Origin: Methanomicrobiales archaeon
GTDB lineage: Archaea > Halobacteriota > Methanomicrobia > Methanomicrobiales > Methanospirillaceae
Length of the DNA stretch: 64,000 bases
Direction: 5' to 3'
NCBI GenBank assembly: GCA_037137755.1
Contig: JBAXJR010000001.1
Span: forward strand, 64,001-128,000
Numbering within the stretch: the stretch's first letter is position 1; each line of letters starts with the position of its first letter. The notes beneath the pieces are model-generated. The model made no database searches, was not told where the DNA came from, and saw nothing but the letters and a program-made list of their open reading frames with translations. This document shows positions 1 to 64,000 of this stretch, in pieces. Made by a program: the position numbers and the translations under genes.

Positions 1-2
1 TG

Positions 3-1094
3 GGGGTACTCCTCGCTCACGGTGTAGCAATAAAACCCGGTAAACCCGTGATCATCGGAAAAGTGGAAGGTACCCCGGTCATTGGTATGCCTGGGTACCC
101 CCTGTCAGCCCTCACGGTCATCCGCGAGATAATTATACCCCTGCTTGCTAATTATGGAATTACGGCCCCGGCAAAAGAGACGCTGAATGCCCGGTTGACC
201 GCGAGCCTTCATTCAGAGGTGGGGACCGATGAGTTCGTGTTGCTATCGGTCGGGAAAATCGGAGGGCAGTACGTGGCCACCCCCCAGTCACGGGGAGCCG
301 GGGTACAGATGAGTGCGGTACGAGCGAATGCTTACCTGATAGTTCCGAGGAACCTGGAGGGGTACGAGGCCGGGTCAGAAGCCCCGGTCACCCTGATGGT
401 GACGAGGGCACAGGCTGATTCGGCACTTCTTATTACCGGAAGCCATGACCCGTCCATAGATTATCTAGCCGATATGCTGCAGAGACGGGGGATAGAAGTC
501 CATTCCACGCATGCAGGCAGCATGGGAGGCCTGATGGCACTCATGAAAGGTGACTGCCATGCAGCCCCTATGCACCTGCTCTGTGATTCCGGCGACTACA
601 ACACCTGGTACCTCGAAAAATATCTCCCGGGAGAGGACCTTGTAATCCTGACTGTGGCTGGCAGGGAGCAGGGTATCGTTTCAAAGGATGGAATAGGGAT
701 TGATGACCTGAAAGGACGACAATTTATCAACCGTCAGAAAGGGTCGGGTACTCGCATCCTGCTTGATTACGAGCTTAATAAACGAGGAATTGATCCTGCT
801 TCGATACCGGGGTATGACCGGGAAGTCACCACGCATATCGCTGTCGGGCTTGCAGTAAAAACTGGGGAGGCTGATGCAGGGATGTGCGTATATAGTGCAG
901 CAAAAACCCTCGGGTTGAAATTTGTGCCGGTTGGTAACGAACGGTACGAGATAATTACGCGGAAGGAACACCTTTCAGACCCACGCGTTGCCGCTCTCTT
1001 TGAGACTGTCTCCTCCCCGGAATTCACCGGGACTCTTGACCGTCTCGGTGGATATGATACATCGGAGACTGGTCAACGTCGCCAGTTGCCCTGA
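3..1094 (+). CDS. moeA: Molybdopterin biosynthesis MoeA fused to a periplasmic-binding-like (PBP/LysR substrate-binding) domain; 5' end lies outside the window
   Basis: Frame is open from the window start (HGVAIKPGKP, GMPGYPLS MoeA motifs). C-terminal domain has GSHD, GSMGGL, INRQKGSGTR and HIAVGLAV motifs. Confidence 0.9.
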   Translation, partial: GVLLAHGVAIKPGKPVIIGKVEGTPVIGMPGYPLSALTVIREIIIPLLANYGITAPAKETLNARLTASLHSEVGTDEFVLLSVGKIGGQYVATPQSRGAGVQMSAVRANAYLIVPRNLEGYEAGSEAPVTLMVTRAQADSALLITGSHDPSIDYLADMLQRRGIEVHSTHAGSMGGLMALMKGDCHAAPMHLLCDSGDYNTWYLEKYLPGEDLVILTVAGREQGIVSKDGIGIDDLKGRQFINRQKGSGTRILLDYELNKRGIDPASIPGYDREVTTHIAVGLAVKTGEADAGMCVYSAAKTLGLKFVPVGNERYEIITRKEHLSDPRVAALFETVSSPEFTGTLDRLGGYDTSETGQRRQLP

Positions 1095-1527
1095 TAACGG
1101 CGTCATCCGGGGTATCGCAGGCGATTACCCCCGGTATATCCCATGTATGGTACCCGAATACAGGCTTCCCCATCTTAAATGCAGCGGCAATCTCGGAAAG
1201 AGTGCCGTAGGAACCTCCGATCGCGATTACGGCATCTGCAGACTGGATCAGGAGGATATTCCTTGCATGACCAATTCCGGTCCTGATTACAATTCCGGAA
1301 TAGACGTTCTCCCCCGCTATTCCGGGAATAATCCCTACGGTCGTACCTCCCTGTGCGTATGCTCCTTTTGCGGCAGCTTCCATAACCCCGCCAAGACCGC
1401 CAGACAGGAGGATTACATGTTGTTTGGCGAGGAGTCCACCAATCAGTTCAGCTGCCTTGTACTCCTCATTCGAGCACTCTCCTGCGCCTATCACCGCGAC
1501 CTGTTTTATCCTAGCCAATGCCACCAT
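1024..1527 (-). CDS. TIGR00725 family (SLOG/LOG-like Rossmann) protein
   Basis: GGLGGVMEAAAKGA, ARN, GGSYGTLSE motifs. Overlaps the ALDH stop and overlaps moeA convergently. Confidence 0.85.
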   Translation of the reverse strand: MVALARIKQVAVIGAGECSNEEYKAAELIGGLLAKQHVILLSGGLGGVMEAAAKGAYAQGGTTVGIIPGIAGENVYSGIVIRTGIGHARNILLIQSADAVIAIGGSYGTLSEIAAAFKMGKPVFGYHTWDIPGVIACDTPDDAVIRATGDVDQSPMYHIHRDGQESR

Positions 1528-2944
1528 CCCTGTTGATCACCAGCAGTCGCGGTTCCGTCATTTCCCCTATTGCATACCTTGGGCCTTCACGCCCGGTCCC
1601 GGACCCTCTGACCCCGCCATATGGCATATGGTCCACGCGGAACGACGGGATATCATTGATGATCACGCCGCCGACATTCATCTCTTCGAATGCCCGCATC
1701 ACCCGGTTGATGTTCTGGGTGAATATTCCCACCTGAAGTCCGAAATCACTTTCATTTGCAATCCGTAACGCTTCATCGAATTCATCATACGGGGTGACGG
1801 AAATCACCGGGGCAAACACTTCCTCCCTGTTGACACGCATATCAGGGGTTGTCTGCTCCAGTATGGTGGGTGCAAAGAGCCTCCCTTCGTACGTTCCACC
1901 GAGGATAACCCCTGCACCGTTACTAATCGCCTCCTGTACTTTCTGAAGGGCATCTCCGGCTTTTACCTTGTCAATCATCGGGCCTATATCGGTTGCCGGG
2001 TCCCGTGGGTCTCCAACCTTCAGCAAGCTGGCGGAGGCAATTATTTTCGCAACGGTCTCTTTATACACGGTGCGTTGGATGAGGACCCGTTGGACTGATA
2101 TGCAGATCTGGCCGGCATTAAGAAATCCACCGGTCGCGATCCTTGACGCAGCAAGGTCCAGGTTTGCGTCCTCGTGGACGATTACCGCTGCATTTCCTCC
2201 CAGCTCGAGCCCGACCCGTTTGCGGCCTGCGACCTCTTTTAAGTGCCAGCCGACGGCACAACTTCCGGTAAATGAAAGATATGCGACTCTCGGGTCGCGT
2301 ACCATGATCTCTGCCCGTTCACCCGGGCAGGGTACGACACTGACCGCTTCAGCCGGTGCCCCTGCAGAGAGTGCCATTTCGCCCAGGAGGAGACTCGATA
2401 CCGGGGTAGATGATGCAGGTTTAAGGATAATAGAATTGCCCGCTGCAATGGCCGGTGCTAGTTTGTGGCAGGCAAGGTTCAAGGGAAAATTAAACGGTAC
2501 GATCCCGAGAACCGGGCCGACCGGGAACCTCATCAGGTAACCGGTGCGGTGTTTCGTATCTTCGCTCCAGTCGAGCGGGAGTATTTCGCCATAGATCCTC
2601 CGTGCCTCCTCGGCAGAGGTGCGGACTGTCATTTCAGCACGGGCGACCTCTGCAGTGGCGAATTTCCTCGTTTTTCCACCTTCCATCACCATCACATCAA
2701 TGAGGTAATCAGCCCGCCCCCTGATCTCGTCCGCCAGCCGTTCGAGGATTTTTGAACGTTCGGAGGCTGAGAGCCTTCTCATCGTTTCAAAACCCTTCAC
2801 TGCTGCATTCATGGTATCTTCAAGGTCGGAAGGACCAGCCTGGTGCACCCGGGCATAGACTTCTCCGGTATAGGGAAACCGCACATCGGCTATTTCTTTC
2901 GTCTCTCTGGTTTTTCCTCCGATAAGAACAGGGTATATCTCCAT
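1511..2944 (-). CDS. NAD(P)-dependent aldehyde dehydrogenase (lactaldehyde dehydrogenase-like)
   Basis: PFNFP, FTGS, LELGGN, GQICIS (catalytic Cys) and EEVFAP motifs. Confidence 0.92.
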   Translation of the reverse strand: MEIYPVLIGGKTRETKEIADVRFPYTGEVYARVHQAGPSDLEDTMNAAVKGFETMRRLSASERSKILERLADEIRGRADYLIDVMVMEGGKTRKFATAEVARAEMTVRTSAEEARRIYGEILPLDWSEDTKHRTGYLMRFPVGPVLGIVPFNFPLNLACHKLAPAIAAGNSIILKPASSTPVSSLLLGEMALSAGAPAEAVSVVPCPGERAEIMVRDPRVAYLSFTGSCAVGWHLKEVAGRKRVGLELGGNAAVIVHEDANLDLAASRIATGGFLNAGQICISVQRVLIQRTVYKETVAKIIASASLLKVGDPRDPATDIGPMIDKVKAGDALQKVQEAISNGAGVILGGTYEGRLFAPTILEQTTPDMRVNREEVFAPVISVTPYDEFDEALRIANESDFGLQVGIFTQNINRVMRAFEEMNVGGVIINDIPSFRVDHMPYGGVRGSGTGREGPRYAIGEMTEPRLLVINRDGGIG

Positions 2945-3343
2945 GATCGACCAATCCTGATTTTCCCAGCGATACTACAAACCCCGGTATTCTTGACCTG
3001 GTGAATGGGTCTCGCATGAGACTTATATGTGCATCAGAAATCATTCCTAAAGAACCCACGGATCTGATACGTGCCCGGGCGGGCTCTGCCATTATTCCTG
3101 TTCATAGCAAAATCTCTATTGAATTTTATCTTCTTTTCTCATTACACCGGATTTTAGACTCCATTATACTCTATAAACATACAAGACCTCCTTCATATCT
3201 TCCGTACTATCGGGTATCTGCATGAGAACTTTTTATGAGGAGTACCCCCCCGCGTTGAAAAACTACTTTGTGCTGAAGGGTGAATAGTAGACAATATTCT
3301 CCTCGCTTCACCGCTACCTGAGGAGACTTTTGAGGGATGAAGG

Positions 3344-6300
3344 TTGAAGGAAGTAACCAGCAGTTATAATGCCCACGAGATCGAGGAATCTGTCCAGCAG
3401 TTGTGGCATGATGAGGATACCTTTTTAAAAGTTCAGGCGCTCCACGCAGGCGACCCGCCGTTTTTCTTTGTCGATGGTCCGCCGTATACCACCGGTCATA
3501 TCCATCTCGGCACTGCGTGGAACAAGATCTTAAAAGACAGCCTGCTCCGCTACCACCGGATGTGCGGGAGGCACGTGATCGCCAGGGCGGGGTATGATAT
3601 GCATGGGCTCCCGATCGAGGTCAGGGTAGAGCAGCAACTTGGTTTCTCTTCCAAGAAAGATATCGAAACATTCGGGATTGAGAAATTTATCGACCATTGT
3701 CGCGATTTTGCTGAGGTAAATAAGGACGTGATGAGCGGCCAGTTTAAAAAATTAGGGATCTGGCTGGACTTTGATAACCCGTACCAGACGATCCAGCCTG
3801 AATATATCGAAGCTGCATGGTGGACAATCCAGAGGGCTTCTGAACGTGGGATGCTTGAACGGGGGTTCCGCGTGGTGAACTGGTGCCCCCGGTGTGCGAC
3901 AGCAATCGCAGATGCGGAAGTCGAATACTGGGAGGAGACCGACCCTTCAATCTTCGTAAAATTCCCGCTGACGGGCAAATCCGGGGAATCCCTCGTGATA
4001 TGGACCACGACCCCGTGGACACTCCCCGCCAACGTCGCTGTAGCGGTCAACCCCGGTCTCTTCTACGCCCGTGTAAAGGCAGTGAAGGGTGAAACGGAAG
4101 AAATACTTTGGATTGCCTCGGAACTGGTGGAACCCGTCCTTAAGAAAGGCAAGTACCAGGACTATACTATCCTCGAAGAAAAGAAGGGCAAAGACCTGGT
4201 CGGTATGACCTACGACTCCCCGCTCGCAGAGCAGGTCCCCCTCCAGAAAGAGGTGATGCACCGGGTTGTCGTGGCGGACTTTGTTGCCAAAGAGAACACC
4301 GGGTTCGTACATATCGCCCCCGGCCACGGTTGGGACGACTACCTGCTCGGCCAGAAGGAGGGGCTTGCTATCATCTGCCCCGTTGATGCTACCGGGCACT
4401 TTACCAAGGAGGGCGGTGCGTTTGAATGCATGTTTGTCAAGGACGCAGATGAGGTAGTCCTTAAGGAACTAGGGGATTACCTCCTCGCAAAAGGCAGGGT
4501 TACCCACCGCTACGGCCACTGCTGGAGGTGCAAGACCCCGATCATCTTCCGTGCCACGTCGCAATGGTTCTTAAAGGCATCAGCAATGAAGGAACGGATG
4601 CTCGAGGAAGTCGCCATCGTAAAATGGTACCCCGAATGGGCGGGAAGTGCCCGTTTCTACGACTGGATTAAGGAGGCCCGTGACTGGTGTATCTCGCGGC
4701 AGCGGTACTGGGGTATCCCGATACCGATATGGGAATGCACGAAATGTGGCCATATCAGGGTCTTTGGTACGATAGCGGAGCTCGAGGGTGCAAGCGGGAC
4801 TCCTTTACCCGACCCTCACCGTCCGCATGTGGACAAGGTGACGGTGCCGTGCAGTTGTGGCGGGACGATGCGCCGCGTGGAAGATATCTTTGATGTCTGG
4901 TTTGATTCCGCCGTTGCGTCATGGGCGACCCTCAGGTACCCGGGCAACAAAGAAGCGTTTGACCAGCTGTGGCCCGCTGATTTCATCGCCGAAGGCCAGG
5001 ACCAGACGCGTGGCTGGTTCTACTCGCAACTTGGCGCGAGCACGATTGCGTTCGACTGTTCACCGTATAAGAGCGTCCTCATGCATGGTTTTGCACTTGA
5101 TGCGGAAGGTCGTAAAATGAGTAAAAGTCTCGGTAACGTGGTCACTCCTGAAGAAATTGTTGCGGCACAGGGTGTGGACGTTTTGAGGTTGTATGTCCTT
5201 TCCTCAAGTGCACCGTGGGACGACCTGAAATTCAACTGGGACGGTATCAAGACCGTAAACAGGACGATGAACATATTCTGGAATGTTTACCGGTTCCCTT
5301 TACCCTACATGATCCTCGATCACTGGCAGCCCGCTAACAATGGGGGGCACTGGGATGACGCCTATGTGAAAGGACATATCACCCGGATGCCAGACGAGGA
5401 CCGCTGGATTATTTCCCGTGTCAACAGCCTTGCACAACAGATGAACGAGGCGATCGGTGAATGCCAGCTCCACAAGGTCACCCGTGGACTGATCTCTTTC
5501 ATCCTTGACGACCTATCACGGTGGTACGTGCAGCTGGTCAGGCCAAGGCTCTGGCTCGAAGAAGAATCAGAAGTGAAAAAGTTTGCCTACGAGACGATGT
5601 ACTATGTAATGCGGCAGCTCGTCACCCTCCTTGCACCATTTACCCCGCATATCACTGAGGTAATGTATAACAATATCCGGCTCCCGGCTGACCCTGTCAG
5701 TGTCCATATGCTCCCATGGTTCACGGGTGATCGAAGCCTTATCGACACAGGGATCGAATCCCGGATGGGCATTGTGCAGTCATTTGATGAAGCACAGGCA
5801 AATGCCCGGCAGTCAGGAAAAAGGAAGCTCCGCTGGCCGGTGTCTGAATGTGTTATCTCTACGACATCACCGGATATCAAGGCCGCTATAGAGCAGTTAA
5901 ACGGTCTCTGTTGTGACCGTGCGAATGCAAAGTGTGTCAGGGTTGTCGAAGGGACCTATGACCGGATCTCATGGAATGCCGAACCGGTCATGAAGGCTCT
6001 GGGCCCGGGTTTTGGCAGGGATGCCCCGAAGGTGAAGGAATTAATCCTCGCCGCTGACGGGAACAAGGTCCGGGAAACCACGCTTGCCGGTAAGATGTAT
6101 ACCCTCATCTCCGGGGATGACCATTTTGATATCGGGAGCGAACATGTTACCTTTGTCGAAGGCCTTCCCGGCTCGGTTTTTTCTGCACCGATGCAGGATG
6201 CCACTGTATATGTCGATACAGCGCTCACCCCGGAACTCGAGGCTGAAGGGAATGCGAGAGAGGTAATCCGCCGTATCCAGGAGATGCGTCGCCAGCTTGA

Positions 6301-6532
6301 CCTCAATGTTGAAGATTTCATCTCTTCATATGTGATAATCAATGACCCCCGTATCTGTGAACTTGTCAGTTCCCAGTGGAAAGAAGGGATCATGGAGGAA
6401 GTCAGGGCTAAACAGCTGACGATGTCCGGGCCTGGCTCCATCGCGCCGGAAGGGAGATGGGGGCTAGAAAAAGACTGGGATATTGAAGGCCTTTCGGTAC
6501 GGATAGGGATATCAGGGTTCCCTGATCAGTGA
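3344..6532 (+). CDS. ileS: Isoleucyl-tRNA synthetase
   Basis: DGPPY, HLGT (HIGH), WTTTPWTLP, ISRQRYWG and KMSKS motifs; 1062 aa; TTG start. Confidence 0.97.
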   Translation: MKEVTSSYNAHEIEESVQQLWHDEDTFLKVQALHAGDPPFFFVDGPPYTTGHIHLGTAWNKILKDSLLRYHRMCGRHVIARAGYDMHGLPIEVRVEQQLGFSSKKDIETFGIEKFIDHCRDFAEVNKDVMSGQFKKLGIWLDFDNPYQTIQPEYIEAAWWTIQRASERGMLERGFRVVNWCPRCATAIADAEVEYWEETDPSIFVKFPLTGKSGESLVIWTTTPWTLPANVAVAVNPGLFYARVKAVKGETEEILWIASELVEPVLKKGKYQDYTILEEKKGKDLVGMTYDSPLAEQVPLQKEVMHRVVVADFVAKENTGFVHIAPGHGWDDYLLGQKEGLAIICPVDATGHFTKEGGAFECMFVKDADEVVLKELGDYLLAKGRVTHRYGHCWRCKTPIIFRATSQWFLKASAMKERMLEEVAIVKWYPEWAGSARFYDWIKEARDWCISRQRYWGIPIPIWECTKCGHIRVFGTIAELEGASGTPLPDPHRPHVDKVTVPCSCGGTMRRVEDIFDVWFDSAVASWATLRYPGNKEAFDQLWPADFIAEGQDQTRGWFYSQLGASTIAFDCSPYKSVLMHGFALDAEGRKMSKSLGNVVTPEEIVAAQGVDVLRLYVLSSSAPWDDLKFNWDGIKTVNRTMNIFWNVYRFPLPYMILDHWQPANNGGHWDDAYVKGHITRMPDEDRWIISRVNSLAQQMNEAIGECQLHKVTRGLISFILDDLSRWYVQLVRPRLWLEEESEVKKFAYETMYYVMRQLVTLLAPFTPHITEVMYNNIRLPADPVSVHMLPWFTGDRSLIDTGIESRMGIVQSFDEAQANARQSGKRKLRWPVSECVISTTSPDIKAAIEQLNGLCCDRANAKCVRVVEGTYDRISWNAEPVMKALGPGFGRDAPKVKELILAADGNKVRETTLAGKMYTLISGDDHFDIGSEHVTFVEGLPGSVFSAPMQDATVYVDTALTPELEAEGNAREVIRRIQEMRRQLDLNVEDFISSYVIINDPRICELVSSQWKEGIMEEVRAKQLTMSGPGSIAPEGRWGLEKDWDIEGLSVRIGISGFPDQ

Positions 6533-7243
6533 AGCAAGGAATTTCTGCCCTTCAGGGGTATTAAAAAGCGGTAGTTCCTCATCGATTGTCACCGAACTCC
6601 TGAGGGTTTCTGCCGTTTCATTGGTAACGGGATTGAACCCGTGAACTTTTTTTAACATCTTATAGACCATGGCGCCACGACGCTGCCATGCCGGGGTCGT
6701 TGCAAGGTTCACACCCCGTGCGAACATCATCTCGTGGAGAGCTTTTGCCGGCATCCCGACAAGAGTCCTCTGGGTGTCAGCCGGGGTCATTCCCTCGTCC
6801 GTCAGCGCGGCCTGGCAATATGCGTTGATGTGGTTCCGCCATGCCTCATGTTGCCGGTTTTTCAGGTACTCTGCCGCAAGCTCATGGGTTATCTGGACAA
6901 TCCGTGCGTCAAATGCAACCGGGCTTTCGGGATGAAGGTCCAGGGAAATGGCGCTGGCAGCATAGGATGATGCAATGGAATCGATCTTCTCTACCCTTCC
7001 ACGGAAAGGCACCGAGCTGAAGTACATGCTTATCTCGTCTGAAAATGTATAGGCGAAATCAGGGTTAAGACCGGAGTGAGAAACCAGGGACTCCGAGACA
7101 TGAACCATTGCGCGATGGAACATTTCATCAAAAGGTTTCTCGAATGACAGATGCACAGCGAGCCGGTGAAAAGCCCTTCCATCAATCCTTACAAAAATGG
7201 GTGGGACTGTGATGAGATTGCTGAACAGTTCCCGTTGTTTCAT
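6512..7243 (-). CDS. thg1: tRNA(His) guanylyltransferase / Thg1-like protein
   Basis: RIDGRAFH, SDEIS, FDARI and RQHEAWRN motifs. Confidence 0.92.
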   Translation of the reverse strand: MKQRELFSNLITVPPIFVRIDGRAFHRLAVHLSFEKPFDEMFHRAMVHVSESLVSHSGLNPDFAYTFSDEISMYFSSVPFRGRVEKIDSIASSYAASAISLDLHPESPVAFDARIVQITHELAAEYLKNRQHEAWRNHINAYCQAALTDEGMTPADTQRTLVGMPAKALHEMMFARGVNLATTPAWQRRGAMVYKMLKKVHGFNPVTNETAETLRSSVTIDEELPLFNTPEGQKFLASLIREP

Positions 7244-7319
7244 GGTAGTTAGTCCGGATGATCTACCCGGAATGAAAATACCGTTATCCGGGATATTTTT
7301 TAGAATTACTTACAACAAT

Positions 7320-7586
7320 TCACATCTCTTCTGCTTTGAATGCACCCGGAAGATGGCGGATGATAACAATATCGCCGATACTTCCAATGATACGGAACGG
7401 CACTTTAAGTCCCTTGTAATTCTTAATATCGACGAGTTCCGGGTTTAATTTTCCCACAACAACAGACTCAATTTTTTTCCCGTCAACATCGATGACGATA
7501 TCTTCCACTTCACCGACAAAAATACTCTTTTCGGTGTAGACATTCAGTCCGAACATTTCAGTAATCTGTTTTCTCATCCTGATCAA
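7320..7586 (-). CDS. PRC-barrel domain protein (CdpB-like)
   Basis: ITEMFGLNVYT..VGEVEDIVID..VPFRIIGSIGDIVII pattern. Confidence 0.85.
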   Translation of the reverse strand: MIRMRKQITEMFGLNVYTEKSIFVGEVEDIVIDVDGKKIESVVVGKLNPELVDIKNYKGLKVPFRIIGSIGDIVIIRHLPGAFKAEEM

Positions 7587-7628
7587 TCCATGAATATATA
7601 CGAGAACAGTTAAAAAGATACTCTTTTA

Positions 7629-8786
7629 ATGAACGGTTCATACAAAATCGGTTCGCTGTTCGGGGTTCCCATCTATATCCACTGGACTTTCCTGATCGTG
7701 ATCCCACTCTTCGCCTGGATCATCGGGACCCAGATTGCTATTACTGTCGGACTCATTACAAACTCCTACAATCTGGCATTTGGCTGGTTTCATCCGTTTG
7801 CAGTCGATACCTCGTTTTTCTCTCTCGGGTTGTATTCATATCTCCTGGGTGCCCTGATATCAATCGGTCTTTTTGTCGGGGTACTGTTCCATGAAATGGC
7901 CCACTCGTTACTCGCCAGAAAATACGGGCTTAAGATAAACAACATTACCCTCCTCATCTTCGGGGGCATCTCCTCAATAGAGGAAGGTACACCTGACCCG
8001 GGAGTAGAGCTCCCGGTTGCACTGGCAGGACCTCTTATGAGCCTCGTTATTGCAGTCCTATGTTCCGGGATCGCGTATGCCGCGGATGTTGCCATAGCGG
8101 ACCGGGTTATTGCGGGGACTCTGGTCTTCTTCTTCGGTTATCTGGGCCTGCTTAACTTTATCCTCTTCGTATTCAACCTGCTCCCGGCGTTTCCGATGGA
8201 CGGGGGCAGGGTCCTTCGTGCTTGGCTTGCAAAGTCGAAACCTCTCCCGGAAGCGACCCGGATTGCTGCGAACATAGGAAAGGGATTTGCCGTGGTGTTT
8301 GGTATTTTTGCCGTCATCACCTTCAGCCCAATCCTGGTCATTATCGCGGTGTTTATTTATCTCGGTGCAAGCCAGGAGTCCAATGCAATGCGCTATAAAT
8401 TCCTCCTCCAGGATGTTACCGTTGGGGACATGATGTCAAAACCCGTCATGAGTGTCCCGTTGAATATGCCTGTACGGGAAGTCATTGAACTGATGTACGG
8501 GAGCAAACATCTCGGGTTCCCGGTCGTGGACCGTGGGGTGCTTGTCGGCATGATCACGGTAGTAGATGTACATAAGATGCGTCCGCTTGACCGTGAGGCC
8601 ATGCAGGTGCGGGATGTCATGTCGAGGGACCCGTTCTCCCTCCCTCCCGGGGCGCCGGTCGAAGATGCACTCCGTATCATGTCGGTACAAAACATTGGTC
8701 ATATCCCTGTTATCGAAAACAGGGAACTAATCGGGATCGTCACCAGGGAGGATATCATGAAGGTGATCGAGTTGAAAGAGATGTAA
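7629..8786 (+). CDS. Site-2 protease (M50) with C-terminal CBS pair
   Basis: HEMAH zinc motif, NLLPAFPMDGG, two CBS repeats. Confidence 0.93.
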   Translation: MNGSYKIGSLFGVPIYIHWTFLIVIPLFAWIIGTQIAITVGLITNSYNLAFGWFHPFAVDTSFFSLGLYSYLLGALISIGLFVGVLFHEMAHSLLARKYGLKINNITLLIFGGISSIEEGTPDPGVELPVALAGPLMSLVIAVLCSGIAYAADVAIADRVIAGTLVFFFGYLGLLNFILFVFNLLPAFPMDGGRVLRAWLAKSKPLPEATRIAANIGKGFAVVFGIFAVITFSPILVIIAVFIYLGASQESNAMRYKFLLQDVTVGDMMSKPVMSVPLNMPVREVIELMYGSKHLGFPVVDRGVLVGMITVVDVHKMRPLDREAMQVRDVMSRDPFSLPPGAPVEDALRIMSVQNIGHIPVIENRELIGIVTREDIMKVIELKEM

Positions 8787-8852
8787 CGGTTCATTTTTCC
8801 GGAAACAAAGGATCTTTATACCCGACACTTCCGCCAGCTATCGCTTCATGAG

Positions 8853-10499
8853 CTATTCAAATACCATCAGGTGGTCGAGTGCAGTCACTCCTGCGATTGT
8901 TCTGAATGAATCAGATGAATCAAAGGGGCGTTTCGCTGCAACCATCGCCGCCTTTTTCTTACCTAATCCCGGCAGCCACTTCAGTGCAGAAACTGGCAGG
9001 TGGTTGATGTCCACCGGCACCGGCAATGCAGTCAGGGATCTCATGCCAAAATCAACAACCGCTGCATCTATCACCGTGCCGGGGGTTAAAATGGAGGGGA
9101 TTCCTATGAGGATCGGGTATGACCCCATCTGCCGCCCGAAGGATACCGGGCCCTGTATTTCAATCAGGACGTCCCGGAACACGGTGCCGATCGGGAAAAC
9201 ACGTTCGAGCATGGGGCGGTCGAACGTTGTCCTGACAAATTCTTTAAAAGCCCTGAATTTCGAATCGTAGAGACCAATCGTGTTGTGTTCATATGCCCGG
9301 GTACCAGGGAATGGCATCAGTTGCCGAACGTTCACCCGCCTAACAAGGCACCTGCTCTGCAATACCCCGCGGAGGAATTGCTGGTTACATTCAAAGGTAG
9401 TCTTCGTCTCTCCGGGAAGGCCGCTGATGAAATTGAGGCCTGGGAGAAGTTCAGGGATACCTGCCTTCCTCTTTGCACCGACTGCATTAACGATACGGAT
9501 TGCTTCCATTACCTCCTCCGGACTGGCTTTCAGGTTGTTTATCCTGACTACTTCAGGGTCGGCAGTTTCCATCCCGAATGCTGCGACATCACCGGGAGTA
9601 TGGTACCTTGTGATTACCGAGAGCGCCTCCAGGCTCTCCTCCGGGTGACGTGCGATGGTTCCCGGGTTGATATTGTCAATATGCAGGGTTTTGAGTTCCG
9701 GGGCCATCCCCCGTATCCCGGAAAAAAGTGTCCGGAGTGCACCGGGGTCAGGGGCTGGAAATTCACCCCTGCCAGACTGGTAGGTAAGAAGATCAGGTTG
9801 CCGGCCTAACCGAAAATGCCTTGCTCCGGCTTTATACAGGGATCCAACTTCATCGATGACCCCCTGCGCCGGACGGTATACAGGCGGGCCATAGAACGGC
9901 TCAGTGCAGAATGAACAACCTCCCGTCTCCTCGTGTGCACAACCCCTCGCTGTCTCGAGTTCGCACATAATATGGGGGAAGGAAGGATGTTTTTTAATGA
10001 TATCGCTCCCGAGAATGCTCCACCTGTCGGAGAGAGTATAATTTACACTACCTTCAGGTCTGCCCCCGTTGAGGTGTGAATGGAGTGCCTCGGCGGATGA
10101 CCCCGTAAGAAGGTGATCAAACCCTGATATCGCCTGTTTTATTGCCTTTTCACCTCCACCGGGTGAATACCCGAACCCAATCGGTCCCCCGATATATTTC
10201 TCCGGTCCCCGTATCTGCAGCCCGATTTGCTGTATTTCCGTAAGGGTGGCCGGGGTGCCGCCAAGATATTTACCCGGGACGGTAACACCCGCGATCATTA
10301 CCATGACGCCGGCTTTTGAAATTGAGGGGAAGAGGCTCGGTTCAACCCTTACCTGGTCAATTGTGCAAAAACTGACCTGGTATTCCTGCTCTTTCAGGAC
10401 ACCGGCAACAGTCCTGATGTAGGGGGAGATATAAGGTGGGACGCCGAGACACGCGGGTTCGTCTACGTACCCGTCAATTATCCATGCTTCAGCAGGCAT
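8853..10499 (-). CDS. Radical SAM protein with C-terminal helix-hairpin-helix motif (COG1031-like)
   Basis: [20 protein letters not shown]-terminus, CX7CX2C cluster motif ([12 protein letters not shown]), LPGLGKKKA HhH. Confidence 0.85.
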
Positions 10500-11109
10500 A
10501 TCCGAGCAGTGCCAGTAATTTCCGTGCCCAGATCAGCTTACCGCGTTTGATTGGGTCGACCGAAGGGTCATCACAGTCAAATCCTATGAGCGTAACATGG
10601 GATGCTCTGAGTTCATCAGCTGCGAATACGGCCCTGTCGCCGTCAGAAAATCCGCCAAAATTGTACACATTCTGGATGGGCGTACTCTGGGTCGTCCCGA
10701 CGACCGGTCCGATGAACCGGGGCACCCAGTACTGTACCAGGTGCCGGTTGTCACCATGGGCATGGATAACAATGATCGTCCCTTTCCAGTTCATGTCCTG
10801 GTAACGTTCATCCGCCCCATCAAGGTCTGAAAAAATTACATCAGGCCTGATACTATGGTCCAGCAATACGAGGGCTGCAGCATCCGCAGCAAACACGGTA
10901 CCGTCAATCCGGTCCAGCTCCCGGCTGAGGTTCGGTCCATTCCCGCAGACCGTTACCTTCTTTCCAGTGCAACATCCCCTGAGCTGTTCAATATCATCCC
11001 GTATCAGGAGATTCTGGAGGAATAATGCGCACTCTTCATCAGATTTCCGGTCAAAAGAGAAGTATGCGAGGATCTCCTCATATAAAGGCTCCCAATCTTT
11101 AAATTTCAT
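10489..11109 (-). CDS. mptE: 6-hydroxymethyl-7,8-dihydropterin pyrophosphokinase MptE
   Basis: MKFKDWEPLYEEI start at 11109; SDLDG, HAHGDN, NFGGFSDGDRA and KRGKLIWA motifs. Confidence 0.9.
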   Translation of the reverse strand: MKFKDWEPLYEEILAYFSFDRKSDEECALFLQNLLIRDDIEQLRGCCTGKKVTVCGNGPNLSRELDRIDGTVFAADAAALVLLDHSIRPDVIFSDLDGADERYQDMNWKGTIIVIHAHGDNRHLVQYWVPRFIGPVVGTTQSTPIQNVYNFGGFSDGDRAVFAADELRASHVTLIGFDCDDPSVDPIKRGKLIWARKLLALLGYAC

Positions 11110-12562
11110 TTTTAGCCTCGTTTTCAAGTCCCACGATATCAGTAAATTTCCGGAGGACCGGATCGATGATAAGGGAAAGGAGCTCGTCCTTGTTTTCAGC
11201 CCTTGAGAAGAAGGTGAGCGGGATGGTGGCGGCCGCCATATTCGGGTGGCCCCCGGCCTCACCAATATCTCCGAATGCCTCGGCAAGTACGTTGCCAATA
11301 TGAAGCCGAATGTCGCGGTTTCTCACCGACATGATGATCGCCTCGTCAGTGATACCATACACAAGGGCGGTGTTGACCCCTTCCAGGTTGATCAGGAGGT
11401 CAGCTGCCTGGGGGAGGGTATCACGGTTCCGGACGTACCCGACATTTGAGAACAGATAGCCACTCCTGATTTTCCTGTTCCTTATTGCAGAGCCGAGGAC
11501 ATCCAGGGTCTCCTGTGAGAGTGACGGGGACATAATTTTATCTAACAGGTCTGCGTCGGTAAGGGGGAGAAGGAAGGCTGCATAACTCATGTCCTGCGGG
11601 GTAATATTCCGTTTGAAATCCTTTGTGTCCGATCTGATACCATAGAGAAGTCCGGTCGCAACGGGTTTATCTACCGGGATGTCAAGTTCCTGAAGGTACT
11701 GGGTGAGAATACTTGCAGTCGCTCCAAGACCCGGCCTGATATCCACAAACCCGGCTGTAGCCTCGCTGTGCATCCCGTCCTTGTGGTGGTCAAGGATAAT
11801 GTCCACGTGGGTCCTCGGGGAGAGTGAATTGTTGATGCCTGGCCCGGCACAATCGACAAGCGCAAGGTAATTGCATTCCTGCACCATCTGCGGGGTCATC
11901 CGCTCCATCCTGATCTCGAGAAGGTTGACCATGGTGCGGTTTTCCTGGTGGCCGATGACACCCTCGTAAAATATCCGGCATTCCAGTTTCTCCGGGTTTG
12001 CGTTGCGTGCTATTGCCGCGAGCGCCATGGCACTGGATATCGCATCGGGATCCGGGTTTTTATGAGTGATAATCCCAAGAGTGCCTTCCCATCCGGCAAG
12101 CATGGCATAGAGCCTCTGCGAGATCTTATTTGCATGTAATTTATTTATCTGGAAAAGGGCATTTCTGGCAATGAGCTGTGGTGGGTAAAACACAAACTCG
12201 GCTCCGGCAGCTTCGAGTGCAACCATTCCGATAGGGTCCACCGCACGGGCAACAACGTGTGCGGCAGGGTACCGCATTTTTATTGCCCGGACTGCTGAAA
12301 GGTTGGTTTCGTGGTCCCCGGTCAGGACAAAGGCGATCTCGAATTCAGGGATACCCAGCAGGAGTCCCTGGTCGCGGAATTCTTTTTTTATTGCATCAAT
12401 ATGCCTGTCACGCAGTTCTTTTACGCGTTGCTCATCACGGTCTATCACGAGGAGCCCCGCATTTTCCTTCTGGAGTTCCACGATGATATTGTACCCTGTA
12501 ATTCCTGCCCCGAATACGGCGTATTTTACCCGCGGGGCAGGTTGCTGCGTGACATCTGCCAT
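11099..12562 (-). CDS. TrkA-N (RCK) domain plus DHH/DHHA1 phosphoesterase
   Basis: GAGITG Rossmann N-terminus; HKNPDPDA, LDHH and GGH motifs; ATG at 12562 is the likely start. Confidence 0.88.
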   Translation of the reverse strand: MADVTQQPAPRVKYAVFGAGITGYNIIVELQKENAGLLVIDRDEQRVKELRDRHIDAIKKEFRDQGLLLGIPEFEIAFVLTGDHETNLSAVRAIKMRYPAAHVVARAVDPIGMVALEAAGAEFVFYPPQLIARNALFQINKLHANKISQRLYAMLAGWEGTLGIITHKNPDPDAISSAMALAAIARNANPEKLECRIFYEGVIGHQENRTMVNLLEIRMERMTPQMVQECNYLALVDCAGPGINNSLSPRTHVDIILDHHKDGMHSEATAGFVDIRPGLGATASILTQYLQELDIPVDKPVATGLLYGIRSDTKDFKRNITPQDMSYAAFLLPLTDADLLDKIMSPSLSQETLDVLGSAIRNRKIRSGYLFSNVGYVRNRDTLPQAADLLINLEGVNTALVYGITDEAIIMSVRNRDIRLHIGNVLAEAFGDIGEAGGHPNMAAATIPLTFFSRAENKDELLSLIIDPVLRKFTDIVGLENEAKNEI

Positions 12563-12715
12563 GTACAAAACAATGCAACGCGTCAGGATATTAAGTTTGA
12601 TACACGAACTGACTGATTCCTGCAATTCTCTTTACCAGTAGAGACCAGGGCAAAAGTAAAAGGTAATACGAAAGTTTTATTCGAGAGGATAGACCACTAT
12701 ATTGAGTCACTTCGC

Positions 12716-12789
12716 GGGCTTGTAGCTTAGTTCGGTAGAGCGACAGACTCTTAATCTGTAGGTCAAGGGTTCAAATCCCTTCAGGCCCG
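12716..12789 (+). tRNA. tRNA-Lys(CTT)
   Basis: Cloverleaf: acceptor GGGCTTG/CAGGCCC, anticodon arm ACAGA-CTCTTAA-TCTGT, T loop TTCAAAT. Confidence 0.96.
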
Positions 12790-13150
12790 CTTGTTTTCAT
12801 TCCATTTCTTCAATGTTCCGCGTCTGTGGTCACGTGGATTGTAAGGCCTTTTCAGCAATTAAAACGTGAAAAATATTGCATAATCCTTGAGCACAAAACC
12901 CCGCCCATGAATGAGAAAGGGGTAACAATAAGGAGAAGATAGTGAGCCAGGTCCAACTACATTTCATTCATCTCTATTGAATTACATCAGACGTTTGGCA
13001 TTTTCACCTTTCACCATTGAGAGCTTATCTGCAACCTTCTCTATCAATGTGCAATGACGTCCCTTAAACAAAATATATACGGAAAAAGCCCTAACCGAAA
13101 AGTACTGATAGACATGGTAAATCGGTGATAGAAAAAGAATTAATTATTCG

Positions 13151-13170
13151 TGAATGCTGTCCGGCATTCA
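13151..13170 (-). terminator. Possible terminator hairpin downstream of the HTH regulator
   Basis: TGAATGC/GCATTCA inverted repeat followed on the minus strand by a T-rich tract. Confidence 0.3.
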
Positions 13171-13186
13171 TCTCCTGCGGGTATTT

Positions 13187-13570
13187 TTATTCTGAAATAT
13201 AGTCCCGTAACTGCTTGATCATCTTCAACTGGTTGTTTGCTTCAGCAATTTTATCCCGCTCAATACGGTCCATAATTTCGCTGATCGGTAGGGCGAGTTT
13301 ATAAATTTTTACAGGTCTCCCTTTATTTTCAGCCTTGTTTTCCCTGCTTTCAACCCATTTCTGCTCCATCATGGCCGTCATCGCAATGCTCACTTCAGGT
13401 TGCCTGAGGTCAGTACCGCGTTCGATATCCCGCGATGTGGCTTCCGGGGTGTTTGCAAGATAGACAAGGACTTTTGAAACGTTCCGCTTAGTCCCGATTC
13501 TGGTGAGAAGATCTGCAAATTCTTCTTCCCGCTGTGTAAAGTACAGCACATTTTTGGATTTCATCAACAT
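13187..13570 (-). CDS. Winged-helix transcriptional regulator (COG4738-like, ArsR/MarR-type)
   Basis: TSRDIERGTDLRQPEVSIAM and KGRPVKIY motifs typical of this methanogen family. Confidence 0.85.
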   Translation of the reverse strand: MLMKSKNVLYFTQREEEFADLLTRIGTKRNVSKVLVYLANTPEATSRDIERGTDLRQPEVSIAMTAMMEQKWVESRENKAENKGRPVKIYKLALPISEIMDRIERDKIAEANNQLKMIKQLRDYISE

Positions 13571-13697
13571 CTCCCGGTGTGTTGTATATGTATTTTCAAA
13601 TTATATATAAAAATATTATTATTCTGATCTGGATAATCGGGTAGAAATGAATAATTTCATGTTTAAACCGGAAAAATTAAAACAAAAATAATAAGGT

Positions 13698-14264
13698 TTA
13701 GCTTGAAAGGAGGCCGAGATTTGTCAGGTCTGATACGATCTTCAGGACTGCAGCCCGGGCATCTTCGGGTTGTTTTCCCCCGGTAATGATCAGTTTTCCA
13801 GAGCCAAAGAGGAGGACCACTACTTTTGGAACTTCAAGCCGGTATACGAGGCCCGGGAACTGTTCCGGTTCATATTCGATCCGGTCAAGGTTGAACCCTA
13901 CGGCAATCTTGTTCAGGTTAATTCCTGCACCAAGATCTGCCGATGTGACAATATTCTGTATCTTGTAGGTGAGGTCTGTAGGGATATCAATCTTCAGTTC
14001 GCGCAGGAGATTGCCGAGTATTTCAAGACCTGCAGAGAGGCTTTCAACACTTTTTGCCCCGGTCAGAACTACCTTCCCTGACCCGAAGACGAGTGCGGCA
14101 ATTTTGGGGTTCTGCATCCTTATAACGACGCCCGGAAATCGTTTCTTGTTATATTCAGCATCCTTGATATTGGATGCAAGCATGGGAAGATCCAGATAAT
14201 CTGTCACCTTCGCCGAGGCTACAATATTTTCAATTTTGAGAGATTCCTCTGGCCTGACCTTCAT
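13698..14264 (-). CDS. tbp: TATA-box binding protein
   Basis: Two repeats: IENIVAS..FPG..VFGSGKVVLTGAK and IQNIVTS..YEPEQFPGL..FGSGKLIITG. Confidence 0.97.
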   Translation of the reverse strand: MKVRPEESLKIENIVASAKVTDYLDLPMLASNIKDAEYNKKRFPGVVIRMQNPKIAALVFGSGKVVLTGAKSVESLSAGLEILGNLLRELKIDIPTDLTYKIQNIVTSADLGAGINLNKIAVGFNLDRIEYEPEQFPGLVYRLEVPKVVVLLFGSGKLIITGGKQPEDARAAVLKIVSDLTNLGLLSS

Positions 14265-14693
14265 ATTTATAAATGCCACAAAACAGTATATAAACCGTTG
14301 GGTGTTATTTTTCCGGAGACAGAAGGGTTAACCTGGGCTTTAAGATTTGGAAACTTTGGATATTCGATGCATAATCCAACTATTTCATAATTTTGTGTCA
14401 ATATATCAGCTTTTGCCTTAACAAAGTGTACTATAAGCCCCTTTGTTCATAGATTATCAAGAAACACGGGTGGCTTTTCGAATTGTAGCCGGAGTTTTTC
14501 ATACCCGCCCGGTGTAACTATCTGGCAACCGATAAGCACTTCAAAATAAAACTGCTCAAGACCTACGGGGCAGGAGATATGACGAACGTATCATTATTCA
14601 TTAACGAAATGTTCCATTTTTAGGCTTCATACCTGATAAAAAAATATAAATTTTGGTTATAAAAAAAAGATTACAAAGGGATTTATTGTGATA

Positions 14694-15005
14694 TCAGTCA
14701 TACTGGCGCCAGGTGTGGTTGCACTTGCAGCAACGGAAGAACCGTACCTCGCTTTCATCCGCAGCCCTTAACTGTCTCATCCACCAGAATGCAAGGTTAT
14801 TCTCACACTTCGGGCACCGTATCTGGAAGGTGGGGAGCATCGGGATTGAGCCGTCTTCTTCGACAATGACTATCTCCTTCTCGTTTCGCATCGTTTTCTT
14901 CTGCAGCTGATCAGTATCTGATATTTTCCGGTTATACCCGCATTTCCGGCATTTCAGCTGGCCTGCAGAAGCCATAAGAATACTCTTGCACTCAGGACAG
15001 AACAT
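14694..15005 (-). CDS. tfs: Transcription elongation factor TFS
   Basis: MFCPEC..CRKC and CPKC..QLRAADES..CCKC zinc ribbons with the catalytic DE pair. Confidence 0.94.
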   Translation of the reverse strand: MFCPECKSILMASAGQLKCRKCGYNRKISDTDQLQKKTMRNEKEIVIVEEDGSIPMLPTFQIRCPKCENNLAFWWMRQLRAADESEVRFFRCCKCNHTWRQYD

Positions 15006-15137
15006 CGTTTCATCATGCGCATGCAAACCAGATTAATCCTTGTATCTCCCCATAAATGCTTAAAAAATCTGTAAATATCTGGCGCCAGCCTGTCACATCA
15101 GCATCCTTTTTTTATGGAAAAAGTCAACAGTAAAGGA

Positions 15138-15968
15138 ATGATAGAGTACCTTATCCTCATATCCTGCGTTTTTTTCCTGATCTTTCTCATCCCCACCCGG
15201 TACCGGCAGTACGCGGCTATCGTGGGATGGACGGGAATGGTACTGTTCCTTTTCGCCGAGATCCCCTATTATCTTTCCATCAACAATTTCCTGTACCCGC
15301 TGCTTGCTATACTTTCGGTACCGTTCCTGGTTATTACCGGCCGGTTATTACTCAAATCCGAAATCCGGGTCATGCAGCTTTCGACGGCTGCCGCAGTTGC
15401 ATTCCTGATATATGCACCGTTTGAGTTCATTCCTGCCCTGGGGGACTGGCTTATCTCGGTGGTGGTCGGGGAAGTATTCTGGGTACTGAACGCACTGCAC
15501 TATGATACCGTGCTGGTCGCCTGGGACATGTTCCAACGCTACGGGTACCGTATCCAGATCATTCTCGCCTGCACTGGGATCCAGGGGATTGCCATCATGC
15601 TCGGCGTTGCCTGTGCAGTCCCGTCTGACTGGCGCCAGAAAGTGCTCTCTTTCCTCCTTGTAGTACCGACTATTTATCTCCTTAATATTGCCCGGAATGT
15701 GGCAGTAATTATTGCGTATACTGAACAATGGTTTCCCTACCTGCCTGAAATTGCGGGGAACGGGGAAACTGGGTATGAAAGCTTTTTCTGGGCCCATAAT
15801 GTCATTGCCGAAGGGCTTGCACTGGTCCTGCTTATCGGCATCGCATACGGTTTATTCAGGATCAACCCCGGGCTGGCCGAATTTGCCCGTGACCTGACAG
15901 GAAGATATTACAGAGAGATCTACAGGCTGGCTGGTAAGACGCCCCCCTCTACCCCACCTGTGGAATAA
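15138..15968 (+). CDS. artA: Archaeosortase A
   Basis: Multi-TM protein with ILACTG (catalytic Cys), NIARN and SFFWAHN motifs; start could be 15114. Confidence 0.88.
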   Translation: MIEYLILISCVFFLIFLIPTRYRQYAAIVGWTGMVLFLFAEIPYYLSINNFLYPLLAILSVPFLVITGRLLLKSEIRVMQLSTAAAVAFLIYAPFEFIPALGDWLISVVVGEVFWVLNALHYDTVLVAWDMFQRYGYRIQIILACTGIQGIAIMLGVACAVPSDWRQKVLSFLLVVPTIYLLNIARNVAVIIAYTEQWFPYLPEIAGNGETGYESFFWAHNVIAEGLALVLLIGIAYGLFRINPGLAEFARDLTGRYYREIYRLAGKTPPSTPPVE

Positions 15969-16980
15969 CAGGATATACCCCGCGGGAGTTAAAAGACAAT
16001 TTTTGTGTCAGTTGAAGACCCCGGATCCCCAACTAAAAGAGACGTATTTCCTATCAATGCAAATTAAATCTTCGTAGAGCGAGGATGGCATTTATTAAAG
16101 CCTGATAAATGCAGTAGCAATTTGTATAAAGGGTGAGAAATAGGATTTAAAGGCCGGATGATGCACCATCAGCCTGTAATGCCACCGTCCTCATACCGGC
16201 ATGGTGCAGTTAAACCAGGTCTGCTATGGCCACGGATCCCGATTAAACGAGGGTATATCAGGGTTGTTTAAAAATGTGGCCGCTAATCTGGTATTGTCTG
16301 AAACTGGCTGGAATAACGGCCCTAACAACACAAAATCCGGGTACCGGCAGGAAGGGGGTTCGTAATACTTTGGGTAATAACAGTTATCCTCCGTATTTTG
16401 GAATAAAGGGGCAGGAATATGGATGAATATTATTTTCTGGTTGACCCGGATAAAAATTGGTGCCCCTTGATTTAGAGGATTAAAATGATTGGATTTTCAA
16501 TTCCGGGCTTTCAATAAAAAATATCAGATAATTATGGTAATTATACCCAACGGGAAAAAACAACACACTATGAATCACACCCGGATCCCTGGACTCAATA
16601 TGTTTTCCATTGGGTAATGGAGCGGTAGAGTAAATGTTCAGTGCGGAGAGGTGCACCGGTGACCGTTCCCGGACCTGGCAGCGATCTGAGTGGGCCGGTT
16701 ATGCACAAACCAATTCTTACTCACTCTTGATTACCCCTGGATAGTACTACGAAGGTTCAAATCCTCTTTATTTTATCAGAATACCCCGCAGATCGCTGTG
16801 GAATAAGGAAGCAGATCTTATCTTAAGATGAACCCTGAACTATGTATACAACAGGAAAACTAGGCGGAGGTGCGAATCATGCCCCATTGCTTGCAGCGGG
16901 GTGCACCGACGCGTTTAGACTTTCGGATTTGTTCTTGATAAAAAAGAAAAACAAAGGAAGTACTATTTGAGTCCTTAATT

Positions 16981-17613
16981 TCAGGAGTAGGTCTTGTGCA
17001 GGTAGAATATCCTCTGCATGGCTGATATGTTGGCGCACACCGCTATGATAATCACAGACAGCCAGATGAACCCGGTGATTCCCCCGAGAAGAATGACCAG
17101 TAGTGTTTCAGGTCGTCCGAAAAAACCGACCCCTTCCAGCGGGTCTTCTATTTTTCCATCAACACGCTCCTTGAACCCGATTTCAGCATAGGTGACCGGT
17201 TTGATAAACGTGTTCATAAGTGAACCGATGATTGCCAAGGCAACAATGCCAAAGTCCACGGCCGGTGTGACCGCTACAAAGCGGCCAAGTATTGCAATCC
17301 CCGAGAGGCCTATGCCGAGCAGTACGAGAGCATCTACATACTTATCGACTATCCAGTCAAAAACCGCGCCGAATTTTGTCTGACGGCCGATTTTCCGTGC
17401 TACACTTCCATCTACGAGGTCGAGGAGTGCCGAAATAAAAAGAAATACGCTTCCAAGAAAGAAATGACGGTCAATAAAGCATATTGCGCAGGCAATCCCG
17501 AATAAGAGGGACAGGAGTGATATCTGGTTCGGGGTGATACCTGTTTTTACAAATATATCTGCGACCGGCTCCAGGTACCCGATAAATCTTGGCCTGAGCG
17601 CGGTAATATTCAT
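16981..17613 (-). CDS. CDP-alcohol phosphatidyltransferase (archaeal lipid headgroup synthase)
   Basis: TPNQIS and DLVDGSVAR..G..FDWIVD signature. Confidence 0.92.
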   Translation of the reverse strand: MNITALRPRFIGYLEPVADIFVKTGITPNQISLLSLLFGIACAICFIDRHFFLGSVFLFISALLDLVDGSVARKIGRQTKFGAVFDWIVDKYVDALVLLGIGLSGIAILGRFVAVTPAVDFGIVALAIIGSLMNTFIKPVTYAEIGFKERVDGKIEDPLEGVGFFGRPETLLVILLGGITGFIWLSVIIIAVCANISAMQRIFYLHKTYS

Positions 17614-17828
17614 GTCCTAATACAGTTGGGATCTCAATATTAATACTTGTTCTTTTACCCATGTTCCGATGAAAAGAAGTGATTTCTGCTATTTCCGGGG
17701 AGGATATCTCCCGGTTTTCCCAGATTTTTTAGTAAGTATTCCTCTCACCATACCTCATGGTTTCTTCTCCCGGGATTGGCTAACTTCTATTATCTTGCAG
17801 GTCGATAACTGGAGCAAGAAGGACCAGT

Positions 17829-18521
17829 ATGGCAGATTCGAAAGAACGACCTCATGTACTGATGATGTCCGAGATCACCGCGGATGGCAAGCTGACGCTC
17901 AAAAAAGGGACTTCAAGCAAGATCCTGATGAAATATATGTCCCACGAGACCGAGCTCCTCCTCCACCGGACACGAGCCGAATGCGATGCAATTATGGTCG
18001 GTTCAAATACGATTAAAATTGATAATTCGTTCCTTACGGTACGGTACGTGACGGGTAAGAGCCCGTTACGTGTTATCCCGTGCAGTAATGCCGATATTCC
18101 CCTGGCCTCAAATGTGCTCGGCCCCGGGGCACCGACAGTTATTGGTGTATCCAGAAAGGCCCCGCAGGAAAGGGTCCAGGCAATCAGGAAAAAAGGTGCC
18201 CATGTGGTTGTGGCAGGTGAAGACCGGGTTGACCTCCCCCTACTCATGCAGATTCTCTGGAAGGATTTTGGCGTCCGTCGCATGATGGTAGAGGGCGGTC
18301 CGACCCTGAACTGGCACATGCTCCACCACCATCTTGTTGACGAGATACGGTTGATCCACCTCCCATTTATTGTTGGCGGGGCGGATACCCCGTCTCTGGT
18401 CGGAGGTATGCATATCGAGTCAGAGGACGATATGATCCGGCTCGGGTTAAAAAAATTCTATCTCTGCGGAACGAACCTTGTAACCGAGTATGATGTAGAG
18501 TACCGGGTTCCTGCAGGGTAA
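17829..18521 (+). CDS. RibD C-terminal / ArfC-like pyrimidine reductase family protein
   Basis: DGKL, DAIMVGSNT..DNSFLTVR and VEGGPTLN motifs. Confidence 0.85.
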   Translation: MADSKERPHVLMMSEITADGKLTLKKGTSSKILMKYMSHETELLLHRTRAECDAIMVGSNTIKIDNSFLTVRYVTGKSPLRVIPCSNADIPLASNVLGPGAPTVIGVSRKAPQERVQAIRKKGAHVVVAGEDRVDLPLLMQILWKDFGVRRMMVEGGPTLNWHMLHHHLVDEIRLIHLPFIVGGADTPSLVGGMHIESEDDMIRLGLKKFYLCGTNLVTEYDVEYRVPAG

Positions 18522-18599
18522 TCCGGCCAGTAAATCCTCCTGTTTTTCATGGGTTAAGCCTCTTACGAGCGGCCTTGGGTTTTTTTGAAAGCTTCCCGG

Positions 18600-19865
18600 T
18601 CATATCATTCTGAGCGGGTCTGTTTTCATATACTCCCGGCAGACCGTGGTCGCATAATGACCCGGTGGAAGGGTAAATTTCAGCCGCACACGGTCCCCGT
18701 CCTGGATGGCTTCAACAGGTGTCATGAGACTTATCGGGCGTAGTGCACCGTTGAACCGTGAATGTACAAATTCCTGAGCTGTTTTGAAATTCTCCGGGCC
18801 GATACCCTGTTCCTCCAGCAGGTGCTCAATTGCACTGCCGGAATGTCCCTGGGTAGCGGTGAGTGAACCCGGCATAAAAATTGCAATAATACAGCGCCCC
18901 CTTTTAATATGCTGGGCTGCGATTCCCCGGTTCTGTTCAGTCACCCTGTCTTCTCTCCCGTTTTCAAAGATCAACAGGTCTCCGGGGACCGGCTCATCGA
19001 TTGCCGTGCCCTGGTCGAACCGCGTAGACAGCGCGCAGTTAAATAACCAGGACTGGTACGCGGATATGAACATCGAGAGTAATTTTGGGGGCAGTACCTT
19101 CAAAGCACCCTTGAAATCCCCGGGTTTGTTAATGAGGTGGTGGAGCATTGAGCGCTCGTAGGACATCGAGACGGGGAGTCGGTGCAGTGCTTCCCGTGCA
19201 TCCCGGGTCTCGTAGAATATAGTCCTGGTTGCACGGTTCTCTGCGGGTTCTGCGGGAAATGACTGGCCGATATAGGTCATCACGGCTCCTTCAAAGTTAT
19301 TTTTGAGGATTAACTCCCCGATACGGTGTGTGAGAGGACGGATTACACCGAACCTCTGGACCCCGTAATAATTAGGGAGACCTGCAGAAGCAGTTTTGTT
19401 AACTGATTGTATCTGCCCTTCAATATCCTCCCCTGATAATTCCCTGATCGTAATATCGAAGCGGTTCCCCTTTAGGCTGCCAAGTGAGAGGGGGAACTGG
19501 GAACGGCCCAGCACTTCGAGCATGATATCCTTCAGCCTGACATCGGCGATCTGTGCGGGTGTTATTTCATAAAGTGATATCAACTGGCTCGTAATAGCAT
19601 GCCTGTCTTTTGTGCCACCCCACCCGATGCGGCGGTGACTGATGCCAAGCCGTTTTGCCAGTTCCTTTACTGCATGCTGGAGTTCCCAGTCTTTTTTTGT
19701 AAGTTTACAGATGAGATATGGTCCGGAATCACCAACTGCTACCGGGATCTCCTCAACTAAAAAATCTTCAGCCGTGGACCTGAGTTTTCCCCCGATACCT
19801 GTTGTATCACTTGAATAATAGCGCATCCCGAGCTCCTGCTCAAGTGCAAACTGGCTTAGTCTCAT
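18600..19865 (-). CDS. truD: tRNA pseudouridine(13) synthase TruD
   Basis: GTKDRHAIT, GNRFDI, NYYGVQRFG and LPPGHYAT motifs. Confidence 0.95.
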   Translation of the reverse strand: MRLSQFALEQELGMRYYSSDTTGIGGKLRSTAEDFLVEEIPVAVGDSGPYLICKLTKKDWELQHAVKELAKRLGISHRRIGWGGTKDRHAITSQLISLYEITPAQIADVRLKDIMLEVLGRSQFPLSLGSLKGNRFDITIRELSGEDIEGQIQSVNKTASAGLPNYYGVQRFGVIRPLTHRIGELILKNNFEGAVMTYIGQSFPAEPAENRATRTIFYETRDAREALHRLPVSMSYERSMLHHLINKPGDFKGALKVLPPKLLSMFISAYQSWLFNCALSTRFDQGTAIDEPVPGDLLIFENGREDRVTEQNRGIAAQHIKRGRCIIAIFMPGSLTATQGHSGSAIEHLLEEQGIGPENFKTAQEFVHSRFNGALRPISLMTPVEAIQDGDRVRLKFTLPPGHYATTVCREYMKTDPLRMI

Positions 19866-20224
19866 AAAAGGGAAAGGTCTCCGGTTAGTTTGTCGAGCGC
19901 TTCGGTCTTTGCTGGTCCAAGCCCGAGGGCGGTTACCGTCCCGGGCGCAATCTCGGTAAGCCCGGCGTCCTGGACGAGTGCTGCGGCGATACCTGCATTT
20001 TCGGCAAGAACTTTCAGTTCAAAAAGCGGACGTTCCCCTGCAACTTTCAGGACAACCTTCTTCTGGCCTTCAGAGAACCAGCCTTTCCTGGCAGTACTAT
20101 CCGCCCGCTCGTAGGCCAGTATTACGGCATGACCGACCTGTGCGCACATTTTACCGCAGCTCATTTTAAGATCTGACCTGATCACCAGGCACTGTTTCCA
20201 CTTGAATTCCGGTCCTTCAGCCAT
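19862..20224 (-). CDS. pth2: Peptidyl-tRNA hydrolase Pth2
   Basis: KMSCGKMCAQVGHA, QKKVVLK and DAGLTEIAPGTVT motifs; ATG at 20224. Confidence 0.95.
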   Translation of the reverse strand: MAEGPEFKWKQCLVIRSDLKMSCGKMCAQVGHAVILAYERADSTARKGWFSEGQKKVVLKVAGERPLFELKVLAENAGIAAALVQDAGLTEIAPGTVTALGLGPAKTEALDKLTGDLSLL

Positions 20225-20328
20225 TGTCAGTACATGGGTTTGTTCATTCAAATATATGCGTGATACTGCCTGGTAAACCGGGCGCTTTTCCACAGCTTGA
20301 TACTATTCCCGCACCCAGTAATATTTAT

Positions 20329-21513
20329 ATGAACCGCCACGGACCGGGACGTCAAAAAGGATATGATGTTGTTATCGTCGGTGCCGGTCCTGCAGGGTGT
20401 GCAGCATCTCTTTCCTGCGTGGAGTACGGGCTTTCTACGCTCTGCATAGAGGAACACGGTACGATCGGGTACCCGGTACAGTGTGCAGGGCTCCTTTCGC
20501 AGAATGCCTTTACTGAATGCAAGGTATCCAGAAAATCTGTGTTAAACGAGGTATCAGGTGCAGAAGTAGTAACAGATTCTGGTAACTGTCTCCTTATCGA
20601 TGCTGGGGAGACAAAAGCGTTTGTTGTTGACCGTGGCATTCTCGACCGCGAGATGGCAGAACGTGCGGCGATGGCAGGTGCTGAGTTTTCGTTAAAGACC
20701 GCGGTATACCGCGTGGACGCGGAAAGGGTCTTCACCCGCGGTATTGACGGTCATGGAGAAGTCTCCTACAAAGTCCTGATCGCGGCTGACGGCCCGAGGA
20801 GCACAATTGCATGTTTGCGGGGAATGAAACGGGCAGGTTTGTACCTGGCGGGTATCCAGTCCGAGATCAATTGTGAAAGCGATCCCCGGTTTGTCGGCGT
20901 GTATCCCGATGCGTCACCGGAATTTTTTGCATGGCGGATTCCAATCGACCGGAAGCGGGTAAGGATTGGGCTTGCCGGGATGACTCGTGTAAAAGAAAAG
21001 TTCTTTTCATTTTCACAACGTTTCAAAGGACCCTGCCTGGATTTCACTCTTGGTACGATACCTATCGGTGTAATGCCTGTTACCTATGGTGACCGGGCTA
21101 TGTATGTTGGTGATGCCGGGGGATTTGCAAAACCCACCTCCGGCGGCGGCGTATATACCGGGATCAGGACAGCCCGTCACGCATCTGCGATTGCGCATTC
21201 CTGTATTGAAAACGCGGCCTTCGATGATACCTCCCTCTCACGGTACGAAAAATTATGGAAACAGGACATTGGAAAAGAGCTCGAACGGGGGCTTTTGATG
21301 TTCCGTATGAGACAGACGCTTGGCCCGGTAGAGACCGATCGCCTTGTCAGGGCCCTGTCGGACCCGGAGATCCTTGAAATTATCAGGCAGTACGGGGACA
21401 TGGACCGGCCGGCAAGAGTAGTGAAAGAACTGCTGAAGAAACCGGCGTTATACCGGCAGTCCGGGATGCTCCTCGGTTGCATGATCAGGATGCTTACCGG
21501 GAATAACGGGTAA
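20329..21513 (+). CDS. Geranylgeranyl reductase family FAD-dependent oxidoreductase
   Basis: GAGPAG, PVQCAG, ADG and GDAGGFAKPTSGGG motifs. Confidence 0.9.
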   Translation: MNRHGPGRQKGYDVVIVGAGPAGCAASLSCVEYGLSTLCIEEHGTIGYPVQCAGLLSQNAFTECKVSRKSVLNEVSGAEVVTDSGNCLLIDAGETKAFVVDRGILDREMAERAAMAGAEFSLKTAVYRVDAERVFTRGIDGHGEVSYKVLIAADGPRSTIACLRGMKRAGLYLAGIQSEINCESDPRFVGVYPDASPEFFAWRIPIDRKRVRIGLAGMTRVKEKFFSFSQRFKGPCLDFTLGTIPIGVMPVTYGDRAMYVGDAGGFAKPTSGGGVYTGIRTARHASAIAHSCIENAAFDDTSLSRYEKLWKQDIGKELERGLLMFRMRQTLGPVETDRLVRALSDPEILEIIRQYGDMDRPARVVKELLKKPALYRQSGMLLGCMIRMLTGNNG

Positions 21514-21704
21514 CTGCAGTATCCTCATGCAAAGTTAAACGCATTTTGTCGAATCCTCTCTTTCTAAAAACCTGCAAGGGGCTCGGAATAAGAGATTGTT
21601 ATTACAAAACGAATACGTTCAGAATAACCTGTAGTACAATATGCTATTGTTAATCCGAAAACTACAAGATGTGTCAGTCCTGATCACTGGTAAGAGTACC
21701 TACT

Positions 21705-22127
21705 ATGACCAGCGAAAATGAGCTCATGCGTATAGGGATATCCCTTCCAAAGAACCTGCTTGACAAGTTTGATGAAATAATCAATTACCGGGGGTATTCA
21801 TCACGGTCGGAAGGGATCAGGGATGCTATCAGAAGTTACATCACTCATTACAAGTGGATGTCAGATGTGAAGGGAGAGAGGCAGGGGGTTATTACCATGA
21901 TTTACGATCATGAACAACGCGGCCTTCTTACTACCCTGACCGATATACAGCACGAATTTATGTCGATAGTACAGGCATCGCTGCATTCCCACGTTACGCA
22001 CGGTCGCTGTCTTGAAGTGATTCTTGTAAGAGGGGACGGTTCCCAGCTGAAGACACTCGCTGAACGGCTTATGTCCCAGAAGGGTGTGGAATCTGTAAAA
22101 TTAACAACAATCATGGTAGGAGAATAA
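21705..22127 (+). CDS. nikR: Nickel-responsive regulator NikR
   Basis: RHH N-terminus (RIGISLP..SRSEGIRDAIR) and metal ligands in QHE..HSH..C. Confidence 0.95.
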   Translation: MTSENELMRIGISLPKNLLDKFDEIINYRGYSSRSEGIRDAIRSYITHYKWMSDVKGERQGVITMIYDHEQRGLLTTLTDIQHEFMSIVQASLHSHVTHGRCLEVILVRGDGSQLKTLAERLMSQKGVESVKLTTIMVGE

Positions 22128-22302
22128 TTTCTGTTTCGTTTTTTTTTGAAATTCTCATTGGTACTGATCTCTTACAAATCCTTATCCTGATGGATTCTCC
22201 TTGTTATTCAGGTTTTTATCACCGTGAATTCTGAGTTAATGTGTGTGAATATTTTCAAAATATTTTTCATAAAATTCTAAAACAAAAACTATTATACATC
22301 AA

Positions 22303-22334
22303 AAGTATTACAAAATAGTATAATGGTAATACTT
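22303..22334 (+). promoter_or_regulatory. NikR-type operator just downstream of the TATA box of the ECF operon
   Basis: AAGTATTAC-N14-GTAATACTT perfect inverted repeat (= GTATTA-N16-TAATAC, the same geometry as E. coli GTATGA-N16-TCATAC); TATTATA at 22290-22296. Confidence 0.8.
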
Positions 22335-22346
22335 CGGTGAACCGGC

Positions 22347-23000
22347 ATGCACATACCTGATGCATTTATGCCAATATGGCAGGGAGCAATCTACTGGGTA
22401 ATTGCCCTTGTCTTTGTGTACCTCTCCTTACGGTGGGCAAAGAATGAACTGAATGAGGAGAAACTGCCCCTTGTAGCCGTTCTTGCAGCCGGGATTTTTG
22501 CGCTCCAGTCCTTTAACCTTCCCGTATCAATGGGGACGAGCGGGCACCTGGTAGGTGGTGCGCTGGTGGCAATAATCCTCGGTTCACCGTTTGCAGCGGT
22601 TTTCATACTGACACTGGTGCTGATTGTCCAGGGTATCATGTTTGGCGATGGCGGGATTACCACAATGGGCGCGAATATCCTCAATATGGGGGTAGTCGGG
22701 GGCTTTGTAGGGTTCTATAGTTTCAAAGGATTGAAGGCTGCAACGGGAACAATGCCGGTCTCTGCGTTTATCGCCGCATGGCTGGCCTGCGTGATACCGG
22801 CACTCTGCGCCGCTGTTGAACTCTGGTTTGCCGGGACCTTCCCACTCGAGGCGGGTCTGATTGCAATGGGATTGTACCATGCAGTCATCGGTGTGGTTGA
22901 GGGTGTTATTACCGTTGCCGCGATTTACCTGATCGTGAGTGTGAGGCCTGACATGGTAGATGAAGGAGTAATGCCTGCAAAGGCAGGTGCTGTTGCATGA
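22347..23000 (+). CDS. cbiM: ECF Ni/Co transporter substrate component (NikM/CbiM)
   Basis: MHIPD N-terminus, GTSGHLVG, FGDGGIT..GAN motifs. Confidence 0.92.
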   Translation: MHIPDAFMPIWQGAIYWVIALVFVYLSLRWAKNELNEEKLPLVAVLAAGIFALQSFNLPVSMGTSGHLVGGALVAIILGSPFAAVFILTLVLIVQGIMFGDGGITTMGANILNMGVVGGFVGFYSFKGLKAATGTMPVSAFIAAWLACVIPALCAAVELWFAGTFPLEAGLIAMGLYHAVIGVVEGVITVAAIYLIVSVRPDMVDEGVMPAKAGAVA

Positions 23001-23356
23001 TTGATAATAAAACGTTACTTGCAGGCGGACTTATCATTGCCATTCTTACCGGGGTGGTAGCAGTCTTCCTTGCCTCAAGTGACCCGGATGGCCTGGAAAG
23101 TACCGCTCTGATAATCCAGGGCGGAAAGACCCTCACCGGACCGACACCCCCAGATGCAGAAATCGTGGAGAATATGGACGGCAAGTTCGCTTATTCAGCA
23201 CCGATGCCTGATTATTCGCTTGGTGAGGGGAGTGGTTCTATGGGGGGAATTCTTGCAATAGTTGGTGGTACACTCTTCGCATTCCTCGTTGCCATTGGCC
23301 TGATATACGCTTTAAAGGTCTCAGGTAAGAAAAATCCCCCAAAGGCAAACCAATAG
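22997..23356 (+). CDS. PDGLE-domain protein (NikN-like)
   Basis: ASSDPDGLE, APMPDY, two TM helices; ATGA overlap with cbiM. Confidence 0.9.
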   Translation: MIDNKTLLAGGLIIAILTGVVAVFLASSDPDGLESTALIIQGGKTLTGPTPPDAEIVENMDGKFAYSAPMPDYSLGEGSGSMGGILAIVGGTLFAFLVAIGLIYALKVSGKKNPPKANQ

Positions 23357-23391
23357 GCATTTAATTTTTCTAATCCCAGTTCTGGTCACTC

Positions 23392-24225
23392 ATGCATCTC
23401 ATCGAAACCCGCGATCTCTGTTATACGTATCCTGGCAATGTTACTGCATTGCACCATGTCAATTTTATAGCCCCACGAAAAGCACGCATCGCAGTCATAG
23501 GGTCCAATGGAGCCGGTAAAAGTACACTTTTTAAACATTTTAACGGGATTTTTAAACCTACCTCGGGATCGGTGTTAGTCCAGGGAGAGCCGATTACGAA
23601 GACAAACATCCGCAATGTCCGTAAGTTTGTCGGCATTGTATTCCAAAACCCGGATGACCAGATCTTTTCACCGACGGTCGAACAGGATGTTGCATTTGGC
23701 CCCACCAATCTTGGTCTCGATGAGGAAACCGTGCAGCATCGTGTTGAAGAAGCGCTCCATATCGTTGGTATTGAACACCTTGCAAACCGCGTCCCCCATC
23801 ACCTGAGCGGAGGCGAAAAGAAAAGGGTGGCAATTGCGGGTGTTGTGGCAATGGAACCGCAGGTGCTGGTACTCGATGAACCGACTGCAGGACTTGACCC
23901 CCAGGGCGTACGTGATTTTAACCATTTTTGCAACTCCCTTTCTCAGAAGTATGGCCTCACCGTCATTTTTTCAACACACGATGTCTCTCTTGTACCTGAA
24001 ATCGCCGATTACGTGTATGTAATGAACAAGGGATCAATTATGGCGTCTGGGACGATCGAAGAGATATTTGTGCAGATGGAGATGCTCCAGTCTGTCCGGC
24101 TCGATGTACCGGTATTACCAAAATTAATCCGTTCCCTCCAGGAACATGGTGTCGATATCAACATGGGATATACCTTTGAAGAAGTTGAAAAGGTATTCCT
24201 AGAAGCATTCGGGAAGAGGGTATGA
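23392..24225 (+). CDS. cbiO: ECF transporter ATPase (CbiO/NikO)
   Basis: GSNGAGKST, FQNPDDQ, LSGGEKKRV and DEPT motifs. Confidence 0.93.
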   Translation: MHLIETRDLCYTYPGNVTALHHVNFIAPRKARIAVIGSNGAGKSTLFKHFNGIFKPTSGSVLVQGEPITKTNIRNVRKFVGIVFQNPDDQIFSPTVEQDVAFGPTNLGLDEETVQHRVEEALHIVGIEHLANRVPHHLSGGEKKRVAIAGVVAMEPQVLVLDEPTAGLDPQGVRDFNHFCNSLSQKYGLTVIFSTHDVSLVPEIADYVYVMNKGSIMASGTIEEIFVQMEMLQSVRLDVPVLPKLIRSLQEHGVDINMGYTFEEVEKVFLEAFGKRV

Positions 24226-25043
24226 TCGAAGAACTTTTTGACATCGAGCGATATGCGTACCGGGACAGTATTATGCACCGTCTCGATGCAAGGGTCAAGA
24301 TCATTGTCGCATTTGCTGCAATTATCGCGATGGTTTCGATACCCTATTCTCCTGTTGTACTCACGGTAGGAGCAGTTTTTTTTATTTTTTTTATTGTGCT
24401 CTGGTCACTTACCCGGTTATCCCCGATGGTATACCTGAGGCGTGCCCTGTTGATTATTCCCCTGTGGGGAATCGTCATCCTGTTCCAGATATTTATTAAA
24501 AACCCTTATTACACTGAATATACTACGGTGGCAACCTTGCCGTTCGGGATTAATATCTATGCCGAGTCGATCCAGTTTGCATTCATCCTGCTGGTAAAAT
24601 TCGTTATTACCATATCATTCATTATCCTCCTTTCATCGACGACGAAGGTGCAGGACATGCTGGACGGCGGACGAAGGCTGGGGCTTCCTGCAGAATTTGC
24701 TCTTGCCCTCGGCATGATGATCCGTTACCTGTTTGTCTTTGGCTACATGTACAGGAAGATCGTCCAGGCACTCGAAACCAAGGCGTTCGATCCATTTGAC
24801 CGGAACCTTCCCTACCAGTACCGGATGCGCCAGATTGGATATACAATCGGGACCATGTTCATCAGGTCATACGAGCAGGGGGAGCGAGTATATACGAGCA
24901 TGCTGTGCAGGGGATATGGCAGGCAAAGCCACCTGTTTTTAAAGAAAAAAGGATTTAAAACTTCTGAATGGACATTTCTCGTAATCTGCCTTGGATTCAT
25001 TATTATCATACCCGTCATGGCCTGGCTGAAACATGTATCATGA
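24222..25043 (+). CDS. cbiQ: ECF transporter T component (CbiQ/NikQ)
   Basis: HRLDARVK and RSYEQGERVYTSMLCRGY motifs. Confidence 0.92.
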   Translation: MIEELFDIERYAYRDSIMHRLDARVKIIVAFAAIIAMVSIPYSPVVLTVGAVFFIFFIVLWSLTRLSPMVYLRRALLIIPLWGIVILFQIFIKNPYYTEYTTVATLPFGINIYAESIQFAFILLVKFVITISFIILLSSTTKVQDMLDGGRRLGLPAEFALALGMMIRYLFVFGYMYRKIVQALETKAFDPFDRNLPYQYRMRQIGYTIGTMFIRSYEQGERVYTSMLCRGYGRQSHLFLKKKGFKTSEWTFLVICLGFIIIIPVMAWLKHVS

Positions 25044-25095
25044 GTCTGAATGGGACATAGAGTAGTTTAATCAACTTCGGGTATATCCTATTAGC

Positions 25096-25404
25096 ATGCA
25101 AAGCAGATTCGGTCGTGGGTTTATTGTTAACCTGTCGTTAATAAGCCGGCATTTTGCCTTACCCCCTGAACAGGCGTGGCCTGGTGTCGCTGACCACCTT
25201 GATGAGATGGTCCTTCCGGCATTATTTAAAGGGACTGAAATTGAACCGCTTGTCGAAAGCCTTCGGAAGCATATTATCTGGCATGTCCCGGGTACAATGG
25301 ACAAAGAAGACGCAAAAGAAGTGAACCGTATCCTCGACCGTCTTGCCGTTGAAATTGACAGAAATCTCGGGATAAAAGATGCTGAATTAGGCGAGTTTCA
25401 CTAA
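25096..25404 (+). CDS. Hypothetical protein (102 aa) upstream of gyrB
   Basis: Protein-like composition; fills the gap between cbiQ and gyrB; TATAT-like element upstream. Confidence 0.65.
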   Translation: MQSRFGRGFIVNLSLISRHFALPPEQAWPGVADHLDEMVLPALFKGTEIEPLVESLRKHIIWHVPGTMDKEDAKEVNRILDRLAVEIDRNLGIKDAELGEFH

Positions 25405-25503
25405 TCAAGGTTCACCCGGACTCATCAGGATTAAGTGCTGAAACAACCAATACTGTGTGTGATTGACGATCTGTTTACTGAAGAGTTTTTTTTGTGGGGG
25501 TAA

Positions 25504-29941
<4,438 letters not shown>

Positions 29942-30262
29942 CCATCACTATTTTTTTTTCTTCGAATTTTTATCCCGGGAGGGACAGGTGATAAAAAATC
30001 CTGCTGTGAACCGGTTACTATTCAGGCTTTCATTACAATTGCGAAAAGGCTGCGGAAGCAGTCAATAATGAAAAAAGGGGCGTACCTTGCATGATACAGT
30101 TTATATGCCGGCAGGATTTTTGTTGCCAATCACAGGTTTTTCATTCTACATGGTATCCTATGATTATTACATTATACGTGACATTTGTTCCTTTTCCAGG
30201 GGTAACATTCTGTCATACGGAATGGGGTAACCGTTATCTCATCCTGCAAAAAAGAATGGAGT

Positions 30263-30682
30263 ATGTTCCGGAAGATACTGGAGTTCCAGACGCATGGTGA
30301 AGGAGAGATGGTGAATATAACCCCTGGTGTTAAAAAAATTGTGGATGAGAGCGGGGTTTTGAATGGTCTCGTCAATATCTTCGTGACCGGTTCTACGGCC
30401 GCAATCACAACCATCGAATACGAAGAAGGAGTGCTGCAGGATTTCAGGAGGGCCCTTTCGGTTCTTGCTCCGGATTCTGTTCCGTATGATCATGATACCC
30501 GGTGGGGTGACGGAAACGGAAGGTCCCATGTGAAGGCGTCATGCATCGGCCCCTCCCTGACCGTTCCTGTAATGGATGGGGCTCTTATGTGCGGGACCTG
30601 GCAGCAGGTCGTGATCGTTGAACTGGATGTCAGGTCCGGGCGAAAAAGGACCGTTGTGGTTACCGTGGATGGAACTAAGTAA
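30263..30682 (+). CDS. YjbQ / UPF0047 family protein
   Basis: GSTAAITTIE, HD..DGNGRSH and GTWQ motifs. Confidence 0.9.
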   Translation: MFRKILEFQTHGEGEMVNITPGVKKIVDESGVLNGLVNIFVTGSTAAITTIEYEEGVLQDFRRALSVLAPDSVPYDHDTRWGDGNGRSHVKASCIGPSLTVPVMDGALMCGTWQQVVIVELDVRSGRKRTVVVTVDGTK

Positions 30683-30911
30683 ATACAAGGGAGAAAAAGC
30701 AAATTCCGCGACCTGATTAAAAAAAATCCATAAATTGTCAGTCTGGTATAACCATACCCCATCTCAGGTCCTGGGTGCGGATAGCGTGAATAATCAGGAG
30801 ATTTTTCTCATATAGAGTAAAAGCATCATACGCTCTTGCCTGTGAAATCTCTGTGTTCAGCTTTTTTTGTTCATGGCTGATTAAATAAAAAGGAAGGATC
30901 TGCCGGGATAG

Positions 30912-31175
30912 TCAGTCGAGCGGAATAGTCTCGAGCTGGGATACCAGTTCCCAGATCCTGGTTCTTGCATGCACCGGCATGTTGGGATCATTGCTTATTT
31001 CGTCAATTTTTGAGATTGCCTCCGCGGCACGGAGACCTATTCCCTTGTTGGAATTCGTGAGCAGCACCCGTGTTTCATCTGCGACGCGCCTGATATTTCT
31101 CGGTATTGTGTTATCATCCATGATGTGCTGCAGCATCTGGACGCAATTCTCTATTGTTTTTTCTGGATTAGTCAT
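30912..31175 (-). CDS. UPF0147 family protein
   Basis: [10 protein letters not shown] and [15 protein letters not shown] motifs. Confidence 0.9.
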
Positions 31176-31231
31176 GATATCACCCTTCGTGAGCTTCTCT
31201 CTATTATTACTAATATCCCGCCTTATATAGT

Positions 31232-31636
31232 TTGATACACCAACCTAACAATCAGGTGTTACATATACCCGAGAAGAAACCCGACGATGTAATGGCTGAA
31301 TACCTCCTGAAAGGGGCAAAGATGCTGGCAAAAACGTGCCCTGCCTGTGGATCGCCACTGTTCACCTACAAGGACAGGACATTCTGCGTGATGTGTGAAC
31401 TGGAAAATGAAAAAGCAACAGAAAAAACAAGGAAGGCCATTAAAAAACCCGTTGAACTATCGAAAGTAGAAACCCGGGAGTCTGCGCCGGTTACAGAACT
31501 TGCATGTACACTCGAGACAACATTGATCACACTCTCCGAAAGGATTGCCTGCGAACCTGATCCTGACCGCTGTCTTTCCCTGATGAATACGGTTAAAAAA
31601 GGGATAGAAGCCCTGAAACTCCTTGCTCAGCCGTAA
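31232..31636 (+). CDS. UPF0148 / Sjogren autoantigen-like Zn-ribbon protein (start uncertain)
   Basis: [29 protein letters not shown]. Confidence 0.85.
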
Positions 31637-33879
31637 GGGTGCCTCGATAATTCGTATATCTTTTTCGCCCGCTTCTCCCCGATACCGGGAGCTTCGGATA
31701 ACGCTTTTTCATCTGCGTTCACAATTCCCTGCACCGAGCCAAAATGCTCGAGCAGCAGTCTCGCATTTTTAAGCCCGATTTCAGGGAAAGAACCAACTAT
31801 ACTCTCCTGCTGCTCCATGTGCGAATGGTAGGGTTTTCGGATCGATGGCGCCCGTTCTCCACGCTCCTCATATTCCCGCCTGGCAATGACAAGAAGCATC
31901 GCCGCAGTATCAGCCTCGTCCCTGGTTGTGAGCAATGTCACCCCGAGATCGATGGTAATCGCAGAAAGAGTTCCCCGGATTGCATTCGGGTGAATATTTC
32001 TCTCCTGGTAGAGGTCATCTCCTTCAATGACCAGTACAGGCCGGATGCAGGAGGTTGCGAGTGACCGTACCTGCCCGAGGAGATCGCGATCTACAAGGGT
32101 ATCGGCAAAATCCCTGGTAGTCTTCCGCTCGACTATTATCCGGTCTCCTATTACATAATCACCGACAGGTAATCTCTGGATACTAATCGTTGCCCCCATG
32201 GCATGGAGTGATTCCACCACCTTCGATGAAGTTTCACGGTCATCGACCACAATCGCAGGCCCCGTCCCGGAGGGGGCATCCGCTGCAGTAAACTCTTCGA
32301 TACAGGTCTGGGTTGGTTTACCCTCGCCGGAAAACGGCGGTGACAGGTTATTGCCGATTTGCCGTATCCCTTTGGCCATCGCCCGTTCCCGTGACTGGCT
32401 CACATACCGGAACGTCTCATCCTGTGTCCCTTTTGTCACAAGAACAATTATCTTTCCGTGACCACTCCTCCCGGTCCTTCCTTTACGCTGGATGCTACGT
32501 ATTTCGGAGGGTACTGCTTCATAAAAAACGACAAGGTCCGTGGAAGGGACATCAAGCCCCTCCTCCCCGACCGAGGTGGCGACAAGTACCCGGAACTCAC
32601 CTGCCCTGAATCTCCGGAGTGCATCGATCTGTTTTTTCTGGCTCAGTCCTTTCTCAGCATCTTTCGTTGCCTGCCCGACAAACCGTTCACACGGGATTCC
32701 CTGAGTGGTCAGCCGGTCAACGATCAGCTGGACTGCATCCCGGTAGGTCGCAAACACAATGATCCTGCTGTCAGTCGAATTCCGAAGCTCTGACTTTACA
32801 ATTGCATCAACAATTCCGAGTTTCGGGTGAAGCTCGCATTCCCACCCGTTCACCCGGTCCATGAGGCTTGTGAATACCGGGTCCTGGGCAAGCCTGCGGC
32901 TCGCCTTGGAACCGGATGGAGAGGTTGCTTCCGCGGCAAGGCGGGAGAGGTAGGTTTTCAGGACCTGGCTTCCCTGTGATTCCGCAAGTCCCACCGCGTG
33001 TTTTAACTTCATGATCTCAGCATAGACCGAGGCCGCCGCAAACCCGGCGGGCTCCCGTTGCTGGATCTTCTCCTGTACCTGAGCATTGATTGCATTGAGG
33101 GCTTTCATTGAGAGCTGCTGACGTTTTGGAACAGAAAACCCTGATCCTGCCAGCATCTTCAGCCGTTCATCGAGTAGCCTGTTAAGGTGGTCAAGTGCCT
33201 TCTCCAGCTCCGGGGGCAGTGAAACGCTGATGATTTCAATATCCCGCTCGTGGATATAGGGCCGTACATCCGGGTCATCCTCGTTCCTTGTCTCTACCTG
33301 CTCGATCCCGATATTTGCACAGACCTCTCTCACCTTTTCCTGCTGGCCGCCGGGTGATGCGGTCATGGCCAGAATTCTCGGGTTTTTCGACTGGGCACGG
33401 TACTGCTCAGCAAGAAATACGTAGGCATAGTTTCCAACGGCCCGGTGACACTCGTCAATAATCATCAGGGTCACTTCCTGCAGTGAATAGCGTCCCGCAA
33501 GGATATCGTTCTTGATAACCTGTGGTGTAGCAAAAATAACCCTCGCCTGTTCCCATTCACTTGTGCGCTGTTCACCCGGGGTTTCACCGGTAAACATCAC
33601 AAAATGCGGGTTATCACCGGTATCCGGCAAAACGAGAAGGTTTTCAAAATATCTCAGGTGTTGTTCGACAAGCGGCTTGGTAGGGGCTAACATGAGTACT
33701 TTACCCCCCTCGTTGTACAACCGCGATGCGGCAACAATCAGCGCCACGGCCGTCTTCCCAAGGCCGGTCGGGAGGACAACGAGCGTATTTGCATCAAGCG
33801 CCCGCATCGCGATAGTGAGTTGATACTCCCTCGATTCAAGGCTATCGGGTCGTATCAGCGGGTGGTTGATGCAGGTCAT
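31627..33879 (-). CDS. hef: Hef helicase/nuclease (FANCM/ERCC4-like)
   Basis: PTGLGKT, DECH, TASPG, QRKGRTGR, ERCC4 GDY..ERKT and C-terminal HhH motifs. Confidence 0.95.
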   Translation of the reverse strand: MTCINHPLIRPDSLESREYQLTIAMRALDANTLVVLPTGLGKTAVALIVAASRLYNEGGKVLMLAPTKPLVEQHLRYFENLLVLPDTGDNPHFVMFTGETPGEQRTSEWEQARVIFATPQVIKNDILAGRYSLQEVTLMIIDECHRAVGNYAYVFLAEQYRAQSKNPRILAMTASPGGQQEKVREVCANIGIEQVETRNEDDPDVRPYIHERDIEIISVSLPPELEKALDHLNRLLDERLKMLAGSGFSVPKRQQLSMKALNAINAQVQEKIQQREPAGFAAASVYAEIMKLKHAVGLAESQGSQVLKTYLSRLAAEATSPSGSKASRRLAQDPVFTSLMDRVNGWECELHPKLGIVDAIVKSELRNSTDSRIIVFATYRDAVQLIVDRLTTQGIPCERFVGQATKDAEKGLSQKKQIDALRRFRAGEFRVLVATSVGEEGLDVPSTDLVVFYEAVPSEIRSIQRKGRTGRSGHGKIIVLVTKGTQDETFRYVSQSRERAMAKGIRQIGNNLSPPFSGEGKPTQTCIEEFTAADAPSGTGPAIVVDDRETSSKVVESLHAMGATISIQRLPVGDYVIGDRIIVERKTTRDFADTLVDRDLLGQVRSLATSCIRPVLVIEGDDLYQERNIHPNAIRGTLSAITIDLGVTLLTTRDEADTAAMLLVIARREYEERGERAPSIRKPYHSHMEQQESIVGSFPEIGLKNARLLLEHFGSVQGIVNADEKALSEAPGIGEKRAKKIYELSRHPYG

Positions 33880-35597
33880 GGACAGATTGTGGAGAAACTT
33901 CCTTTTCCTTCGATAAGGTCCCCGATTATGGAAGGGACACGGTCGAGTGGTACTCTTACCTGTGTCATGGTGTCCCTTTCCCGGATAGTGACGGTCTGGT
34001 CCTCTTTCGTATCATAATCAATAGTAATACAGAAAGGCGTGCCTATCTCATCCTGCCTCCTGTACCGACGTCCTATTGCCCCTGAATCATCGTATTCGGC
34101 GAGTATATGGCGCTCATGGAGCCTGCGGGTAAGCTGGTCGGCGATTGTTTCAAGCCCGTCACGGTTCATTAAGGGGAATACTGCAACCTGGACTGGTGCA
34201 ACAAGGGGGGGGAGGCGGAGCACACGGCGTTCTTCACCATCAACTATCTCTTCATCATAGCTCTGTTCAAGGACTGCGTAGCACATCCGGTCAATACCGT
34301 ACGAGGGTTCTATGACATGTGGCCGGACATCTTCTCCTGCAACGTCAACCTCCTCTTCAATAACCTTGTAAAGGTCCTTTGGGACAAAGAACTGTTCTGA
34401 TCCAACGGTAACGGTAATCCCATCCGGACCGGGTTCTGTTGTTGCGAGAGCATCCGCAATATCCTTCGCTTTCCCGCGGTACTTCGGGCCGAGGGCTCCC
34501 ATGTCGGCGACGACTCTCCTTCTTTGTACCCGTTTTGGGGTCTCATATTGGATAAAGACCGTAAATGACTGGCCACTCTGTTTTTCATGAGCCCGAAGGT
34601 CGTAATCTGTACGGTCCGCGATCCCGACCGTTTCTACCCAGCCGAAGCGTTCAGAGCGGATCTCCGCATCCCAGCAGTCTTCTGCATAATGGGCAAGTTC
34701 GTCGGGCAGGTGCTGCCGGAACCTGAGCCGGTCAGGTTTTACACCGATCCGGACAAGGAGCTGATGGGTCAGTGCGAGGTAATATGCTACATATTCGTTC
34801 GCGATAATTCCCTTGTCCACGGCAGTTCTCATCGTCATGGTTATCGGCGCTGAATTATCCTGTTGCTGCTTCTGCCCGAACAGCGGGACCTCGTACTCCG
34901 CATATCGTGCAAAACGAGGGTGGTTCTTTTCTTCGGGATGTACGAAGATCTCTGCTTCAGCCTGGGTAAACTCACGAAGCCTTATCATGCCCTGTCTCGG
35001 GGAGATCTCGTTCCGGTAGGATTTTCCTATCTGTACTGCCCCGAATGGCAGTTTGTCGCGGTAAAAGCGGAGAAGTCGCTGGAAATCGGTAAACATACCT
35101 TGTGCAGTCTCGGGTCGCAAGTAACCCTTCCGCTGGGACCCGGGCCCTATCGTGGTCTGGAACATCAGGTTGAATGGGAAGACCTCAACCTTCCCGATAG
35201 GTTCCTCACAGACCGGGCATGTGAGTGGGACCAGTGCAGCAGAAAGTTGCTCTTCTGACATCGTTGAAGCCCCGGCAACACCCCCGCCTTCAACGACATG
35301 GTCGGCACGCAGGTATTCTTTGCAGTGAGGGCACTGGAACATCTTGTCGGAAAAACCCTTGACGTGTCCTGAGGCGATAAAAATTGACTCCTGGCCGATG
35401 GTTGGACATTCAATCTCGTAATATCCTTCCTGTATTACGTAAAAAGAACGCCAGACATCTTCGATCCGACGCTTCATCATGGAACCAAGCGGTCCATAAT
35501 CGATAAACCCCGCTACGGCCCCGTAACACTCTGATGTCGGCCATACAAAACCGCGTCGTTTGGTAAGATCATTTATTTTATCGTATACATCGCTCAT
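33876..35597 (-). CDS. glyS: Glycyl-tRNA synthetase (archaeal/eukaryotic type)
   Basis: LRPETAQG, RNEISPRQG, HYAEDCWD, IEPSYGIDR and RRYRRQDEIG motifs. Confidence 0.96.
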   Translation of the reverse strand: MSDVYDKINDLTKRRGFVWPTSECYGAVAGFIDYGPLGSMMKRRIEDVWRSFYVIQEGYYEIECPTIGQESIFIASGHVKGFSDKMFQCPHCKEYLRADHVVEGGGVAGASTMSEEQLSAALVPLTCPVCEEPIGKVEVFPFNLMFQTTIGPGSQRKGYLRPETAQGMFTDFQRLLRFYRDKLPFGAVQIGKSYRNEISPRQGMIRLREFTQAEAEIFVHPEEKNHPRFARYAEYEVPLFGQKQQQDNSAPITMTMRTAVDKGIIANEYVAYYLALTHQLLVRIGVKPDRLRFRQHLPDELAHYAEDCWDAEIRSERFGWVETVGIADRTDYDLRAHEKQSGQSFTVFIQYETPKRVQRRRVVADMGALGPKYRGKAKDIADALATTEPGPDGITVTVGSEQFFVPKDLYKVIEEEVDVAGEDVRPHVIEPSYGIDRMCYAVLEQSYDEEIVDGEERRVLRLPPLVAPVQVAVFPLMNRDGLETIADQLTRRLHERHILAEYDDSGAIGRRYRRQDEIGTPFCITIDYDTKEDQTVTIRERDTMTQVRVPLDRVPSIIGDLIEGKGSFSTICP

Positions 35598-35872
35598 ATC
35601 GACCACTGGTTATCCATCATAATAGGACTCCCGGTATGAAAAAGTTGTTCAAATCTGGATTATTAACACCGGAAAAATCTCAGGTTCCTTACTAACCGGG
35701 TGCAGACCCGTGAAGTGCACTGAAATATGCGGGGATAGCGGTACAATAAGGTAATATTAACTAACTTATGTCATATCTGTCCTTTATTTCGCTAATAAAC
35801 CGCGAAAATTAACATAGTATTAAATATTAATCAGCGCATTTATTCCGGTAATCCCTAGTGTGGTTTTCAAAC

Positions 35873-36481
35873 ATGCCGGAAGACAAACGTAAAATTCAGC
35901 TTCTGGAATTGTTCACAAACATTACCAGCAAAACAAAGATCGTGGAACCGATGAAAAAGATCCACGGATCTTTAAGAGACCGTGACGCCGTTGAACGTGA
36001 AATCGCCCTTGTAATGCGGGAGATTCTTGACCAAGGATTCTTTAAGACCAAACTGAAACCAATTCAACTCGCCAAACTTGTCTCTGCCTACTATCTCGGA
36101 AAAAACGACACTGAGATCGCCAGAGAACTTGGGGATGAAAAATTGTCAAAGACCGTCGCCCGGGCACGGGTTCGTCTGAAACTATTCCGCGACCTTGATT
36201 TCAAGATGCCATTTGACCGTGAGAAGATGGAAATACTCATGGAGTCAGGGAAAACGATGAAGGAGATCAGTGAAGAGCTTGGGGTAAGTCCTTCCACGCT
36301 CCGCGAATACCGCCACGTGATCGACCAGCGGGATGACCATACTATTGACAATTACCTTGAGCGAATCCGGGATGTCATGGAAGACCGTGACCTCAGCGAA
36401 CAGATGACCCGGAGCGCCACTAAAGATGGTCTTGGTGATTCGATCGACATAACAGAAGCAGAATTAATTGATGTGGCCTGA
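35873..36481 (+). CDS. Two-HTH protein resembling haloarchaeal 'conditioned medium-induced protein 4'
   Basis: HGSL, NDTEIARELG..TVARARVRLKL, MPFD, EISEELGVSPSTLREYR and DLSEQMT..KDGL pattern; family recalled from memory. Confidence 0.75.
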   Translation: MPEDKRKIQLLELFTNITSKTKIVEPMKKIHGSLRDRDAVEREIALVMREILDQGFFKTKLKPIQLAKLVSAYYLGKNDTEIARELGDEKLSKTVARARVRLKLFRDLDFKMPFDREKMEILMESGKTMKEISEELGVSPSTLREYRHVIDQRDDHTIDNYLERIRDVMEDRDLSEQMTRSATKDGLGDSIDITEAELIDVA

Positions 36482-36659
36482 ACACAGGTCAGCCTGGGAT
36501 GGATAAATTCCATCTCAAATACAATTGTGAGGATACTCACTCATTTTTTTTGGATCTTCAAACCATCCAACATCAACATTCCGGGCGATCCTGTTTGCAT
36601 GAACCCCGGGGGAAGAAGAGTTACGTTTTCATAGGTAGTGTGAGAATGTCGTACCTGAT

Positions 36660-37316
36660 ATGAAACTCACCTGGTTTGGGCATTCGTGTATACGGTTATC
36701 AGGGACGAAAATCGTCATCGTGGACCCTTTTATTGGCGAAGGTAAGGAAATTACCGGGGATTGCGATATTATTGCGGTCACTCATGGCCATGGTGACCAC
36801 ATGGGTGATACCGTCAGGCTGCGGAAAACGACGGTGGCGATCAATGAAATCGCAAAATACCTCGGGACAAAAGGTGTCCCTGTCGAAGGTATGAATATTG
36901 GAGGAACGGTTGAAGTTGATGGAGTTCGGTTCACCATGACCCAGGCAGTCCATTCCTCATGGCTCGAAGAGGGAGGTATCGGGTGCAACGGGGGTGCTTC
37001 TGCCGGGTATGTCATAACAATGGACGGGAAGAAGATCTACCATGCTGGTGATACGGCTCTGTTCTCTGACATGAAACTTATCGGTGACCTTTACAGGCCT
37101 GATGTCGCCCTCCTGCCAATTGGAGGACGTTTCACGATGGGGCCTGACGAAGCCATGATGGCAGCCCAGTATATCGGGGCACCCCTGGTAATCCCGATTC
37201 ATTACAATACCTGGCCCAAAATTTCCCAGGACCCTGCAACATTCAAGTTTGCCATTGAGCGGACTACTGATATGAAGGTCGCAGTCCTGAAGCCTGGCGA
37301 GACGATAGAGTTATGA
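36660..37316 (+). CDS. UPF0173 metallo-beta-lactamase-fold hydrolase
   Basis: THGHGDH, HAGDT, LPIGGRFTM and IHYNT motifs. Confidence 0.92.
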   Translation: MKLTWFGHSCIRLSGTKIVIVDPFIGEGKEITGDCDIIAVTHGHGDHMGDTVRLRKTTVAINEIAKYLGTKGVPVEGMNIGGTVEVDGVRFTMTQAVHSSWLEEGGIGCNGGASAGYVITMDGKKIYHAGDTALFSDMKLIGDLYRPDVALLPIGGRFTMGPDEAMMAAQYIGAPLVIPIHYNTWPKISQDPATFKFAIERTTDMKVAVLKPGETIEL

Positions 37317-37524
37317 ATAGCACAGGCGCATATTTTTTTCATTTTAAATTCCCTATTGAATTCCGCTAAGGAAACTCCCTGAACCTGCGTATTTAGTATT
37401 TTTCACATAGGGCGAGTTTTGTCTAAATCGGAAATATTAGATTGATCTGGATCCAGACAATAATCATAGGAAAAAATGAACAAAAAAGGACCTCTTTTCA
37501 AAAATTAAAAAAATTAATGCTGTA

Positions 37525-38706
37525 TTAAAAATCTGTCATAACCCTGAACTGGTCAATCTCTTCCCGGTTCAGGTTTTCAAGGAAGATCTCAGCCGCGGAA
37601 CGGATATCCTTGCTTGCGGTGATCGCCCTGCCGACGACAAGAATATCTGCACCTGACTTCAATGCGTCTTTTACGACGTCGGCCCTGATTCCACCGGCAG
37701 TTGCAACGAGAAGTTTTCCACCGGCTGCCTTCTTTAACGCTGCAATATTACCCCACGCGTGTTTCGTCTCCTCGGCATCGATTGCCCGGTGCAGTTCAAC
37801 AATATCCGGCTTCACTGAGAGCCCGGCAATCAGCTTGACCGGATCGGCCACGTTTAACATATCCACGATGGAATAGATCCCGGTTTTCTTTGCCTCGCTA
37901 ATTGCTTTTTCAAGTGTTGAAACAGGGGCCAGCCCGGAAATTACCACGGCATCGGCGGATGCATCGGCTGCCATCCTGGCCTCAAGGTTCCCGGTGTCTA
38001 GAATTTTCAAGTCCGCAATGATGAATGCATTGGGCCTGATCTTCCTCATATCAGATATCACGTTCAGGCCGAAGCGCTTGATCAGGGGTGTCCCAGCCTC
38101 GATGATAAGGTGGTCGTTTGCAGGGAGCTCGGTGAGCACCTGGGTGACTTTGTTCATATCGACAAGGTCGAGGGCAACCTGCAGGTAGGGGGGGTCCCAG
38201 AGCCGCTGGACTTTGAACCCCATCACCGCATGGGCCGCACGGTCTTTCTCATAGATGAGGGTCTTTTTGTCCGGGAATGCGTCCATTGCCCTGCTGATTG
38301 CAAGTTTTGTTGCCCCGTAGTTATAGCGGTAAATTTTATTGTAATCAGCCGCTGCCGGGTCAAGGTAGACACTTGCTAGGATCACAATCTTTTCTATGTC
38401 CTGGTCTTTGAATGCCCCCTCTTCAACCGAATCTGCAACAGCCTTTGCCACTGCTGCCTGAACCGGCCCGAACATCTCATGAACCTGGGCTTCCTTCTTC
38501 ATCGTGACTTTCGGGATCACGAGTGTGACAGGTTTTGTCAGCAGGTTTGGTCTTATGACTGCAAGTAACGGGGTATGCCCGGAAGAAAGTTGCGAGAGCG
38601 CATTGGCAAATGCGGACCCGACTGCCCCTTCCTTATCCCCAATCATCAGGTCGATATGGGCGAGCTCCGGCCCGTCCCCAACGAGTGCTTCTCCTATAAG
38701 ATACAT
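37525..38706 (-). CDS. fae-hps: Bifunctional formaldehyde-activating enzyme / 3-hexulose-6-phosphate synthase
   Basis: GEALVG..AHIDL..FGPVQAAVA (Fae) followed by LQVALD..EAGTPL..DLKILD (Hps). Confidence 0.95.
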   Translation of the reverse strand: MYLIGEALVGDGPELAHIDLMIGDKEGAVGSAFANALSQLSSGHTPLLAVIRPNLLTKPVTLVIPKVTMKKEAQVHEMFGPVQAAVAKAVADSVEEGAFKDQDIEKIVILASVYLDPAAADYNKIYRYNYGATKLAISRAMDAFPDKKTLIYEKDRAAHAVMGFKVQRLWDPPYLQVALDLVDMNKVTQVLTELPANDHLIIEAGTPLIKRFGLNVISDMRKIRPNAFIIADLKILDTGNLEARMAADASADAVVISGLAPVSTLEKAISEAKKTGIYSIVDMLNVADPVKLIAGLSVKPDIVELHRAIDAEETKHAWGNIAALKKAAGGKLLVATAGGIRADVVKDALKSGADILVVGRAITASKDIRSAAEIFLENLNREEIDQFRVMTDF

Positions 38707-38919
38707 AAAATCCTTGGTTCTCCTGTGTAATATGTGGCCCCATTATATGATAAATGTTTTAATTCCCGGTATTCCAAAAAAAATAGTGAACTGGCCGCAA
38801 TCCCCTGTAACAAAAAAAGATTGCAAATGGCTTGCAATCGGGATGTATCTATACGAAAACAGCCGTGAATGTAAAATTGGTCCGGAATTTTTGGAATCGA
38901 TAAAATATTTTTGGACCGT

Positions 38920-39309
38920 TCAACTCATTCCTTTCCGGTCTCTATCTGCAAACACATCCTTTGCGACGGTCATACCATTCAGAGCAGCGGGAAATCCTGC
39001 GTAAACAGCCATCTGTGTAATGATCTCAATTATTTCCTCACGGGTACACCCTACATTAAGAGCCATGGATATATGTGCGTTCAGCTGGACCGGCGCATTG
39101 CCCAGTGCGGTAAGCGCAGCAACCGTGGCTACCTGGCGTGATTTGAGATCAAGGCCCGGCCTGCACAGCACGTCTCCATACGGAAATTCAATCGTATACC
39201 TGGCGAGATCAGGTGCGACACCCTGCAAGGTGTCGAGCATTTCATGAACACCCGTGCCACTCATTGTTTCCAACTGTATTTTTCCACGTTCAAACCTGTT
39301 CTCATCCAT
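38920..39309 (-). CDS. Carboxymuconolactone decarboxylase (CMD/AhpD) family protein
   Basis: YGDVLCRPGLDLKSR..TVAAL..HISMALNVG..YAGFPAA. Confidence 0.9.
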   Translation of the reverse strand: MDENRFERGKIQLETMSGTGVHEMLDTLQGVAPDLARYTIEFPYGDVLCRPGLDLKSRQVATVAALTALGNAPVQLNAHISMALNVGCTREEIIEIITQMAVYAGFPAALNGMTVAKDVFADRDRKGMS

Positions 39310-39413
39310 TACTATTCACCTGGATCCAGTTTATTTCCATATATAATGAAACCTGAGGGTATACCAGCGGAAAAATGCTTACCGCTCAGGCAAAATTGTG
39401 ACGAAGAAAAATG

Positions 39414-39574
39414 TGGGGTCGGTGAGATTTGAACTCACGATCGACGGGTCTCTCCGACATGCGTCAGTGCTCCAACGGATCATCACCATTCAGAAGACCC
39501 ATTGTTCATCATTCGCACAGAAGACGCGAAAGACCGCTGGAGCCCGTCGCCATTCCGGACTAGGCCACGACCCC
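39414..39574 (-). tRNA. tRNA-Trp(CCA) with an 87-nt intron at position 37/38 (39450-39536)
   Basis: Reverse complement GGGGTCGTGGCCTAGTCCGG..ACGGGCTCCAG | intron | ACCCGT..GTTCAAATC..CGACCCCA; CTCC/GGAG central BHB helix. Confidence 0.95.
39450..39536 (-). ncRNA. Box C/D guide sRNA in the tRNA-Trp intron
   Basis: ATGATGA..CTGA..GTGATGA..CTGA boxes; guides TGGGTCT and TTGGAGC are complementary to the exon junction and anticodon regions (established Cm34/39 2'-O-methylation system). Confidence 0.88.
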
Positions 39575-39729
39575 GATGATCTTAATTAAATCGTATTTTC
39601 GAGATTTAAGTGTTCCCATAAAGAAACATCTCATGGAACAACTGCTATAGCCCTGTCTTATGAAAACAACGGGAATTTTAATGCGAAATCAGTAATCATA
39701 TATTCTTTTCTCACGCCATAATCTGATCA

Positions 39730-41430
39730 ATGGTGAAGATCAGTTACGATTGTGGGATCTCTTCATTTCCGCTGATTGGCGAGACGATCGGGTATATGTT
39801 CAACCGGGTTGCAAAGGAGAACCCTGATAACGAAGCCGTTGTCTCCGTCCACCAGGGAATCAGGTGGACATACAGGGAATTCCAGGAACACGTTGATAAC
39901 CTGGCAAAGGGATTGATGGCGCTTGGTGTTGAGAAAGGTCACCGGGTAGGGATATGGGCGATGAACTATGCCGAGTGGATCCAGGTGCAATTTGCAACCG
40001 CAAAAATCGGCGCAATTATGGTCAATATCAACCCCGCATACCGGACGTATGAGCTCGAGTATGTATTGAAACAGGCAGAGATCCAGACCCTCATCATCCA
40101 GGGGCGGTTCAAGACCTCGGATTATGTTGGCATGTTCTACGAGGCCTGCCCAGAAGCCTATGAATCCCGGCCCGGTCATATCAAGAGCGATAAGTTCCAG
40201 TTCCTTAAAAACGTTATTTTCATGGGGGATATTCCCTATAACGGTATGTTTGTCTGGGAGGACTGCATCCGTAAAGGGGAGGAAATCAGTCATGACGAAC
40301 TGATCGACCGCGAGGAGTCGCTTGAATTCGATGATGCCATCAATATCCAGTACACCAGCGGCACCACCGGTTTTCCAAAGGGTGTCGTCCTCAGCCATCA
40401 CTCGGTCCTGAATAACGGGTATATAATCGGGGAAGGAATGGGTTTTACACCGGCAGACCGCCTGTGTATCCCTGTCCCGTTCTACCATTGTTTTGGCATG
40501 GTACTTTCAAACCTTGCCTGTGTAACGCACGGGTCGACCATGGTAATCCCTTCTCCCACATTTAGTGCGGAAGATGTCCTGAAGACGGTCCAGAATGAAC
40601 GTTGTACGGCGCTTCATGGCGTTCCCACGATGTTCATCGCGGAGCTTTCACACCCTGAATTCTCCCGTTACTCGATGAGCACCCTCCGTACCGGGATTAT
40701 GGCAGGTTCTCCCTGCCCTATCGAGGTGATGAAAGAAGTCTCAAATAAGATGAATATGACCGATATTGTCATCGTATACGGTCAGACAGAGACATCTCCC
40801 GGTGTTACGATGACCACGACAAAAGACCCGATTGAACGACGGGTATCAACAGTGGGTAAGCTTTTCCCCCATACCGAATTGAAATTCATCGACCAGAAGA
40901 CACTGAAAATAGTTCCACGAGGTGAAATCGGGGAGATCTGCGCACGTGGATATATGACCATGAAATGTTATTATAACAACCCGAATGCTACCCATGGAAC
41001 TCTTGACCATAACGGCTGGAATCATACCGGGGACCTTGGTACTATAGATGATGAGGGATACGTAAAAATCGTGGGCCGTTTAAAGGATATGGTCATCAGG
41101 GGCGGTGAGAATATTTATCCTCGTGAAATTGAGGAGTTCCTCCACCACCATCCAAAGATTGCGGATGTATACGTGATCGGTGTCCCTGATGTGAAATATG
41201 GTGAGGAACTTGCCGCGTGGGTTAAAATCGTACCCGGTCAGACTGCCACGGAGGAAGAGATTAAGGACTTCTGCAAGGGTAAAATAGCCCATTTCAAGAT
41301 CCCCAGGTATGTCAGGTTCAGTGATGATTTCCCTGTCACAATATCCGGAAAAATTCAGAAATTCAAGATGCGTGAAATCTCGGTAAAAGAACTCCACCTT
41401 GAATCGGCTGACGAGATTAAAACCGCGTAA
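39730..41430 (+). CDS. AMP-dependent acyl-CoA synthetase
   Basis: [31 protein letters not shown] and SGKIQK motifs. Confidence 0.93.
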
Positions 41431-41725
41431 AATTACCCGGTAGCCCTGACGGCTAAAAGAATACTTTTTTTAACCATTCATGTTTTCGTGATATTCTCTT
41501 TATTCTGCCCCTTCCATTACAGCGGATACTCCATTGGTTTGAACCCTTACCTGTTTTTAGCACGAATGTACCACGGGGTCCCTTCGTGGTTGATTGCAAA
41601 AAATGTACTGGATGTATAAATATAGGGTCGGCCGGGGCAGTGGTGAAGGATCCGGACGGGAAACGGGCACCATTAATGCGGTGAATAGATAAATTCCCTG
41701 TCATTCTCCCGTGGTTACCATAGAA

Positions 41726-42697
41726 TTATGCAAGGGTTGGATCAGGAGCACGAATGACAAACGGGTACATACCTTTCTTCGAAGTATCAACAGAGAATGT
41801 CATACCATCTGTCCTGACAACAATGCTGCCATCTGTGTCAGTCCTAAATATCAGTGCCCCCGAATCCTCCAGGCGGAGCAGGGTAGCCTCTGCAGGGTGA
41901 CCATAATCGTTTCCTGCTCCAACGGAGATGATGGCCGCTTCAGGTCGTACCCGTTTGAGAAATTCGCTCCCGGTTCCATGCGGACTTCCGTGGTGTGCGA
42001 CTTTCAGGATCTGGCTCTCGAGAGGGAGTCCGGAATGTATCATCAATTCTTCTGTCGAAGTACCTGCATCTCCTTCGAACAGGATATTCACACGCCCGTA
42101 CGATACCCTGAGCACGATCGACCCGTCATTGAGGTCCTGGTCTTTGCTTCCGTCCGGGGCTGAAAGGACCAGCATTGTCAACCCGGGTGCAGGGCTGAAC
42201 GAATCCCCCGGCCTGACCGTTGTGTATGGTATAGTAGTATGGTCAATTGTTTCAAGGAATTTCTGATACGTGGTAGTGGTGTGCGGCATGCCGCTGTCAA
42301 TGACATTTCGCACATTAAAGTTTTTCAGGACGTCCTGCATGCCCCCGATATGATCGCTGTGCGGGTGGGTGGCGATGAGAATGTCTATATCGCTGATTTC
42401 CTGGTGTTTCAGGTAGGTAACAATGGCCGGACCTTCATCTGCTTCACCTGCATCGATTAAGATAGTGGTCCCGTTATACTGGATGAGTGCTGAGTCTCCC
42501 TGACCTACATCAATAAAATGAATCACCATCCGTCCATCATTGAGTCCATATGACGGTGGAATGGCATTGTTTCCTGCATGAGTGCTGATGGTATGAATGG
42601 TACATCCGGCAAAAAAAATACAGGTGAGAAGGAGAAGGGAGGGAAGGAGGAAATAAAAACTCCTGCTTCTCAAACTACGTGGTGTTACCTGTTTCAC
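41726..42697 (-). CDS. ComEC/Rec2-type MBL-fold hydrolase, predicted lipoprotein
   Basis: Lipobox FAGC after a hydrophobic signal; DVGQGD, HPHSDH, KVAHHGS, YGHP and RTD motifs. Confidence 0.88.
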   Translation of the reverse strand: MKQVTPRSLRSRSFYFLLPSLLLLTCIFFAGCTIHTISTHAGNNAIPPSYGLNDGRMVIHFIDVGQGDSALIQYNGTTILIDAGEADEGPAIVTYLKHQEISDIDILIATHPHSDHIGGMQDVLKNFNVRNVIDSGMPHTTTTYQKFLETIDHTTIPYTTVRPGDSFSPAPGLTMLVLSAPDGSKDQDLNDGSIVLRVSYGRVNILFEGDAGTSTEELMIHSGLPLESQILKVAHHGSPHGTGSEFLKRVRPEAAIISVGAGNDYGHPAEATLLRLEDSGALIFRTDTDGSIVVRTDGMTFSVDTSKKGMYPFVIRAPDPTLA

Positions 42698-44007
42698 GAC
42701 CGGGAACGCCTCACGAGCTGGCTGGCGGTCTCGGCAGAGCCCTTAAGGACCTCTTCTTCGCGAAGTACTTGCCGTTCATGCATAAGGACACGACCGTTAC
42801 AGATAGTTGTAGTAACCGATGCCCCGCTGCAAGCGTAGACAAAGTTGGAAGTCTGGTTGTGAAGGGGGGTGTTACAGGCAGTCAGGGTTCTGACAAGGAT
42901 AATATCTGCAGGGTTACCGGTCTTCAGGGTGCCTGCACCGGTCATGAGTGCTGTTGCCCCGTTTATCCCTGCCATGGCCAGGGCCTCCGGTGCCGGCAGG
43001 ATGGTCGGGTCGTTCCAGAAAAATTTCTGGAGGAGTGCCGCCGTTTTCATTTCCTCGAACATGTCTAGGTTGTTGTTTGATGCACAACCATCAGTGCCGA
43101 GACAGACATTTACACCTGCCGATTTAAGCCAGTGGTATGGCATGGCCCTGTTCGTCGCGAGTTTCATATTGCTTGCCGGGTTATGCGATACATTGACGTT
43201 CCGCTTCCCCATGAGGGCACATTCGGGTTCATCGAGCCAGCAGCAGTGCGCCGCGATAGTGGAAGGTGTCAGGATACCGCATTCGTCAAGGTGGTAGGCA
43301 GGACGTTTTCCATATTGGCTGATACAGTCCTGGACTTCCTTTTCCGTCTCTGACAGGTGGATATGGATGCCGATGCTTTCAGAAGCGGCATATTCTGCAC
43401 ACCATTTCAGTCCCACGGGAGAGACCGTGTAAATCGCATGGGGGCCGACAGCAGCCTTAATCCTCCGATTGTTCATGGATTTAATTGATGCAACAAGCTT
43501 CTCGGTCGCCCTGCATTCACTTTCACGTTTTTCCGGAAGCCCGAGGTCGATAAAACCATGGGATAGAACCGCCCTGATTCCCGCTTCATCTACGGCCCGG
43601 GCTGCATCCTCCATGAAAAAATACATGTCATTGAATGCGGTGGTACCGCTTTTTATCATTTCGAGGCAGGCCAGTTTAGTACCCCAGTATACGTCTTTTC
43701 CCGAAAGGTGCGCCTCAAGAGGCCAGATTTTTTGCGTAAGCCAGTCCTGGAGTACCATGTCGTCTGCATAACCCCGGAGCAGTGTCATGGCCGCATGGGT
43801 ATGGGTATTGACAAGGCCCGGCATTGCGATGGAACCTTTCCCATCGATAGTAAACTCTGCCTCGCCACGGTGTCTTCCCGCTATACCCTCTCCGCATCCG
43901 GTTATTGTCCCGGTCTCATCGATAAAAATGTCCCCCGCTTTCCCGTTTACAAGGACATCCCTGATGAGCAGAGCCCCGGAATAACTTAATAAATCGCCGT
44001 GTTCCAT
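42694..44007 (-). CDS. 5'-deoxyadenosine/MTA/SAH deaminase (DadD/MtaD amidohydrolase)
   Basis: NTHTH, PHAIYT, HLSET, HNPASNMKL and GTDG..SNN motifs. Confidence 0.9.
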   Translation of the reverse strand: MEHGDLLSYSGALLIRDVLVNGKAGDIFIDETGTITGCGEGIAGRHRGEAEFTIDGKGSIAMPGLVNTHTHAAMTLLRGYADDMVLQDWLTQKIWPLEAHLSGKDVYWGTKLACLEMIKSGTTAFNDMYFFMEDAARAVDEAGIRAVLSHGFIDLGLPEKRESECRATEKLVASIKSMNNRRIKAAVGPHAIYTVSPVGLKWCAEYAASESIGIHIHLSETEKEVQDCISQYGKRPAYHLDECGILTPSTIAAHCCWLDEPECALMGKRNVNVSHNPASNMKLATNRAMPYHWLKSAGVNVCLGTDGCASNNNLDMFEEMKTAALLQKFFWNDPTILPAPEALAMAGINGATALMTGAGTLKTGNPADIILVRTLTACNTPLHNQTSNFVYACSGASVTTTICNGRVLMHERQVLREEEVLKGSAETASQLVRRSRS

Positions 44008-44013
44008 TCTCGA

Positions 44014-44688
44014 TCATCCCATTTTATTTATTATTATCCTGACCATCTCACCGGTTCGTTCACGGAATAACCGTGCGGTGTCGACGATATGCTCGTAAGA
44101 AAGCACTTCTTTCCCAAGGCCGTTGGCGTAATTATCAACGGTACACACGGCGGCAAATTCCATGCCCAGCTCGCATGCGAGGGTTGCCTCGCTTGCGACA
44201 GTCATCCCGACAATGTCCGCAAATGTTGCGAGGGCCTGTACTTCTGCTATTGTCTCTATTCGCGGTCCCCGTGTCTGCACATAGATCCCGCCTACCCGGG
44301 CATGAGGGAACTCAGTTCCAAGTTCCCGGGTGAGTTTTTGTGAAATTACCGGCATCACGTGGGAGATCGCATGGTTGTGAATTGACGGGATATCGGATAT
44401 GCTCATATAATCGTCAGGTACCATGATCGATCCAGGCGCAATTTCATCTTTTAATGAACCTGAAGAGCCGAATGCTATGACCCTGTCAACTCCGAGGATT
44501 GCAAGTGCCGCCATATTGGCACAGAAATTGATCCGGTGGGGTGGAATATCTCCCTGGTGACGCAACAGGATGGTGACATCCCCGGTCAGGACTTCCGCCG
44601 CTCCAAATGGTGTCCTGACCACCTGTTTTTCAAGAGACGGAAGGGTGGCAAAAAGGAGACTCGTCCCACCTAGTATCCCTAGGGACAT
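44014..44688 (-). CDS. MTAP-family purine nucleoside phosphorylase (likely 6-oxopurine/MTI-specific)
   Basis: LRH..PPHRIN, GPRIET.AE, VGMT and VDNYA motifs. Confidence 0.9.
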   Translation of the reverse strand: MSLGILGGTSLLFATLPSLEKQVVRTPFGAAEVLTGDVTILLRHQGDIPPHRINFCANMAALAILGVDRVIAFGSSGSLKDEIAPGSIMVPDDYMSISDIPSIHNHAISHVMPVISQKLTRELGTEFPHARVGGIYVQTRGPRIETIAEVQALATFADIVGMTVASEATLACELGMEFAAVCTVDNYANGLGKEVLSYEHIVDTARLFRERTGEMVRIIINKMG

Positions 44689-44889
44689 CTACCCATCCAC
44701 CTGTACCCTGTATCCTTCAGCCAGGGATATGAAAGGTGTCATTGGACTAGGATCCCTCTGCAGACTGCGACGAACAATTCTTTGCATAATTCTTGTACTG
44801 TTATTTCGGCGCCTGCTACATATCCCTGTCCATTATAGTCAGGGATGGGTTCGGATACCGTAATACCATCAGGTGCACTATTAATCTGT

Positions 44890-46053
44890 ATGGGCCTGTT
44901 TGAGACAGTCGATGAGAAAACAATAAAAAGAGGGGACTGTACCGATATCTATTTTCTCCGTAGCGAGGAGATTCTCCGTAAGGAAGGTAAAAATCCCCAT
45001 GTTGTAATGGAAGTAACCGCCGCCGGGCTCCCTGATGAATGGGGTGTGTTCTGCGGCCTGGAAGACGTGATTGCTCTACTAAAAGACCTTCCTGTTACCG
45101 TTGATGCGATGCCGGAAGGGACAATGATCCTCCCGAACGAACCTGTCGTCCGGATATCGGGACGGTACCTGGATTTTGCCCGGTACGAGACGTCAATCCT
45201 CGGGTTCCTGTGCCATGCATCAGGTGTTGCCTCTGCAGCCGCACATATCAGGGTTTGCGCAGAAGGCCGCCCGGTATATTCATTTGGCTCCCGTCGCCAG
45301 CACCCGGCCATTGCATCCATGATCGAACGCGCCGCATGGATCGGAGGGGTAGAAGGGGTCTCCAATACCTGTGGACACCCGGATATCCCAAAATCGGGCA
45401 CCATGCCCCATGCATTCGTTATGTGTCATAACACGCCGGAAGAGGCGTTCGCATCCTTCAACCGTTTTGCCCCACCGGATATACCGAGGATCATGTTATC
45501 CGACACGTTCTGTGATGAGAAACGGGAGTCCCTGGTTGCGGCAGCCCAGGGAGCAACGGCGGTCCGGCTTGATACTCCGCGTTCACGCCGCGGCAACATG
45601 AGGGCAATTATCAATGAAGTGCGCTGGGAACTGGATGCCCACGGATATCCTGATGTGAAGATATTCCTTTCAGGTGGTGTAACAAGGGATGAAGTAATCG
45701 AATACCGTGATATTGTCGATGCATTTGGTATCGGGGGAGCGATTGCCAGTGCCCCGGTAATCGATTTTGCGATGGATGTCGTGCAAATAGAAGGGGCGAT
45801 GTGTTCAAAGCGGGGAAAAAGGAGCGGTGTGAAACAGGTCTATGAACTTCCGGACCGTTACCATGTCGTTCTGCTCGAAGGTGCTCCGGCCCCTGCCAAT
45901 GCGAAGCCGCTCCTTACCCGGTACATTACAGACGGTGTAATAACTTCAGGCAGCGGCCTCCATGATGCGCGGAAACGATTTCTGGGTTCATTTGAAACGG
46001 CAAGGTGTGCCTGCGGGACACCTGGATGCGGGGAAGGACACGACCATGCATAG
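44890..46053 (+). CDS. Nicotinate phosphoribosyltransferase
   Basis: TDIYF, FGSRR, GTMPH, VRLDTP.SRRG, SGG and KRGK motifs. Confidence 0.9.
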   Translation: MGLFETVDEKTIKRGDCTDIYFLRSEEILRKEGKNPHVVMEVTAAGLPDEWGVFCGLEDVIALLKDLPVTVDAMPEGTMILPNEPVVRISGRYLDFARYETSILGFLCHASGVASAAAHIRVCAEGRPVYSFGSRRQHPAIASMIERAAWIGGVEGVSNTCGHPDIPKSGTMPHAFVMCHNTPEEAFASFNRFAPPDIPRIMLSDTFCDEKRESLVAAAQGATAVRLDTPRSRRGNMRAIINEVRWELDAHGYPDVKIFLSGGVTRDEVIEYRDIVDAFGIGGAIASAPVIDFAMDVVQIEGAMCSKRGKRSGVKQVYELPDRYHVVLLEGAPAPANAKPLLTRYITDGVITSGSGLHDARKRFLGSFETARCACGTPGCGEGHDHA

Positions 46054-46175
46054 CGCGGTAAGAACCGTTTCCTGCGTGCCGCAGCATACTGGCAGGGATT
46101 GAGACTGTTCCAATGGCCAATACCCAAGGTATGAAACAATTCTTTTAACTGATGGCAACAAAACAGTGATAGAGC

Positions 46176-46253
46176 GGGCCGAAAGGTCCGGGGTAGATCG
46201 CTACCCTGGCATGGTGCAAACCTAAACAGCCCTGTTTCATCCCATCATGGTAG
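46176..46253 (+). pseudogene. Decayed, truncated intron-containing tRNA-Ala(GGC)
   Basis: D stem GGTC/GATC, anticodon stem CTACC/GGTAG with CT-GGC-A, 36-nt BHB-forming intron at 37/38; positions 8 and 14 are non-canonical; no T arm or acceptor 3' strand. Confidence 0.7.
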
Positions 46254-46272
46254 AAGATTTTTTGCTATCGTT

Positions 46273-46344
46273 GGGCTGGTGGTAAAGTGGTATTACGCGC
46301 CCTTGGCATGGGCGAGGCCGCGGGTTCAATTCCCGCCCAGTCCA
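46273..46344 (+). tRNA. tRNA-Ala(GGC), intronless
   Basis: Acceptor GGGCTGG/CCAGTCC with G3:U70, anticodon arm CGCCC-TTGGCAT-GGGCG, T loop TTCAATT. Confidence 0.95.
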
Positions 46345-46420
46345 TTCTTTTTCCTTAAATTTTCAGTAGTTTGGGCATTATTTTTATAGGGTCATATGCA
46401 TAGGGTATGACTGAACAATC

Positions 46421-47050
46421 ATGCGCATCCGTGATTTGATACTCCCTGAAGATAGGGTGTTTTTTACCCTTTTTAAGGATATGGCAGGTAAAATCAGCGA
46501 AGCGTCAGCGGTGCTCAACGAGATCACGCATGAACTGCCAGGTGGAACGGAAAAAGGGCATAAAATCCGCCAACTGGAGCACCTTGCTGATGAAGTAACG
46601 CGGCAGATCTATGAAAAACTGAACGAATCCCTTATTACCCCCCTTGAGCCGGATGAAATTGCGCGGCTTGCCCCGGCGCTTGATGACGTGATGGACCGTA
46701 TTGACCGGGTCACGCACCAGATCTGTAATTATGGTATCCCGGGATCCAATGATCTCCTCAAGGAATTTTCCTACCTGATGACACTCTCGAGTACAGAGAT
46801 TTCACACGCAATCGATGACCTCGCGACCCTGAAAAAAGCAGATGAAGTTGCAAAGCATGCCAGCGAGACGAACCGCCTCTACAACCTCTCCACCGAACTG
46901 CTGTCACGGTCGGTGATCGAGTTGTTCAAGACTGATGACCTGCTCCTGATAATAAAACTCAAGGATATCTATGAAGGGATGGCAAGAGTCATGGAAATGT
47001 ATAACGATGTCGCCCATGTCCTGAGTGATATTGCGCGCAGTCATACCTGA
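46421..47050 (+). CDS. DUF47 (PhoU-like PiT accessory) protein, copy 1
   Basis: LEHLAD..LITPLEPDEI..LDDVMD. Confidence 0.88.
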   Translation: MRIRDLILPEDRVFFTLFKDMAGKISEASAVLNEITHELPGGTEKGHKIRQLEHLADEVTRQIYEKLNESLITPLEPDEIARLAPALDDVMDRIDRVTHQICNYGIPGSNDLLKEFSYLMTLSSTEISHAIDDLATLKKADEVAKHASETNRLYNLSTELLSRSVIELFKTDDLLLIIKLKDIYEGMARVMEMYNDVAHVLSDIARSHT

Positions 47051-47056
47051 GTCAGA

Positions 47057-48247
47057 ATGGAACCCTTCGTCCTGTTTGGGATTATCCTCGCGCTTGCCCT
47101 GAACTTTGTGAACGGGTTAAACGATGCATCGCATTCAATCGCGACGGTTGTTGCAACAAGGGCACTTACCCCGGTAAAAGCCGTTTTTTCAACAGCTGTA
47201 TGTAACCTTGTCGGACCTTTTTTGTTTTCCACCGCAGTAGCGGCTACTATCGGGACTGCCATTGTCAACGAAAATGGTCTGACTCCGTTATCCATCGTGG
47301 TCGCAATGGGTGCTGCCATTACGCTTGTTTTTGTTGCGACCCGGGCAGGAATCCCTATTTCAAGCAGCCATGCAATGGTAGGGGGCCTGCTTGGCTCAGC
47401 AATGGCGGTAGCCGGGCTGTCGGCCATTATCCTTCCCGGTTGGGACATGGTAATCCAGGTCGCCATTTATGGGTTAATAGGGGCCGTAATAGGTGCAATT
47501 ATTCTTGGCCTGGTAACCGCCACGTTCAACGAGGATGTCCGGATGGGTATCGTGCTCGGGGGAGTTTGCGGCTTTTCTTTGATGATCCCGTTCCTGATGC
47601 TTGCAGGTGTACTTAAAATCTCCGGGCTGTTTGCTATTGTCCTGTTTATCTTCATCTCCCCGGTGTTCGCAATGACCGCGGCCTTCATCTTCGATATTAT
47701 CATATCCCAGTTATTCAAACATTCGCGGCAGAACCGGATGAAACGAATATTCCAGCCCCTCCAGGTAGTTGCATGTTTCGCGCAGGCCACGGCTCACGGC
47801 GCCAATGACGGCCAGCATGCAGTCGGTATTATTACGGCCCTGCTGGTATCTGCAGGAGTCCTTGCATCATTTGATGTGCCGACATGGGTAATCCTCGCAT
47901 CGGCAATAGCAATCGCCCTTGGCACCTGTTTTGGAGGCTGGGAGGTAGTAGACAAAATGGCAAAAGGCATCACCAAAATCCGCCCCTACCAGGGTTTTTG
48001 TGCGGCGACGGTCAGCAGTGCTATCCTTGTCGGGGTGACTGAACAGGGAATTCCTGTCTCCTCAACCCATGCCATAAATGGTGCGATAATCGGGGTAGGT
48101 GCAACAAGGGGTAAAAATGCCGTGCAATGGAAGGTCGTGCGGGAGATGATGACAGCGTGGATTATCACGATACCGATTGCCGTAGTCTTCGCCTGGGCCG
48201 GATATTACGTCGTCGCTTTTTTGATCAGCTTACTTTTTTCCGGCTGA
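47057..48247 (+). CDS. PiT-family inorganic phosphate transporter, copy 1
   Basis: NGLNDASHSIAT, PISSSH, HGAND and PVSSTH motifs. Confidence 0.92.
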   Translation: MEPFVLFGIILALALNFVNGLNDASHSIATVVATRALTPVKAVFSTAVCNLVGPFLFSTAVAATIGTAIVNENGLTPLSIVVAMGAAITLVFVATRAGIPISSSHAMVGGLLGSAMAVAGLSAIILPGWDMVIQVAIYGLIGAVIGAIILGLVTATFNEDVRMGIVLGGVCGFSLMIPFLMLAGVLKISGLFAIVLFIFISPVFAMTAAFIFDIIISQLFKHSRQNRMKRIFQPLQVVACFAQATAHGANDGQHAVGIITALLVSAGVLASFDVPTWVILASAIAIALGTCFGGWEVVDKMAKGITKIRPYQGFCAATVSSAILVGVTEQGIPVSSTHAINGAIIGVGATRGKNAVQWKVVREMMTAWIITIPIAVVFAWAGYYVVAFLISLLFSG

Positions 48248-48299
48248 TAAAACCGCCATATTTTTTTACCTTCCCTATCCATTACCAGAATGGATCACT

Positions 48300-48929
48300 A
48301 TGGGTTTGCGCGAGTTACTGATTCCTCAGGATAAGATCTTTTTCGACCTTTTTGAGCGGCAGGTCGCGATTGTTACAGAAAGTGCCAATCAGCTGGTCGC
48401 GCTCACCGAGAATTTTACCAATGTGAAAGAAAAATGCCATGCAATAGAAATGCTGGAACACCAGGGTGACCAGGTCACCCATGATATCTACGAGACCCTC
48501 AACAAGACCTTCATCACCCCGCTGGACCCTGAGGAAATTTCCGGCCTTGCCTCAGCTCTTGATGACATACTGGACTATATTGATGGTTCGGCAGAGAAAA
48601 TGCTCTATTATGGAATTGAATCGACGGATTCCCATATTATCGAACTTTCAAAGCTGATACAACTCTCTGTAATTGAAATTGAAGGGGCTGTTAAAAGTAT
48701 CCGGGCAATTTCCACACCGAAATATATTGAAGCGCGATGTATTGAGGTAAATCGCCTTGAAAACCTGGCAGATGACGTACTGGCCCACGCAATTATGGAC
48801 CTGTTCAGGTCAAATGATGCGATTACCATCATCAAGTATAAAGATATTTATGAGCACCTTGAGACAGCGACGGACTATTGTGAAGATGTGGCAAACGTAC
48901 TTTCAGATATCGCAATACGACATTCTTAA
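48300..48929 (+). CDS. DUF47 protein, copy 2
   Basis: EHQGD, TFITPLDPEEI, ENLAD and ETATDYCEDVA motifs. Confidence 0.92.
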   Translation: MGLRELLIPQDKIFFDLFERQVAIVTESANQLVALTENFTNVKEKCHAIEMLEHQGDQVTHDIYETLNKTFITPLDPEEISGLASALDDILDYIDGSAEKMLYYGIESTDSHIIELSKLIQLSVIEIEGAVKSIRAISTPKYIEARCIEVNRLENLADDVLAHAIMDLFRSNDAITIIKYKDIYEHLETATDYCEDVANVLSDIAIRHS

Positions 48930-48958
48930 CGAAGCCGGATAAGTCACTGAGGAGAACA

Positions 48959-49987
48959 ATGATTCCAGCACCCGAAATTCTCATCCTGTTCATTATTTTC
49001 ATAGCCCTCGTTTTCGATTTTACAAACGGCTTTCATGACTCGGCAAATTCCATCTCCACGGTAGTCTCGACCAAGGTACTTTCACCGCGGAACGCGGTAG
49101 TGTTTGCAGCTTTTTTTAATTTCATCGCGGTCTTCGGGTTTGGGGTGGCCGTTGCAAACACCATAAGTAAAACGATAAATCTTGATTCTGTGCCAGCCGA
49201 TGTTATCCCCTGGATTATACTTTCGGCGCTTTGCGGAGCAATCATCTGGAATATCATCACATGGATTATCGGTCTTCCCACTTCCTCGTCCCACGCCCTT
49301 ATTGGTGGCCTGATGGGGGCGGGCCTTTCTGCAGCCGGGATAGCTGCTATCCATTGGTCGACTATCGGACTGGTCGTGGCTTTTATGATCCTCTCCCCGC
49401 TGATTGGTCTTACCGTTGGGTTTGCATTTATGGCGATAGTCCTTTGGTTTACGCGATCAGTCCATAAAATGACCGCAGATAGTTACTTTAAAAAATTGCA
49501 GCTCTGTTCCGCAGCGGCATACAGCTTTTCACATGGGACCAACGATGCCCAGAAGACCATGGGGATTATTACACCCCTATTGTTCAGTATCGGGTACTAT
49601 GGGGCCACTGCAAATCCGGAATCCCTGCCGGTCCCGCTCTGGGTCATTTTGATTTGTTATACTGCAATTGCCCTTGGCACGCTTTCAGGCGGGTGGCGGA
49701 TCGTAAAAACCATGGGTTACAAAATTACACGCCTCCGGCCGGTACACGGTTTCGCTTCTGAAACAGCAAGCGCAGGGACAATTATCGGGGCTTCCATGCT
49801 TGGGATCCCGGTAAGTACTACACAGGTAATATGTGCATCCATTATGGGTGTGGGGTCGACGACAGGGTCAAGCGTTGTAAAATGGGGTGTGGCACGGAGC
49901 ATCATGTGGGCATGGATTTTTACCATTCCGATCAGTGCCGTTATCGGGTTCCTCGTATTCTACGGGCTCCGTATTGTTGCGAGCTAA
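48959..49987 (+). CDS. PiT-family inorganic phosphate transporter, copy 2
   Basis: NGFHDSANSIST, PTSSSH, HGTNDAQK and PVSTT motifs. Confidence 0.93.
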   Translation: MIPAPEILILFIIFIALVFDFTNGFHDSANSISTVVSTKVLSPRNAVVFAAFFNFIAVFGFGVAVANTISKTINLDSVPADVIPWIILSALCGAIIWNIITWIIGLPTSSSHALIGGLMGAGLSAAGIAAIHWSTIGLVVAFMILSPLIGLTVGFAFMAIVLWFTRSVHKMTADSYFKKLQLCSAAAYSFSHGTNDAQKTMGIITPLLFSIGYYGATANPESLPVPLWVILICYTAIALGTLSGGWRIVKTMGYKITRLRPVHGFASETASAGTIIGASMLGIPVSTTQVICASIMGVGSTTGSSVVKWGVARSIMWAWIFTIPISAVIGFLVFYGLRIVAS

Positions 49988-50088
49988 AAAGAAGTTTCAC
50001 CCGGGTCAGAGCTTTTTTTACACCAGGGTCTGGTTAGTTATTCCGAGAATGATCCCGGTAGTGATGCCTGGTATTCCGGCATCCAGGG

Positions 50089-50733
50089 TTATTTTAAAAC
50101 AGACTCGCTGTAATACCCGCAGCACCGCCTTATGGAGCATACCTGGCACTTTGGTCGCCTCGCAATGCAGATTTTCCGGCCGTGGCTGATCATGAGGTCA
50201 GTAAGTTTTCCCCATTTTTCTTTTGGGAACAGGGCCATGAGGTCCTGCTCAACACCTGCCGCATCGCTGTTACCTGAAAATCCAATGAGTTGCGATAGCC
50301 TGAGTACATGGGTATCAACCGCTATCCCCACCTTTTTCCCGAATGAATGGTAGAGGACGATATTTGCGGTTTTTCGCCCTACCCCCGGTATCCGGAGCAA
50401 AAGGTCCATCGTGTCTGGCACATTGCCACCATATTCCCGTACGAGCATTGCGGACGCATCGATGATGCGACGCGCTTTCATATGGAAAAACCCTGTCTTG
50501 TGGATGATCATCTCAACTACTTCAACAGGGGCTTCTGCCAGTGCGCCAGGTGTCGGATACCTTGTGAACAGTGGTCCAATCACCTCGTCTACGGACTTAT
50601 CAGTAGTCTGCGCGGACAGGATCGTTGCAATGAGTGATTCAAATGGCGGTGCACCAGCACGGTGATGGGTACTTGCCTCAGGGTATTCAGAATCAAGGAT
50701 GTTGTAAGCGTCCCTGGCAGTTTTCCGGTCCAT
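50089..50733 (-). CDS. nth: Endonuclease III
   Basis: LSAQTTD, PGVGRKTAN, AVDTH and Fe-S cluster CX6CX2CX5C motifs. Confidence 0.94.
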   Translation of the reverse strand: MDRKTARDAYNILDSEYPEASTHHRAGAPPFESLIATILSAQTTDKSVDEVIGPLFTRYPTPGALAEAPVEVVEMIIHKTGFFHMKARRIIDASAMLVREYGGNVPDTMDLLLRIPGVGRKTANIVLYHSFGKKVGIAVDTHVLRLSQLIGFSGNSDAAGVEQDLMALFPKEKWGKLTDLMISHGRKICIARRPKCQVCSIRRCCGYYSESVLK

Positions 50734-50770
50734 ATACGACTCCAGAATAATTAAAAAAATCTAAGGAGAA

Positions 50771-50845
50771 TGGGGTAGGGCGGATTCGAACCGCCGTCAA
50801 AGCGTCCCAAACGCTCTAGGATGGACCAGGCTACCCTACTACCCC
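50771..50845 (-). tRNA. tRNA-Pro(TGG)
   Basis: Reverse complement GGGGTAG..GAGCG-TTTGGGA-CGCTT..GGTTCGAATCC..CTACCCCA. Confidence 0.95.
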
Positions 50846-50909
50846 GGGTACTGGATTTACAGGTGTGACGGGAGTGGTCAAATAATTACCGGTTTTTTTC
50901 TCCTCCGGA

Positions 50910-51617
50910 TCAAAGTGGGAGTAGTAGTGTATTCTGCTCATTACTAACGATGGTCCCGTCAAACTGTCCTGAAATTATTGCATCAGACAGGTTTTTCGGC
51001 TTCCTGCCGTCAAGGACGAGAAGGGGAATGCCGCTCCTCTGGATGATCTTCACGGCGATTGCATCCATTACGGTATTTGAACCGGCATTCAACCTGCATC
51101 CCCCTACAACCTCCGCAAGCCCGTCCGGGGTAAGGTGGGAATACCGGGTAGCAGATGCATCAGATTTCGGGTCCGCGTTATAAATACCATCCACTGATGT
51201 CAGGTTGACAAGGATGTCGGCCCCCGTTCGCTCAGCAAGCACCGCGGCTACCGCGTCGGTAGTCTGGGCAGGTGTGACCCCGCCCATGACGACAATCCTT
51301 CCCGATACCCCATATTCCAATGCAGTTGTCTGGTCCTCCGCAACGCCGGGATACGCAGAGTCCCCAAGTGCGGCAATGAGCAGCGTTGCGTTGAGTCGTG
51401 TCACCAGGATGCCAATCTCGTCGCATGTGCCCTCATCAACACTAAGGGACCTCATCGCATCAATATACTTCCTCGCTTCCCCCCCGCCACCTACTACGAC
51501 AAAAATCCTGTGTTTTTCTGAAACCTGCCTGAGGACAGCCGCGTACTCTGAAATTCGGTTCTCGGAAAGGTTTGGTACAAGCACAGAACCTCCAAGGGAG
51601 ATGACAAGGGATTTCAT
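50910..51617 (-). CDS. pyrH: Uridylate kinase (archaeal type)
   Basis: SLGGS, VVGGGGEAR, TTDAVAA and DGIYNADP motifs. Confidence 0.94.
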   Translation of the reverse strand: MKSLVISLGGSVLVPNLSENRISEYAAVLRQVSEKHRIFVVVGGGGEARKYIDAMRSLSVDEGTCDEIGILVTRLNATLLIAALGDSAYPGVAEDQTTALEYGVSGRIVVMGGVTPAQTTDAVAAVLAERTGADILVNLTSVDGIYNADPKSDASATRYSHLTPDGLAEVVGGCRLNAGSNTVMDAIAVKIIQRSGIPLLVLDGRKPKNLSDAIISGQFDGTIVSNEQNTLLLPL

Positions 51618-51744
51618 TTCGTACAGATGGGGATATGGGAGATATTAACCTGATTGTTTTCCCGGGAATATCCTGTCCATAAAATGGCGTCCGGATGGTC
51701 CTGATCACGAGGCATTATAGCCATGCGTGATAGAACAAGGATCA

Positions 51745-51933
51745 ATGATACTATGCTGCCCGGAATGTCAGAGTACTGAGGTATACGAGGTAGCCGGCGG
51801 GTATGTCGGGCAGGTCTACCGCTGCAAGAAATGTGGGTACCGCGGCTCATTTGTCCTTGAAATTGATGAAGCGGAACTATTGACCTTACAAGGTGACCTA
51901 CCTGACAATGTCCGGAATGACTCAGTTAACTGA
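51745..51933 (+). CDS. Small CPxC/CxxCG zinc-ribbon protein
   Basis: CPECQS..GG..G.VYRCKKCGYRG. Confidence 0.8.
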   Translation: MILCCPECQSTEVYEVAGGYVGQVYRCKKCGYRGSFVLEIDEAELLTLQGDLPDNVRNDSVN

Positions 51934-51950
51934 TCCAGCCTGCATAAGGG

Positions 51951-52991
51951 GTGGTAAGGATGCCAATGCATGAAGCTGCCCTCTACGAAAAATTACCCGA
52001 TCTCACCGTACGTTGTTTAGTCTGTCATAACCGCTGCACGATTAAAGAGGGAAAGAGCGGGGTTTGTTCTGTCAGGGTTAACAAAAAAGGTTCGCTGTAT
52101 TCCACTACCTATGGACTCATCACGGCAGAAGCCATTGACCCGATAGAGAAGAAACCGCTCTACCACTTCCTGCCAGGTACGCGCTGCTATTCACTTGGCG
52201 GGATCGGTTGCAATTTCCATTGTGAGCACTGCCAGAACTGGCACATTTCAAGGGCAACCGGTGACATGGTCCGGATGACGGGGCTAAGCCCCGCTGACGG
52301 TGTTGCTCACGCTGTCCGGCAGGGGTGCAGGAGTATTGCGTGGACCTATAATGAGCCCACTATCTGGCATGAATATGCACGGGATATGGGGCAACTTGCA
52401 AGGATGAACCGGCTGGGCACCGTATATGTAACAAACGGGTATATCACCGAGGAGGCGCTCCGGGATCTCTCCCCTGTACTGAATGCATACCGTGTTGATA
52501 TCAAATCATTTTCTGATGATTTTTACCGGAAAATATGCGGAGGCAGACTTGAACCTGTACTCAATTCGACGATTATTGCCAGGGAACTTGGAATGCATGT
52601 CGAGATTGTGACACTGATCATCCCCGGGTTAAACGATAGCCCGGAGGAGATTGATGCTCTTATCAAATGGGTCATCGAGTACCCGGGCCCCGCTACACCT
52701 GTCCATTTCACCCGGTTCCACCCTGATTACCACATGACGGATCGTGCTGCCACACCCGTAGCAACACTGGAAAAAATTTACCACCGGGCAAAAGATCTGG
52801 GGCTCCGGTTTCCCTATCTTGGCAATGTCTCACCCCACCCCTTCGAAAATACCTACTGTCCGCGTTGCGGTGAACTGCTGATAGAAAGGGCAGGATATGA
52901 AATTTCCATCAGGAACCTCCACAAACACAGCTGCGGGAGATGTGGTGAGGTAATAGAAATTGTCACGGACGTTGAAACAAAACAGGGCTGA
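51951..52991 (+). CDS. amrS: AmmeMemoRadiSam system radical SAM enzyme
   Basis: DPIEKKPLYHF, CNFHCEHCQNW, YNEPT, RFHP and NTYCPRCG motifs. Confidence 0.92.
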   Translation: MVRMPMHEAALYEKLPDLTVRCLVCHNRCTIKEGKSGVCSVRVNKKGSLYSTTYGLITAEAIDPIEKKPLYHFLPGTRCYSLGGIGCNFHCEHCQNWHISRATGDMVRMTGLSPADGVAHAVRQGCRSIAWTYNEPTIWHEYARDMGQLARMNRLGTVYVTNGYITEEALRDLSPVLNAYRVDIKSFSDDFYRKICGGRLEPVLNSTIIARELGMHVEIVTLIIPGLNDSPEEIDALIKWVIEYPGPATPVHFTRFHPDYHMTDRAATPVATLEKIYHRAKDLGLRFPYLGNVSPHPFENTYCPRCGELLIERAGYEISIRNLHKHSCGRCGEVIEIVTDVETKQG

Positions 52992-53487
52992 AAACCGGTT
53001 TCTCACTGACCGCATGCTTGGCACCCTCGGCAGGTACCTCCGTTTTATGGGGTATGATACAATGAGTGCCAACAGTATCACTCCTGGGAATTCACGGGAA
53101 GACACGCTCCTGCTTGGGATCGCAATGCGTGAGGAGAGGTTCCTCCTTACCCGTGACAGGGAACTTGCCAAGCGGGGTGGTAAACAGGCAGTCCTCATTT
53201 GCCCGGTGGGTATAATCCCTCAACTGCAGGAGCTCATTGATCTCGGGCTGGTGAAACCTGGGATTGCATTGACCCGGTGCTCCCTGTGTAACAAAAAACT
53301 GAGGCGTGCCAAGGAGAAGGAGATCCTATGCACGTGTTACGCGCCGGAACAGCATGAGAACCTTAAATTTTTCTGGTGTGTGCATTGCAGGAAGTTGTAC
53401 TGGGCTGGCTCCCATGCAAAAGACCTTGCTGACCGGTTAAAAAAAGGGTTAAGGATTCCCCTTGTATCAGGAGGATGCCGGCGTTGA
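52960..53487 (+). CDS. Mut7-C (PIN-like RNase plus Zn ribbon) domain protein
   Basis: FLTDRMLGTLGRYLRFMGYD, LLTRD, RCSLCN and C..C.KLYW.GSH motifs. Confidence 0.9.
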   Translation: MSRTLKQNRAENRFLTDRMLGTLGRYLRFMGYDTMSANSITPGNSREDTLLLGIAMREERFLLTRDRELAKRGGKQAVLICPVGIIPQLQELIDLGLVKPGIALTRCSLCNKKLRRAKEKEILCTCYAPEQHENLKFFWCVHCRKLYWAGSHAKDLADRLKKGLRIPLVSGGCRR

Positions 53488-53886
53488 TTGTGCTGCAACC
53501 TGGCTCCCGGCAGGGCGTTTAAGCCAGAGCAGGTCTTTCCCCTCGTAACGGAATGATCGCATGAAAATAACCTTCACGTCATCAGGAAGTCCTGATACAT
53601 CAGTCCCCTGTGGAACTAACAGGCAGGCATACCATGTACCTTTTTTTGCGGCGGGTGTTGTACCTCCTTCGTTCAGGGCAGCAACCAACCCAGGTCCGAC
53701 AATTCTCCCGAACGTTGCGCCAACTGTGGCAACCTGGTTCGATCCCCGTCTTCTTGATATTGAGAATATTTCATCGTTCCCAACCTGATTATGGGCCTCT
53801 GAAATAACCCATCCTTCACTTGCCGGGTAGTTTCGTTTCAATTCCTTTTGCACGATGTCGTGCATAATGTCACCAGAATATCCCAT
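53467..53886 (-). CDS. Hypothetical protein
   Basis: Protein-like ORF; GGTGA RBS upstream of ATG 53886 (MGYSGD). Confidence 0.7.
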   Translation of the reverse strand: MGYSGDIMHDIVQKELKRNYPASEGWVISEAHNQVGNDEIFSISRRRGSNQVATVGATFGRIVGPGLVAALNEGGTTPAAKKGTWYACLLVPQGTDVSGLPDDVKVIFMRSFRYEGKDLLWLKRPAGSQVAAQSTPASS

Positions 53887-54316
53887 TGAATAATCACCTA
53901 ACACAAATTGCATCATGGATAGTTAAACATTTTTTCCTTTTCAATGGTAAAAAACGTGCGCGACAGTAGTTTATTTTAATAAAAATCAATGATTAGATAA
54001 ATCCGACGAAGTTATCCGGTGCGTTGTCAGCGCTCTTTCCAGCGCACCGTTTTATAGCAATGATTATAGTGCTGCGATTCCGGGATATGAATATAGACTC
54101 ATGCAACAAAAAAATAGCAGGTCTATTGCAGAATATGAGATCCTTATTTGTCTGATTTAGAACATTTGGAATTTTCATCACCTGGCGACGGGATTGGTAT
54201 AAACCCCTGGTCCGAAAAAAGTACCTATTTTTTGTTGTAAATCCACGGCACACCATACAGGATTAAAAATAACCTAAAATAGGAATCTTTTTCGCTCATG
54301 GTACTAATGCACTGGT

Positions 54317-54658
54317 ATGGTTAAATGCCGCGAAAAGGGTTTTTATCCTCCTGATGATGGCAGGGATAAACAACGGATTTTCACTAACGTGCAGCAAAAA
54401 GAAATTTTGTACCAACAAAATAATTTATGCGCTGGGGAGTATTGCAAGTATAAACCTCTTGACCTTCGTATTGTTCAATATCACCATGCTGAGGGCTGGG
54501 CAGCGCGGGGCAGAACAAAAATTCAAAATGGTATCGCAGTTTGTCCTAATTGCCATGCATTGATTCATTATTATGAAAAATTGGAGATACAGGAACGGGA
54601 CGAAGACGAAAACGGCGGCGATGTGGAGGAAGACCGCGATCCGATGGCGCAGGTATAG
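54317..54658 (+). CDS. Stand-alone HNH endonuclease-domain protein
   Basis: C....C..HH...GRT...N..VCPNCH..H motif; acidic tail; AT-rich context. Confidence 0.8.
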   Translation: MVKCREKGFYPPDDGRDKQRIFTNVQQKEILYQQNNLCAGEYCKYKPLDLRIVQYHHAEGWAARGRTKIQNGIAVCPNCHALIHYYEKLEIQERDEDENGGDVEEDRDPMAQV

Positions 54659-54757
54659 TAAATTGAGAGATCTGGTAGTGTCAGGGGGAATATTCTGGTC
54701 GTTACGACAGTATCCATGATGGGAATTTTCGGGTCTTATTGATCGTTGTGATGGACC

Positions 54758-54788
54758 AGATCCGACCGGATCTTGTTTTTAGTTTTTA
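54758..54788 (+). terminator. Possible terminator after the HNH gene
   Basis: AGATCCG/CGGATCT inverted repeat followed by TGTTTTTAGTTTTT. Confidence 0.4.
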
Positions 54789-55185
54789 TCGGATTAACTT
54801 TGATTGAGTGATCTTGTGGGATCGACTAGAATAATTCCATTTTCATTCACACAGGTTAAGCTCCGCAGTGATGCGGTTCCTCATGCTTGTTGATAGTCAT
54901 CTTTTTCAGCGAGCCACAAATTTGACAATACCCCTTAAGAGGAGGATATAATTTACCCCTCCCGGGCATAACATCTCTGCATGCGATCGTTGCACCAGGG
55001 ACATTTACTGGTGTGTGACTTTGGCCAGTCATACCAAGGCTGAGTAAATCATAAGGCAACATATACTCTCTTAAATGGCCCCTTTTTCCCGAAAGGAAGA
55101 GAAAGTCAACGATATGAACAAAGTCATTTAATAGTTATCTCATGCTATAAATTGTAATCAGGTAAATCAGGGGAAGAGGGACAGG

Positions 55186-57336
55186 ATGCCGCGTCGTACA
55201 AGGAATGAACTATCGAGCCAGAAGACCCCTGCCCGGGTACAGGGATCCCATTATATCAACCGTGAAATTGGCTGGATATGGTTCAACCGTCATGTCCTTG
55301 ATGAGGTATCTGATACCAGGCACCCCTTACTTGAACGGGTCAAGTTCCTTTCCATATTTGCAAACAATCTTGATGAATTTTTTATGATCCGGGTCTCCGG
55401 TCTCCAGAGACAGGTGGAAAGCGGTGTCCTTGAGGCACCTCCTGACGGGATGAGCCCCATGGAACAACTGTCAGCAATACATGGTCTTCTGGCCCCCCTT
55501 CTTTCTGCACAGTGCAGGTACTGGGAGTGCGACCTTGTACCGGCATTGAAGGCTGAAGGTATCGAAATACTGCCTTTCAATGCTCTTTCAGACGAGGAAC
55601 GGTTATGTATGCGGGAATATTACGAGCATGAGATATTTCCGGTTCTGACCCCGCTTGCGTTCGATAAGTCCCACCCGTTTCCTTTTATTTCAAATCTCTC
55701 GCTGAACCTCGCTATCGTAGTGAGAGACCCCTCTAAAAAGGAGGAACTCTTTGCGCGGATTAAAGTGCCAACTGACCTATTTCCACGGCTTATACGTATT
55801 CCTTCGCAAAAAAATGATGATAAACAAGGGAAACCGGCAGAAAAATACGTGTTTCTTGAGGACCTCGTAGCTGCCTGCCTCGATCGGCTTTTCCCGGGCA
55901 TGGAAATTGTTGCGGCCTATCCCTTCAGGGTAACGCGTGACGCAGATTTTGAGATAGAAGAAGACGAAGCATCAGACCTGTTAACGGCAATTGAAGAAAG
56001 TGTTGAATTGCGTCGTATAGGCTCTCCGGTAAGAATAGAGGTATCTTCGGCCATGCCGGCCGGTATATGTGAAATGCTGTCATTAAAACTTGGGATAAGC
56101 ATGGACATGTTCTACCAGGTTGAACCGCCTGTCGGGATGGCAGAGTTAATGCAGCTCTTCGGTCTCGACCGGCCCGACTTAAAGGACCCGACCTTTGTTC
56201 AGGCAGTACCGTCATCGCTTGAAGGGGATGCCGACATTTTTGCCCAGATTCACAAGGGGGATATCCTGCTTTTTCATCCCTACGATAGTTTCTCCCCGGT
56301 GGTATCGTTCTTAAAACAGGCTGCAAAAGACCCGGATGTCCTCGCTATTAAAATGACCCTCTACCGCGTTGGCCCGAATTCCCCGGTAGTCGATGCCCTG
56401 ATGGAAGCGCGGGATAACGGCAAGGATGTCGCCGCGATGATCGAATTAAAGGCCCGTTTTGACGAGGAAAATAATATAGGGTGGGCAAGGGCACTGGAAA
56501 GGGCAGGTGTCCACGTGGTATACGGGCTTTCCGGGCTAAAAGTACATAGCAAGGTCTGCATGGTTGTCCGGAAGGAGAAACAGGGTATCACACGGTATGT
56601 CCACCTGGGTACCGGGAACTATAACGCCTCTACAAGCCGGATTTATACCGATCTCGGACTCTTCACGCGGGATAATGTAATAGGTGCCGATGTTGCAGAC
56701 CTTTTTAATGCTCTCACCGGGTATTCGAGGGTTCATTCATACCGTTCCCTCCTGGTCGCACCAGTCAGTATCAGGAAAGGCCTTTTTCAACGGATAGAGC
56801 GCGAAATAGAGTTACACCGGAAAAACGGTGGAGGTCATATCATGTTCAAGATAAATGCCCTGGTAGACCGGGACTGCATCGATATCCTATACCAGGCTTC
56901 AGAAGCTGGTGTCAGGGTAGACCTGCAGGTGCGGGGTATCTGTTGTCTCCGGCCCGGTGTCCCCGGCCTTAGCGAAAATATACGGGTTTCATGTATCGTC
57001 GGACGTTTCCTGGAACATCCGCGTATTTTTTACTTTTGGAATAATGGTGAAGAAGAAGTATTCCTCGGGAGTGCTGACCTTATGCCGCGAAACCTAGACC
57101 GACGCGTTGAGGTTATTTTCCCGGTTAACGATCAGGTTATCAGGCGATCTATTATCGATACCATCCTGAAGGTATACATGAGAGACACGGTGAATATGCG
57201 CATATTAAACCCGGACGGCAATTATACCAGGGTACGGCCCTTGCAGGGGGAGACGCCATGCGATGCCCAGTCCTGGCTGATCTCGCGCCGGGGTATTTGG
57301 CATGAAAAAGCCAGGAAAACTTCTAAAAAGAAGTAG
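55186..57336 (+). CDS. ppk1: Polyphosphate kinase 1
   Basis: NLDEFFMIRV, HPYDSF, ELKARFDE, KVHSK, GTGNYN, GRFLEH and RNLDRRVE motifs. Confidence 0.96.
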   Translation: MPRRTRNELSSQKTPARVQGSHYINREIGWIWFNRHVLDEVSDTRHPLLERVKFLSIFANNLDEFFMIRVSGLQRQVESGVLEAPPDGMSPMEQLSAIHGLLAPLLSAQCRYWECDLVPALKAEGIEILPFNALSDEERLCMREYYEHEIFPVLTPLAFDKSHPFPFISNLSLNLAIVVRDPSKKEELFARIKVPTDLFPRLIRIPSQKNDDKQGKPAEKYVFLEDLVAACLDRLFPGMEIVAAYPFRVTRDADFEIEEDEASDLLTAIEESVELRRIGSPVRIEVSSAMPAGICEMLSLKLGISMDMFYQVEPPVGMAELMQLFGLDRPDLKDPTFVQAVPSSLEGDADIFAQIHKGDILLFHPYDSFSPVVSFLKQAAKDPDVLAIKMTLYRVGPNSPVVDALMEARDNGKDVAAMIELKARFDEENNIGWARALERAGVHVVYGLSGLKVHSKVCMVVRKEKQGITRYVHLGTGNYNASTSRIYTDLGLFTRDNVIGADVADLFNALTGYSRVHSYRSLLVAPVSIRKGLFQRIEREIELHRKNGGGHIMFKINALVDRDCIDILYQASEAGVRVDLQVRGICCLRPGVPGLSENIRVSCIVGRFLEHPRIFYFWNNGEEEVFLGSADLMPRNLDRRVEVIFPVNDQVIRRSIIDTILKVYMRDTVNMRILNPDGNYTRVRPLQGETPCDAQSWLISRRGIWHEKARKTSKKK

Positions 57337-57451
57337 CGGTGCTCGTGTGTTAAACAGGCGCGTATATTGTTCCCGGGATCACTTTCGCACCGCGGTGAAA
57401 AGGTTAATCGCCGCAAACACGAATCTCTTTCTATAAAATTTCCGGACAACC

Positions 57452-57928
57452 ATGATTGTACTAGGTATTGACCCAGGCCTTGCACGTCTGGGATATGGGG
57501 TGATAGAGAAGACGGGTAACAGGGCTATCCATATCACCCATGGCTGCATCACCACAAGTGCGGAAGATCTGTCTGCCGGTACAAGGCTCAATCATCTTTA
57601 CGGGGGACTGAAAGACCTGTTTTTGGAACACCGCCCGGAGCGTGCGGCAGTAGAAAAATTGTTTTTCTCTAAAAATATCACGTCAGCGATGGGTGTAGCG
57701 GAAGTCCGTGGGATCATCCTCCTCATTTGCGAACAGGAGGGGGTCCCTGTGACTGAATATACGCCGAACCAGGTGAAACAGGCGATAACAGGGTCGGGAC
57801 GCGCGGACAAGAAACAGGTGCAGGAGATGATCCGACGCCTCCTCCATCTGCAGGAAATCCCAAGGCCAGATGATGCCGCAGACGGCCTGTCCCTTGCGCT
57901 CTGTCATATCCATACCATGAGGGCATAG
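57452..57928 (+). CDS. ruvC: Holliday junction resolvase RuvC
   Basis: LGIDPG, EKLFF, EYTPNQVK, GRADKKQV and DDAADGL motifs. Confidence 0.95.
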   Translation: MIVLGIDPGLARLGYGVIEKTGNRAIHITHGCITTSAEDLSAGTRLNHLYGGLKDLFLEHRPERAAVEKLFFSKNITSAMGVAEVRGIILLICEQEGVPVTEYTPNQVKQAITGSGRADKKQVQEMIRRLLHLQEIPRPDDAADGLSLALCHIHTMRA

Positions 57929-58063
57929 CGCAATGATCACTCCTTCCCGCACGGTTCACACCCACCCTGGCATGCCTCAATTGAGATTAACCGGGATATC
58001 ACTCTCCCCTTCTGACGGGTGCAGGTATGCCGTGGTTGTTCCACAGACCGGGGGGTGCTATCT

Positions 58064-58669
58064 GTGATATCGCAACTTTTTGGGGAAATTGTTGCAACCG
58101 GGGATGGATTCGTAGTAATGGATGTGGGAGGTGTAGGGTACCGGGTACATATGACAACAACCGATGTTGTCTGCCTTTCCGGGTCTTCGGGAAAGAAGAG
58201 AGTACACACCCACCTCATTGTCAGGGAGGACGCACTTTCACTGTACGGATTTTCTGATACCTTCGACCTCGAAGTGTTCCTGCTCCTCATCGCGGTGAAC
58301 CGGGTCGGCCCCCAGCTCGCCCTCTCCATCCTTTCGCAGCTCCCGGCAGAGGAATTTGTCCAGGCTGTTACCGGGGAGGACGAAAAAAGGTTGACAAGGC
58401 TCTCCGGGATTGGTCCGAGGAACGCGAAAAGACTAATCCTCGAATTAAAAGACCGGATGAATGAGCGTCTCACTGTTGTCATTTCCGGGGCCCCGGGGGC
58501 CCCTGGCAACATCAGGGAAGACGTCGCGGAAGCCCTGGTTGCACTGGGTTTCCCATCGCGGGAATCCTATGATGCCGTCGATGAGATTTGCAGAAGGACA
58601 GAATCCGCTGATTCGCAGGTATTGCTGAAGGCCTCACTCTCGTTCCTGAAAGAGAGGAAAAAGATATGA
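58064..58669 (+). CDS. ruvA: Holliday junction branch migration protein RuvA
   Basis: [38 protein letters not shown] and ALVALGF motifs; GTG start after GGGGGTG. Confidence 0.93.
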
Positions 58670-59658
58670 GGGAACGGGTGATCGAGGCTGTTGTGCCCGG
58701 CGATGACGTGATCGAAGAGACAATCAGGCCGTCAAAACTGAAAGACTTTATCGGCCAGGATGGCTTAAAAGAAACGCTTTCCATTGCCATTGAAGCGGCA
58801 CAGAAACGAAAAAAACCACTTGACCATATCCTGCTTTCAGGTCCCCCCGGCCTTGGTAAGACAACACTGGCCCATATTATCGCCCATGAGATGGGTACTG
58901 GTATCCACTCCACAAGTGGCCCGGTTCTGGAAAAGCAGGGGGATCTCGCAGCTATTCTGACAACCCTTTCGAAAGGCGATGTCCTTTTTATCGATGAAGT
59001 ACACCGCCTCAGCCCGGTTGTAGAAGAAGTGCTGTACCCGGCAATGGAAGATCTCGCTATTGATGTCATGATAGGCGAAGGTCCTGGTGCCCGGTCTATA
59101 CGCCTTGATATTGAGCACTTCACGCTGATCGGGGCAACCACGAAGATCGGACTCCTTGGTTCGCCGTTCCGGGACCGCTTTGGCCTGATATCCCGTCTCA
59201 ACCTATACACTCCCGCAGAACTTGCAGAAGTCATCCTGCGGAGTGCAGGTATCATGCAGGTCAGTATCACTGAGGATGCCGCCCGCGAGATAGCCGGCAG
59301 GAGCAGGGGGACACCAAGGATAGCAAACCGTCTGCTTCGCCGTGTCGGGGATTTTGCGTTAGTACGAAGCGACGGAACCATAACCAGGGAGGTGGCATCG
59401 CATGCCCTTACCCTGCTGGGTATTGATGCGCTGGGCCTTGACGACCTTGACCGGAGAATCCTGACCGTCATTTCAGATGATTTCAAGGGCGGTCCGGTCG
59501 GGCTCAAAACAATTGCTATATCAGTCGGTGAGGAATCGAGGACAATTGAAGATGTGTACGAACCGTTCCTGATTCAGATAGGGTTTATTAAACGGACCCC
59601 CCAGGGAAGGGAGACGACACCGGCAGCCGGAAAGCATCTCCATCAGCAATGGTGGTGA
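58666..59658 (+). CDS. ruvB: Holliday junction helicase RuvB
   Basis: [34 protein letters not shown] and RTPQGR motifs. Confidence 0.96.
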
Positions 59659-59868
59659 CGGCATTTTTTTTACCTGAAAAGAAGACATTTTTTGCGGCAA
59701 ATCAAGAAAAATAGGGGTTATTGTATTTCTTCCCAGCACAGGAGGCTGGTTGTATCAACCAGAAGGAGGAGAGGTGCGCTGGTTTGGGACACTAGGGGGC
59801 CCTGTAGTCATGATTTCATGGTATTACCTCCATACTGTGCATTTTCTGGTCCATCTGAAGGACTATTT

Positions 59869-60141
59869 TTAAAAGATAGCCACAGATACTTCCGAAATAT
59901 CTCCGGGTTCATTCATCCCCCTGGCAATCGATTGAGCCAATACGCCGGATGCCAGGGCAAAGAAAGCCCACCTCCTCTCCGGTTCCGTTGTTGAGAGGGA
60001 GAACGTGAGGACATCAGGATTATTATTTACCATCCTGGCGATTGCACGCCATTTTTTAATTTCCCTGTTTTGATCTGATACCTGGTCAGGGATTGTTCCC
60101 TGCCCGGGTAGTTCATCTGGTTCTTCTGTCAGGTCAGGCAT
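59869..60141 (-). CDS. Hypothetical protein (90 aa)
   Basis: GGTGA RBS and TATA-like upstream region; divergent from the HTH-PAS gene. Confidence 0.55.
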   Translation of the reverse strand: MPDLTEEPDELPGQGTIPDQVSDQNREIKKWRAIARMVNNNPDVLTFSLSTTEPERRWAFFALASGVLAQSIARGMNEPGDISEVSVAIF

Positions 60142-60337
60142 GGCATTTCACCGTTTACTACTATACACAATCTATTTTTATAATATATATATCTTTGTTG
60201 TTTTGTATAGCATTTAATTAATATATTATTGTAATGCATATACATCATATGATAATGCATTACATTGTGTTCTTTGTTTGTACATCGGAAGGGTGCATTT
60301 TCAAGATCAAGGAGAGATCCGGGCCAGGTGTTTATTA

Positions 60338-60895
60338 ATGCTGAAAGAGAAGGAACGAGAAAGATCGCGATTTATTGAAATACTACAAGAACATCCCCGT
60401 GGTTTAACAATTGAAGAAATTTCCCACCTCCTGCCCCTTAACCGTAACGCGACATCAAAATACCTGAACCGTATGCTTATTTCAGGCCAGGTTGAGATGA
60501 AGACATTTGGTCCGGCGAAAGTATTTTTTGTCTCGAAGAGGGTACCGATTTCCCAGCTCCTCAACCTGAGCTCAGACCTGATCCTGGTACTGGACCATGA
60601 AATGTTTGTACGGCATGTGAATGACCGGTTACTTGATATTTTCCAGGTGCAACGTTCAGATATCCTCGTTCATCATCTCGACCATACGAATTTTGGAACC
60701 TGCATCAGCCCGGAATTCCGCCAGCAGATCAGCGAGGGCGAAAATGGGAATGAATGTGCTCTTGAGGAAAAAATCGCCATCCATGGGCATACATGGCAAT
60801 TTTATGCCAAATGTGTCCCCGTTGTATTCGAAGAGGGGGAGCGCGGCGTATCGGTAATTCTCCGCGATGTCACCGTTTCGAAAGTTCTTTCCTGA
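60338..60895 (+). CDS. wHTH plus PAS domain one-component regulator
   Basis: PRGLTIEEIS..LNRNATSKYL..FGPAKVF (HTH) followed by DLILVLD..VN..G.SVILRDVT (PAS). Confidence 0.85.
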   Translation: MLKEKERERSRFIEILQEHPRGLTIEEISHLLPLNRNATSKYLNRMLISGQVEMKTFGPAKVFFVSKRVPISQLLNLSSDLILVLDHEMFVRHVNDRLLDIFQVQRSDILVHHLDHTNFGTCISPEFRQQISEGENGNECALEEKIAIHGHTWQFYAKCVPVVFEEGERGVSVILRDVTVSKVLS

Positions 60896-60913
60896 TCGAC
60901 CATATTTCCTGTA

Positions 60914-61164
60914 TGGTCAATCATCCTTGCGTTTCTTTAGCGGTTGCAATCAGCAGGGAATACTGTTCCCGGTTGAGGAACATAGTGATACTCTCAGAAC
61001 TTTGCGGCATCCCGGTCACTATCGGGGGGATCTTCCTCCCCTATTTTCTCGATGTCCCTTCCGGAGCAAGGATTATCCTGGTAGCTGCCGGATTGTACGG
61101 ACTCGTGCTGATAGAACGGGGATTGCGGAAAAATAAACGCAGAATTATTCCAGGGAACACCTGA
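60914..61164 (+). pseudogene. Remnant 3' end of a ZnuB/MntB-type metal ABC permease
   Basis: AISREYCSRLRNIVILS..GIFLPYFLDVPSGARIILV resembles the ABC-3 C-terminus; no start or N-terminal part. Confidence 0.6.
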
Positions 61165-61213
61165 ACATTTTTTTTGGTACTCTCCCGCACGGGAGAACAA
61201 ATAGTGCCTGCTA

Positions 61214-62812
61214 TCAGGGAGTTGTTGTCCCGGGATTTGAATCGGACCGGACGATACTATGCTCCAGTTTCAGGCCGAATGCCCGTTCAAAATTTTTTGC
61301 CTCGTTATCTACACCCCACGACTCAAACTGGCAGTCTTCCCGGGCCACAATTTCCAGTTCAGCTGTTTTTTCAATAATCCTGGTGAAGTACACCCGTTCG
61401 ATAAGCGCAGCATGTCGCCGGTCAAGGCTCTCAGAAAGGCGAAGGAACGTTGAGAGAATAGTTACCATTTCTTTCCCATGCTCATCAAGTTCAGGCATCT
61501 CGACCTCCTTTTTCTTTGGAAGTTTCTTCCGGTGATACCGGGCGATGTTCGCCATGATCAGGACTTCATCAGGTTCAAACCCGAGGAGGTCACTATTCCT
61601 GATAATGTAATAGGAGTGGGCGTGGTGGTTATTAAACGAGATCAGCGACCCTATATCGTGTAAAAATGATGCATATTCAAGAAGTTCCCTTTCGCGGGTA
61701 CCCAGCGAATGAAGACCCACCGTCTTGGCGCTGTCAAACAGCTCGAGTGCAATAGTTGAAACAGTCCTTGCATGGTACTCGTTGATACCAAATGCCCTTC
61801 CCGTCAGTAGCACGCTTTTCTCCCGGACTGACAGATGGCCAAGAAGAGGGAACCCCTCCATTTTTGAAAGATAATCCGCGAGGAGACCGTCCTGGAGCCC
61901 TCTCTGTGTGACTTCAAGCGTCTGGATGTTCAGTTCCTTCATAAGCGTGTCAATGATGGCAGTCCCGGCAATAATAATATCTGCCCGTTCAGGATTGATC
62001 CCTGGTATTTTACGGCGCTCTGACAATGACAAGGAACAAATGATCGGGACTGTCTTTTTAAGGTCTGATGCGGTAAGGGCGGTCCTTTTAGGGTCACCGG
62101 CATGGAACAACCGTGCTGCAATATCGCAAAGGTTTATAATCGTCCCGGAACTTCCGACGACCATGTCGACGGGATGACGTCCTGCCTGACGTACAACTGC
62201 CCTGGCTTCATCCCTGATATAGTTCCGTATCTCTTCATAGCGGTATCCACTGACGGGTTCTACCACGCTTTCGGGAAAGAACATGTTCGTCAGCCTGATA
62301 GTACCGAGGTGCATGCTTGACAGGTAGCTGCAGGCACCCCTCCCTCCTATCGCAACTTCGGTGCTGCCACCCCCGATATCAATAACCATGATTTGTTCGT
62401 TTTCCAGGTGCATCGCAGAAGTGACACCCATGAAAATCAGGCGTGCTTCCTCCCTGCCGGAGATTACCTGTACATCCAGGTGTGCCTCTTTCCTGAGCCT
62501 GGAAAGGAACTCGTACCTGTTCTGGGCTTCCCGTGTTGCGGAAGTGGCAACTGCTACAAATTCTTCGGCGCGAAACGAGTGTGCCAGTTCGACAAATTTA
62601 CCTGCGACCATGACTGCCCTGTCCATGGCCTCCCCGGTTATGAACCCGGTTTCAAATTCCCCTTCGCCCAGCCGTACTGCTTCCTTCTGGCTCGTAAGTA
62701 CGATATACGAGCAATCAGGGTTCAGCCTTACAACAAACAACCTGATAGAATTTGTACCGATGTCAATGAATGCAACGATCCGTGATACCTGTGGCGTCTT
62801 CGTTCCAGTCAT
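61214..62812 (-). CDS. ppx: Exopolyphosphatase Ppx/GppA family with HD domain
   Basis: IDIGTNSIR, ATSATREA, ISGREEAR, DIGGGSTE, RADII and LHDIG motifs. Confidence 0.94.
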   Translation of the reverse strand: MTGTKTPQVSRIVAFIDIGTNSIRLFVVRLNPDCSYIVLTSQKEAVRLGEGEFETGFITGEAMDRAVMVAGKFVELAHSFRAEEFVAVATSATREAQNRYEFLSRLRKEAHLDVQVISGREEARLIFMGVTSAMHLENEQIMVIDIGGGSTEVAIGGRGACSYLSSMHLGTIRLTNMFFPESVVEPVSGYRYEEIRNYIRDEARAVVRQAGRHPVDMVVGSSGTIINLCDIAARLFHAGDPKRTALTASDLKKTVPIICSLSLSERRKIPGINPERADIIIAGTAIIDTLMKELNIQTLEVTQRGLQDGLLADYLSKMEGFPLLGHLSVREKSVLLTGRAFGINEYHARTVSTIALELFDSAKTVGLHSLGTRERELLEYASFLHDIGSLISFNNHHAHSYYIIRNSDLLGFEPDEVLIMANIARYHRKKLPKKKEVEMPELDEHGKEMVTILSTFLRLSESLDRRHAALIERVYFTRIIEKTAELEIVAREDCQFESWGVDNEAKNFERAFGLKLEHSIVRSDSNPGTTTP

Positions 62813-63093
62813 ACTCTATCCATCGGTCGATTATTCGCAAGCGTTCTCGAATTGCTTTTGTCATATCCCACGTGCTAGTATTTGACGAAAAATCTTTTCT
62901 GCAGGATATATCGTGTTTCGTTTGGATTTTAACAAACTGAACTTTTTTCCCCGGGATTTCCGGCGATTTGGTAGTATAAGGAATCAGTTTTGCCGATCGG
63001 TCCGTTTACCAGCTGTTTAAATGATTTGTATTCAGGGGATAATAATATGAGGATCCGTATACCGCTGATTTTTTGGGGGAGTCAAGGCCTGTA

Positions 63094-63999
63094 TCAGGAA
63101 ACCGGGCATTGTTTCTCAACCCTGCACTGCATGCACAATCCAATCGTGCCTGCGACCACCAGGCACAATGACGCTGTTATGAGAAATGCTGTCAGGAATC
63201 CAAGTAATTCAGCTATAAATGTGACGAAAAACGGAATAATTGTCATCCCAAGGTAACTTGATGTATTAAAGAGCCCCATGAAGGTCCCCTGTTCCTTTCC
63301 GGCATCAGCGAGAAAAGCGAGCTGGGCAATCATAATGATTCCAGCAAATGCCCCAATGACAATAAATGCCCAGGAAGTAACGTAACTGGCTATCACCGCT
63401 GCCGCAGAGAAAATGGCGGCTATGCGGATTGTCGGGATCGGGGCAAATTTCATCCTGGACACTAAGAGGATTGCAATCGCGGTAGCACCATTCATCGCAG
63501 CGATCTGGAGACCTATCGTATCAGGACTGTTGCCACTGAATTGCGGGTACAGGGCTGTCACTGCGCCGGTAATACCGATCAGGACCAACGAGGAAAACCA
63601 CATCCAGAAGAATTTTTTCAGGTTAACGACCAGGTTTCTTACTACAGGAACAGCCTTAGGCATAGGATAGGTGACTTTCCGCCCGTCGAATGGTCCGATA
63701 ATGCTGATAATAAATGGAATTATCGAAACAACCATGAAAAGCATTATCCCGGCAGACCTGGTACCCAAAGCCGTACTTGCCAGGCCGGATATAATAAGGC
63801 CTGCAATAAGTCCGATATTTAACAAGGCCATGAAAACCCCGATTGATCGCGTATGATCAGCACGTGAGTTAATATACGACATCGCGGAAGCAATAAAAAG
63901 GCCTGCACCTGCCCCCTCTATCAACCTGGCGAAGATTGTCATATTCACCGACGAATCCATGAGGAGGAGAATGCCGGAAACGATTGTCAGCAGGAGCCC
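63094..63999 (-). CDS. MFS transporter; 5' end lies outside the window
   Basis: ARLIEGAGAG MFS motif and multiple TM segments; frame is open to the window end. Confidence 0.85.
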   Translation of the reverse strand, partial: GLLLTIVSGILLLMDSSVNMTIFARLIEGAGAGLFIASAMSYINSRADHTRSIGVFMALLNIGLIAGLIISGLASTALGTRSAGIMLFMVVSIIPFIISIIGPFDGRKVTYPMPKAVPVVRNLVVNLKKFFWMWFSSLVLIGITGAVTALYPQFSGNSPDTIGLQIAAMNGATAIAILLVSRMKFAPIPTIRIAAIFSAAAVIASYVTSWAFIVIGAFAGIIMIAQLAFLADAGKEQGTFMGLFNTSSYLGMTIIPFFVTFIAELLGFLTAFLITASLCLVVAGTIGLCMQCRVEKQCPVS

Positions 64000-64000
64000 G

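Follow-up and report, generated by a model that had tools for sequence, protein, structure and literature searches.

Split (trans-spliced) tRNA genes are known from Nanoarchaeum and Caldivirga, and canonical archaeal BHB introns lie between tRNA positions 37 and 38. In the account of integration borders given in PMC9897764, element integration is well known to leave partial tRNA genes next to complete ones as a by-product; PYG1 of Pyrococcus yayanosii, for example, lies between a partial and a complete tRNA-Gln. In Caldiarchaeum subterraneum, a 5′ fragment of tRNA-Thr(GGU) was described that lies 1.8 kb ahead of an intact tRNA-Thr of different structure, and recombination at the tRNA was proposed as the cause of this layout (Sugahara et al. 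2012, PMC3293823).

The locus described here lies in a window of 64,000 nt, a single stretch of one contig of a Methanomicrobiales archaeon, and consists of a tRNA-Ala(GGC) fragment followed after 57 nt by a complete tRNA-Ala(GGC) gene. Like the integration-border fragments as presented in PMC9897764, the fragment adjoins a complete gene with the same anticodon, and the breakpoints lie within the region from the anticodon loop to the 3′ side, a typical attachment site; in addition, a 3′-half copy follows the complete gene in most relatives and, independently, on contig L116. Unlike those borders as described there, the locus has only 57 nt, in place of an element of 9–23 kb, separating fragment and gene, and neither an integrase nor element DNA is found there; the fragment is a different allele and not a direct repeat of the intact gene; and it is situated between the promoter and the working gene and has been kept across three genera. 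The likeness to Caldiarchaeum, as far as the description in PMC3293823 reaches, is that the displaced 5′ fragment keeps the original upstream region and that an intact gene with the same anticodon and a different 5′ part follows. In that account, however, the recombinase-bearing insertion is still present and the variation occurs within one population, whereas the event here is old and the intervening DNA amounts to tens of nucleotides. Unlike the fragment described for Caldiarchaeum, the one found here also appears to be part of a transcription unit now.

The relic resembles one half of a split tRNA in being a free-standing 5′ half with its own promoter, and differs from it in that no matching 3′ half was found elsewhere in the 90.6%-complete genome and an intact gene with the same anticodon is present. 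As with a canonical BHB intron, an extra 36 nt fit exactly between positions 37 and 38, with a BHB-like fold in this genome only; unlike genes with such introns, the relic has no T arm or acceptor 3′ strand, its central helix contains a mismatch, the arrangement is unconserved and the orthologues are intronless. In the literature that was searched, neither this locus nor a relic tRNA half acting as leader to its own replacement is described, which is not proof of absence. Considering all the data, we regard it as probable that 46176–46257 is what remains of the original tRNA-Ala(GGC) of this lineage, that the gene was replaced in situ, and that the new tRNA is co-transcribed through the relic. 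The direction of the replacement, its mechanism and the co-transcription are what we infer from features seen directly, namely the homology, the layout common to three genera, the conservation of the promoter and the absence of a conserved intron or structure.

The tRNA-Ala(GGC) locus and its relic

The initial annotation had read the stretch as the ghost of an intron-containing tRNA-Ala(GGC) leading into an intact intronless gene, and inspection of the sequence found all the sequence elements listed there in place, among them the tRNA-like 5′ part at 46176–46211. All features of the locus are on the forward strand. The ancestral tRNA-Ala(GGC) promoter (46133–46157) comprises a purine-rich BRE-like stretch and a TTTTAA box at 46143–46148. 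It is followed by a short leader, TAGAGC (46170–46175), which is near-invariant in the relic-locus alignment and in the per-site counts; judging by the distance from the box to the gene, it may represent the transcription start region of the ancestral gene. The 5′ part of the relic (46176–46216) corresponds by homology to positions 1–41 of the ancestral tRNA-Ala(GGC), including the acceptor 5′ strand, the D arm, the anticodon stem 5′ strand and the anticodon loop with GGC. Then come a filler with no tRNA similarity (46217–46247) and the TGGTAGAAGA piece (46248–46257), which begins with T-GGTAG (46248–46253). This piece can be either resumed tRNA positions 38–47 or a copy of the usual leader motif. 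At its place, G008 has TGGTAGAGGC, which agrees with ancestral positions 38–47 at 10 of 10 nucleotides; the assignment is ambiguous because a near-identical TGGTAGAGC leader precedes several Methanoregula-type genes.

A linker of 19 nt separates T-GGTAG from the intact tRNA. A T6 run between the relic and the tRNA (46258–46263) is present in this genome and absent in the other 14 with the relic; such a run could act as an archaeal terminator. The intact intronless tRNA-Ala(GGC) of the type called new here occupies 46273–46344, as the initial annotation had it (ARAGORN; Rfam, 65.2 bits; covariance model R1, 88.3 bits). Its D stem is GTAA/TTAC, G3:U70 is kept, and its 28:42 pair shows covariation between genomes (G-C, A-U or U-A). 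A T-rich terminator-like tail (46345–46355) with T5 at 46348–46352 closes the unit. A gene of the QRPTase/NAPRTase family is located upstream, and a DUF47 gene and a PHO4-type phosphate transporter gene are located downstream. Neighbouring gene types of this locus also occur at the locus of G014; there (L162, G014:C1:299500-307500), no QRPTase/NAPRTase-family gene precedes the tRNA locus and two copies of the DUF47 gene enclose a single PHO4 gene. In genome G005 (loci L016 and L134), the DUF47 gene has a frameshift with 14 in-frame stops after residue ~37 and the IleRS gene has two in-frame TGA codons; these are probably assembly errors, not biology.

The comparisons indicate that the tRNA ancestry of 46176–46215 is real homology, more than chance. 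This stretch shares 36 of 40 positions with the tRNA-Ala(GGC) that relatives have at the locus (E value of 2.5e-7 by BLAST against the whole 2.64-Mb genome). The next-best matches are the 18-nt D arms of the tRNA-Ala(TGC) and tRNA-Ala(CGC) of the genome. Gene conversion from these shared 18 nt is not indicated, there being no D-arm-specific slowing per site. The general Rfam tRNA model, at E ≤ 10, gave no match on the relic either in context or in the truncated stretch 46168–46216, whereas R1, a covariance model built from 10 distinct ancestral-type tRNA-Ala(GGC) genes, gave 30.6 bits (E values of 3.2e-6 for the window, searched with filters off, and 1.3e-4 for the genome). The derivation from tRNA-Ala(GGC) put forward in the initial annotation is borne out by the identity level and by the lineage-specific model, and the general model does not recover it. 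The stretch has the properties of a tRNA gene fragment, one part being significantly similar to a bona fide tRNA gene and the remainder of that gene missing; the tRNA similarity stops at position 41. Further copies of the relic were not found in this genome. A search for a separate matching 3′ half by BLAST and R1 returned only intact tRNAs (in this 90.6%-complete genome, with 150 of 3291 candidates scored by R1).

Across Methanomicrobiales, tRNA-Ala(GGC) occupies this locus, and its commonest form, termed ancestral here, is the one matched by the relic. At diagnostic positions 5, 7, 16, 29 and 41, the relic has the ancestral states and the intact gene has the Methanoregula states; therefore, the relic is not a recent copy of the adjoining gene. 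Of the two, the live gene has diverged much further from the ancestor than the dead copy has. In an alignment read by eye, the relic of G011 has one difference in the first 32 nt, against about 12 for the new type over its first 31 nt. For each tRNA-Ala(GGC) found (104 rows, with some genomes represented twice), the preceding 200 nt were aligned with the ancestral tRNA. The local alignment score was 34–60 in 14 of the 16 new-type genomes and did not exceed 21 in any of the 74 other rows. The new-type genomes outside this pattern are G009, in which the relic is alignable and heavily decayed, and G017, in which the new-type tRNA has no relic and the promoter stands directly before the gene.

One layout is common to 15 genomes of three genera (g1, g3 and g4), namely 13 genomes of the genus to which the window belongs and G014 and G015 from two other genera. 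The shared order is the promoter, the short leader, ancestral positions 1–41, the filler, a TGGTAG(A)GGC-like piece, a linker of 10–19 nt and the new-type tRNA. In 10 of the 15, a decayed copy of ancestral positions ~32–72 is also found after the intact gene, 3 to ~60 nt downstream and before the T-rich tail. This copy is missing in the present genome and in G006, and G014 has instead a full chimeric pseudo-tRNA 145 nt downstream of tRNA-Ala(GGC). The chimera (L028 796-866, G014:C1:304495-304565), which ARAGORN calls tRNA-Thr(GGT), joins the 5′ half of an ancestral-type tRNA-Ala to the 3′ half of a new-type one, and has a mutated anticodon, mismatched acceptor pairs and its own promoter-like block. 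On L116, an unrelated Methanomicrobiaceae contig, an independent copy of tRNA-Ala(GGC) positions 31–72 lies downstream of an intact gene, about 69–111 nt after the tRNA (it begins at 4937), with a score of 59 against a chance range of 10–21. Breakage in the anticodon-loop region therefore recurs in Methanomicrobiales. A co-occurring relative from a lake-water DNA run (X5) keeps 46133–46157 and 46273–46325, and 103 different letters replace the 115 between them; in this relative, the relic region is seen to diverge much faster than its flanks.

The filler was compared with several possible sources. Its alignment to R1 had suggested a decayed 3′ half, and this candidate was dropped after a direct test against tRNA positions 42–72 found no similarity in any of the 15 genomes. 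Against the upstream regions of 37 Methanoregula-type and G017 loci, all five filler queries remained within the shuffled range. Against nine Methanolinea-type promoter/leaders, the score was reached by only 3–4 of 300 shuffles, uncorrected, for G004, G010 and G007; the other nine queries were unremarkable, with 60 of 300 shuffles for the present genome. The resemblance of the filler to a Methanolinea-type promoter/leader lacking the T-rich box is thus suggestive in three close genomes only. G008 has a filler shorter by 18 nt. Conservation within the filler is highest, though moderate, in a TGT(A/T)TCA block located 30–40 nt before the tRNA.

Intron and switch readings

In the initial annotation, the 36 nt at 46212–46247, directly before T-GGTAG, were taken for an intron; the first nucleotides of this piece overlap the TGGT of the relic. 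The comparison with relatives speaks against an intron. ARAGORN, run with its intron option, found no intron in tRNA-Ala(GGC) among the 104 rows, and removal of the piece does not yield a complete cloverleaf, the T arm and the acceptor 3′ strand being absent. An imperfect BHB at 37/38 can indeed be drawn in this genome, with a 5-bp stem, two 3-nt bulges, a 4-bp inner helix and a 4-bp central helix of which three pairs form, C32 being opposite U. However, this motif does not extend beyond the one genome. The scanner used found strictly the introns of all three real intron-containing tRNAs of this genome that served as a control (Trp, Met and one more). At the homologous place, it found no strict BHB in the 15 genomes and, with one mismatch allowed, a single one, that of the present genome. 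One-mismatch BHB-like matches were found elsewhere in 12 of the 15 100-nt sequences.

Covariation was evaluated in the alignment of the 15 genomes. For the tRNA plus BHB structure, 68.5% of cells are paired versus 68.7% in shuffled columns; in the central helix, 44% of cells are paired, and none of the covariation measures differs from that of the shuffles. The two alternative hairpins noted in the initial annotation are present in this genome, but they likewise do not covary (79.5% paired versus 78.8% shuffled). The RNAalifold consensus fold of the leader has only -4.1 kcal/mol, and the fold of 46170–46272 is not unusual (z = -1.3). Neither the conserved structure nor the compensatory changes of a structured cis-regulatory leader were found among these genomes.

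A leader switch was also proposed in the initial annotation, in which the splicing endonuclease would cut the BHB of the relic in competition with the two hairpins, thereby controlling tRNA-Ala maturation or releasing a small RNA. Apart from the motif drawn at 37/38, this idea can draw on the presence in the genome of one endonuclease gene with two catalytic-domain repeats in one frame. Enzymes of this two-repeat (homodimer-type) class are, however, said not to cut non-canonical substrates in the treatment given in PMC5829648; in addition, none of the other 14 genomes shows the motif at the corresponding place when one mismatch is tolerated, matches of this kind occur at other places in 12 of the 15 sequences, and both folds are no better than shuffles. 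A functioning switch is therefore very improbable. The best reading of these comparisons is that the stretch is an evolutionary relic and would be neither a working intron-containing tRNA nor an RNA switch.

Several tRNA predictions with introns were noted in passing. The tRNA-Trp(CCA) gene of the window (39414–39574, reverse strand), one of the positive controls, passes the strict BHB scan, and its 87-nt intron contains a C/D-box sRNA (Rfam sR3, 65 bits, 39462–39516). A C/D-box sRNA in the tRNA-Trp intron is a known euryarchaeal arrangement. At G000:C12:56550-56655 (reverse strand), ARAGORN reports a tRNA-Asp(GTC) with a 21-nt intron, and a normal tRNA-Asp(GTC) lies 19 nt later; the isotype call looks unreliable because the BHB scan places a 36-nt intron there. 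The ARAGORN tRNAs with 443–550-nt introns at G000:C4:79873-80507 and L106 2954-3492 are inside coding sequence and are evident false positives.

Probable replacement of the gene and origin of the new allele

The tRNA-Ala(GGC) genes at this locus form a series consisting of the ancestral type, two Methanoregula types and the new type; the last is the second Methanoregula type with a different D stem. On the IleRS tree of 33 genomes, the relic-bearing genera group with Methanolinea-like genera that have the ancestral type (support 82), and G017 pairs with a Methanoregula-type genome (support 99), away from the relic-bearers. A constraint uniting 14 new-type genomes in one clade was rejected (delta lnL 90, p-AU 0.0008), and one uniting 13 relic-bearers was not (p 0.50); these results come from a single gene with backbone supports of 82–93, and the AU test was chosen after the tree had been seen. 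The backbone of the tree of the NAPRT-like neighbour gene was without resolution.

Under the preferred reading, the original gene would have been replaced in place, by a lateral or a paralogous allele, in the common ancestor of the three genera. It would have been reduced to its first 41 positions, followed by unrelated filler and a short TGGTAG piece, and a second allele, of Methanoregula type with the D stem further altered, would have taken over its function from 46273. Most likely, foreign or paralogous DNA recombined with the locus at the conserved anticodon-loop/3′ region and thereby brought in the new allele. The initial annotation had offered, as one option, an isoacceptor gene replacement caught part-way, and the comparison of the 15 genomes essentially agrees with it. 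No integrase or mobile-element genes were found around the locus in the window or in G014; an old element that has since been deleted could conceivably have been located there.

The same layout could also have arisen with no lateral transfer, from an old tandem array of tRNA-Ala(GGC) genes in which one copy drifted, its neighbours decayed and deletions fused the units. G014, which keeps two promoter-plus-5′-half units flanking the new gene, fits such a history, as do the resemblance of the filler to a Methanolinea-type promoter/leader in the three close genomes and the lack of mobile-element genes nearby. Against such a history, the non-functional relic resembles the ancestral sequence far more than the functional gene does, the states of the new type are common to Methanoregula-type genes of another branch, and an upstream fragment occurs in none of the 74 other rows. 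We consider the array unlikely on balance.

Transcription of the new tRNA

A promoter block with AACAATTCTTTTAAC lies ~25–26 nt before the working gene in Methanoregula-type loci, in Methanolinea-type loci and in G017. In the 15 relic-bearers, this block precedes the relic, and there is no copy of it before the new gene. Evolutionary rates at the locus were counted as Fitch steps per site on the IleRS topology for 11 genomes. The 168 four-fold sites gave 3.38 steps/site and the upstream spacer 3.58; the promoter gave 0.71, the relic 1.54, the filler 2.11, the linker 2.24 and the intact tRNA 0.08 steps/site. Pairwise identities agree with these step counts. The promoter is the most conserved non-tRNA stretch, and by this measure the old promoter is clearly under strong selection. 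The ratio of the relic to the four-fold sites is 0.46 (bootstrap 0.34–0.56), so that the relic leader changes roughly half as fast as neutral sites, and it has no conserved fold.

The tRNA is probably read through the relic because the promoter is selected, the new gene has no copy of it, and only the new tRNA appears to be important downstream. Most likely, the new tRNA would be transcribed from the old promoter at 46133–46157 through the relic, and RNase P would then remove the relic as an unusually long (~100-nt) 5′ leader. In the RNA library X20, which contains a relative, a 151-nt contig spans 46191–46341 from the relic to the tRNA with eight differences and two gaps, and the T6 run is broken in this relative. 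The contig gives a weak hint of a relic–tRNA transcript. A different contig in X20 continues from the tRNA into the gene that follows, and DNA carry-over is therefore possible. Another run, X13, covered only the 3′ part of the tRNA and the next gene. These RNA runs are assembled contigs, from which starts, ends and strand are not readable.

The relic might also be dead, with the tRNA transcribed from a weak internal promoter in the TGTTTCAT block and the transcripts from the old promoter ending at T6 as a useless ~90-nt RNA. The T6 run itself agrees with this, as does the fact that TGT(A/T)TCA is the best-kept part of the filler; the block also lies at -30 to -40, within the range of the A/T boxes before other tRNAs of this genome. 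The old promoter would then be useless, however, and yet it has 0.71 steps/site against 3.4–3.6 for the four-fold sites and the upstream spacer. In addition, the distance from the block to the tRNA varies by 8–10 nt between genomes and the T6 run is found in only 1 of the 15. As an A/T box, the block is poor: the sequence upstream of the tRNA itself scores 6 of 8, in the lower quarter of the 42 tRNAs of the genome, 31 of which score 7–8, although this score is crude, discriminates poorly and, when low, does not exclude a promoter. We therefore find an internal promoter doubtful. Still less likely is that the ~100-nt relic leader is a selected, sequence-constrained RNA, either a released small RNA resembling a 5′ tRNA half or a cis element tuning the expression or processing of the only tRNA-Ala(GGC). 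On this reading, the leader would have persisted as long as the three genera have existed, with no conserved fold.

Read as a replacement in situ, the locus illustrates clearly how, in nature, one allele of an essential single-copy tRNA gene can give way to another at the same site. In most relatives, remnants of the old gene persist on either side of the new one, which has apparently taken over the old promoter. Fragments of this kind are missed by the general tRNA model and are found by a lineage-specific one. The finding bears on models that tie tRNA disruption, tRNA fragments and introns to recombination at the anticodon loop. Should the long relic leader turn out to be both transcribed and under selection, it would represent one of the rare instances in which a tRNA pseudogene has found new use within the precursor of another tRNA.
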